This document shows, piece after piece, positions 1-64,000 of a stretch of DNA of 64,000 bases. Both the position numbers and the translations under genes were made by a program. This DNA comes from Amoeboaphelidium protococcarum X5 (lineage: Eukaryota; Fungi; Aphelidiomycota), in the NCBI GenBank assembly GCA_023515725.1, contig JALDTO010000212.1, positions 186,001 through 250,000 of the forward strand. The letters run 5' to 3'. Position 1 is the first letter of the stretch, and each line of letters opens with the position of its first letter. The notes under the pieces were generated by a model. It ran no database searches, had not been told where the DNA came from, and was given only the letters and a program-made list of their open reading frames with translations.

Positions 1-960
1 ACAATATTAAGCATATTGAATCACCCAGAGCAACCAGCGAATGCGCAGCTTGAGTATTGATGTTGTCTGCGCGCAATTCTAACAGCTAGACAATTGCTCG
101 CGCGGCCTTGTTTATGATTAACCGAGCAATTCTATCAATTAGAATGGAACAGCACATCGAGTAGATGATACCTTGAGCACAGTTGGAAACTACTTAGATA
201 TACACTTTTGACCATACTGAATTTCCCAAAGCAGTCGGCAAATACTTAGCATGAGTTTTGCCGTTGTGAGTGAGCAGTTTGACACTAAGACGCTCGCAGT
301 GGCGCAATGAGTGGCTGCGCGTAGTCAAAACTGGACTTCTCGCCGCTCTCAAAGGGTCATCATTCAGTCTTTGACCATTCTCAATAGTACCATTCTAAAG
401 AGCATTCAAAACTACACCTATCCACTAAATATTAGTGTTTCAACATCACTCCTCATAACGCCAGACACTTTAGCCATAAAATCTGGCTAATCTCTTGACT
501 TTAGCTATAAAATCTGGCTAAAGTATCTCACCATTCGAGGCTGGCGAATTCGCACTTGAAGTAAGACTATATAGATTCGAAATAGTCTACTGCATAGATC
601 CATAAAGATCTGAAGTGGTGAGAGTGTTTATTGGCGGCACGTTAGTTGATTGATTGTGCAAAAGTAGCGACACATGGTGTTATCTGGAGTTCAACTGGCG
701 GTAACAATGTCGCCACTCAAGTAATGACCAATTTCATTGGTACCAGCTTGTAGCGCATCCAATGATATACTAGTTCACCATATATTATCGAGTAATAATG
801 GTGAGCATATGCGGATTTGTGAAGTCTGCCAATTGACAGAGTTGTGGTTAAACCGCGATCTGCATATTCCAGGCTGAGATCGGAGAGTAGACAGGTGCTT
901 CACTATCAGAATACACTAAGTTTTGAGTAATGGCAGCTTTATGGTGTTCTAATATTACTT
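1..960 (-). pseudogene. Possible decayed or lineage-specific gene, running off the window edge
   Basis: In table 6 one frame is open from ~418 to 1. A GT-AG intron at ~419-531 would join it to an upstream frame that contains an in-frame TGA near 734. No family recognised. Confidence 0.3.
463..528. repeat. Tandem 24-bp palindromic units with ~14-bp outer inverted repeats (MITE-like)
   Basis: ACTTTAGCCATAAAATCTGGCTAA (467-490) and ACTTTAGCTATAAAATCTGGCTAA (498-521) differ at 1 base. 463-476 and 515-528 are inverted copies with 1 mismatch. Confidence 0.75.
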
Positions 961-1887
961 ACTACCCATGCTGCCAAATAGTCACTGGTTAGGTGCCGCC
1001 TCACCTGGAGTTTACCGAGCGATCCTAAAGAGTAGAATGTAACAGCGCACTCAGTAGGCAACTTGAGCATACTTATTAATCAGGAGCAGTCAGAAAACGC
1101 GCAATAAGTTTGTGTGTAAGCAGTCTAATATTTTAAACACTCGCTAGCGATATGAGGAATGGCTGGACGGACTGCACCACTGATTGGTTAATGTTAGGAC
1201 ATTCAACTACAGATCTTTAAAGGCGGTTTAATATTTTTGTTTCGTCTTAAGCATGATATTCGTAATCTACAATTAATTTAACCCAAAACTATTACGCGTT
1301 TACTTTTTTGGTGTAAAAGTAATGATTGTTTCAATGATTTCTGTATCGAATGGCTATTTCACATACTTACTGCGCTACTGTATTAGCTGTTAGAATCACA
1401 AAAGTAATTATCGTATACCTTTACTACTTCCTAACTCTTCTGTTTGGTGCATCATAGATTTAAAAAATTATTTTTTTTGTAAGTATGGTTTCATAAAATG
1501 TTTAGGAATTTATAGGGACTTTGATGTCGAGACGCGCATTGACTCGTAAATTCGGCTTTGCTTTGAATAATTCTATATCTTTATTGCACTTCTTTTGATA
1601 TAGTATTACCTATCGAATATCTTTCATTAAATCATCTAAGCTTACAAGGTAGCAATTGAGCAGCGTCAATTTTTGAATAACACCTGGAACTGAACGCGAT
1701 TGCAGACTTTGAAGCTGACGTCTTTTCAGTCGTTCAGCCTCGTTCCTTTGCTTTATTTAAACGTGCGTTACTTTCTGCTAATTCTGTGAGACAAGAAGTA
1801 CTTATAGTGTTAATAAATAATATTTAACTATTCGCTAACGTCATTATCCAATAGAAGGTGTTAAAACTAGCAAAAGTATAGTAAATA

Positions 1888-2739
1888 ATGTTTCCAGAGT
1901 GTCCGCTACCTTTTGATTAGACCAACTATATGAATAATAGTGGTAGTACCAACTTGAAGGCTGCTCACTACAGCGATCCAATGACTCGCACGCAACAGCC
2001 AATTGTGACTGGAAGTTCTGTGCTGGCAGTCAAGTACAAGGACGGTATTGTTATGGCGGCAGACTCGCTTGCTAGTTACGGATCGCTGGCAAGATTTAGG
2101 GATGAGGTGCGTATAGTGGAAGTTAACAATTGTCTGGTGGGTGCGAGCGGTGACTTTGGCGACTTTCAGTATGTCAAGGACTAGTTGGACTCGCTGGCCA
2201 TTGCCGAGTCTATTCGCAATGATGCTGATACTCTCTCCGCAGATAATGTGTATCAGTACTTGAGTCAGATGATGTATTAACGCAGAACCAAGATGAACCC
2301 GCTGTGGAACAGTTTCATTGTCGGTGGTGTGGATGTGAAGAAGGATGGAAGTGGGGATAAGGAACTGGTGCTTGGATGTGTGAATCTGCATGGAACCACT
2401 TGGTAATCCGACTGTCTGGCCACTGGCTTTGGTGCGTATTTGGCATAGCCGCTGTTGCGCAAGCTGTATGAAAAGTATCCTGGCACTAATCAGGACTCGT
2501 CAGCACAATCGCAGTAATAATTCCAAGGATACAAGGCGATAACTTTAGAACAGGCTATTGAAGTTCTAGAGTCATGTATGCGTGTGCTGTGGTGCCGTGA
2601 TGCTCGCAGTAGCAAGAGATATTATCGCGGTGTGTGCAAGTATGTGAATGGACAAGTGCAGACTGCTGTCGAAGGACCATTTGAAGTTGAGGCAGAGTGG
2701 GGATTCGCAGAGGATGTTAAGGGATATGGACGTTCTTGA
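1888..2739 (+). CDS. PSMB4: 20S proteasome subunit beta-7 (Pre4/PSMB4)
   Basis: [28 protein letters not shown](TAA=Q)[12 protein letters not shown](TAG=Q)PLLR, DARSS. Single ORF ending in TGA. Confidence 0.97.
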
Positions 2740-2870
2740 ACTTGGTTTGTGAATACTGATACTCCTTACTATACTTGACTGAATTTAAATATAGTTATGT
2801 ATAATCAGCTCAAATTGAACATGTTTTATTATTCACACTTTAAAAACATTATCCACTAAATGATGAATGG

Positions 2871-5534
2871 TCACTGTGTAACTTTTACAAATACATCCTC
2901 CAGTCCTGTTCTTTTGACTGAAATCTTGGTGATTAGCTTTAACTTATCTCCGCCTTGAAGCTATTTAAGCAACTCGTAAAACTAATCATCTTCTTGCGGA
3001 ACATTAATAACAGCCAGATATTAAGTCTCCAAATGCTGTTAAGTAAAAGATTCCATGGATGCAGCAGGACAAAACCTTTGTATAATCCCAATCAGATGGA
3101 GTTTGAATTCAGATATACTTTGATCTAAATGAGAGCAATCTAGCAAAAGCTCCAAATTGAGAGCACCAAATCGAGATTTCAGACTTAATGAAGTTCCACA
3201 ACATTCGATTTGGCCATTCTTCATGATCAGCACTTTATCAGATAAGACATCACACTCTTCCATAGAGTGAGTGATCAATAAAATAAGTCGATTCTGCTTC
3301 ATCTCTTGAATAAGATTCCACAAATCGCGTCGAATATATGGATCAACACCAGATGTGCACTCATCCAATATGACCACTTTGGCATGGAGGAACGCCATCG
3401 CTGCACATAGACGCCTCTTCATTCCACCAGAGAATTGATATACTGGCCGATATCGCTATTGCCATAAATTCACAGAATGCAGAAGAAACTCAATCTACCG
3501 AGATGCTTAGACAGGATCCATCATCTTGATCTTACTCAACATGATCATATGCTCCAGGGGAGTCAGCTCCTTGAAGAGAATATCTTGTTGAGAGCATACA
3601 CCCAAAATCTTGCGGATATCAAAACTCTGCTTTGACAATAGCTTTCTATCAATAAGAGCATCACCATAAGTAGACTTTATCAATCCTACCAGCATATTGA
3701 CAGTGGTAGATTTACCGGCTCCATTTCTGCCTAATATAGCAAGTATTTCACCTTAATCTGCAGAGAACCAAATCTAATTCACAGCTTTGAATTCTTTCTT
3801 GTTATTACTATTTAGCAATGATGCAGAAGATTTGTACACTTTAGTTAAACCATAAACTTACAAGAGCGGCGCGTTATCAGTCAATACTTGATCAGATTCA
3901 ATAAGATCAGCAACGTCCTGCTCCATCTTGACAACATCCATACGCAACGATGACTATTATGTTCCACTTTATTAAATATTCAAAAATCTCAATAATTTAT
4001 GGAAATCAAACTTCTTTACGTTGAACCATTTATTGTTCCAAAATCTGGGTAAAAATGGTTCATACCAGTACAATCCTTCCGAGTCTGCATTAGACAATAT
4101 TTAATCCAAGTAGACAGCCAACACTCCAAACATCACAAAATTAACAGCGAGCATAAGGACTGAGTACTCCAGAGTTGGCATTGGAATCTACTTAATTACT
4201 GGAGGATAAACTGAATCATTGACAGTCTCATTATGATAACGCACACGCCAAAGATCAGACCAGTGATATCGAGCACTCTCTGACGCTTACAACCTGGTAC
4301 TAATCTCACAAAATCCCTCAGCCAAATTGTAAGATGGAAACAGAAGCGACAGTATTACCGGGACAATGCTATTAACAGTATCAGGATTATTTAATGCATC
4401 TTTAGCCTGAGTCTTTCCCACGATGGCCACAATCAGCAGACCGAGTATGAAATGCAGCATACCAATGTTCAAAGAACTCTTGGCACGTTAAATAAACACG
4501 TAATTTAATAGAGCAAATGCAGTCAGAGCCACAGAGAATACGCCAAATAACAGAAATATAACACCAGCATTTACATTGACAAAGAATTTCAAACGTAACG
4601 CGAATCCAGTCAGATAAAGCACTGCGACAGCAATCATGGATACGATGGTGCCCCATACGACAACAGAGAAGTAATACGCGGTATCAACCATTCCATTCAA
4701 TCGCAGATACTAAACCAATCTAGTATCCTTCTCACTGCACACATTGTAAAGCAGAATAATGAACTAGAACATGATGCCACAGTAAAAGAAGACTGGTCCA
4801 AGATCATCAGATGCAGATTCTCCCGACCTGAAGCCCAATTTAGGATATGCCTTCTTGTTAAAATGGAGCATCTCGCGCGCTTATTACGCAGAGATCTAAT
4901 CAGTGACACTTATATCACTATGTCCAACAAGCGTTAACGACTATCGACTTAAACGGCGATTATAATGAAATCTGAATATAGCTTAATCTACAGCTATGTG
5001 TAATTCATTTCTGTTCTCTGGCTTCCTTGCAGGACTGAAAATCATGATCGGATCCAGAGTGGAGTTGTACATGATAGTGTACTTGTAACCAGTGTCAACA
5101 TCATCATTAAATATAATGGCATTAGTGGTAGTATTAGGATGCTGCTTGATATAATCAACAAGACTATCTCTATCAGGCATCTACTCAAACTCTTCCACCG
5201 GGAGTCCACTCTACTCAATGACGTACTGCATCAGAGTGGTGTAATCGTCACGAGGTGGGATGACATACCTCACAGTCTTGCACGGCACTCCATTCCACAG
5301 TCTACATCTCTAAATGGATCCAAATTCTTGTATAGGAGGATTAATATCGCGAATGAGAGGATTGTATGGATTATCGCGAATATCTTTGGGCAGAAGGTCA
5401 ACAAAGTACAACAGGGACACAAATACTAATGGACACAGCAATTACATAACAGTCAATTTCCATCTTCTCTTTGTGAATAATACATTTTTATACATTAACG
5501 CATTAAAATGCGCCCAAAATCTACCAATGCTCAT
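2871..5534 (-). CDS. ABCA-subfamily half-size ABC transporter (TMD+NBD)
   Basis: 887-aa intronless table-6 ORF joining five track fragments. Walker A GRNGAGKST, signature SGGMKRRL, ILDECTSGVDP, THSMEEC, terminal LEDVF. Confidence 0.93.
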
Positions 5535-6138
5535 GTTCAGTCTCTTATACGGTACTCTAACAGTACGCAGTTAAGAATGACTCAATCAAATCAATTGAGA
5601 GATCGAAAGAAAGATCGCGGAGTTAAATCAAGTGATTACTTCATACATGTGTTTCACCTACTTGATCGATATTGTTTCGGTGGATGGAATACTAAGCAAT
5701 TTTAATTTAATTGATGAATATAGTAGAAAGTTTCAAGCTTAAAGAATAATCCGCGTGTATATAGTAATAATAATATTGATTTTAAATATTACTACGTGAA
5801 AAAGATTTATCGATGCACAGAATACTGGTTAATAACAAACTACAGTGGATTCTTGTCAAATAATATAGAAATGTACATCCAAAATGCAGTATCATTCATA
5901 ACGTTCTGCCTTTGTTTTTGGACTGTCTTGCATCTCTAATCTCTCAGTAGGAAGTCCTCGCTCAAACATTGCGCGTCGTCTCGTTCAACCTTAACGCGTC
6001 GTCGTCGGCTTTCTCTTTCGTCAGATTTTGATCAAAGCAATTACAGTGAGACCCCTTGCTTGATTTTCACTAATTTTAGTTCTTTTCCACATTTTTCCTG
6101 CAATAAGCCAATTCGTCAGAATATTATAATTTAAAAAA

Positions 6139-6684
6139 ATGACTGGATTATCTTTGAAGAGTGCGCTGGTGTCTGTTGGCGCGTTGCTTTCCGTCTCGCT
6201 GGTTGGATACGCTGTATATTTTGATTATCGTAGACGTAATGATACCGAATTCCGTCGATCCATCCTGAAGAGTAAGAAGCTGGTAGAGTAGAAGTAGTAA
6301 GAGGAGGAGAAGTAAAAGCAGGAAGAGCTGCTTGAGTCTCTCCAGAAGGCTATGGATCTTGTGAAGGCGATAGAGTATCCAAAGAGTGCTGATGAGCGCG
6401 AAAGATTTTTCATGGCTCAGATTCAGGCCGGTGAGAAGGCGTATCTCACTGGCGCTCCTGTGCACGAATCTGCAGCTTTCTTCTATGCAGCTGTAAAGAT
6501 TTGTCCTAATCAGATGGAGTTGCTGATGATCTTGTAGAAAACTGCTCCTGCCGATGTTGTTAGTCTGGTGTACGCGATGGTGACGTCAGAGGTAAGTCAG
6601 GCCGAGCTGGCAGGCGGTGTAAGTGGTGGAAAAAAGTCGCAGGGTGGAATGCAAGTTTAGCCTTAAATTGTCACTCTGGATTGA
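6139..6684 (+). CDS. TOM20: Mitochondrial import receptor Tom20 (short, intron-retained form)
   Basis: N-terminal TM anchor, then GYAVYFDYRRRNDTEFRR, ERFFMAQIQAGE, FYAAVKICPNQMELLMILQKT. Ends in TGA at 6682-6684. Confidence 0.92.
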
Positions 6685-6914
6685 GGGTACTTACTCGTTT
6701 ATCATTTATCGTATTTTATGTTAGTATTAGCTATGCGCGTGGTTTAACATACAATAGATGGAGTATATAATTCATAAAGGCTAATCTTGCATTTCGCTTT
6801 GACCTTGACTTCTCCCCTCATGCCATGGCTGTTTATCACTCTCAGCACCGCCTGTCTAGCCATTAATATTAATAGCCATTATCATCATCATCTTTATACA
6901 CTCATTTTGTGTAG

Positions 6915-8072
6915 GAGTAAACTAGTATGTCTGATTATTTTAAGCGTCTGTGCAGTAAATATCCAACTGTTGGTATTAAGGCGCGTCACTTTGAATCTTC
7001 AGACCCTGAGCAGCCAAAGAAGGTACTGTACAGTTTGGTGGCAGCGCGTGATCTTAAGGCTGATGATGTTATTTACATTGAAGATCCAACAGTCTCCGTG
7101 CTGAATATCAAAACTATGCAAGGTGGACAGTATTGTCACAATTCTTTGGAGTACTTGCCTGAGAGTGAGAGCGGAGATTTCGAGAAGATGATTTCGTGTG
7201 AATTGTGTCGCGATAAAGCTGTATTTAGCACCACTGCTGATATGGAACGTGCCATGGGAGAGTATCATATGATATTGTGTCCTGGTAATTCAGCATGTCC
7301 TCAAGCGAAAGTGCTGTATGATTACTGTGTTGCAAATCAATGCACTTATCCAATGATGGTCGCCAAATTCATGGCTAGAATGGTGTGGAAGCAGACTGTG
7401 CTTGCGCAGACTTAGAAGAATGCCACTTAAGAGGCATAGTTGTTGGAAGAGTGGGAGCATTTGGAGCGTCTGCCAGTCCATTAATTGGATGTTCAGGATG
7501 AGGCTTTGAATAAGGAGGCTGAGATGGTCCGTGATGTATTGAAGTTTGCTGCACCCAATGCCGACAAGTTTTTGACTGTTGAGCGTTATGCTGCTATTAA
7601 AGGTGCCTTCATCTATAATAGCGTTGGCATTGTGCCAGAGAGTGAAAATGCTATCGAGGGATCTGTGGCAACCACCAACCAGACTTCAGAGTTCTTGCCG
7701 CGTTCATCGTATTCACCCGACCAAGTTATTGGATCAGGATTGTACTTTGTCACATCTTATGCTTCCCACTCTTGTACTCCTAATGCTGTCGCGTCTTACA
7801 AGTTTGCCCATACCCGTCGCCATAAGTACAAGTCTGATCCACTGCACACGTATGTTAGTCCAAAGTTGGTTCTGCGTGCATCCACGGATATTAAATAAGG
7901 AGAGCTTATCACTATGGCGTATGTTGAATGTCACAATAGCACTTCGCTGGAGAATCGCTGGGTCCAGTTGATTCGTACTTGGGGAGAGGCATGCATTTGC
8001 ACCAAGTGTAAAGATGAGGAGCAGAAGTTGATGGAGAATATCAATACTGAAACTGCAGTGGCTGGGCGTTGA
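6915..8072 (+). CDS. SET-domain (SMYD/Set5-like) lysine methyltransferase; probably exon 2 of a Tom20-SET fusion (own ATG at 6927)
   Basis: LVAARDLKADDVIYIEDP, Cys-rich insert, GSGLYFVTSYASHSCTPNA, DIKQGELITMAYV, post-SET CICTKC. Preceded by acceptor TTGTGTAG ending at 6914. Confidence 0.88.
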
Positions 8073-8189
8073 TTGTCTTGGGTTGTGCACATTGGACATT
8101 GCGAATTGAGTTGATAAAGATATTATCCGTGATATAAAGTTGAATAAATAGTTAGAGAGATAAAATCAGTTTTGAGAATTCATTCACCA

Positions 8190-9655
8190 TCATTTCATTA
8201 GCGACAACCTGCCTTTACACAGACCACATACTTTCGCGGTGATGTCAATACTTTTCGAGTGTCTGCCGTAAATGTGCCCACATTCCTCATTGATACAGAC
8301 ATAGTTGTACTTGTAGGTTATTTCATAGTCGTGCTTAATAGGAACCTTAATTACCAAATCAGCATCGAACACTTTGCTATTGTAATGACTTTCAAATAAG
8401 GCTGCGTAGTGTTTGAACCATTTTCCATGCGGTGGCTGATTAAGGTCATTAAATACCCAAACTGCCAAGTGACACATCTCTACATTAGAAACAGTGAGCA
8501 GCTAATCGAATTTCGTTGTGGCATAAACGTTTAGAATTTCAATATAATCTTACCGTGAGCTAAAGTTTCTCGAAGCTTTCGCTTAGTGTCCAAGATCTTC
8601 TGTGACAATGCTATACTACACCGTGCGGACACCTTTTAATACTCTGCACTTCCAGCTGTCTTGCGCAAAGTTTTGGACCATTTCAATTCAACATTCTCAA
8701 GTTTCCCTTCAAATAAAGTCTGGTTGAACTCATCAAAGTATTCCGCAGCTAATGTATGTTGATCTCGCGTTGATAGAGATTTCTGTTATGTTTTCTACTG
8801 GTGGAACAACAGCTTCCTTACTGATGCAGGTGTGTTGATGGGACTATCAATCAATTTCTTTTATAGAGGAGTCTTTGGAGGCTAGTTGAATACGTCCGAC
8901 CAGTCAGATATACGCTTGTTCTGCGGCTTCAAAGCTGATTTTGGAATATTTATCTCTAGGTGAGCATTCTCATTCGCGTCATCATCATTATCATCTTCAG
9001 AGTCGCTGCAAATCACCGCCATCTTTTTCATACTCTTCACGATAATATCAGCTTAATCGTCAGATTCAACCTCTTCATGCTCACCTTTGGAATCAGAATC
9101 TAGATTCAGATTATCTACAATGTTATCACCATCTTACCCAGTTAGATCAATAGCAAAGGACATAGCATCATAAAAAGTGTCGCTATCAAATCCACCAATA
9201 GCTCCAGCCAATTACCGACGTGTATTATCCTCCGCCTCAGAGTCAGAGTCTTGCAAAACTATAATACTAAATCTTTTCTATCTATCCGAAGTCTAATTCG
9301 TTATAGTATCTTCTTTATCATTCATATCCTTCATGTATGTTGTTTCAAGTTCATCTTCTTACGTGCAATGGATGCAGCTACTGCCATCATCATTCTCCAC
9401 TAGAAAAGCTTAAGACAGTCGCTTCAATTTAAAATTTTAATTCTGAATTAAGAGTTTTGACGATGTAATTTAGTTCTGCAATGCATCTTACTCTTTTATC
9501 AATGGAGTAACAATAGTGCACGTCTTCTCAAAGGCTTCGACGTTTTTATCAACGTTGTTCAATGTCGGTATTTGAGGCAGTTACAACTAGGAGCGAATGT
9601 TCTTTTTCTTTTACGGTGTCGCAGATGCTATCGGTGTTCTAACCTCTCTGACCAT
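8190..9655 (-). CDS. SprT-like metalloprotease with acidic disordered N-terminus (GCNA/ACRC-like); intron 8480-8553
   Basis: WSKTLRKTAG, TLAH/EMCH (HExxH split by a GT-AG intron), PPHGKWF, YGRHSKSID, CGLCKGRL. Confidence 0.9.
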
Positions 9656-10006
9656 CTCTAATCAAAATCTGTATCTTGAGAACTTGATAACCAAAAAGGC
9701 AAAGGATTAAAAAACAAAACAGCGCAGTGGATGCACCCTTCACACACAATAAGAACTGAGATGGAGAGATATGTCAACGATAACGGCTCAGAAGTAACAA
9801 CAGTTTCACTTCATATTGGTTGAAACACGGCGCTTTGTTTTGTCTCGCTCTTCAAATGTTCTCTGTTTTCAAAGTGGGGAACGTTCTCTTTCGATTTCCT
9901 TCTTTCGCAAGCGCGTCGTTGTTTCTCTCTCGTTTTGAATATCACCAAGTTGCAAAGACTTTTTTACAGTACTTAAGAGCACGCACATAACATTTATACA
10001 TTGAAC

Positions 10007-10969
10007 ATGACGAATCAGCATTAGGGATTGGGAAAGCATGACCAAGTTTGGGATTTGAAGGTGAGTGAGCTGGTTAAGGACTAGAAGCCGGTGGTGATTG
10101 ATTCAGAGATGAAGGTTGAGGAGGCGGCCATGATTCTGGTGGAGAACTCCATCAGCAGTGCCCCAGTGTATAACGCAAATAAGAAGGCGTATGTTGGCAT
10201 GTTTGACTACTAGGACTTGGTGGCGTATCTGCTGAAAGTTCATGAAGAGAAGACTATTAAGGAGGGAGAAGAGTTGAAGATTTCGGAGGCTGTGCGCAGA
10301 GGAATGACTAATCATGGCATGGTCGAGGTGAAGCTGGTCTCTGACCTGTCTGACAACAATCCGTTCTACACCATCACCCATGACACTAGTTTGCGTGAGG
10401 TTATGTCTGTATTTAGTCAGGATATTCATCGCGTTGTTGTCATGAAGGAGTCTGAGTTGATTGGAGTATTGACACAGTCTAATGTTATGGCTCACCTGTT
10501 CAAGAATGCTGGTACTCATTTGCCTGCGTTCCGTAAGAGTCTATCAGAACTCAAGGTTGTTAACGAAAACATCCAGTCTGTGGCTGCTGAGTCGTCCACC
10601 TGGTCCGCGATGTCTTTAATGCACAAGAACAAGCGCACCTCTCTCCCAATTCTGGATAAGAATGGTTCCATTGTTGGTTCAGTCTCGCTTTCTGATATTA
10701 AATATGCTTTGAAGCGCTACAATTTCACCCTATTGCATAAGCCAGTGTTTCAGTTTGTGCAGTATGTACGTAATGCTTAAGGTATCGAAGCTGGACAGGA
10801 TCGATTCCCAGTGTTTGAAGTTGGTCAGAATGATCATCTGTCTTTGGCTGTGGGTAAAATGGTAGCCACTCGTGCACACCGCGTCTGGGTTGTGAACTAG
10901 AACAGAAAGTGTGTCGGATGTGTATCTTTGACTGATGCCCTGAAAGTTTTAGTTCCTGATAGTTAATGA
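10007..10969 (+). CDS. CBS-domain protein, Sds23/Moc1-like
   Basis: Tandem CBS motifs: ISSAPV, GMFDYQDLVAYLL, IHRVVV, RFPVFEV, KMVATRAHRVWVV, GCVSLTD. Confidence 0.85.
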
Positions 10970-11206
10970 ACAATTTCGATTTTTACAATTATCGTGTGTA
11001 TTTGAATATGGGGATGCAATTTTGCTCGTGTGAATTCTATTCTACTATGATTAAAAATATTGAATTTTCTATTTTGTAATTGCTTTTGAATTAACAGCCT
11101 TTCTACATGGAAGGTAGATGAAATCTCGAAAACTTAAAATTAAAAAAAATGGAATATATTTTATTTCAAAGATGTCAGAGTTAAAAGCCTTGGTTAAACA
11201 GTAGTT

Positions 11207-12274
11207 TCAGTAGTCAGAGTTATCATATGTTGACTGGTTCAGTCTAGATTCAATACAAGTGATGCAAGTGCATAGATTATCATCTGAATCTTCGTTTCCA
11301 TCGGTATTATCATCGTCATCAGAATCATCATCATCATCGTCAGAACCTTACTCATATTCCCCAATATGGCTATCATTGTCAGAGTCAGAGTCTTCCTCAG
11401 AGTCATCATCTTCACTTATGTCATCAGATGGATATGATAAGCCATGAAGTTCTCTGACCATTTGATCGCCATCTTCATCACTGCTACTGTCACTGCTGCT
11501 AATGTCACTGGTACCATCGTCATTTTCATTATTCGCATTACTTTACCCAACATTTAAACTATTCGCCCAACTCGCACCTGAGGCAGCTCCAGGGCCAGAG
11601 ATGATACCAATCCATTGCTCTGGAGTTAGTGAAGCAAGAGCGGCATTCTACTATTGGGTATTGATATAATCATCATCAGAGTCCGCTGCTGAAGGACTTC
11701 TAGCAAATCGAGAACTTGACCGGGAAACTTCAGCAGAGCCACACTCTTCAACTGGTGGAACTAGTGCATTTCTTCTTCTCATTATTACTGGGAAAGTTGG
11801 AAAGATACCATCAGTTTCATGTCTTCTTTCTCTTTCATACTCTTTTAATTGATTCAACAGTTTTATCAATTCTGGATCATTCTCGGATTCAGCAGCAATT
11901 TCAAGTGGACTCTTCTTCTTAGGTGGGATTCCGGGGACCTGAGAGTGCACGTTTCTTGACTCAATAGACATACGAAGAGACGCCTCAGCAAATTGTCTGC
12001 CACGTCTGCGTCTGATCGTGGGCAGGTTATTGTTCCGGCTGAGAAAAGCATCGTAACGGCCAGAGTGTACAATTCTACCATAACTGGAGGCAAAAAAGCT
12101 GAAAGGATCAGCAGCTCTATTTGACTGGAACGCACCACGCTTCTTCTACTCGGAATACCATGAAGTTGATTTTTCTACATGTAAAACAGCGATAAATATT
12201 GGAATTTAAATGAAGAGGAATATTAACTTACATTTTCTCTTTGTAGTTCTACTGTCAGAAATTAGTCTTCCCAT
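11207..12274 (-). CDS. Hypothetical acidic low-complexity protein; intron 12175-12231
   Basis: ATG, a GTAAGT...TAG intron that restores the frame, long D/E/S-rich ORF ending in TGA. Confidence 0.65.
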
Positions 12275-12754
12275 AGTTAAAATTATTTATTTACTAGATT
12301 TGTTGAGTTATGACAGGTGCACAATATTTGTAACAGAGAATGAACTGTCAATTAAACTGCTGAGCGTTAGTTAACACGAAAGAGTTGAAACAAGCGACCA
12401 TGTGTTGGTTTTCTCGTTACTTTGAAACAAAAGGCTTGAAGCATCCTGGTCTGAGTGTATCGTCGCCTCTTTCATGTTTCATTCATTCTCTGAATAGACA
12501 GAATTGCGTCATTGCCTCACTTTCCGTTCGAACTATTCTTTTATATATGGTGGCTTCTTTGATGTAAACTCACCTGTCCGCATCTAATATCACCATGATA
12601 CATGCGTTCAGGAAAAAAAGTTTAAATAAACACAATATGAGCCGTATTTTCTCTTAACAAATTGAGTGCACCGCGAATTGATCAGAAAACTACTCAAACT
12701 CACTCCTCTCTCTTTATCGCTATTCTAAAAGCGAAATCTTGAACAAGGAGAAAA

Positions 12755-13489
12755 ATGATCAAACTACGACATAGAGATGATGGAAATACTGATACCAGTA
12801 GGAAGGAGGCTACTATTGAGGAAAAGCTACATGCTCTGAGAGTACTTAATGACACTGACAAGATGTCGGCGGAAGTGCAAAAGTCCTAGCCCAAAGTCTC
12901 TGTTGATTCTCTTTAGTCAATGTTGAGCCAGGCGATTCATAGTAAAGATGTAAAAATGCTGGAAGAATGTCTAGCTGTTTAAGATTAAAAAGTCATCACT
13001 AAAACAGTATATAAACTGCCATCTAAGCATGTCGTGCCATTGCTTGAGCATATAATGACGCGATTTCAGTCTAGATATACTCGGTCTCTATCACTGACCA
13101 GATGGTTACGCGTCATCTTAGTCGTCCATATGGCATAATTGATATCGCAGCCTTTATTGGTAGAAAAGCTTGTTAAACTGCAGTAAGCTGTTGATTATCG
13201 CGCTTAGAACTATGAGAATATGATCAAACTGATGGGAAGGCTTGATGTGATTGATCAGTAATTGAAAGTCAGGCAAGAGATTAATGAGCTAAACTCGTCG
13301 AAATTGGGCCATTTATAAGAGCCAAAAGTTGAGTACAATGAGGATTACTTTGACGGTGATCAACAGTCAGATGACGCTGAGTCTATCCAGAGCAGTGACA
13401 GTGAAGATTCCAATGCTGTTGAAAGTGAGGAAGATCTTTAAAATGGTAATGTAATGACGGACGATGATCAATACAGTGATTTCGAGTGA
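12755..13489 (+). CDS. Utp12/Dip2-domain SSU processome protein (Utp5/WDR43 C-terminal-like)
   Basis: SLQSMLSQAIHSKDVKMLEECL, TVYKLP, WLRVILVVH, KLMGRLDVI, acidic tail. Absent from the ORF track because of TAR codons. Confidence 0.85.
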
Positions 13490-13731
13490 ACGAATATTCA
13501 ACTCATTGATTATATTAGATAGTATTTAAAATCAATTTTTCATTTTATTTATTGTTGATTTTTATTGAAGGTAACTACTACAAAATTCCTTACTATAGTA
13601 ACTAATGTGGTAATAAGCACAGAAAATTGCAGCCATAAAATGATCAGCGCGATCGTTTCAGTTTCAGTTTCAAACGTTAGCAGATTGTTCTTCCTCTATT
13701 GTTGTACTGTACGATACTATTGCACTTAATA

Positions 13732-16374
13732 ATGAAGGTGTAGTAATTATAATAGAAGTCTAGCGATATTAGATAGCTATTTGATTCCAATTTTTCTGTT
13801 GATGAGCCGTCCATAGCTATCAGTGCAGGTTTGAAGTATTAGCTTTAGTAAAATCCTCAACTGGTCAGTAGCCATTTCGTTCAATTGTTATCTGAAAAGG
13901 TTGGCGTTGTGTATGGAGACAATTAGATTGATCATGAAGATAGATAGACTGTTGGCAAGTTTTATATACAAAAGATGCTTGACTGGCTAAACAGTAACTT
14001 TTAGTCTGTTGTTAAAGATGCAGAGTTGGACAAAGTGTTGATGAAATTGAAGACGGTAAGCAAGTCGCCCTCTATTCAGTCGCAGCTCATTCCATTGCTT
14101 GATAAACTGGCCTTACAGTAGAAACAAAGTCCAGAACATCGCCCAGTGTCAATTATTGGCTAGTAACAGGGATAATCTTACATTGTTCGTGGATTGCCAA
14201 CAGACCGCCAAAAAACTGTCGCTTTGCTGCAGAGTGGGATATTTGGTCGCAATTTCGTTGTGTCGGTGAAGAGTGGTTAGAAGGAGAAATTATAGGTGAC
14301 TTTATAAGATTGTCAGCCATTAGACGAGTAGCCAACCATAGACACCTTGAACTCCGTAGTGACCACAGTTAGAGTTGAGAAGCAGATAAAACTGTTGGAT
14401 CAGAGGCGAATATCAAACACCACAGCATTACCAATCTTTAAAAACTACTCTGATCAAGATCCATTACAGTTATCTCATGCAGAATTGGATGCTGTGGTTG
14501 GAGAATTGTTTATGGTGAGTGAATCTCCGCAACGTCAACGAATGCTCTATTCAGTGTTCATCAAGATTGTTATCGATCTCTACTGCTCAGGCGATGTTGA
14601 TGGTGTTTAGAATCTGCTTGGAGTCTTTATGGAGATGATTGTTCATCCTGATGATCGCGTAAAGAGTTCTTGTTTTGATTTGCTGGTAAATATTGGTATT
14701 CACGTGCAACTTCTTGAAGACACTGCGAAAAGTGGCGATAAAATTGTCGACTCTGGAAATATTAGGATTAATTTGATCATGGATGATCTTGTTAAAAAGG
14801 TGATTTTTCTGCAAGAATGGCTATTGTATACTGGATGCTCAACTGCATTTGTGTGGCACAATGCGCTGAAGTGCTTTCTGCTCTATGTCACTATTAATGG
14901 TTGTGTAGACTTTGGCAAACTGAAGGATATCGATATTAAAGTTATCGAGCATTACCTGCGCTTTATTCCAAAACCTCTTTTAAGTCAAGCGGCTGAAGAT
15001 GTCGTTGTATAGATTCTATGCTACCTCCTTCTCGGAGATGATTACAACTTGAAAGTTCCCTAGTTGAAGTCATTTGGCGGCATTAACTTTATTTTTGATG
15101 TTTACACCAGCTGCTCCAGTTCACTGTCGAGATTTAATCTATTTGGAGTTATTTATCAACACATTCTCTGGGATCTCCGTGTTAATAAATCTGTATTCTT
15201 TTCAGAGCAAGATCAGACTGCCATTTATCACGTTTTGAAAGCACTGGATGCTGCCGACTACTTATCTGATGTTGTGCGTTATGTCCCTGTAAAGTTTGTA
15301 GAGAGATTTGTCAGGTATGTTTATTTGCAGGAGGTACGAAAAGATCCGAAATGGTTCTCTGACAAGGACTCGGAGGCGGATATTTCCAAACCATTCATTG
15401 ATAAGTCGCTCTTTGTCGCCATCATGTACGCGTTTGAGTAATTGGCTAAAGATAGAATGACTTTACCGTCTGGATTACAAGGCTTGTATGAATCTGTGGT
15501 GAACAATGACTCGTTCTCGACTAATAATGAAAACTTTATAATGTCGCTGCTGGAGAGTTCTCATTACATGGAGAGATATCATGGATATAAAATAATCTCA
15601 AATCTTTTGATTAATGTGTCTAGAAATTCAAAGGCTTTTGGTCATTTAGAGAAACTATTCTACTCCTTGGCAGCGTCATAAAGCTATATTGTAAGGGCCT
15701 TGTATCTGGATATTGTCGAGGTGTTGGTTATGCATCAAAAGTAAGTAAGTGATGGTAGTATGGATTCGTTGTTCAAAGTTGTAAACCAATCACTTAATGC
15801 TTTGGTGTCTGGTAATGAAACGCACATTGATAATCTTTCCAGAATGCTTGAGCTAATTTACCGGAATGTGACGGTGTCCTCATACGAAAAAGTGTCTTTA
15901 CTAGAAAGTTTAAACGTTTAATCCTCTTCTGAAAATCTCCTCGTTGGAAAGCTGGTATTCAAAAAAGATCTCCTTCGTTTGGTAGATATCAAGATTCTAG
16001 ATCATATATTTAATAAACTACCAAGAAGTGCCAGCGAGATGTATGAAGATTTACCGTGTGAACTGCATTGGATCAATTATTCCAAAGTATTGTCCGCTCT
16101 GCTCCTCATGATTGCTGAATGCGCCTACGCCAACCTGGAGAGCTCCGAGGTTATTGGAGGGATGAATTACTTTAGGCAACTGGTTCGCGATACGGATGTA
16201 AGAGTGAGTTATAGTGCAAGTCAGATTCTGATAAAGGGATTGAGATAGGAGAAGCCTGCTCAATATGAAGCGATTGTAAAGAAATTTAGCTAGAAACTTG
16301 GCGTAAAGAGAGAAGATTTAGAATCTAATCAGTACGTGTTGCTCCAGATGATAATGAATGTCGGACGTAAATGA
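13732..16374 (+). CDS. Alpha-helical protein resembling plant CLoG1 (conditional loss-of-growth 1) family
   Basis: 880-aa ORF. Motifs FDLLVNIGIHVQLLE, WHNALKCFL, GGINFIF, GGMNYFRQLVRDTDVRVSY..S..L resemble the CLoG1 family as I recall it. Confidence 0.7.
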
Positions 16375-17337
16375 TGTGTTTGTATATTCTCTGCTATTGC
16401 TGCTAAATTTCCAAAACTACCATCTTGTATTTTAAATTTGTACTGATCTGTTAGCATATATACAGCTAGTTATATGACGTAGTATCCATCATTTTGAATG
16501 AAAATTCAATGTTTATCAGCGACCTTTTCAATTTGGTTACTGATACTTTTCGTCTTTCAAAGCGACAATAGAAGGACGAAACGCGCACATAGAATAGAGA
16601 GTCCAAGCTAAATTTTATCTCACACAAATACTGTTCAGTAGTTTCAGGAGTACACTAGGAGTTGTGGTATTGCGGGGCCTGTGTGAGGAATCGCTTCGTC
16701 GCCGCGAGATTAACGATAACGATCTCGCGCATTAATCACGTACAAAGCCTTAACCTTAAGCAAAATTTGAAAATTGATCAACTTTCGAAATTACACCTCC
16801 ATCTTTCTTTTCTCAGTAAGAATGTGCTTTGTAGAATCATTTATAAAGTACTTACGTCAAATCTCTGTTAATAATAGAGACACAAATACAAACATTAAAG
16901 ATGAAAGCGCTTGGTCCTTTTTACCCGAAACTTTGATCTTCATGATCTTGATGACGGTGGGCGTCCTCCATTCCAGTGGATGCCTGGGTCTGAGCTTTCT
17001 GAAATGTTCGTTTTTTAAAAATTTTCTCTTAAATCCTTCATAAGTAGCCTTCCCAAACAAATATTTGATTGTTCCATTTACTTTTTCCATCATTTAACTA
17101 TATTCTCCCGATGAATTTCAGGTGGGAAATATTTGCTTATAACTGCAGCAATCAATTGAAATTGAAAAACACTGTAATTAGTTGCGGTTAATAGCACAAC
17201 CGAAATTGAGTACTTTGCTGATGACTATACTGAATCTTTATTCTCTATTTCAAGAAGGCATGTAAAGCTACCACACAGCGAAATTAGAAAAGTAAAACGA
17301 TGTATTTTTATTACCTATTACGTGTTATCAATCAAAT

Positions 17338-19458
17338 TCAGAGCTGAATTGTGAACTTTAGAGCTTTCGATAAGAAAACCAGCATATCAGCCGTCTGCTA
17401 TTGTTCCAACTGATTAGTATTAGCCCCGTGACCGGATGAACGAATGACTTTGAGCAATAGCGGATTAACCAAAGACGCGTTCTTCTACTGCTAATATTGC
17501 AATTCGGCGATAAACTTGTATGAGTGAGAAGGGACGACACGCTAATCAGAATCACCAGTGATTATTAAAGTAGGGGGATAGTCTACATTGCTCTTGACGT
17601 TATGATACGGAGAATATTTCTAAAGGTACTTGCGTTAATCGTCTACTTCAGGATTTCCGTATTCGTCAATGTGCAACTAGCCAGGAGGAAATTTATGGAA
17701 GCGTAACATGTCGAAGAGTCCAACGTCCGCTATTACCGCACCGAATAACTATGGAGCCTACAGCATCGAGGCCGCGGTCAATAAGCCACCATTACTAGCG
17801 CCATAGATAGACAGTTTGGCAGGTGAAGCGTATCCGCGTGAAATCAGGAATTGAGCTGCGGCCTAGAAGTCATCAAAAGAATTCTACTTGTTAGCTTACT
17901 TACCAGCTTCGTGCCACTTTTTGCCGAACTCACCTCCTCCGCGAATATTGGCCACAGCAAACACGCCATTGGAAAGTTTCAAAAATGATACTATCTCCTT
18001 ACTGAAAGTAGGACTCTGCGAAACGCCAAATCCACCATATCCATATAGTACTGTTGGATTCTAACCGTTCATAATCACGTCTTTACGCGCAATCACAGTC
18101 ATAGGAATCACAGTGCCATCTTTAGACGTGTAATTTAACTGCTTTGATTCAAATGCACTCAGATCGACAGGCACTGTAATATCACGGACAACTTTGACAC
18201 CCACCTCTTCGCCGGACAAGTCAAAACGATAAATCTTCCCTGGGCTCAGATAAGTTGCCTAGCCGATGAACGATTCGTTTTTCTCATAGTTATAAGTTCC
18301 GCATGACATAGCCCCAGCTTCTACCGAGATTTTAGTCAAAGACTTGTTATCATACCTAATAGCGTAGTACACAAAAGCCATTTCTTCCACATATATTGCC
18401 ACAAACTTCTTGTTTTTAACAGGAACGGCTGCAAGCAATGGAAACTCTTATTCAGAGATCAGATCAGCAGACTTTTTGGTCTTGACATCATAAGAAATAA
18501 GCTTTGAATTTGGCGCATCTTGATCCGTTTAAAAGATAAACGTGTCATTGTAGTTGACAATATAGGCAACCAAGTGTCCATTAATTGCATCCAAAGACTA
18601 CACTTTAGGAAACGGCTTGAGGTGCGGGCTACCAGTCAAAGGCAACACTGAGATGTCATTTTTACTTCCAACGCCAACAGAAATTGTTAGAAACTATTTA
18701 TCTCTAGAGAGAGTTGAGTAGATAATGCGATCAGCAGAAGATGCCTTCAAAATTGCAATGTCGTCCTACTGCTTAGTATTCAACTTGTGAAAGTACAGTG
18801 TAGGCGGAGTCTAACTGTCTGCATCTGTACCACGTTCGTACTGACTATAGAAAAAACCAGAATTATCATTTAGCCAAGTTAGAGATGAGAATTTCACGTT
18901 GACAAGATTGTCTGACAAATCTTTCTTACTCTAGGCATCCATCAGTTTCACAGTTACCCAGTCGGAGCCATTCTGACTTAGAGCGTACGCAAAGTACTTC
19001 CCATCATCAGATAGTTAGTATGTATTTAACGAGATACTTCCATCAGAGCTCAAGGTGTTGGGATCGAAGAAAACCTCTTCCTTTTCTTCAAAACTACGCT
19101 ATCTCATCACCATTTCTTGCGCTTTGGCAGGATCGTTCAATCTGAAGTAGTAGTAATCACCGTAATTGTCAGGGCAGCTGTACACCGGAAACCCAGTGAC
19201 ATTTTTCACCAGCTTACTGACCTCGTCACGTCTTGGATACGAGGACAGATAACCATAACTTAGTTTGTTCTAGTCATTAATGAACTGCTAGGTGACAGAT
19301 GAATTCAGTGTTTCAAATTACTGATACGGATTCAGAGGGTCAGCACCACGTTACGCTTTTGGATAGTGCAATTAGCCAGTGCCATTAACCGGAGCCGCGT
19401 GGACCCAAGTACACGTTACCAAGATAGCACTCACTGTCAGGATTTTCTATAATGCCAT
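17338..19458 (-). CDS. Prolyl oligopeptidase (S9A) with N-terminal signal peptide
   Basis: 706 aa. [42 protein letters not shown] (Ser), GDSDQRV (Asp, Arg), SGHG (His). N-terminus [23 protein letters not shown]. Confidence 0.95.
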
Positions 19459-19983
19459 TTCAAATTCTAGTATATTTTGGAGGTGCTTTAAAAGATTATC
19501 TTGGTAGAGTAAAGAGTGAATGAAGATGCAAACGTGATGATACTACTCCATGATACTTCGTGTAACTATACCCGATAATTTTATTGGCTAGCATTTCGCT
19601 CGAAGTGTGACGCGATGAATTTGATAGGAAGTGGTCCTAGACGCGCTTTATATCTGGTGTAACAAAGAACTAAGAAGGCAGATAAAGTAGTGTGTTGAGC
19701 TAGAAAGAGCTGAAGTAGTGATGAGCATACAATTAATATATGATGGCACACATAGCAAATATCATTCCCTTTCAAGGTTTTGTGATGCTTTTTGCCATGT
19801 TCTATATTTAGTGAGAAGTAAAATTGAGTCATTGGATTCTTTATATATCCGTGTACATGCTATCTTTAGCATATATCGATACTATAACGGGCAACCGCAA
19901 GTCTTTACATTGACGCTTTAATAAGCATTTAGAATTTTATTTCTCATCATTCACAATATCAATTAAATACCAAATACCTCATC

Positions 19984-20529
19984 ATGTTGAAATTGTCACA
20001 GCTGTTATTCGGTGGATCCATTGTGCACCGTCTAGTGGTATCATCTATACCAATTGCAAAGTATCTTGCACTTTAAGGCCTGGTGGTTATGACGCCTGCC
20101 TTGTTTCACCTCGCCATCGCTACTGTGGCTGCGCTGCTGACTCATGTTGCACCCTTCATAATCCTCAATGCCTACAGTCTGTACCAGAGATATCGCGGCT
20201 CTGATTCCAAGGCTCTGACTTTGTGGGAGCGCGCTGAGCTTTATCGCTCAAACTTGATGCTACTACTGGGATGGTGGGCGTTCATCACGTATAAATTGTT
20301 CCAGTGGACACGATGGTGCGGTGAATTGGGGATCAATGTGGCAATGCCTGCATTGTCCTTTGGCGCCATTATGATGCCTTCGTTAAATGCTTTGAACCTG
20401 GCATCTACATAGACTTACTCTGCTGATGATCTCTAAATGTGCAGAGATTCCAACATTACAATGATATCCTCAATTTGCATGCTGATTTCTTTTATTTATG
20501 AACTGATTGTTATCAGAAAATATATGTGA
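19984..20529 (+). CDS. Hypothetical multi-pass membrane protein
   Basis: 181-aa table-6 ORF with several hydrophobic segments. Confidence 0.6.
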
Positions 20530-20578
20530 TTTTATTATCTGTCTTTTTTTTTTGTTTTTGCCATGTTGTCTGATCGAT

Positions 20579-21056
20579 ATGATTAATGTTCGTCAAGCGG
20601 TAATAAATTGCCTTGTAATTGTTAAATCACCAACTGTATTCATGAACTGATTTGTAGATTTAGTAAAGCAAACGATGGTCCATCAAGGATTTGACCAAGA
20701 GTCAATGCTAAACGACCGCCAATGTAATGGAGGATGGAGATTAAAGTAGAGCTTTAATTTAAAGACTATGTCGATTGAGCGCGTTGAAGGCACCCGAGCA
20801 AGGATCTTCAAATGAGTAAGAGCCATTACAAGCTTTTACATCGATGAAATAGTTTATGGAATATTCAAAGTAGCTAGACACTGACCAAGTTGAGCCGTTG
20901 ATTAACATAACGCATGAATTTGAAAAGATACACGACACGTTTCGTAAAGTTGGATTAGCGGATGAGTCCCGTGGTTGGCTGGCTGATGGTCAATCGAACC
21001 TCATAAAGCTGGCATTGCGTTTGCAAGATGATCGCTACCATGTTGTAAATAAATGA
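20579..21056 (+). CDS. Mitochondrial Glu-tRNA(Gln) amidotransferase subunit C/F (GatC/GatF-like); intron 20600-20657
   Basis: WSIKDL, RLCRLSALKAP, LDTDQVEPL, C-terminal YHVV match the GatC/GatF pattern. The intron keeps the frame. Confidence 0.65.
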
Positions 21057-21232
21057 TATCTTGCGATAAAGTACACTTATAGTTTAAAGAATTTCTCGTA
21101 GATTCTTCAACCGATCGCTCTTCATATTTTCATTGACTCGACAGTGTGGCGCACTAGTAGCCGTGGGAACGAAATCTTTGTTTCTCGCTGTTAACTTTCT
21201 TTCCAAGATTTAATGAGTGAGTAATTGCGATC

Positions 21233-22877
21233 ATGATTAGATCTGCTGTATTTTCTAGATATCTACCCACTAGCCGGGTTCTGAATCTATCCAAGAGGTC
21301 TCTAGCCACTCCGGTCAGTAGCAGTGATGAGCCCAACTTTATGGAGTCAGTGTCCATCTATTTCGACAAGGTATGTATGTATGTATGTATTCTGTGCATC
21401 AGTCTCTTTAAAGCTATTGTTTGATATAGGCTGCCTCTTTATCCAAGATTGATAGTGCAACGTTGGCGCATATGAAGGCTACCGATGCTGTATTGAGTAT
21501 TACTTTCCCCATCTAGAGAGAAGATGGTTCGTTTGAAGTGATCGAAGCTTATCGCTGTCATGATAGTCGTCATAGACTTCCGGTCAAGGGTGGTATCAGG
21601 TTTAGCACCGATGTCGATCTGCAAGAAGTTAAAGCGCTCGCTGCGTTGATGACGTACAAAAATGCTATAGTTGATGTTCCCTACGGCGGTGGAAAGGGAG
21701 GTATTAAGGTAGGATTACTTCTTGTTTGTTTTAGCTGACTTGTTTGCTTACATATTTACTGTGTATTGTTAAATCAACTTTGTAGATTGATCCTAGAAAG
21801 TACACGGTTCATGAGCTGGAGCGTATTACTCGTCGCTACACTATGGAGTTGATTTAGCGCAATTTCATCGGTCCCCATGTTGATATTCCAGCGCCTGATG
21901 TAGGAACGAGTGGGCGTGAAATGTCTTGGATCTGCGATACGTACAGACAGATTAGTTATACTGATGTTAATGCTCTGGCTTGTGTTACTGGTAAACCAAT
22001 CTCTCAGGGTGGCATTCGTGGTAGACTGGAGGCCACAGGTTATGGAGTGTTCTGTGCCACCTAGGAGTTTCTACAATATCCAGAGGTTTAGAAATTGACT
22101 GGTCTGGATAATAGCTTCAAAGATAAGCGCATCATTATCCAAGGTTTTGGTAATGTTGGTTACTGGAGCGCCAAGTTCTTTTCCCAAGCCGGAGCCAAGA
22201 TTATCGGTGTTATCGAGAAGGATGTTGCCCTACTGAATGAAGATGGTATCAATGTCGCGGCATTGGAGGCTCATAAGTCAAAGACTGGTGGATTTAAGAA
22301 TTTCCCTGGTGCGAAGAATATTGATTCCAACTTTAACTAATTACTGGAACATGACTGCGATATTTTAGTACCAGCAGCGATGGAGATGTAAATCACAAAG
22401 AACAACATGAAGCAAATCAGAGCCAAGATTATTGCAGAAGCTGCTAATGGACCTTTGACTCCAAAAGCTCACGAGTTTTTAATCAGTAAGAACGTGGTAA
22501 TTGTCCCTGATTTGTTGTGCAATGCTGGAGGTGTCACCACGAGCTACTTTGAAGTTTTGAAGAATCTCTCTCACGTCCGTATGGGCAGATTAAATCGCCG
22601 CTTTGACCAGAAGGGTAAGACTTCTATGGTTGCGCTGTACGAGTAGATTGCCGGAAAGCAGCTGGATGAACAGGAGCGTAAGGCTTTGATTAGTGGAGCG
22701 GATGAGAGTCAGCTGGTGTATAGTGGTATAGAAGACACGATGATTACTAGTTGCTAAGAGACTAGATAGACTGCCGCCAAATAGAAGAATATCGATTTCC
22801 GTACTGCCGCCTATCTGAATGCTATCGACAAGATTGCCACCAGCTACCTTGGAAGTGGAATAATGTTTATGCGTTGA
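21233..22877 (+). CDS. Mitochondrial glutamate dehydrogenase (GLUD1-like); introns 21371-21429 and 21709-21785
   Basis: Presequence-like N-terminus, [48 protein letters not shown]. Confidence 0.96.
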
Positions 22878-23041
22878 AGTGAAGTAGATTTGAGTTGATT
22901 ACAAGACGTCGAGGATATGTCTTTTTGATAAAGTATGAAAGCAGTAATAGATGCGAAGTGACAGGAAATATTCATATTTTTATTCCGCTAGTGTCAATAC
23001 ACCTTGCCTTAATTGGTGTGCCAGTGATAATAAGTACTAGC

Positions 23042-23848
23042 TCACTTGGAAGTATTCAGAGGCGGACCAAAGAATGTTACTCCAACAGGCTTACCGATGA
23101 CATCGTTCAGCTTTTGCATGTAATCTTCCAGCTTGAGCCAGCCTTCATTCGCATGGAACTCTTCGACAAAATCAGCACGTCTGATGAGTAGAGTAGCTGG
23201 AAAATAACCAGCCTCGTACCATTCCATCATCTCCAGGCCAGAGAACGGACCTTGAATATCACCCTGAGGATCTTTGTACTACCACAAAGTCTATGGCAGA
23301 GCATTGATTGGAATATCGTGCGTTGGCAAGGCATTAACCATCTCGTTCATGGTGAAAGTACCATTAGCGAAAGTACCACCCATAGCACCAACGTCCCACG
23401 CATTGTTATCCACGTACTTGTTGTATTATTGACGAGAATTACCGCGACCACCGCCTCTGCCACCACGGCCTCTTCCGCCACGTCCACCACGACCGCGATT
23501 ACCTCTCACTTGCTGAAATCCCCCATTGCGTGCCCCAGCAGCTTCTCTTCTCTCTGCCTGATTGGCGCGCTTAGTAGCCAAATCGCTATTCCACCCACCA
23601 CTCTCACGGATAGTCTGCTCTTCTTCAGTCAGCTCTTTGCCATGTACAACATCCTGACTTTGCTCGGCCACCACCACCTTGTAGTCTGCAGCCTTCTTTG
23701 CCAACACCTAATCAGTGACATTACCATCAGCATCGGTACCGCTGTCCTCAGCCAGCTTAAAGTAGTCTGGGCATTCTACCTTCTTGAAAAGAGAGTACAT
23801 GAAATCTAGGGAGTAAAATTTAGTTTCGCTCTATTCTGCCATTGTCAT
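23042..23848 (-). CDS. GYF-domain protein with RGG-rich region (Smy2/GIGYF-like)
   Basis: [28 protein letters not shown] plus RGG repeats. 268-aa ORF. Confidence 0.9.
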
Positions 23849-23933
23849 TACGCGTTATAAAGCTTTTAGTTTGCCACTGTTGGGTATTATTATCGCCGCG
23901 AGAGAAGAGAGAAGAAATTGTTTAACGGCGATA

Positions 23934-24035
23934 ACATTCTAACAGCTTTACTGTATTTTTCACAAATTAAGCGAATTAGGGACAGCAACGGATTTTCACC
24001 GCCGATCAGACTGTTGCGCGCGTAGCCTGGACTGA
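23934..24035 (-). ncRNA. Predicted Fanzor omegaRNA (scaffold through the TIR plus ~15-nt flank-derived guide)
   Basis: 85 nt between the Fanzor stop and the TIR end. Stems GAUCAG/CUGAUC and CGGCGG-UGAAAAU-CCGUUG (G-U pairs). Position matches described Fanzor1 omegaRNAs. Boundaries inferred. Confidence 0.6.
23951..23978 (+). repeat. Terminal inverted repeat (Fanzor 3' side)
   Basis: CTGTATTTTTCACAAATTAAGCGAATTA. Confidence 0.9.
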
Positions 24036-26101
24036 TCATTATAAAGGGCGAGCAGGATCGTATCGAAATGGAACCGGCCTTTCACCACCGTCACCATTTC
24101 TTGCCAGAAAGATGTAGCGAATGTTTCGTGCCGCATTCACATCACGGTGCCAGATAGCTAAGCAATTGTTATTTGGACAATGCTTAATTCTCCATACTCG
24201 TGATTGAACAAGCTCACACTCACAATTACTACATCTTTGACTGGTTCGATACTCAGGGACCAAGCGGACTCTGCAGCGTTTCTTCAGCTCATAAAACAGC
24301 CGCTTGTTAGGAGAGTCGCAGGATACCCAGGAGAAGCAGTGTCAAAGTTGCCAGCGCCATATGCTATGATGGTGTAATGGTCAAACTAACCATCTTGGCG
24401 GAGAGTTAACATACGCGCCAAATTGTCATAGGCCCTTTGACGCTTGGAGAATAGCTTTCTCCTCAGCTTTCACCGCATCTCAGGACGGTAGAAGCTAGTG
24501 AATGCATCTCTATGTTGCAGTACATACCGCAAATGTTAGATGATTCCCAGAAACAAAGTTGATTTAGCGGAAGGAATGTGGGCCATGGCATTAAAGATCT
24601 CTGGAGCTCTTTCATTCCATTCAGCCCGCTTCTTTTCACCTAAATTTTCTCCATTCTCTTCACGCCATCTGGTAGTCGTGTAAACCAGCTCATGCTTTCC
24701 ATTTGCAAACGGCGTCTGCTCGGTTGGAACATCTGGGATTCGGTCATCAGGACCACAAGAAGCAGCCAGAAGCACGCCACGATTGACGTCAATCCCGATA
24801 ACGCGAGTTTCATGTTTACATCCAGTTCTTGCTATCCGGTACCATCGAAAGCAAACCCGCAGCGGCTAGCAGGAGGGGCAGGATACGCAGGACGTAAAAC
24901 GGAATCAGAACTGCCAACACCATCGGATGTTATGGAGTAGCCAAAACGCCTTCTCTGATTTCTATTATTGGAGACCTTGTTTAAATTGAAACAATGTGAC
25001 CACAAAGCCTGAGCATTCATCTGACGAACGTCTGGCAGATTAGCAGCAACATAAATCTCCTTCAGTACATTGGAGGTGATCAGGATGTGCTTCTGCGTAA
25101 ATCCATTTAAAGGCAACAACGCGTAAACGTTAAGCAGAGGACCTTCATTGTTCAGCAGATACTCCTCCTGATACATTTCATGGTTATTTTCAAATGTACG
25201 AAGGATACGCCACATGGATTTCAGATACAGATGCCAGTTGTTCTGAAGACTAGGCTTGTCCATTGGAAGATTGCAAAGGATGTACTAACGCGCGCGCGTC
25301 TCGTAATAGTCCGGGTAATATACCACTAATTCTGCGATACCACAATTATCAATGATTTCTGCAGGATAAGGAGGCATTTCTTCAATATCTTCAGGCGGAT
25401 CTATCAAGGCGAAGACGTAAATAGCAAGAGTATTAAAATCATCTTCTTCCAAACAGAAGGCGAGATGCTTTCGAAACTTGTGGCGCAGCTATTGTTTCAG
25501 CCTTGATGGCAAATTTGTGGTTATATGTCTAGCGCAATCGTCATTGTGAGCTGAAGCCAAGGTAGTAACCATGTTTGAGTAGCCTCTCCTGTCACACCAA
25601 AACAAGTCAACCGGACGAGGAGGAACATAGTGTGCTTCAATATACTCGTTTAAAGCCGCCCAGTTGCAGGTATTACGATTAAGAAGATCACGCCGCCTAG
25701 GATTAGCAATCAAAGAGCTGAAGAAGTTACACATCTATCCATTTGCGCCAAAGCGGATGTCTGGCATTGGAGTGTCAGGATTGTATACCAAATGATTAAG
25801 CACGAAGGACAGAAGAAGTCTGCCTGCCTCTACTTTGAGATCAGTACAACGCGAAACCAAATCGCCGATCTCTTGCTTTACCGCGTCAATTTACAGCCAC
25901 TTAGGCTCCAGCCACAGGTATCCCCAAGTTTTCTTGTGGTTTGGCAGCATTTCGTGCACGAGGGACATAATTGGGACACAGTTTACTGGATGAGCGCTTG
26001 TGATCGTCACGACCACATGCTTTACAATGTTCTTCTCGTTGACGTTTACGCGGCGGTTAGGCAGCACCGATATCTGCTACCTCTATAGGGGGATCTGCCA
26101 T
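24036..26101 (-). pseudogene. Fanzor1 (eukaryotic TnpB-family RuvC RNA-guided nuclease), disrupted
   Basis: N-terminal CKACGRDDHKRSSSKLC, YALLP, ITSDGV, RuvC-I VIGID (24788), IIAYGAGNF, RuvC-II VPEYRTSQ (24252), Zn finger CSNC...CPNNNC, RuvC-III HRDVNAARNI (24141). Frameshifts at ~25920, ~24815 and ~24315, TGA at 24470. Confidence 0.92.
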
Positions 26102-26145
26102 TTCTGATTTTATTGAAGAAATGAAGTGAAACCTGTCCGATTGTG

Positions 26146-26153
26146 CTTTTATA
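26146..26153 (-). promoter_or_regulatory. TATA box upstream of Fanzor ATG
   Basis: TATAAAAG about 45 nt upstream of ATG 26101. Confidence 0.4.
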
Positions 26154-26671
26154 GTCATAACCCCAATTTTTTGCTTGGCAGAAAATGGCTCGGACGAATC
26201 TCAAAATGTAGTCCCGCTTTGCCAAATCTAATTTTAACCGCTAAGGTCAAGTACTGTTGTTAAGCAAATTAACGTTAAGATCTTGACACAAGATATAGAC
26301 AGCCGCTTAATTGAGAAGTGACCAATGCGTCTATGAAACATCTAATGAAGTTAATCATCGGTTGATCAATAAACTATTTTATATTTTGATCAAGCGCAAT
26401 ACATTTTGTTAAATTTATATTACGCATTATTATACGTCGGCTCACGCTTACATGGTAGTTTTTGGTCGTGCGCAATTATATAGCTACACATCAAGGCTGA
26501 ATGTAGAGAGGTGTCATAGTAAAAGAGCCTTCTCATTATGGCCAACCTTCTACTTTGAATTGGGATGCCAACGCAAGTTTAAACATGCTCCTGATTGAAG
26601 AGTAATTTGCAGGGAGTGAGAAACGCCCACAGTGGAATTGACGCGGTTGAAGGCGCGCCTGACCTTTTCTG

Positions 26672-26699
26672 TAATTCGCTTAAAATGTGAAAAATACTG
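26672..26699 (-). repeat. Terminal inverted repeat (Fanzor 5' side)
   Basis: Minus strand CAGTATTTTTCACATTTTAAGCGAATTA, preceded by TA. Confidence 0.9.
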
Positions 26700-26821
26700 T
26701 AATATTCTCGCGCGAATGAAGAAAAACTCGAAAAGTCCACTCAACTGAAGGAGAACCAAGATAGTGCATGAAAACTGTATATTTTTTAATTTCAAACGGC
26801 GCATTAAAGTAAAAGTCAGGT

Positions 26822-27938
26822 TCAAACAAGCATCGGATTCTTCTTGCCAGGATCCACGCCAAAAACTTGAGCACCCTCCATCCTTTCAGCGAGGTTCTAA
26901 GCGTCAGTGAGATAGACAGCATCATACAGCTTCCCAAACACGTCGGTTTATCTCTTACTTTCCATATCCCTCTTCATATTAGCGTATTGCCACGGCCTAT
27001 CCTTGACGTTGACAGCAATCGAACAGCCGCATCCATCAGAAAGCAGCGTGACTTCGTCCACATCAGCCGCAATTTTCCAAAGTCTGGTTTTCTTCAGATT
27101 GATGGTTAATTATGGACTTCACGGAACACGCAGAGAGAGAGAGAGATTAGATGCCAGAGTAGTACAAGACGTTCTTGTCCACTTACTCATATCGTGGGAC
27201 ATCAGCACCCATAGGAAAGATGCTGAAGGAGGGCACCTCAAGCCATTTTGTCGCATCAGATTCCTCCTAATGATCTTGATCATCGGCATCGTGTTCCGCA
27301 GATAATGAAACTTTAACCTAGCGATCCAAAAGCAGCACCTACGGGTGATCCAACTGAAGCGCCTCGCTTGGATTGTCAAATTTAAGAGCATTCAGCAGCG
27401 CAATGTAGAGTGTCAGCTTGCGCCCAGTGATACCAAGTGGCTCTAGCTAGGCCTGTAAGATGAGTTTCTGATACACAAACAGCGTAGTAGTCAGATGCCA
27501 TCTTACAGTTTGCATAACGCGTCTAGCATCAAATTCATACAGGTTGGGATTGGGTCCAGCCAAAGACGCATGATGTGATTATTCCAGGACAGCAGGGCCT
27601 AACGCATCACCAAGTAACTGGGTGTGGAAACTTTGACGATCATGCGGAAACTATGGATTGCAGAGGAACTCAAGCATGGACGCTACGTATTCCTGGTGAG
27701 ACAGGTCGGGCAATCTTATGCCTTCTTCATGCCAAACATTGAGACAGATGTACAGGAGTCGTTAAGCCGAGGACAGAGAGGTGGAGCAGATTTTGATGTA
27801 GGCGATTAAGGCAGACTTATCGAAAGCATCAAGCTCTATCGCATTGTTGAGCTTTCATGCGTAATAAATATGCATGTTCATACCGACACACTTTTGATTT
27901 GTGAGCCTGGTCAGACCCATGCAGTATTCTGAAGCCAT
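26822..27938 (-). pseudogene. Second, divergent Fanzor1 fragment truncated just after RuvC-I
   Basis: LPDLS, FSIFPM, LLSDGCGCSI (27032), VFGVDPGKKN (26846-26860), then TGA. Also a TGA at 27855 and a frameshift near the (CT)n run at ~27135. Confidence 0.75.
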
Positions 27939-28605
27939 TTGTAACAAAGCGCCTGGGTTACCTCTTTTTGGTTCATTATTCGTTCAAAGGCCGCCTGACG
28001 TAAATCTTAGATTGTCGTTACTCTCTAAATTTACTAACAACAATCTAAGTACTTCTAAGTACTTGTTAAATCGCTGTTCATCATGGAAGACTTTGGATTT
28101 AAATATAGCATGGCATTATTTGCAAGTTTTAATCTAAGCCGATTTTTCAATGTTTGACAACAAACAATGGCAGCAATTTGTACACATTTTAACGTACCGC
28201 AAGCATAATAACGGTAGCCTTTTTACGCAAGTTGCTTCAGCATCGATTTGCAATACACTTTCTTGGTTCCGCGATAATCGACAATCTTGGGCGGAGGATG
28301 ATAGAACCAACTGGCGTCTGATCCACATTGTTGTGAATATATAGGTCTAAAAACTAATGGTGATCGATCACAACTTTCGTGAAGAACACGAACATTTTGT
28401 CAGCCTTATTATCAAGCATATCGCTAATAGTAGATGTCGAATAACGTGCATCGACGTGATACGTTAGGTAGAATGGATAACTAGGCCAGCAACATCAAAG
28501 GTCCGGACTGAGGGCGGTAAAAAGTTGGAATTGAAACGTGTGGCCGCGTTCTCCGATTTTTCCTAAAAAATTTGTGTGCTCATATACTGCTGTAAATTCA
28601 ATACA

Positions 28606-29186
28606 ATGGCTCAAGTAGATGAATTACCCACAGATGGAAGATAGGATGAGACTTTGGAGATTATTAAGAAGCAGAAGCGGATATTTACACATTCAATGCG
28701 CAAGGCGTGTTGGAAAAAGGTAATTATATGCGATGCAGCATATTTATTTACTACACACATGTAACAGTACAGTAGGCTCAGACAGTGATGGGAAGAGATC
28801 CTTAACGTTGGCGCTATGACGCTGCAGGGAACCTGGTGTGTCGTGCATTGACCAACTGTCCCGGGGTACTTTGTCATGAATTTGATCACATAGTGCCGTA
28901 CAGTAAAGGAGGCGCCACATCTGTGGAAAATTGTCAGATTCTGTAAACACGGGTGAATCGTCTTAAACGGGACTATGTGGATCAAGACCGCGATCTTCTT
29001 ACTCAGCACAGTATCAAACACTCATTTTCCGACTATGACATGGATATCATAGAGATTGCACTCTGGGGTGATGTCAAACGATAATTTCAAGGATTCCCGG
29101 ATATCATGCTCATGTGCGCCGTCAAGTCTGAAGACGTAAATACTGTGAAATGTGAAGACTATGTCAAACAATAAAAGTAGCTTTGA
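28606..29186 (+). CDS. HNH endonuclease, plant/algal-type family; intron 28720-28775
   Basis: RIFTHSMRKACWKK/AQTVMGRDPQRWRYDAAGNLV, LCHEFDHIVPYSKGGATSVENCQILQTRVNRLK, DIIEIALWGDV. Intact in table 6, absent from the ORF track. Confidence 0.9.
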
Positions 29187-29437
29187 TAGGTGGAAAGGTT
29201 ATCTATCGTATTTTCTATTAGGTTGACAGTCATTGTTCCGTTGTTACCCGAAATAGATCGAGGCTGACTTTTAAGAAATCTCTCGACGTTGCCATGTTAC
29301 AATGTTGTTTTCCCCTACTAGAACATACAACGAATCGAGTTGTTGTTTCAAGTCTTTCGTTTGATCAATCAATCTTTTCGCTGCGACAACAACAACGGAA
29401 AACAATCTATCTAGATCTATTTAGCCGATATATAGCA

Positions 29438-30631
29438 ATGGTCTGCGCAACAACACCGTCACCTCAGTCAGAGACCAGAGTAATTCGTCTATCACACTAG
29501 ACAACCTCTTCGAGTGGTCCTGTCCGTATAGCGAGAAGAATAGAAACTATTCATCATCCTCCTGCGAGTGGATTATCATCGGCTGTTATTGGCGAGGGTA
29601 GAGATGCCGGTAACAATACAACTACCAGTGGTTCCTCTTCTAGCCGAATAATGTCAAGAATTAATAATGGCGATATCAGTTGGCTCACTGGTAGATCATT
29701 TGGCAATCGAAACACTAATCGATAGGCATCGCTAGATGATTATGGGATTAGATCTAATGGTAGAAGTTAATCAAATGACTTTATGAGACTCAGCGAGCGT
29801 TAAAAGAGAAGATTAAATGGACATGTGGTGCACACTCTGCTGCATCCGTAAGGCTCTTGTAAAACTTAATAAAGCTCGTTGGTACTTGATATGCAATTTG
29901 GTGCTCAGTAACATCCGCGTACTACCAGCAGATAAAATCCTCTGTTATCGCTTAATGAGGGAGAAGGCGAGGATCATTTCGATGTCGACCAAGAAGGCGA
30001 TTATTATGATGATGTTCAGCTTGGTGATGAAGATGACGACGACGACGATGAGAGCGATTTAGTTGATGGAGTCAATGGTGGAGTGGAGGACACTGTTGAT
30101 ATACCATTATTGCGTACACAGCAAAGTTTCGCCGCAAGACCTGGTGTCATTGATAACCGTTTGCGCTCTTCTGGCACATCTATCCCTGTAAATATCATTA
30201 GAGACAACTCTGTTTAGAATGGCAGTCAACAATAGTTATCTAACGAGTCTTACATTACAAGATTTCGCCGCATCAGAGATTTGCTGGATCAATCTCATGC
30301 CAATTAGTTTTCTGATAGAAATGGTGTAAATTTGAATTAAGAATCTGCGGTGGTAAATTCGCAAAGATCTGGATAATATGATATTCTGAACATGATGGAG
30401 TAAGATGGCCTGAATTCTGATGGTTAGACGCGCCATGGTCAAGATCGAATGACTAGATTGTTGAGACGTATTTCAAGCATCAGGAATGCACGCTAGTAAT
30501 AGCAGTAATCATCCTCTATAAGACAAACACCTGTTAATTAGCAGGAAGAGACAATGCTGACGCGTTCATACACTGTAAGAGGCGGCTCTCAATCTACCGG
30601 GACATCCACCTCAGATAGACCCCAATGTTGA
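29438..30631 (+). CDS. Hypothetical intrinsically disordered S/R/D/Q-rich protein
   Basis: 397-aa table-6 ORF from ATG to TGA with a poly-Asp tract. Confidence 0.6.
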
Positions 30632-30885
30632 TCACGATACAGCAATTGATGTATTTATATAAAAACTAGATTGTTTTCTTAAATTTAATTTCTCTAACTA
30701 TTTTTATAGTTTAATTCTACTGACCACAGGAAAGTTAGTTTCCTTAATACTGCCCATTTAGAGTTTCCTACACTTCGAATTGCTAAGACTTTTCTGTGAC
30801 ACTTTTCCTGCGAGCGTCGCTGATATCTTTTTGGCTGCGTTAAAACGACGCTCTTTCCGCATAAATTCATTCATTCCACACGGTA

Positions 30886-33339
30886 ATGCATACAGAGCAG
30901 TTGCAAATGGAAAGCGGCACCGTGGACACTAATGGTGATCATCCTGAAGAGAGAGTATTATTATTATCTCTGTAAATGGCGCAACAAATATTCACTGATG
31001 AATTTATGCGGTGTTTTAATTTCTCACCAGAGGAACGTAATGCTATCACGCAGCGAATTCTCGTATCAGAAGACTCGTTGAAAAATTTCGTATTGGCTGC
31101 AAAGTCAAAGTTACAATCTACTACTCGGTAGCAACTCTAATAGTCATCATCGTCATTATCATCACCTACAATGAGAAGGTCAAGTGGTAAATAGAGAAGC
31201 CGGGCTCGTGTGGAAATTAATAATAATAATTATCAATAGTTAGACGATCTGCAACTCAAGATTTTGAATGTGCTGTTTGAACTCGATACATTTCAATCTC
31301 TCCGTCTGGACAGCATATATTACACTTTTGAGGATTATTATGAGCTCTTTGGATCATAGCAAGTTCATAATGATAATAGTTAATTCAGATAGAGTGGTGG
31401 TGCTACTTGCAAACGGAGTTACAGTGATTAAAATGGACATTTTGATAATCAGAGTGAATCGTATAGTAATAGTGACAATCCGTATAATTTAGAAGTTGAT
31501 TAAAAGAAGCGGCATTTAATTTAAAGGATATAGATGAGGCATAATTCTCTTAATATGGATAGAGTATAATAAATATTTGATAGTCTTAAGCCTAAAGAGA
31601 AAGAGTAGAAGCAGTAGACGTTTACTGAAGTTGCGCTTAAAGTTTTGGATGAACTCAAAGCATATAGAGAGCACTCGTTCCCCTTCCTCACTAAAGTCAA
31701 TAAGAGGGAGGCTCCAGATTATTATGACATTATCAAGTAGCCCATGGATCTGGGCACCATCACCAAGAAGGTGAAGTAGATGGTTTATATTAGTAAGGCT
31801 GAATTCGTAGCGGATCTAGAGCTCATATGGTCTAACTGTCTATACTATAACAGTGATCCTCGATCTATATACCGCGTTCATGCCACTGAAATGAAAGATA
31901 AATGCGATACGTTAGTGGTTAAAGTGCCAGAAATTAATTTAAAGCCTTTACTGTAGCAGCAATAGTCTTTGCAGTATTAGTAAAAGCAGTTTTAGTAATC
32001 AATGTCATCAATGAATGGTGGAAAGATGGATGAAGCTGCCTCAGTTGCCAGTGCTAATCGAGGTACAGGCAGCGTGGCGGCTGAGAGTGACGATGAGGAT
32101 GATGAAGATAATAATGGTGGCGGTGGTGGTGGCTCTGTCTCTGCAGGTAATGGCCAAGTTGCTATAGCTAGTTCTTTAAGCAGGTATGCTCGATCGAGCG
32201 ATTCCACCTCTTTGTAGCAGTATAATGTTATTGGTCTGGATTCCTATGATTAGCCGAATTGCTCTGTGCCTATAAAGTTGCTTTTCGCGTAAAAGTCTTT
32301 AATAACGTCTTTATAACGGGTGGATGAATAATATGGTAATCATTAATTAAGGTCTGCGTGTGGAATGATGGAATTTGCTTTCTAGGAGAAGCTATATAAA
32401 TGCCATGATTTAATGTGTCCAAGTTCTGGATCTGCATACTGCCCTGAACTTTAACATTTTGCCAACTCTATGTCAGAGGTACCATTGTTTTAACACCGTC
32501 AGGATCATGCTCTCTTAGCATCATCAGCAGATTATACTAGGCGATCATGGATGCTTCCTGAACGCACGGCGCGTCAGTATAGTTATATTCTATCGTTGCG
32601 CAATGAATGTGGAGATTTGCAAGAGTAAATTATATCTCGAGTGAGAGAAGGTACTCCTACTACTCCTCCTTCTCATTAGAACAGGCGGTATAATATTGTT
32701 CAGCAGCATTTCGATCTCTCTAAAAGCATGGCTCTGGTCAGTCTTTTGTGTGGATTCACTGGCATTCAATCCTCGTGTTAATAGGTACTTAAAGACTTGT
32801 ATTGCCAATTTGTGCGGTCCATTGCTAGAGTATTTAAAGAGTATAGCGATTCATATGGTAGATAGTTTGGTGCATATGATTTATTGGCACTTACGATCCG
32901 CTCATAATCAGGATCGACTGCTCGAGAACTTTTAGAATTTGTCTCTCTGCCGGAATCGCTAATTAATCGGTATCAATCTTCTAGGGAGGCGTTGCAGCAT
33001 AAATTATATAGTCTCGCTCAGTCTTAGAGCTTGGACGAACATGGTCGCGTGGATATAGTTGACGATTTGCGAAGGCGGTTGAATATCGGTGAAGATTAAG
33101 CGGAGGGATAAAATTCTGTTGGCGCACCATCGTCATAATAATCCTATCCAGCGTCTACACTGAATGTTCTCTCCACTACTGATTAGATCATTGGTCTTGC
33201 CCGGCCGTATTTCTAATAAAAATTAGCTGCAGCTGCCATGTCCACCTCAGGCACTCTTATAGACGATGAGACATTTGAGAAGAAGCGGAAGAAGAAGAGG
33301 TCTCCAGCACGTCCCAAATCGCGTCTTAAATAATAGTGA
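30886..33339 (+). CDS. SPT7: SAGA subunit Spt7-like bromodomain protein (alternative ATG 30907)
   Basis: [34 protein letters not shown]...[13 protein letters not shown], plus a C-terminal histone-fold-like region. Confidence 0.82.
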
Positions 33340-33676
33340 TGATGTCTCTAGTATAAATTGCTCCTCTGACATTAATTGAATCCATCATTATATATGTGAA
33401 CTTTATATATTGATGTATATGTATACAATATTGCTGCTATATTCCCGAATGTATATATATTTTGTACCTTTTCCGTTACACTATGGTTTTTGTGTTGTTG
33501 AAACGCGTCGTTTTTCTCGCTCACTTCCCATGTGTTGTAAAAACTGCTTTTCCTTTCAATGTTCTTTTAAGCCTTTCCCTTTTCTTCGTTAAAGCTCTTT
33601 GTACGTGGACATATTTAACTCCATTATTATTTGAAGACCACGGCTGATTTGTAGTTGTGTTGAGCCTGTTAGAATT

Positions 33677-36600
33677 ATGCAAATAGTACATCAGGAAGTA
33701 TTTGGTCCAACTGGAGTTAATTTGTCCATTTCGGCTTACTTTACTGGAGTAAGGAAATAGGATTTGATAGTGGTCAAGAGCAACGTTCTAACTATATATC
33801 ATCTATGTGATAATAGTAATATTGCTAGTAGTGCCTCTACTGATCATGTTAATTAAGGTCATCGACTGGTACATTATTACTCTGAAAATTTTCTTTAGAA
33901 TATCAGTGATATCAAAGCAGTCAGGAATTAGATAACTCCATGTGATTTATTACTGGTATGCTTTGCAGATGCTAAATTGTCTATTCTGGCTTGGGATTCT
34001 AATTAATTTAAGGCGGAAACTGTATCGCTGCACTTCTTTGAGGATGAGGTGATGCGCAGTGCTTTTGGTATTAAAGTGGCTCCCAGTATACGCGTCGATT
34101 AGCATTAATATCCACGATGTGCTGTTATTCGAATGGCTGGCGATCTGTTGGCTTTTATACCTTTTAAAGATGGTAAATTATCAGCTCCGTAATCTAGCAC
34201 CTTCAATAGTAACAATAACAAAAGTTTAAATAATAACATCATTAATAATCTTACGCATCCGTCCTTTGTGGTGCAGGGTAGAGATATTGATCATAGGATT
34301 GTGAATATTGTAGACTTTGTATTCATGCCCGGCTATCAGTAGCCTACTATTGCCGTGCTCTGCTAGCCTGTACCTACATGGTCTGGTAGTTTGAATAAGG
34401 TGCGCGATAACTCTATAGTAATCCTGGTATCTGTTGATCTGCAGTAGAAATCGTTCTCTGTCATTGGATCGTGTCAAGGCCTCCCATTTGATTTGTATAA
34501 AATTTTGGACTGCGGACATTAATCACTTGGAGGTGCTTTGTGTCTCGGTGTTAATGAATTGGTTTATATTGACAGTAATTTCAAGGCTGTTGGTGTGTCA
34601 ATGAATGGGTTCAGTCGGATCACTTCGAAACTTTCAATGATTGATTACTCTTATTTAAAGTTGGATTTGGACTTTGCCTGTGCCGTGATGATATCTTCTT
34701 CTAATCGCGCCCTTATCTCCCTCAAAGATGGTAATCTGATTATGGTTACATTTGTTAATGATGGTGGTATCAGAGGTGGTATTAGCAAGATTGAAGTGTA
34801 AAATATTGGTCGCACAGTAGAGTTTGTCAATTCGATGACGCTTTACCAGGACAATTTTCTATTCATTGGCTCATGTAATACTAAATCTTTATTGTTGCGT
34901 CTTTCTGGAAAGCTGGTTAGTATTAAATCTGCTTAACGAGGTAGTGATGGCAATGTATAATCTAGTTCTGCTGTGTAAAACATTAATGCCGATATGGATC
35001 TGGATGATTTAGACGCCCTTCTTGGACTAGATTAAGATGATGATGATGTTAATGCAGCTACGGGTGACCCATCTTTGTAGGATACTTAATAATAGAATGC
35101 TAACGATCTGCAGTCTCCTTCCTCATCTTCGCTGCCAGACTTGCCCGATGATTAATGGTATTAGATCGTGGATGAGATTCCTTGTTTATCCATGAGCAAG
35201 AAATTTGCAATTGGTGAATCCCTGGATGGAGTGTACTTGAATGATTTGAATCCAAGCGTGGATAAGCCTTTAGAATTTGTTGTGTGTAATGGAGTTGGGC
35301 GACACAGTTCTTTGTCTATTTTGAGAGAGAACCTTGTGCCAATTATGAGCAATTCTTATGATATTAAAATGTCCATGATGTAGATGTGGAATATAAATTC
35401 CTCTTCTGCTTTATATAATAACGATTAGAAATGCTTGTTGTTTGCCTCTGTGTAAACTGCTGATGCTAATAATGACATGAGGTATGGAACTATGATCTTG
35501 TAGTCATCTAGAGGTGAATTGCGAGAGGTTACGATGGAATTTAGTGCGTTCAAGACTTAAGATGCGCAAACTTTACATGTTGGCATTGTTAAACCGTCTA
35601 ATAATTCAAGGATGGCCCTGATTCAAGTCTGCAGTTAAGCGATGCTTGCGTATTCACTTGATGGTCGCCAGGTTCTTGCCCAACTGGACGTTAGTGATAT
35701 GAATGTTGTTAGCCATTAGAGTGATTATTCCATCATTAAAGCATTTACTTCCGATAGATTGTTATTTTGCTTGCTCAATAGCGGACATTTATTATGCTTT
35801 GATGTGGGCGATGATGACAAGTTCTATTAACGATGGTAAGTTACAGATGTGGATGCCGCTTGTTTATATTCATCCACTGATCAAACAAGGTGTCACATTG
35901 TGGCTATATGTGGTACAGCTATTGTATTTCTTGAGATCGAGTCTGGATAGAATGTGAAGTCTTTTGCTGGAGTAGATTCCAGGATAATGCGTCTTATAGA
36001 TAAAGCGTAATCTGATTAGCGTCTATCTGATGATGATAAGATCCAAGAGGTAATGTCCTTTGAGACGAGCCGTGGCTCTTAGATTATCTTGTTATTAAAT
36101 GGAAGACATCACCTGATGGTATATCAATAGTTTAATAACCACAAGAATACATTTTGCGGATTCAAAAAAATTCGAACCATTCTGTCTCCTCCTTGCTATG
36201 ATGATAGAGCGGAACAGCGGCAGCTTTATGCGTTCACCTAGATCCGAGGATTATAATCATCGATTGGCGCGTTCTATCATGGCGTATTTGTAGCCGGCAA
36301 GATGCCTCATTTCGTGTACTATAACGACAGAGAAGAGCTTATCGTTCGCCCAATGGCTTTGGATGGTCCGGTTTCGAGTTTCTCATAGCTATCAAGCACA
36401 ACTCAACTTGATGGATTTGTCTACTTTAATTCTCAGAATCAATTGAGAGTTTGTGATTGTGAAGATGGATTTGATCTATCGCTCCGGTGGCCATAGAAGG
36501 TCATACCTCTTAATGATTCGACGTCCGATGATACTCCTCTCTAAGCGTCAGACCTCCTCTACTTGCGCCACTCACAAAAGTATTGTCTGGTTGCGTATAA

Positions 36601-37834
36601 AGATGTAGAGTTCAATGCGCCGAAAGAGGAAGTAGTCCCCCCTAGAGCGGATAAGAAGGATCTCAATGATGTCGATGCGGTTTTTGACCAGAAAGAAGTG
36701 ACCAACATCAAAGCTGAGCCCAAGTAGTTTCTGCCTATGTAGAGAAGTTTCAGCATTAGGCTCATGTCTTCAGTGACATGGCAGAGTGTTGATAGCTTTG
36801 CGTTTGAAGAACATGAGTAGGTGACAGCTGCGTGCTATGCTGATCTTACTGTTAAAGTCAGTGGACTGGAGCAGTTAAGAACTTACCTCATTATAGGCAC
36901 CATGTATGTATTGGGAGAAGATCATTATGCCAAAGGTAAGGTGCATATATTTGAAATTGTTCAAGTTATCCCTGAGGCGAATCGTCCAGAGACTAATCAC
37001 AAACTCAAGCATGTGATTAGCGAAGAGGTTAAAGGTGGTCCCGTCACGGCTCTCTGTGTGTTGGAAGGGAATCTATGTGTCGCCATTAGTTCTAAAGTCA
37101 TGATGTTCTCATTTGAAAATATGCAGAACTTGCTTGGTATTGCCTTCTATGAGACAACCACATACATTACCAGCATGAAGGCACTCAAAAGTTTCCTTAT
37201 CGTCGGCGATGTGCAGAATAGCGTATGGTTCTTTGTGTACTAAGAAGAACCTTCGAAACTAGCAGTTCTGGGTAGAGATTACCACAAATTCGCGGTGGTG
37301 GATCTCCAGTTCATGGCAGACTAGAGCCGTTTGGGATTCTTGTGTGGTGACGATGTTGGAAACATGCAAGTCCTGACTTATGCGCCGTAAAACTTGGCAT
37401 CCCTTGGTGGAATGAAGTTATTGCGCGCTGCTGATTACAAAGGATGCATCCTGGCACAGTTGGAGCGTGTCGGTAAGCGATCATGTTAGTAAGAACATGG
37501 ATGCCTCTATCTTACCGTGGATGGTCGTATGGGATACTTCTGGCCGGTCAATGAGTAGTCGTTCCGTAGAATGGCCAGTGTTGCAAATTAGATGCAGAAT
37601 ACCACGAAATTTCCTGGTGGATTAAATCCTAAATGGACTCATGCTTTCGATCCTTGGGATAAGCAATTTGGACAGCCTGTTCGAAATGTTTTGAACGTGA
37701 CTGATCTTGTATTTGATCGTGTGCTGAACAGTTCACATCGCGTACAACAAAACTGGGCAAGAAATAGATCTGTAAATTTGGAAAAATTATACAAGGATTT
37801 ATTTAGCTTGTAGAGCGATGCCAAATTGTCATGA
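33677..37834 (+). CDS. CPSF1: Cleavage and polyadenylation specificity factor 160 kDa subunit (Cft1/CPSF1)
   Basis: 1385 aa. FADAKLS, TVSLHFFEDE, EVKGGPVTALC, IVGDVQNSVWF, YQEEPSKL, LGRDY, GGLNPK. Confidence 0.93.
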
Positions 37835-37843
37835 ACTATGATC

Positions 37844-38586
37844 TCATGCCTTATGGCTTGTCTAAATAGAGAAGTAGTTTTCGATTTGCTTTTACTTTTG
37901 TTGACGTTCAGCTTCTTCCAGCGGGACTTTGAAGCCGTAATAGTCAATTTCATTCAAATTTACGCTTGCTGAATCCAAGATTAACATTTGCAGTTCTCTG
38001 TTATCAACAACATACTCTTAACTTTGTGATTATGTATTCGCATTCGATTGTATGATGTGTTTATCTTTCAAACTTTATCCAAATCGCCATTTATACAGCA
38101 CTAGTAGATCTTGACTCTCCAAAACTTTGCAATACTCGTCAGACTCCGTTTAGTCAGCATCAGGCCGCACCACGAAACCAAACAATTCCTATATAGATAG
38201 ACATAACGCGTAACATTTAGTAAATTTAAATTAATAGTAGCCTACTTTGAGTCGCGTATTAATCGATTATCTAAAAGACTAGTGAAAAGATTCCTGTAGA
38301 TACAAAGTCAGACGCACCAACCTTTGTGTGCCATCGATAAGATAGTGTACACTCGAGTTCAATCTCTCCATTTATGGCGCGTTTCAATAGCAAGAGAGAA
38401 CGATGCCTACAGTATTCCTCATAACAGTTTTATAAACGACGTGATTTGGTTTCATCTCTCAGAAAGTGTCGCCCCTGTTGAAAGCTATTGTAGTTCGATG
38501 CCGATTGCAAAATTGTTGTAATTGTTTCGCCTTCTATCTTGGTTAGGCCTTTGAATTTAATTTCGGTTCTTAACTACTGTTAGCAT
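37844..38586 (-). CDS. Possible small spliced hypothetical gene (exon structure unresolved)
   Basis: Two long TGA-free table-6 frames (from ATG 38586, and ending at TGA 37844) with candidate GT-AG sites between them. I could not fix one consistent splice model. Confidence 0.3.
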
Positions 38587-38597
38587 TAGAGTTATCA

Positions 38598-40265
38598 ATG
38601 ACTGTGAAATTTAGGTATATCCTGGCATGGCGTCTGTTAAATGCTCTGCTTATTTAAACTTATTTTAGTCCAGATGAGTATTATCAAGCTATAGAGCCTG
38701 CGTATCTCAATGCCTTTTATCCTGAGTAGTTTCAGGATTTCGTATCCAACAAGTCATTTCAACAAGGATTCACTGGCCTTACATGGGAATGGAGTTAGTA
38801 GATACGATCTCCAGTAATGGTTTACGTGCTTTCACTGCTATATCAATTGCTGGAACTTGTAAATCTGGATAGTAGATGGATGATCATTCACTTGCCTAAA
38901 CTACTCTCTGCCTTAATATCATCTGTTGGTGAATATTATTCGCTGCGATTCATCTCTAAATATATCCCAAGTTTTGATAAAAATTCTGTTCTTATAATTC
39001 ATATGTGCTGGTGGTATTAGATGTTCACTAGTGGGCGCTATTTAAGTAACATTGTGGAGTAGACTCTGACAACCGTGGCATTATCCTATTGGCCCTGGAA
39101 TGGAGATTATACGCGTATATATACATCTGTCACTATTGCACTCATATCATTCTGTATTCGGCCGACATCACCCGTGATATGGATATACTTATTTATACTG
39201 CTATTGATTCGTAATGTTCAATTCAAAAGGTGGTTTCAAGTTGTCACACTATGCTCCATCCTCGGTGTGATTGTGCTCTCACTCTCTACCATGTTGGATA
39301 CAATCTTCTACTCTGCGGCAACTTCGTCACTCTACAACTTTATTCAGTTTAATCTCATATAGAACTTGTCGTCATTTTATGGGGTTCATTCTCCTTTGTG
39401 GTATATAACATCTGGACTTCCAACCATAATGCTGACATATGCTCCATTTGCTTATCTCGCTGTAATTGTTAATATAACTGGTGTCGTGTAAAGAGAAGGC
39501 TCTACATTGTCCTCATCTTTGTAGTAGCAATAGTAAATACTTTTAGATTGTACGTGGTGTCTTATTTTGACAGTTGGAATGCTTTCATTGGTGCAGCATA
39601 AGGAATTCAGATTTCTATCGTCTTTGTATTTACCTCTTATGCTATTATCTTTACAAGGCGTGTATATGGTTCTCACGTTCATCATTAATAAAAAGGGCGC
39701 CAGAAGATTTGGCAAGACTTTATTTTGGTTTATAATATTAGTGTAATTGATTGCCGGCCTGTACTTTGCTTTAGTACATCAACGAGGTGTCTTGGATCTT
39801 ATGGATGTGTTGCATCAGGACAGAGAGCAAATGCTTAAACAGCCTGAAGCGTAACAGTTTAGTGTTCTATTTGCGATGCCATGTCATTCTACTCCGTGGT
39901 TCAGTATGTTTCATCGGTATCAGTAGTCTCTTGTTGGTAATTCCCTTGATGATAAGAGTGATGATCTCCCACGGATGCGTTACTTAACTTGTGTACCGCC
40001 TCTAAATGGTGATGCCGCATAAATGGATAATTATCAAGATGAGACTGACGTATTTTACCAAGATCCCGCCAAGTATTTAAATGCACTGTTATCTGAAGAG
40101 TTTTACTCGCACGTCGTTTTATTCAAGGATTTGGAATCTGAAGCTATTCTGTCTATATTACGCGCTCATAAGTATTAAATCTCCAAAAGTATCTTCAACA
40201 GTCATTTCCACGATGACAGCCGGCGACATGGTGACATTATTGTATACTAACGATAAACTAAATGA
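38598..40265 (+). CDS. PIGB: GPI mannosyltransferase 3 (Gpi10/PIG-B)
   Basis: QTYFSPDEYYQAIEPA, LTWEW, IRPTS, HKEFRF, HQRG, MPCHSTP, FNSHFHDD. Confidence 0.94.
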
Positions 40266-40558
40266 TGAAATTGATGATAACCACGTCATTCTCTACATGT
40301 TTAAAGAAACTTTTTAAATAATACAGTCTCAGTTCACGGCTGTGTTGTCCCAATACTTACTCTCTCAATAGCAAGTAAAGACTCTGCGCTCGTTCCGTTT
40401 CAGCGCACTCTTTAAGTTTTCTGTGTGATCGTCGAGGAGATCGGCGATTTGTTCTTCTTCTTTCCCAAGTTGAATCTACCACGCCTATCTCTATAACTTC
40501 TGTATCTTCTATATTGATTCTTTGTATTGTGTTAAATTCGGCTAGTTGCTTACAATAT

Positions 40559-43500
40559 ATGAGCGTCTTGGTGGAAAGTAAATCGTTTAATAAGGTTCTT
40601 CTGTATGCGGAAGTTCCGGTGTGGAGACACGTATATGCTCTTCCTTATGCCATGGTTGTATATCCTGGTCTGATCTACTTGTGGATGAATACGCCTGTGA
40701 TGGAGTCTATATTCGGACACTTGGAATACTTTTACATCCTGGTTGGATTCGCTGTCACCGTGAATGTACTTTTGTATCTGTGCTGTCATTGGTCTGTCTA
40801 TTTGAATAGTGTTCTATGTTATGCCAGATCCATGACGGTCCACTCTGCCAGTCACGTTTACATTTAGCCGCTCAAGACTCAGATGAAGACTGAACTTGTT
40901 AAGCTTAAATCTTAGCGACTGTCTTCTAGTTAAAAAGAGCAGAGTTTGTATTTTGAGTATTAAAAGAAGAAGTTCATTTACAACTAGGATAAGAAGCGAT
41001 TTGAATCTGTCCAGTATCCTGTTAGTGGTCCACTGAGTAGTTATACTGATTACTCCGGATTGACTCAGCAGTAGGTGAAGTAATGTCGCGCAGAGTATGG
41101 CCTCAATGAATTTGATATTCCGATGCCCACATTTCAAGAGCTATTCAAGGAACATGCAGTCGCACCATTCTTTGTATTCTAGGTGTTCTGTGTGGCTTTA
41201 TGGTTCATGGATGAGTATTGGTACTATTCCCTGTTCACTCTGGCGATGCTATTTGTATTTGAAAGTACGGTGGTATTTCAGCGTTTGCGGAATCTGAGAG
41301 AGCTGCGTTCAATGACACAGCCGCCAATTGATATCAATGTTTACCGGGATGGTCAGTGGTCTATGATCAAGTCTAATTTCTTAATGCCTGGTGACCTGGT
41401 TTCTGTGGAAAGACCTGCCGATGATGACACTGCCCTGCCTTGTGACATGCTGCTATTACGCGGTCGTGCTGTAGTGAATGAGGCACTTCTAACTGGGGAG
41501 TCGACACCGTTAGTTAAGGAGGCTGTTGATGTATCTACTCACTAGTAAAGTGATGTGTATTTTGATATCAATGATGAACAGTTTAAGTCTTTTGTCCTAT
41601 TTGGAGGAACTAAAGTACTCTAAACTCTTCACACTGAGCCATCGCTTAATGATTAAGGTAATACCATGTCTGATGGATAGATATCTTCAAAGAGTAGACA
41701 GGATCGTATATCTGCACCTCCAAGTAATAGTAATAGATGTCTGGCCTATGTTTTGAGAACTGGGTTTGCAACCACGTAAGGAAAGTTGGTGAGGACAATG
41801 ATATTCTCCTCTGAGCGTGTGACTGCCAACAACAAGGAGTCCTTATTCTTTATCCTATTTCTGCTGATATTTGCCATTGGTGCATCTTATCATGTTTGGA
41901 CCGCCGGACTCAAAGATGGAAGAAAGAAGTCTAAACTCATTTTGGATTGTATCATGATTTTGACCAGTGTTGTTCCTCCAGAGCTTCCGATGGAATTATC
42001 ACTCGCCGTCAATTAGAGCTTGATGGCACTGTCCAAGAAGGCCATCTTTTGTCTGGAACCATTTCGCATTCCATTCGCCGGTAAGATTGATGTCTGTTGC
42101 TTTGACAAGACTGGCACTCTTACAGAAGAGGATTTGAAGTTGGATGGTATTGCCGTGCTGGGTGATGGAGATTCGAAGTAGGTTTTGACGCCTGCTAATG
42201 CAATTTCTTTGTAGTCTTAGCTGGCGCTAGGTAGTTGTCACTCTTTGTTGTAGATTGATGGTAAAGTTGTTGGTGACCCTCTGGAGTAGGCTTTACTATC
42301 TGCTATTGGATGGAATATAAGCAGAGATGACGATGAAAGTGTTGAAGTCGTTTCTGTTGATGAATAGACTAACAGCTCTAGTAGTAGTGGGAGTAAAGCT
42401 GATGTCATTGGCAGGATAAAGTCTGTTAAAAAGTTTCCATTTGCATCATCATTGAAAAGAATGGGAAATGTTAGTTAACTTGTCGGCAGTATACCCGGAG
42501 TTGTTATTAAAAAGAATTAGCTTTTAGTCTCTGTAAAGGGTGCTCCTGAGGTTATGAAATGTATGTTCAAGAATATCAAGGCAGAGCAATATGACAAAGT
42601 TTATACTCGATATGCTCTCAGTGGATCAAGAGTGTTGGCGGTAGGATACAAATGGATTGAATGTAATCCTAATGCAGCCAAGGATCTAAAGCGAGAAGAT
42701 GTTGAATGTGATCTTTAATTTGCCGGTTTCCTCGTCTTTACTTCACCATTGAAGAAGGACACCGTGGTGGCTATTAAGGAACTGCGAGAGTCTATGCACA
42801 GAATCATTATGATCACCGGCGATAATCCTCTCACTGCATGTTACATTGCTAAAAAGTTGAAGATTGTCCGCAAAGATGTAGTGATACTTGATTGCGCCGG
42901 TGATGATTCTTAATCTTTGTAGTATCTAACCAGTGATGGCAAAGTTGTATAAGAGTTTTATACTTCGTAAGGTGGTAAGGATAAAAGCTCTGCTAATGTT
43001 AGTGATCATACCAAGTTGATTTTATAGTATGATATCTGCTGCACAGGGCCCGCATTAGAATAGATACATTCATCGCCCATCTACAAAGACTTGCTGGTGC
43101 ATAAGATTTGGGTGTATGCTCGTACTTCACCATCATAGAAGGAAGTTATTTTGCATCGCTTGAAGGAATAGGATTATGTCACTCTTATGTGCGGTGATGG
43201 TACGAATGATGTGGGAGCTTTAAAGTCTGCGGATGTCGGCGTGGCCTTGCTGGATGGCACAGCTGAAGATTTGGAAAAGATTGCCAAGACTATGCAGTTG
43301 AGACGGATGCAAGAGATGTAGGCTAAGCAGGAAGAGTTGTTCAAGTCTTGGGGTCGTAATATTCCGGACAATGTTCGATCCTAGTAGCAGAGATAGGTGT
43401 AGAGTCTTATTTAATCCATAGATTCACCAGACGATGTACCAATACTGAAGTTTGGTGATGCTTCTGTGGCTGCATCGTTCACTTCCAAGATTGGTTCTGT

Positions 43501-44221
43501 GATGTCCATCTGCGAAATTTTGCGTTAGGGAAGATGTACACTGGTCACCACGATTTAAATGTACAAGATCCTTGCGTTGAACTGTCTAATTACAGCATTC
43601 ACTTTGAGTGCTTTGTATCTGGATGGTATAAAGTATGGTGATACTCAACTGACTCTGCAGGGATTTCTGTTGGCTGGTTGCTTTCTATTTCTGTCATGGG
43701 CTAAGCCGATCGAGCGTCTATCCAAGAAACGTCCACTAGCTAATATTTTTAATTTGTATATCATTGGTACAGTGCTGGGTCAATTTGCCGTTCATGCCGC
43801 GTCATTGTGGTATGTAGTACAATAGACAAAGCTACTGCTACCTGAGGATTGGAAGCCTGATGAGGAGGAGAAAGAGTTTGCACCCAATATGCTTAATACT
43901 TCAGTCTACCTGATCTCACTTTCAATGCAGGTCTCCACCTTCCTGGTGAATTATGAAGGCCGTCCATTTAGAGAGAGTTTGCGTGAGAACAAACCGTTGT
44001 ATTACTCGCTGCTATCCCTTTTGGGTATTGCGATATGCGGAGCTGCTCAGGTGAGTGTTGAATTGAACGAGTGGGTCCAGTTGGTTCCAATGGAGAAGAG
44101 TTTTAGTGAGAAATTGGTCTATGTTATCCTGATGGATGTAACGTTGTGTTACGGTATTAATTATGCCCTGGAGTATCTCTTCTCTGATAATAAAAGTAAG
44201 CGCAGCCTGGACTTGGAATGA
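40559..44221 (+). CDS. SPF1: P5A-type ATPase (Spf1/ATP13A1)
   Basis: [50 protein letters not shown]. 1220 aa. Confidence 0.96.
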
Positions 44222-44303
44222 TTTATCGTAGCTACTGGACTTTTTAACATTGACTTGAAATGAACGTGAAAATAGATTCATGCAATTACAATTATACTTT
44301 CAG

Positions 44304-46091
44304 TCATTTAGTGTACACTTCTCTCTCCCTGACTGAACACTTCTCTTAGAATGCTTATCGTATGAAGATTGCATTGCGAACTTGAAATTTAAAGTATCTG
44401 TATATAAACAACAAAATCATTTAGTGCGTGAACTACGCCTAGCAGATTGCAATAGCTGAATTCGCTCTTCTTGCCTTTGAATTTCCAGATCCAACTAATC
44501 TTACAGCTCTATAAGCTGAGATTTCTTACGTGCATCAGATGGAGAATACTACGTTCTAATTACAGAATAATCAAACTACTAATGACCCGCATCATGTACA
44601 TGAGGACGTTATGCCGATTAATAAGAATAGTCTGTCAAACTCTGCCGCTACAGATTCTCTTTTAAATCATCCATAACTGTGGTGCGCAACTTATTCTCAG
44701 CCTCAGATTGTAGGAGTTTAGACTTCATGGACTGTATGGCACTATCTTTCTACTTGATCCGAGACTTCAACTCATTTATCGTTCCAGTAGAGCTATACGG
44801 CTACTCTCCCTTCCCATCTTCCACTGAGGCAAGTCGATTCTACAATTGATATATTAGAGCATCTTTAGCCTCCAATTAATCACTTAAATGCACCAAGAAA
44901 TCATCTTTGTCATTCTATTACATTACAAGACTTTAGCTAAGACGCCGATTCTCCTCCAGTTAAAAGTTCAACTTGATATCCATTTACTTGAGTTTCTTAG
45001 CGTATAAATTTTCATAATACACCTCCATCACTTTCTACTATTCATTCTTCTCTTTGATGACATTCTTCTAGTTCTAGCACTAATCTGAAAGCTGTGCAAT
45101 CTTTGTCTATAGTTCAACAAATTTCTAGTCCATAGACATTCTCTCACGCTCGAGCTAATCTTACAGACGTTGTTCAAATTCCTCCTCGATTGCCGCAACT
45201 TCCTCTGCAATCTATTACTCCAAATCTGCGCGATAATTATCAATTTTGTACTAGGACTTCTCCTTCTCAAAATCATAATCACGTTTCACACTCTCCAGCT
45301 GAATTCTGTTTGATTCTTGTAACACACGAATCTCAGCCTGGTGAGTCTCCTAAATTGCCTTGTTATCTCTGTCCAATTTTTCATTAGCCTCTTTTAGGTA
45401 TTTAATCAAGTTCTAGTACTTGGCCTTTTCCTATCTCCATTGACTCTCTTTACGACTTTCCATCTCTAAGAACTTGCTATGCAATGTAGATTACATTTCA
45501 CTTTGAATGTGATTCTCTCTGTCAGCGTACACCTAGCATTTGGAATTCAGTTCTGCAATAACGCCATCTTTGTGATGAAGATCTTGCTGTAATTGAACGA
45601 TTTGCATGTCTTGATCCTTCACTCTAATATTTAGATGATCAATGCGAGCCTTCAGTTCATTCGCATTGTCCTAATGGGCTTATGATAGTTCATGCAGAAC
45701 CTTCTGCTACTCGGCCGCCAATTGTATCAGCTCTTGCGAGGATTATTCCTTTTCACTCCTCCAGTGCTCACTGTCCTTCTACATACATGCATATCGAAGG
45801 AATTGAAAGTCTTACTTTTAGATTGATTAAGCAATCTTACCTCGGCTTTGAGAAGAGACTGTTTGAGAACTTGTACTTCATCTTGTAAACTTTTAATGGC
45901 GGCATTGCGCTCTGCCAACAGAAAGTCAGTCTATTCGCGTTCCTTGTCCCACAGCTCCATTTAGAGTCTCAACTTTTCCTTAATATGCTCCAGCTGAGTT
46001 TATCTACGTACAAACTTAGAAACTAGTAATAACTGTAAATTTAATAAATGACAAGAGCTTACTTTTTAACATGATTATAACTAGTGGTCAT
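44304..46091 (-). CDS. Coiled-coil protein; introns near 46004-46062, 45779-45841 and possibly 44398-44436 (stop at 44417 if unspliced)
   Basis: E/Q/K/L-rich heptad-like sequence. GT-AG introns restore a continuous frame. Confidence 0.6.
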
Positions 46092-46592
46092 TGTCAATCT
46101 AAGGTAGATCCAATGAGAGTACTGAGAAGTTTAAGAGTAAACGGTTGGTGTATGAAACACCTTGCGCCGGTCAAAAAGTTGAAACCAAAATACGAAACTC
46201 TAAGAGTAAAGAGAGAGTCGTTAATAGCGCGCGTACAAAGTATTACTAAGGTCGGAACTATGCTAGTGAAGCCAACCGTTGATACCGTGACTTGGTACTG
46301 ATCAGATTTAAAATATTAAGGATGCTTCGTTAACACTCAGAGGGATGCGACCAACCACTGTCAACAAAGTTAGAATGCGCGTAAACAACATCAAAACTTA
46401 TGCTCTGCTCATTTGCTGGCTGTATTAAAGAGTTGAGTATGCTTAATGGTTTGTTATCAAGTAGTTTTCAGTTGCACTGAAGCAATCAGAATTTTTACAG
46501 ATTAGATTCTTAATTTTAAAATAGCTTTATTATCCATATTTAAAGAAACTGTACAAGTCAGCTTTCAAAATATGGCATCATTTATTGAGAGT

Positions 46593-48605
46593 TCACGTTT
46601 CATTTATCAGATTAAGAAGTTGCTGTTAGTACGTCTCAGTTACTGCACGCACAGAGGTTTTAAGAGACGACAGTTGCTCTTGACATGTTTTATAATCAGA
46701 GAGGAGCTGAGTGTGAGAAGTCTCCATTTGGTTGAGCTTGTCATTTACGCGACTTATCTCTTCTTCATGACCAGTTTTCAGTTGATCAGCATACAGCTCC
46801 AGCTTTTGAATATTATCATCAGCCCAGTTTGATAGATCGGTATTGTACTATTGCAAAGACGCGAAATTAGATTCGTACTCAACCAAGCGCTTTTCCATGG
46901 TTTTGATTTACGCTTTTAAAGCCTCATTGTCCATTTCATCAAGCTTATCCATAGATATTGCTCTACTCAAGGAAAGTTGATCAGAGGATTTTCTTGGATC
47001 AGATCGAATAGACTCGCGAGTTAGTCTTTTAATTTAAGCATGACTCAAAGATTAGGACTTGTATTCAGATCTACGATTTGCAGTAGACTTGAGGGAATCA
47101 TTCTCAATAATCAAACTCTCCATTTCTGTGTTGAGCGTCTTCAGTTCCCTGTTAAGGGACTGTATCATCTCATCTTTGGAATGTAGCAGATTATCGGACT
47201 TTTTGACAGCGTCAGACAACTTATCCTTCAACTCTTTCACTTATTACTCGTGCTCAACCTGAACTTTGTCTTGTTCAGAGAGAATTTTCTGCAGTTATAG
47301 CCTGAACCGACGAGCTGCAGATTGATCTTCACTTTACAGTTATTACTAGTCAGCATCAGTTTGAACCTCAGCATTTTAACCAGCCACAGAATCAACTTCG
47401 GTGAAAGCATCAATCAGAGCAAGACCTTCGTATTAAACTTCAGCATCAACAGCTTTGGACTCAGTGGACTTGCTCGATTAAGATGACGCCAAATCAGATT
47501 CCAATTGAACAATCTTTGCCTACAGTTGCTTAATTTCATCATTATCATTAGAGATTAGACGCTTAATATCATCAGGAGGAGAAGAATCTGATGGAGTCTG
47601 CAGCCGATCTAAAATCATTTCCAACTGATCAAGACGCTACTTAAGCGCGTCATTCTCATCAGTCAATGATTATATCTTGGATTTTGATTATTTCTGGCTT
47701 GATAGTAAATTATCGCGCTCTTATGTCACCGCTTAGAGCTGAGGATCAACATTGTCCTTAGACACCATCTGCTACTATAACTGGTATTACGCCGCATACA
47801 GCTCTCGCTCCAAATTCTCAGCCAGAGCATTCGCTGTGAAAAACTTCACCTCCAAATCACGAATTTCCTTAAAGTAACTTTATGAAGAAGCTGCTAGCTT
47901 GTCTCTATCTTCAGTAACTTACTTAAGCTCAATGGATAGTCGCTTAATTTCAGCATTGTTCTCCTAGGCTTCCTTACTTAGCGCGTCCACCTTTCGTTAC
48001 AACTCGAAAACTTCTAAATTTGCGCTGTCAGTCTGCTTCTGATCGACAGACGATTGCTTTTCCAGCTACTAAAGCGCCATTTAATGCTTCTCTTACGCCA
48101 GCTGATCTAGCTATCGACTAAGCATTCTGCTGTTATCAGCTTCTATTTTCAGAGCTTTTTCACTCTATGTCTGCTCTTAGATGACCGCGTTATTCATGTA
48201 ATCAGCTCGCTCAGCCGAGTGGGAATCATTTATAGCATTACTATTCTAATGAGGAGGCGGTGTGAGTCGATCGATATCTGTTGAATAAGACTCGAGGCTA
48301 CCAATTACTTGATCAAGCTTCAGAGCACTGTTGGACAATTTACGCGGACTCTATCTCGGCAGGGTATCCTCGTAAAGATTAAGGCCTCCACTTTCCAATG
48401 TATCTTCAGCGAATTACTTTTACAGTAGAGCTTTATTGCTTTAAGTTATAGGCGACGCCATTGTTTCAAAGGCCCAATCTTTTTTCGTGTCTCTGGCGGA
48501 TTCGTCACCACTAGGAGATAGCAGAGGTGATAGAAGAATCTTACGCCTACGGGGAGGTGCGCTTGGTTTTTATTTTAACTGTTACTATTATTACTATAAA
48601 GTCAT
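46593..48605 (-). CDS. Coiled-coil protein with N-terminal polyQ
   Basis: 670-aa table-6 ORF starting MTLQQQQQQ (TAG TAA TAA TAG TAA CAG), ending in TGA. Confidence 0.7.
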
Positions 48606-48934
48606 TCAATATTATAATTTCAATGCGTTTTTTCATTAATCGAATGATAATTACCAGCTGTTTGAGTGTACAAGAAGAAAACCAAGTGCTATTAGATCAC
48701 TGGACGCGGTCAGTGCTGACATTGTTGTAACACGATAGTGGCATTGCTGATTGGTCTTACAAAGTCACGCGTAAGATCTTAGCAGATCGGGCTTTAGATG
48801 CGTAACCAGTCATTTAATCGGTCAGTAGTGTTTGATGTAATCACCATAACGTTTCCTAATCACATTATGATTGTTTCCATCTCGATCATAGTTTTTTTTG
48901 TCCAACGAGACAATATCGAAGCCGACTAACTAAC

Positions 48935-49582
48935 ATGGATCTAGATCATCACCATTGTTATCTGTGTTTTGTCACTTTGGAACATCATTTGGCGACTAAA
49001 AATTTATAATCGAACCATAAGGAAGCGTCTGTATGTACACAGCTGTTGGACAAATTGTCTGCGGTGTTACCAGCTAAAGACTAGCTTTATCCGTTGTTTG
49101 TGACTTGGAAAGTTACCTAGGATCATAGATTGCGCGGGTGCATCGGTACATTCCAAGCTACTGCTCCTCTGTAATAGCTACTGCCAGAATATGCGCTTAT
49201 TGCCGCAATGCAAGACTCTAGATTTTATCCAATTAGTAGAGGGGAGCTTAGTGATCTACACGTCACCGTGTCGTTGTTGTATAATTTTGAAACGGTCGAT
49301 CAGTGGGATGATTGGGAGGTGGGCACTCACGGTATACGAGTAAAGTTCAAGAAAAGATACACTGCCACCTTCTTGCCTGAAGTTGCACATGAGCAAGGAT
49401 GGACCAAGAGGCAGACTATTGAGAGAGCGATAGAGAAGGCTGGTTACAGCGGTGCGATTCCGGAAGAAGTATTCACATCCGAATCTTCAATGGTACAAGT
49501 GGAGCGTTATTAGAGCCGTACTAAAAGCGTGTCTTACCAAGAATATACGGCATGGAAATCTAATCATTAAATTGAAAATTGA
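48935..49582 (+). CDS. AMMECR1-family protein
   Basis: YPLFVTW, LRGCIGTF, DSRF, WEVGTHGI, ATFLPEVAHEQGW, RY(TAG=Q)S. Confidence 0.95.
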
Positions 49583-49717
49583 TTTTGAATTATTATTATA
49601 GTTTTACTATTGCTGTAGGTTTTTGAACTCTGACTTTCCAACCTCTTTCCCTTTACTTATCTTGCGCGAAAAGCTCTTACTGTGCTATTAATCTGCAAGT
49701 GCGTATAATATCGCGGT

Positions 49718-50184
49718 ATGATTTAATTGTTAGTTACCACTATATTCTTGCTGGTTGGCATAGCGTTCATCTTGCACTCTGGCTACTCTGCGGCTGAAAG
49801 TAAGTTGACCTATTTGTTTTGATAAGTTCAATGTACATGAGTGTTGTTTGATGCGTATAGATGTCGCGTTTATGAAGGCTCATCCTGACAAAAGTTGGAG
49901 CAATGGGAACAGCGACTATGAGATGTTTACAACTGTTTCTAATGCACTTGGTGTACAGCTTCCCGCTGATGTTTTAGTGGAACTTATGCTTGGCGCTTTA
50001 TTCAGCTTGACTGGAATCATGTCTTATGTTACTCTCAAGTATCCTATTAAAACTATAGCATATGCAGATCATACATCCAAGAATGAAAAGTACGCTCATA
50101 TTTTGTATAAATCTAGACCCAGGAATGTTTAATCTCTTTTTATGTAGATTAATTCTTGCTGGATTGATGAAGTAATCAATTTGA
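49718..50184 (+). CDS. EMC5/MMgT-family membrane protein; intron 49800-49860, 3' end uncertain
   Basis: TM1 followed by LHSGYSAAE, LPADVLVE followed by TM2. Confidence 0.7.
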
Positions 50185-50276
50185 ATTCGAATATGTTATA
50201 AATTGTTCTAATTCACCACAATTGATCTTCTTTATTTCCATTGTGACCGCCTTCTCTCTATCTTAAAATTGACAAA

Positions 50277-51464
50277 ATGAAAGTGAAATATTTTGTTGAA
50301 TATCAGACTTAATCTATTCCTAAACAGAAAAATGGTCCATAAGTAATAGATAGCGATTTAAAGTAGGACTCATTTATGAAAGAGTATGTACGAAAGCGTG
50401 TGCCTTGTGTTTTAATCAGCAGCGACGCGTCAAAGCTCACCAAGAAGGCGGTAAAGTTCATCACTGGAAATGACGGCGAGCTGAGACGCGTCAAAGTAGC
50501 CGTAGAGTCGAAGTAAAGTTATTAAGGCACTTTTGGCACGTCGAGCCAGAAATAGATTGAAGAGTTTGGCAATTTTATCTAGCTTATTTAAGACAAGGAT
50601 TCTGAGACAGATTATTATTTGAGTACGCAATATGGTATAGATTAAAAGTGCGCAATCAGCTCTGTATTAATGCAGCGCGATGTTATCCCTCAAGTACCAG
50701 CACTAGTTGATGCGTCTCAATGTCAGATGTTTGATGTCAACTTGTGGATGGGATCAGCGGAGGCTTCATCGCGTTTGCATTTTGATTATCATGATAATTT
50801 GTACTACCTTTGTGAAGGGGAGAAGCAGTTTATCCTATTTCCACCATCATGTGCGCCTAATCTCTATCTAAATACTGAAGAGCATGGTATTGATCAAGTT
50901 CTAGTTGATCGCGACGGATTCATCGAGTTTAGCACCGAGACGCAGAGAAAACGAAGTTATAGATCCAGCGATGAAGAGGATAATTATGGAAGTGGTAGTG
51001 AAGAAGAGTAGGATAGCATTATTGCAACTGGTAAGCGATAAAGAGTGGATAGTGCGGAGGGATTCGACTCGGAAATCGATTCAATCGACTGGAATGGTCG
51101 CGATGATTTTGATGAAGAGGTTATGCTCTCTGGGAATTCTAATTATGGAGGTGATGATGATAGTGAAGATGATAATACTCTTTTAAAAGATCCTCCGTCT
51201 TTCAGTCGCATTCCGGTCGACGTCTTGCATAGTTATGTACAATCTAAAGGTTTGAAGCTTGATCTATAGGACAGGAGCAAGAGCGGCGCCAGTCTGAATG
51301 ATTTCCCTTCATTGCGCAAATGTGATCCCATAGTAGTCACTCTGAAAGCCGGTCAGTGTCTATTTCTACCTGCTGGATGGTTCCACGAAGTTTCATCTCG
51401 AAATGTCTCCAAGAGCCACTTTCATCTCGCTATCAACTATTGGTTCACTTTGAAATAGAAATGA
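50277..51464 (+). CDS. JmjC (cupin-8) 2-oxoglutarate/Fe(II) oxygenase
   Basis: NLWMG, LHFDYHDNLY (HxD), GEKQFILFPP, LFLPAGWFHEV, AINYWF. Confidence 0.92.
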
Positions 51465-53074
51465 TAGTTTTATAAGCTTACACTTGATTAACTGTAACAT
51501 TTGCTTTAGCGTCGTTATTTATATCATTTTCCGTGGCGTAATTAGCGGTTTTATTTAATAAGACCTTGAAGTAAAAGAATACCAGGTTAGTATTCCCCAT
51601 TTCTCTAATAGTTTGACGCGCCATAACAATCAATTGACTTGATCTTGTATGAAAGCGTTTTTCAGTATGCGCGTTACAAGAACCTTAATCTCTGAGTTCT
51701 CGCCATGATTCTAAAAGGGCTTAAGTTTACAACCACCATGATATCAAGTTCTATAAATGAATGCACTATTGTATTCGCGCAAGGGAATGCCGATTAGATA
51801 ACCATTTGTTTGCGTGGGCGATCAACTGGCTTTTAATTCGATTTCCATCACGCCCAAGCAATCAACCTTATCTCCTTACTCTCAAACTGAATAATTGAAT
51901 TTAATTGACTACAGTATATCTAATAATTCGAACGCTCGAACCATATCTTTTCAAATGTCACAACAGATTGATTGTAATTTGATATGGAAATACAAGAAAA
52001 TGTGATTTTTAACAAGTATTGGAAGCAGACGTCGACTCTGGTGCAGGACCTTGTGAGTTTACTTGGTGAGTATGTTGAACTGCAAGTAGTTAATCATATC
52101 CATTCTGCCTGTAACTGAATGGATGAGATCTTTTTACTAATCCGTTTATGTATTTCTAAACAACTTGGTTTTCAGACTACCTTGATGGAAGAGTAGTTAT
52201 ATCAACTGGTTTATGAGAATTTTGGTGATTGATGATTACACCGAATTTGCACTTCTAGCTTTACTGCATGATAAAGAGACCGCTTGCTAAGAGTTGAGAA
52301 GGATTCTCATTGGAATTGATATATTAACTGACATGAAAATCAATACTCTACAATGTGATGGTGGGGGAGACTTTATCAAACTGCAAATTATGTTTGCACT
52401 GCTTATTGATAGTGTTTAGGGGCTGGGATATACTGCTACTGTCAGTATATTACGTCTATGAGCAATTATAGACACACCACCCTGAATTTATCAGTGTGGA
52501 CAGGGTTGGAAAGCAGACATTTGAATTATTTGCAACCCATAAAGACGCAGAACGCGTGTTGTGGCAGCATTAGTAGCGCATGCTGTTTTACGAGCGAGTC
52601 ACTGCGCACTATGCTTTCAATTCGGTGCATATTGGCACTTATCAGCGAGCGAGATTCACTGGGTACATTAACGTTGATGTAATTGCGCTGAACTACCATG
52701 CGATGAAAAGAAACGCCTGGGATCACGTAGAAACGGTATAACGTAGAGAGAATACAGTTTGTCGCCAATGAGAGTTGAATGCTTAAACAAGCATCACGAT
52801 GGGATTGGCTTAATGCTTTAGAAGCTCAGCTATAATCACTGCTAGATGATCTCGTGTGCACGCTACTCAAATACTATAGTGTTTTGTTTTACCCATCGAA
52901 CCTGTCGTGTCTTTCATACTATTTATTGCCCGCACTGAATGATGATCCATACTGAATGTGATCGGGCGCGTGTTTCTCTCTTCTCCGTCTGCTTTGGTCT
53001 GCTTCTTTCTTTCTAAAATATATCCACACGTTCTTGTAATTGCTTATTGCACAAACTAAAAATTAAATATTGGC

Positions 53075-56000
53075 ATGAAGAAGGTGTTTATTGTTTCAGC
53101 GTTAAATTAGATTCTTGCATAGAAGAAGGCTGTCTCGCAGTACTCTTAGAATGTGCAGTCTGTTTTGAAGGCGTTTGAGCCAAAGGATGCTGAGAACGAT
53201 GTTAATATCCTGCATCAACTGGCGGAGGTTGTCATTGAGTTGGTTAGTAGTAAGAATCCTCAGTTGGTATTGTACTCTTTGGATTTACTAAGTAAAATGC
53301 TGCAGTATGATGCTGAACACTATGAGAAGTTTAGTGCCAAGTTTTTGGAGGTTATAGAGTTGGCATCCACCCTGAATGACGAGAAGATCCAATTGCAGAT
53401 CTTTAAATGTATTCAATCTGGTGCTGCTTAGTGGCATGAGCATACACTGTTGAAAGCCGTTCGTATCATTTATAATTTCTACTTGCTGACTGGAAGTAAT
53501 TCTCATGCTGGTGGTGTGGCTCAATCTACTATAAGTTAGATCATATAGAATGTCTTTGGTAGGATTGAAATACCGGAGCAGTACAAGGGTGATTATACAT
53601 CATTCTTGAAGAATTAGAATAGATCTGAATTTGAAGAGGTTATTAAAGGTGCCAAGTAAAAATAACAATAGTAATAGTCTCCACCAGAGAACATTGATAA
53701 TCCTGATAATGTGGTTCAAGTTGCAATTAATCAAAGCAGTGGCGATCATGCCATTAATGATGATAATGCTCCATCTAGTCCTGTTAATGAATTGCAGCAG
53801 TCAAATGTTGTTAGTCCATAGAGTGAAGACAGTTAAGCTGAGCCAGTGACTGCCGCCTCAATATAATCTGGTCCTCTTGGTGAAGATGGATCCAATTCAG
53901 ACTAGGATGACGCTCGCGCTGTTGCATCGGGCCTGGTGAATGATATAGTGGAGCGTACTGTAGATCCTTCTAAAGATACTGAGGATTATAAGAAGCCAAT
54001 TTAGTCAGAAGAACAGTAAAAGAGTTTGGCTTAGGATAATAATATAGAGAAAGTATTGTGGCAGTCTGCAAAGTTGTCTCCTAATAGTGCAGTGGCTAAT
54101 GAAGAGGACTAATTATAGGCGGTCATTGACGTGGAAGTTGAAGTCAGTTAGCAGATGATGGTTTACTTGGAAGATGCACTGTTGTTGTTTAGAGCGCTAT
54201 GTCGCCTTTCTATGAAGACTTTGCCGGAGGAGAAGAATGACAGATAGTCGAAAGACAACTTTATGATTGCTTTAAAGTCAAAGATTTTAGCTTTGGAATT
54301 GTTGAACGTTATCGTATCTGATCATTTTAATGTCATATCGTCTGTTATTCCTATTACAGTTCTGGATGAAAGTGGCAAGGATGGTGAGATGGTAAACGAC
54401 TCCGCGGGTACCACTGGCGCTGGTAAAGACTCGGCGGCAAGTAGTACGTCATTCGTTGAGTCGGTCAGGCAGTTCCTATGCGTGAGTTTGATAAGAAATG
54501 CAACCAGTCTGGTATCGGATGTTCTCGATCGATCTTTGGATATCTTTGTCTAAATAGTCAAGGGAATGCGCCATCATTTGAAGAAGGAGATTGAGTTGTT
54601 CATGTATGAAATTGTCATTGGCCTACTGGACAATAACTAGTCTCTTGCCGGCGTAAAGAGCGGGTCATTTACAATCACGTATCACCAGAAACTTGCTTTG
54701 ATCAAACATATTACCCTGCTGTTTTAAGATGCTAGAGTTCTTGTAGATATGTTTGTGAATTATGATTGTGATCCTGATGCTCTGGATAACATTATCGAAC
54801 GTCTAGTCACCTATCTGAGTAAGCTGATTGGCAGAAGTGATTTGAAGCTGATTTTACCACAGAGTGGAACGGAGAAGGGAAATGGTGTATTGACCAAGGA
54901 TACTATCAGTTCCCTAGTTGGAGTTGGGAATATTGATGTCGGTCGCTTCAGTGTCCGTCAGTCCAGTAAGGGAAACATATTGCAGGGTAGAGCTAGAGCA
55001 GGTTCCAATGCTTCTGCAGTCAGTAGTTCCAATGTCCCCTCTACTTATTAGTCAGCTTCTGCATCGAACAATGCTCAGACATTATCTTCTGCGTACAAAT
55101 AACAACAGTCTATTCTGACGTAACTTGGAGTTCTTGGATAGGAACGGGAGAATAGTATAAAGTTTAGAGCTCTTGAATGTCTGGCCACGATTCTGGATAG
55201 TTTATTGTTGTGGAGTAGAGGTGCATTTGAGCAGTAGTCTGTTAATGCTTTGAATATGGCTGATAATGTGGAAAATGCCGTAAGTCCAGTGACTTCTACT
55301 AATCAAGGGAATGGATTCAATGTTGGAGAAAGCACAGGAGCAGGTGGAGGTTAATTATAGCAGTAATAATCAGTAATAAAGGGAGAGGATGATTTCAATA
55401 GATTTGAAGCAGCAAAGCACCAAAAACAAGCAATTAGAGAAGGTGTCTAGTTGTTTAATTGGAAGTACAAGAAGGGTCTGCAGTTCCTGATCGCTAATAA
55501 TGTCATTTAGAAGAATCCGCCGTCTATAGCTTAGTTCCTCCTGAGAACTCCTGGCCTCAACAAGAAAGTAATTGGTGAGTATCTGGGTGAGGGTGAGGAA
55601 TTTAACATTACTGTTATGCATGCGTTCGTGGATGAACTCCAGTTTGATAAGTTGTCCTTTGTGGAAGCTCTAAGACTGTTCTTGTAAAAGTTCCGTCTGC
55701 CTGGTGAAGCTTAAAAGATTGATAGATTTATGCTCAAGTTTGCGGAGAGATTTCATCTACAGAATCCTGGTGTATTTTTAAATGCAGACACAGCATACGT
55801 ACTGGCGTATAGTGTTGTAATGTTGAATACTGATCAGCACAATCCTCAGATCAAGAAGAGGATGACCAGGGAGGAGTTTATCAAAAACAATAGGGGCATC
55901 AGTGACGGTAAGGATTTGGACCCGCAATTCCTTAGTTCTATATTTGATGAGATATCCCAGAATGAGATCAAGATGAAAGATGAAGAAGGACTAGCAACAT

Positions 56001-59000
56001 TGAAAAAGGCTAGCTCGGCTGATTTTGAGAGCCTGAGCAGTAGGTAGAAGAGGGAGGCCATCATGAGAATCAGGTAGGATATTTCTAACAAGTCTGATGC
56101 TGCTGTCAGAGGCTTTGTTGATAAAGCCAAGAAGACTGGTACTTCTTCTCCTTTCTACAGTGCTAGACATACGGAGCATGCCAAGGGAATGATGGAATCT
56201 TTCTGGATACCGATACTGGCTGGAATATCAGCGTCACTCTAAGAATGTGATATGAACGATCTGTAAACTAGCCAGTTGGCCTTGATTGCTTTCAAATCTG
56301 CAATATGTATCTGTTGCAATTTCAGCCCAGACTTGTCTTTATCAAGAAATGCTTTTGTATCCACACTGACAAAGTATGCGTACGTTAGTCATCCAACAGA
56401 GTTTTTGAGTAAAGCCAAGAGTGTGTTATGCATCAGCTGCCTTCTGGATTGTGGTTATATATGTGGCGATGGTTTAGGCGAGTCCTGGGGTGATGTGTTG
56501 AGATGTGCCAGTAATTTAGAGCGCGTTGTTGGTAGAGGAAATGATCCGGCTCATTCTATGATCCTTGGAGTGGGTGTTAACATTGTCAACTCTTCTTCAG
56601 ATGGTAGTGCTAGTTCAAAACATACTGATATGCATCGGAAGTAGAGAGATGCACACAATGAGGAGATGGATCGTCAAATGTCAGCTCAGGATAAGATTAT
56701 CATTGAGTCAACTGCATAGGCTCTTCTAGTCCAGGTTGATCGTATCTATACATCGAGTGTTAGACTTAATGGTTCATCTATAGTGGAGTTTGTTCGATAT
56801 CTGAGTCAAGTCTCTATGGAGGAGATTCAACAATCCACTTCATCATCTACTCTGACTACAGTGCCGAGGATGTATAGTCTTACCAAGTTGGTGGAGATCA
56901 GTTACTACAATATGAATCGTATTAGATTGGAGTGGTCTAATATCTGGACAATTCTAGGCGATCATTTTAATGTAGTTGGATGTCACGCTAATCAACACGT
57001 TGCCTTCTTCAGTGTAGACTCTCTGCGCCAGTTGTCAATGAAGTTTCTGGAGAAAGAGGAGCTTGTAAATTTTAAGTTTTAAAAGGATTTTATGAAGCCA
57101 TTTGAGTATATTCTGATGAAGAATTAGAGTCTGGTGATCAAAGATATGGTTCTTCGTTGTGTTCATTAGATCATACAAGCCAAGGCGGTCAGTATCAAGT
57201 CTGGTTGGAAAACGTTATTATCTGTTCTTAAGACTGCGGCCAAGGAGCCTCAGGAAGCAATTGTGAATTTGGCATTTGATTCGTGCAAGTTCATCTTTAA
57301 TGGTAAATTTATGGAGTCGCTGGTGCAGAACAATGCTTTTGAGGATTTCGTCAGCTGCCTGGTTGAGTTTGGACGTAATGGCGTTAGTAATAAGATCAGC
57401 CTTCTCTCTGTGGACATGCTTAATTAAACAGTGACCAAGGTGATGGTAGTTATTGAGCAGATTAAAAAGGGCAAAAAGACTTTGGACATTGTGGTCGCAT
57501 AATCTGCCGCTTCAACAGAGGCCGATTCTGCCTTGCAATAGTAGCCAGCAACTGCATAATCAATTCAGAATGTGAACAAATCAGCCACGACTAATGATGA
57601 TCCGATAATGCGCTTGTGGTTCCCCATCTACTTTGGTTTCTATGAGATGATTATGACTTGTGAGTTGGAGAGCAGGACTAAGGCGCTAAAGTATTTATTT
57701 GACACTTTGAAGGAACACTCTGCAGAGTATACGCCAGAATTTTGGGATGTTCTGTCTAGAGGCGTGCTGTTTCCCATTTTTGATGATCTTAAGCTGACCA
57801 GGAGCGAGAAGCGGAAGTTTGAGAACAGAGAAGATATGACCGTATGGCTCAATACTACTCTGATCCAAGCGTTGAGGTAGTTTGTTGATCTGGTGTCATT
57901 CAGCTTTGCCAGTCTAGAAAGTATGATGTTGGACGGAGTGTTGGATCTTATTAGAGTGTGTTTCGGTGTGCCGCAGGAGAATGAGACTCTGGCCAAGATT
58001 GGTAGTTCATGTCTGCAGCAGCTGATCGAATCTAATGTCGATAAGTTGACAACAAAGCATTGGGACAAGATTATTGACACTATAGTGTTTTTATTTGAAT
58101 CCACCACGGCGTCAAAGTTATTTGAACCGGATTTCTAGTAAGAGGTATTCGCGCGAGCAGAGAAGAAATCTGGTGATTAGCAGTAGTCCTTACAGTAGTA
58201 ATAGAAGCATTCTAGAACTGTATCGGTTGTATCTGAATAGAGTCTGGACTCTCCTTAAAATGCGAAACAGCAGTCAACTGAGTCTCAGTAATAGTAGCAG
58301 GACTAAGAGCAGTAGTCGTAACATGCAGAATAGAGTTCAAATGACGTGTAAGATTCAGATTAGGTGTCTCATAGAAAGAGTCGTCACATAAAGAAAGACT
58401 TTCAGCAGATCATCATAAAGAGTGTCTTGCAACTGTTGGTTATTCAGACTGTGAGTGATCTACTATCTGTGTCTAATGCCGTTCCAGTGTATAAGTATCT
58501 AGATGGACAACATCTCTCTCGTGTTCTAAAGTGTTTTCAGGAGAGCTATGAGTTTGCCAATAGATTCAATGGAGAAATGTAGTTCCGCGTGGCTCTATAT
58601 AAGATTGGCTTTATGAACTAGTTGCCCAATCTCTTGAAGTAGGAGACGACTGCGATTAGTTGTCTATTGACTAGTGTACTGCGCATATATAATGGGGTCC
58701 ATGGATTATCAAGTGATACCAGCAAGTCTGAAGGAGCTAATGGGGGGATTAAAGACCCTGAAATGGTTCAGTACGCGGAAGATTCTATTTGCAAGTATTC
58801 GGTGGCAGTGTTGACGCACTTCAATTCACTTGAGCCTCAAGTTAAGCAGAGAAATATTCAGACTTGGACTCCAGTTGTTGTCAAGATTCTGGAAGGACAT
58901 TGCGCCATGTCTGACGCAAAGTACAAGTTTAATATTCCCTTGATTTACAAGCTAGTGTTGGAAGTAATATCAAAGCATGATCTGGCACAAGACTTGAGAC

Positions 59001-59098
59001 GGGCTGTTTTTGAATGTCTGGTCAGAGTGGATCAAGTATTTGGTATTTCCAATTCTGTCACTTCTAGCCTTAATGGACTATAATAATAATTATAATGA
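53075..59098 (+). CDS. SEC7: Large ARF-GEF, Sec7/BIG1 family
   Basis: ~2000 aa. FVNYDCD (HUS box), FRLPGEA(TAA=Q)[34 protein letters not shown]. Confidence 0.96.
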
Positions 59099-59216
59099 GT
59101 AGAAACTGAATGAATATGAATAAATTATCATAATAGGTAATTTACACTGTTTTTGGTCATTCACAATATCCCGGAATACTCTAATAGATGTTGATATACA
59201 GTATATTACCATAGAA

Positions 59217-60948
59217 TCAATCCAAAGATCTTTCAACAACATTTGAAGGAAACATACCATAAGATTTCTTACTTCCGATTGAGAGCTCTCCATATAGCCA
59301 ACTGGGTTCCGGTTATCCCATTACTGTCACATACTAGCCAGCATCCAGATGTAATTCATCCGAATTAACTGCATCGTAGTTGTATAAAACTTTAGCTTTC
59401 CACGGCAGGCCACTGACCTTGCTGCGGTCCAACACATTCTACGCACCTTTCTTGTCCGCGCCATTACCATTAACACTAGGTGTTAGACTGGGAGCAGTAG
59501 GCTGTGGAACAAAATCAGTATCAAAAGGATTATAGGACATACCTGAAGCAGGACTGGCGACACTTGCTGGTTCCTACTTGACATTATCCACCACTGAAGA
59601 AGAAGCAGCAGCAGTGGGAATAGATGGCAATTCCTCCTCCATAAACGGATTGAAAGCATGAGTCTGTGCGATTGATGAAGCATTGACAGCCACTTTGTTC
59701 ATTGGAGATGCAGTATTAATCGCAGGTGTAAACTGCTGGTTAAGAGACAGATCACTGAAATCTTTAACATCCTCCTTGAATGGATTAAAAGAATTCTACT
59801 TGCTCATACCAAAAGTGTCCACCGCATTAACTTGCGACTGCGTTCCATTAACTTAACTTTGACCAAAATTACCGGAAGCCACTCTAGATTCTTATTCCGA
59901 CTTCCCAACACCGGACGATGGTAACAGCGATGACGCTGGAGTTCCCATTTTAGCCGGTGTGATATTTTAACCATAAGCGCGAAACTCTGGAGCAGGCGGA
60001 ATGGTATCACCAGTCCGCTTGCTTTTAACATATAAAGCTATATCATAACTGATGTTACACTTTTCCAATACTTTACGCATATTCTCACACGAAGCATCAT
60101 CATTCACACTAACTTGAGAGTAAGCGTTAGAGTACGTCCACAGACATCCACGCAAGAAATCCACTCTCTACTCTTCCAGTTGTTGAAACTCTTCACACGC
60201 ACCAAAGAAGTCTTTAATCCAGGTGGTATGTATATCGCGCATCTTATCACACGCCTGAGCGTACTCCTACTCTGCTTATCTGGCCGCAAGCTGAGCTTTA
60301 CTAATCTTCTAATCCAACTTATCAGCCTCTTTCGCTGTTGCTGTATTCCTCTACCTTTACAGAGCTTCCAACTCGGCACTTCTCTATCTGTACTTTTCCT
60401 CGCACTTGCTCAGTATAGAGTGCTATGAATTCTTAGCCTTCAAAGCCTTCTCCACCACAGCCTACTGCTCCTTCCTAGAATCCCTCTACTGATCAGTGAA
60501 TGCCTCCAACGGTTTCAGACACTTTGCCTTCAGCTCGTCGGCCAGGCTCGTTCTGTTTCGCGCGTGAACTTCCATTTCGTTTCTGAACGATTCCATCGCA
60601 TTGCTGAGCGACGAGATTCCGTACGGATTCGTGTCCTGGTGGTCTTGCTTGATGAGGTCCGTCATCACCTGTGACTTGGCAATCTTGCCCAACTTCTTAG
60701 AGTACTCCTCTTCCAAATCTATTCTCTGCGAAATCATAAACTAGAGTTCTTAACACACATGCTCTACATGTGAAAATTTGTTATTATTATTCAAGTTTAT
60801 GATTAATTATTAAACAGTTTAGTAAACACTTACTTGCGAGTTTCATCCTCTCCAGCAGAGTATCGTAACCTTTATTGTAGTCTTCTCCCCAAAAGGACTC
60901 ATTAAACCTGGGAACATCTGCCTATTATACACTCTAATCAAATGGCAT
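59217..60948 (-). CDS. F-BAR plus C-terminal SH3 protein (Cdc15/Imp2/Hof1/PSTPIP-like); intron ~60764-60834
   Basis: FNESFWG..GYDTLLERM, RIDLEEEYSKKL. SH3: AKVLYNYDA...DEL...WLYG...GMFPSNVV. Confidence 0.9.
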
Positions 60949-61168
60949 ATCTCTCCTTGTTTATCCTATCTATACAGTCAGTAATGAGTGCTTGTAAAAT
61001 GAAGGTGATGATGATGATGATAATAAGTTCCAGGGCGGTTTGAAACAAAGAACAAACTCTGCGAAACTTCAAACTGTCGCTGAGAATGAACGGTCGCCCA
61101 ACAGCGCCTGATTGGGCAAAGTAGAAATTCGTAAGCAGAAGATCATGGCGATACATGGTGTTAGAACA

Positions 61169-61885
61169 TCATTTATTAGCGACAATTTAGGCTTCAAGAT
61201 TACTCACAGGTTATACCTTATCTTGCTAATCTATTTCACCATCTTAAAGAGATGTCGAATTCTTATTACTGTTCCTATGCTGATGATACTTGTACCATCC
61301 ACCGCCTTGATATCGCTCGTAAAGATGAGCAATCGTGAGAAGTGCCAGAGCTCCCGCCGAAATCAAATATCCAACCACACCAATCGCACCCAATGGCTCG
61401 CCGTGTTCTTCATATCCAGGACCGCTAAATTGCTGCTTTTATTACTTTTACGATGATCTTCGACGCGATGTATTATCAGAACGATACTACGAGTTCCGGT
61501 TCAATTAAGATAATGATAATGTCGATGATGATGATGACTACTAGGAAGGCTGTGCATGTCCACCATCTTGTTTTTGATCATCTATCGGGAAATCGCGTTC
61601 AAAATGAGAAGGGAAATACTTGGTCATCCAGCCGGGTGGTGGCAGTTTAGATTCGGGCGGAGGTCTGATTGCAACCACAGCAGTACTGGGCATTGAGGGA
61701 GGTTTATGGAGGACAATATTGGTGTACCGACTAACAGGACGCGCGGCATTCAGCACTTCAGCTTCCGCGTTCTAAGAGTTAATCAACGATATCGAATCAT
61801 CTTTACCACTCTTAATAACACTAGAATAACGTCTCTAATTCTTTCCAGCGCTATATACTTGAAGTCTTATTACCCTATTGTACAT
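61169..61885 (-). CDS. Hypothetical single-pass membrane protein, possibly mitochondrial
   Basis: 238-aa ORF with basic N-terminus (RRYSS) and hydrophobic segment LGAIGVVGYLISAGALALLTIA. Confidence 0.6.
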
Positions 61886-61985
61886 CTTATGATCTAACTA
61901 GTGATTGAGTTGAAGAACGGTAGAGAGGCGAGCCCTTTCTTGACAGAACGCGTAAGAAAATATCATCATCGCGTAATATCATATA

Positions 61986-63521
61986 ATGACGGCGATAGGT
62001 AGTAGTAAATAAGGCATAAAGTATCAGCGAGTATTCTGGAGTACATTAGGAATTGGGGTATTATGTGGCGGTAGCTATGCTATATATACTCGATTAGCTT
62101 AATAGTAAACTGGTAAAGTCAATGATTAATCAAAGACTTCTGACGGCGATGGTTTAAATACGTAATACAACTTAAGTTCTGGCAATTCTGTGACTACGAA
62201 CGGTTAAACTGAAAATAATCAGAACAAGGTCAAATATGGTGAAGATAAACGCGATCACGGTCTTGAGGTTCTTGTTCAGGGTGTGAATGCTGGTAGATAT
62301 AGCCTCACCGGGTTTGATGATTAAATTTTAAAGACTGGAGTTGATCACTTTGCAGTTAATCATCACGGCGGTATTATCACTGATAAACGTGGTGTTTTGT
62401 ACAAGTGGCTATGGAACAATTCAGCTAAATCATAGTACTTGAATAAATCATCATCATCGGCAGTAGATGCTCCATTAGAGAAGCTGAGCGAAGTTTCATA
62501 GCGGTGGTGGCACAGTCCCGTAAGTTGGTTCTCCCGCAGTGGACGCGTCCAGTCATTATTTAAAGTTGGTGAGGATATATTTGCAATTCATAAAGATTAG
62601 TCAATCATAACAAAGTATGAAGCGGATAATCTAATTGAGATTGAAAAGTTAAAAGTTCCGTTCAAAGTTCAGAGTGTCCAGATAATGGGCAGTGGTGGAA
62701 ACTTATCACTCTACATCTTGTCAGTTGATGGAAAGTTGTATCAGGTAAACTCCAAATTTGAGGTATAGAAGTAGTTACCAGCGAATTTCAAAATTTCATC
62801 TTTATCGTGTGGCGCCAAGCATTGCATTGGTCTGACTGATGATCAGCAGCTGTATGGCTTTGGCTCAAATGAACATGGTCAACTATCGGAGCCACTTCAC
62901 ATCCACTCTATCGATATGCCTTCTATTCTGAGATCTTTCTGGTGGAACATGCCAAAGAATTTCACCAGTTCAGAGGTTGTGAGCAAATGTGTAGACGCTC
63001 AAGCTATTGGAAATGTCTCTCTAATATCCCTATACACACACGGAAGTAGTAAGCGCAATGATAAGACGTTACATGATTCATTCTCTGTGTGGTCCATTGG
63101 CGATGGATAGTCTAGTTTACTTGGTCAATCTAATGCCTAGTCCAAGTAATTTGAACCGAAAAAGATTAGATAACTGTCGGATTAATCGCAATATGATGAA
63201 GCCAAGTAGCGCGTCGTTCCTATAAGAATAAGTGAATTTATAAAGTCCTCGACTCATATACTAGCCGTGATGAAGACTTGTTTAGAATCATCAACCACTT
63301 CCCCATAGTTTGGCAATGATGTTTACGGATGGGGAGATAATGCACGTGGTCAATTGAATTAGTCATCTCGTGGCAGTATACACGGCCCAACACTGCTTTA
63401 ATCTCCTATATACGAGCTGAATGTTGATAGAATGTAGGTTCATTAAAGTGCAGATCAAAAGAGCATGCAGATAAGAAAGCTTGCAGTTTGCAATGGCATG
63501 GTGGCTGAACTGGTTTACTGA
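61986..63521 (+). CDS. RCC1-repeat protein with N-terminal TM (Fmp25-like)
   Basis: SCGAKHCIGLTDDQQLYGFGSNEHGQL, VYGWGDNARGQL. 511 aa. Confidence 0.8.
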
Positions 63522-63644
63522 TCTTGTACTATCACGTAATTTATTTAGTGACTACTGACATCACATCTACAGTATAGCAGAATGAAGTTATAATAAAGTT
63601 GAGTATTATCAAAATAAAATATTCATTTCACTTAAGCCATTAAA

Positions 63645-64000
63645 TCATAAAATTATACATCCACTCGCACTACTGATGGCCTTCTTTTTAAAAGACTCTC
63701 TACGCTTACGCGGTTATTATTACTCCTCTTCATCTGGTGTGGACGTTGTTGATGATGATGATTAACTTTCACCCAGAGAGGAAGATGATACATTATTATT
63801 ATCAGTTTTCGGAACCTCTAGCTATTGAACCACTGGAGTTGGCTGTACCTCGACTGCTGCTGGTGGTGTTACAGACTCTGAAGATGCCCCAAGGCCTTCA
63901 TCTTCTGGCTATAATTTCGTAGTCTCCTTCTTCTCCACTGGAACAACTAGAGGGGTCGCCACTTGCTATGGCTATTCCGATACTGCAGGTGCACATTGAA
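63645..64000 (-). CDS. 3' end of a gene encoding a prenylated protein (polybasic plus CaaX), partial
   Basis: Ends ...QQQPRKRRESFKKKAISSASGCIIL-TGA. Confidence 0.7.

Follow-up and report, generated by a model that had tools for sequence, protein, structure and literature searches.

A TA-flanked Fanzor1 element in the aphelid Amoeboaphelidium protococcarum bounded by two outward-facing Fanzor 3' ends

In the genome of Amoeboaphelidium protococcarum X5 we observed a TA-flanked Fanzor1 element that is a composite of two outward-facing Fanzor 3' ends. It is situated in a 64,000-nucleotide stretch of contig JALDTO010000212.1 (positions 186,001 to 250,000, assembly GCA_023515725.1), referred to below as the window. 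With good confidence, we interpret it as a non-autonomous pogo-type (Tc1/mariner) transposon that has the Fanzor1 gene FzA as cargo, would have originated from the 3' ends of two elements, would be mobilised in trans, and whose FzA protein would cut empty sites. Fanzor1 genes in TA-flanked non-autonomous elements have been known since 2013; the new points are the two-3'-end build and the aphelid host. A literature search, with subscription papers and survey supplements outside its scope, found no paper pairing Fanzor with aphelids or with pogo.

The family is of interest as a complete young system readable from the genome, with an intact nuclease, a candidate RNA, a candidate TAM and a matching intact transposase. 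The host lineage adjoins fungi, and its genetic code hides FzA from standard-code scans. The two-3'-end build itself would be a route to new Fanzor transposons.

Anatomy of the element

The 28-bp TIRs abutting TA and the enclosed span of 2,749 bp were reproduced as given in a preliminary description of this DNA (Table 1). That description, however, took the ends for a plain 5'/3' TIR pair and the Fanzor gene for the only recognisable cargo. In fact, the element's last 160 bp on the right are the relic of another Fanzor, FzB, and the two termini are 3' ends from different Fanzor elements. At the DNA level the relic and the 3' end of full-length FzB are ~80% identical; the relic is collinear, on the opposite strand, with the last 40 codons of FzB, and has 55% protein identity to FzB residues 720-759. 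Since the collinearity includes both the last codons and the 3' end of FzB, the element has an outward-facing 3' end on either side.

FzB is a 759-aa Fanzor encoded at two loci that match only the right end of the element; its similarity to FzA is confined to the RuvC region, with ~24% identity there. A subfamily of longer copies (subfamily B, see below) keeps ~500 bp of FzB (residues 609-754), with frameshifts, a stop and the RuvC-II glutamate lost. We suggest that two pogo-Fanzor elements in divergent orientation contributed their 3' ends as the termini of a new transposon and that the FzB half would then have decayed, with 500 bp left in subfamily B and 160 bp in subfamily A. One could also suppose that a single ancestor had an ordinary TIR pair and that its 5' end acquired FzB sequence afterwards, through recombination or gene conversion. 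Chimeric Fanzor elements have been described and are common (PMC3627910), and the pogo group in question has related ends on either side. Nevertheless, the true 5' end of the autonomous element described below differs from the relic end, and the relic is collinear with the FzB coding sequence right up to the terminus. We therefore regard conversion as improbable; its end product would be the same as that of a composite birth, the route alone being different.

Table 1. Features of the element and its surroundings (window coordinates)
Feature	Position	Strand	Remarks
Inverted arms	23948-23978 / 26672-26702		31 nt, 90% complementary, TA on each
Transposon body	23951-26699		2,749 bp between the two TA
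Predicted guide segment (host flank past 3' TA)	23934-23948	-	Sequence differs in every copy
TA target-site duplication, FzA 3' end	23949-23950		TA in 11/11 scored FzA 3' ends
Left terminal repeat = FzA unit 3' end; terminal stem of predicted omegaRNA	23951-23978	-	
Predicted omegaRNA scaffold, 87 nt including TA	23949-24035	-	Conserved in 14 copies
Fanzor1 gene FzA, pseudogene in window copy	24036-26101	-	Intact copies 696 aa
FzA motifs in window	Knuckle 26026, SDG 24927, GIDVNRG 24796, AYG 24364, PEYRTS 24257, RDVNAA 24146		
FzA residues in intact copies			Catalytic D447, E625, D662; C4 finger C632/635/650/655; N-terminal zinc knuckle
AT-rich spacer upstream of FzA, putative promoter region	26102-26539		Common to all full-length copies
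Relic of FzB: RuvC-III codons, stop region, former omegaRNA/3' end, facing outwards	26540-26699	+	
Right terminal repeat = FzB 3' terminus	26672-26699	+	Last two bases altered (CA/AT/TT variants among copies)
TA duplication + AT, predicted TAM	26700-26703	-	Reads ATTA directly 5' of element in FzA sense
Decayed, internally deleted pogo-transposase + FzB copy, outside element	26775-28467	-	

The FzA protein and its copies

The genome is recoded, as the preliminary description had it: TAA and TAG encode Gln, long host ORFs are open only under TAR=Gln, and the NCBI annotation of the host agrees. Comparison with a natural copy whose frame is intact shows, in the window ORF (minus strand, 26101 to 24036), exactly the three frameshifts and one TGA reported earlier: deletions of 26 bp at codon 70 and of 1 bp at codon 439, an insertion of 2 bp at codon 605, and an in-frame TGA at codon 553. 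The window's own copy yields no functional protein. All motifs of the Fanzor series are in the places described, and the claim of a ~680-aa Fanzor1 stands in identity and is corrected in length to the 696 aa of the intact copies. Long minus-strand table-6 frames over the broken ORF (563 aa) were rejected as frameshift read-through, and the NCBI model MIR68_008181, which joins a Fanzor piece to a host GYF gene, is probably an artefact.

FzA uses TAA or TAG at 6 of 25 Gln codons, compared to 55% in two host genes (p 0.005), and the use of these codons in FzB equals the host level. Though the numbers are small, codon usage hints at a later arrival of FzA from a standard-code donor.

The Fanzor1 identity was borne out over the full length by the profile and structure comparisons with SpuFz1 that had been proposed. 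A single FzA sequence searched against PDB sequences gave only noise, so that a profile, built from 88 homologues, was required. It matched SpuFz1 (E 7e-55), GtFz1 (6e-46) and PpFz1 (6e-41), all at full length; its matches to Fanzor2 and TnpB were confined to the C-terminal finger (Fanzor2 E 2.5e-14). An AlphaFold model (pLDDT 94) had Fanzor1 structures as all of its top seven Foldseek matches (TM 0.51-0.63), followed by Cas12 and Fanzor2 at TM of 0.3 or below (Fanzor2 0.25). By sequence and modelled fold, with an expanded REC/WED, FzA is a Fanzor1 distinct from Fanzor2.

Intact FzA satisfies the Fanzor/TnpB motif D-X(125,275)-[TS][TS]-XX-C4 finger-X(5,50)-RD of Bao and Jurka (PMC3627910) with D447, T628-S629, C632/635/650/655 and R661-D662, and PF07282 scores above its cut-off. 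The rearranged RuvC-II glutamate, which in Fanzors stands six residues ahead of the zinc finger (PMC13565253, PMC10711439), is present as E625, six residues before C632. The TDG motif of the Fanzor1 WED domain (PMC10711439) has a conservative variant in FzA, SDG at 401-403, for which SpuFz1, GtFz1, PpFz1 and 69 of the 88 rows have TDG in the alignment. The N-terminal zinc knuckle is common within the FzA clade of this alignment. On the other hand, the DPG fingerprint at RuvC-I (PMC10711439) is missing, all FzA copies read having DVN. The GIDVN noted earlier is indeed unusual, with DVN in one of 88 aligned homologues, DPG in 69 and DPN in 7. We treat DPG as a fingerprint rather than a strict criterion because FzA keeps the catalytic D and SpuFz1 departs from it too (DPN); still, a residue pattern unique in the alignment counts against our interpretation. 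In a FastTree tree of unnamed homologues, built without named Fanzor1 references and with long branches, FzA is separated from its nearest relative by a branch of 0.9.

A search of the whole A. protococcarum assembly, as suggested in the preliminary description, returned 44 matches to the element and revealed intact copies. A multi-copy family with TA duplications is thereby confirmed. Both ends are preserved in about 12 copies, of which five belong to subfamily A (2.75 kb, the window copy included; ~95% identity), four to subfamily B (3.35 kb; 98.5-99.3%), one is internally deleted and two are split by later insertions. The four B copies have an uninterrupted 696-aa ORF with D447, E625 and D662; in the subfamily A copy L005 the ORF is open but bears D447E and a change in a finger Cys. 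At least seven GenBank entries of 696 aa, from two strains, are labelled hypothetical proteins. With natural intact copies in the genome and in GenBank, among them KAI3652982.1, the consensus resurrection considered earlier is not needed. A 301-aa stop-free piece used as query matched only the host's own copies. The dN/dS between subfamilies A and B is 0.15-0.19, which indicates purifying selection on the FzA protein during the spread of the family.

No family of short TIR-only derivatives (MITEs) was seen; the 21 end-pattern matches were mostly ends of Fanzor copies, and four weak end matches (L034, L035, L038, L040) look like fragments. Several copies bear other insertions: L042 (2662-7231) is broken by a copia-like retrotransposon, L043 (1-9336) carries an 8.8-kb insertion, and L048 (770-1830) has a 1-kb element with inverted ends inside the 5' terminal repeat. 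Copy L004 is placed between two parts of an AAA-ATPase-like gene (774-1472, 4372-5256), with no open frame over the joint of this gene. The host genome has 36 TnpB/Fanzor finger-domain matches; ~19 of them are outside the FzA family, which implies several other Fanzor families. In Amoeboaphelidium occidentale, the 1,366-aa gene model KAI3659768.1 (P0052) consists of two Fanzor1-like halves in tandem.

Transposase, insertion sites and the predicted guide RNA

In the host genome FzB is located behind a DDE_1 transposase, within a gapped region. The sister assembly GCA_023515745.1 has the same locus whole, with an intact 391-aa HTH_Tnp_Tc5 + DDE_1 ORF (pogo, DD35D) followed by FzB. This complete element is preceded by ATTA at its 5' end and has its 3' end in common with the FzA element. 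The preliminary description had proposed a search for a transposase with the same TIRs. Such sharing was found in part: both ends of the FzA element match the pogo + FzB 3' end, but the 5' end of the autonomous element matches only partly. Its own two ends share just the terminal five bases (CTGTA) and an inner TAAGC box, and the partial match counts against our interpretation. So does a second pogo family of four similar copies (C200:127296, C264:384976, C264:1515460, C264:1843207). Outside this genome, four relatives from the metagenomic FzA clade, including the closest one (42%), are encoded directly behind related pogo transposases, and one relative is enclosed by 32-bp TIRs of the same type. 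Judged from these sequences, the pogo DD35D transposase linked to intact FzB is the likely mobiliser, and it would move the FzA element in trans into TA, duplicating the TA.

The autonomous element begins ~40 bp downstream of a tRNA-Met gene (L055:4516-4625). Three repeats of pogo + FzB, 99-100% identical and lying around N gaps at L032:1721-9001, probably stem from misassembly of a single locus.

The decayed pogo + FzB neighbour, 75 bp from the element, has FzB pieces at 26828-27854 and transposase pieces at 27898-28467. It is present on both haplotypes and, being common to the homeologous contig, predates the insertion of FzA. A search for its 5' end was unsuccessful; position 28772 was rejected because it falls inside an HNH gene. 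This intron-containing nuclease gene (~28607-29150), probably of the host, is positioned head-to-head with the decayed copy and is also found on the homeolog.

Copy L010 interrupts a gene with two paralogues, in both of which exactly three bases separate the matches to its flanks, as a single TA predicts; this is the empty site that had been set as a test, and a joint with one TA restores a 315-codon frame. One paralogue of this gene is ~2.3 kb from a copy of the second pogo family. The TA duplication characteristic of Tc1/mariner elements is therefore seen at L010, and the window copy fits it only within 3 bp. The homeologous contig, which is without the window element, joins window positions 23952 and 26709 across two bases, and a public sequencing run shows the same skip at one-haplotype depth. 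The window insertion is, therefore, present on one haplotype only. Its empty site falls 3 bp short of what a clean single TA would leave, and the guide-side flank there is strongly diverged, too much so to match alone; both observations count against our interpretation.

We observed ATTA directly 5' of the element, in the FzA sense, at 11 of 12 sites in the assembly and at one site in the sister strain, with a further copy left unscored for its damaged 5' end. The motif is thus present at 12/13 sites on the 5' side compared to 1/13 on the 3' side (Fisher p 3e-5), while 10.5% of all TA in host DNA are part of ATTA. From this asymmetry we infer that ATTA is the TAM of FzA. Tc1/mariner enzymes prefer certain flanks around TA, and ATTA also precedes the autonomous pogo + FzB element. 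The bias could thus be the oriented target choice of the pogo transposase itself, with FzA carried as a passenger and its TAM free to agree or differ, an explanation we hold possible yet rather less than probable. Against it, the ATTA-side end is a former 3' end, natively followed by TAAG at both FzB sites seen, so that the bias appears to track the direction of the FzA gene and not the end sequence, albeit in a small sample. Agreement of TAM and target has also been reported for Fanzors (PMC10530073, PMC13565253).

Three hairpins, the last closed by TA, were predicted for the 87 nt that run from the FzA stop codon through TA. Known Fanzor1 omegaRNAs are derived from the 3' end, with three stems, the TIR and target-site duplication in the scaffold, and no pseudoknot (PMC10711439); Fanzor transcripts read 14-15 nt through into the flank (PMC13565253). 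When copies were compared, similarity was lost immediately beyond the 3' TA. In the window copy, the host GYF-domain gene (23045-23848) begins 100 bp past the FzA 3' end on the same strand, and the predicted guide would hence be drawn from its upstream region. However, the FzA 3' region folds no better than shuffled sequences (z ~0.1), which counts against our interpretation, and its consensus fold has no compensatory pairs or covariation. The native FzB 3' end also gives three hairpins (z -3.97), a fold lost in the relic FzB ends (z 0.2-0.7). The omegaRNA fold of FzA is a weakly supported prediction.

The weak RNA fold, the DVN in place of DPG or DPN and the long branch would all suit an FzA that is catalytically weak or dead and kept as an RNA-guided DNA-binding protein, with ATTA still its binding motif; it could, for example, protect empty sites or regulate the transposon. 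Conversely, the catalytic residues and the C4 finger are intact in four copies, SpuFz1 itself has DPN, and purifying selection is strong. We think such a binding-only role unlikely and retain an active nuclease as the preferred reading. Intact FzA would load an omegaRNA made of its own 3' end and ~15 nt of flank and cut at empty sites, in which ATTA stands 5' of the flank. Once the element has been excised, such a cut would make it more likely to be copied back, a model taken from PMC13565253.

Such restorative homing has been shown for bacterial TnpB/IscB and is unlisted for Fanzors in a 2026 review (PMC13565253). It could be tested directly in a genome like this one, where two haplotypes present both occupied and empty sites and the ATTA bias is one-sided. 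At the 5' end of copy L009 (4850-4870, window orientation), also seen as L047 (1800-1835), ATTA is followed by 9 nt identical to the copy's own 3' flank and by the element from about base 7. This 11-bp duplication in place of TA is common to both strains; it may have arisen when a cut empty site was repaired, or the insertion itself may have been aberrant. In the boldest reading, which we put forward as speculative, the family would preserve the traces of restorative homing that a Fanzor drove in a eukaryotic genome. Copies would survive only with ATTA 5' of FzA, empty homeologous sites would persist only where the target has changed, the L009/L047 end (ATTA + 9 nt of its own target) would be a repair intermediate of a Fanzor cut, and new mobile units would form from two omegaRNA-bearing 3' ends.

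Comparison with known systems

The predicted TAM of FzA, ATTA, differs from the CATA of SpuFz1. This protein is the best profile and fold match of FzA, with an identity of only ~15%. Its element SPu-1 of Spizellomyces punctatus (PMC3627910; PDB 8GKH, 9CEU-9CEZ) is likewise non-autonomous, with a single Fanzor1 ORF, ~30-bp TIRs and a TA duplication; its copies are 92-99% alike and several have intact ORFs (PMC3627910). Unlike SpuFz1, FzA has an N-terminal zinc knuckle and DVN instead of DPN at RuvC-I; unlike SPu-1, its element has a relic of a second Fanzor as its 5' end and a TAR=Gln code. GtFz1 and PpFz1 (PDB 9CER, 9CF0) also match FzA over the full length in profile and fold, at 12-13% identity.

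The Mariner-Fanzor1 elements PUl-1/PUl-4 and PGv-1 (PMC3627910) similarly combine an autonomous transposase with a Fanzor and have Fanzor-only partners with shared TIRs and TA duplications. Here, in contrast, the transposase is of pogo type (HTH_Tnp_Tc5 + DDE_1, DD35D), the published ones being taken as Mariner by description, and the Fanzor of the autonomous partner is another one, FzB.

The metagenomic pogo-Fanzor1 elements L051/P0011, L053/P0037, L058/P0039 and L059/P0177 encode proteins 34-42% identical to FzA. They have the gene order of pogo + FzB, transposase then Fanzor, and L058 has the same kind of TIR; they differ from the FzA element in a standard genetic code, an autonomous layout and DPG or DPN. 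The preliminary description could not place FzA in any described set. We find instead that it falls in a Fanzor1 clade of metagenomic proteins and that its layout is of the SPu-1/PUl-4 type, the pattern of a TA-flanked Fanzor1-only element with an autonomous Mariner-type partner (PMC3627910).
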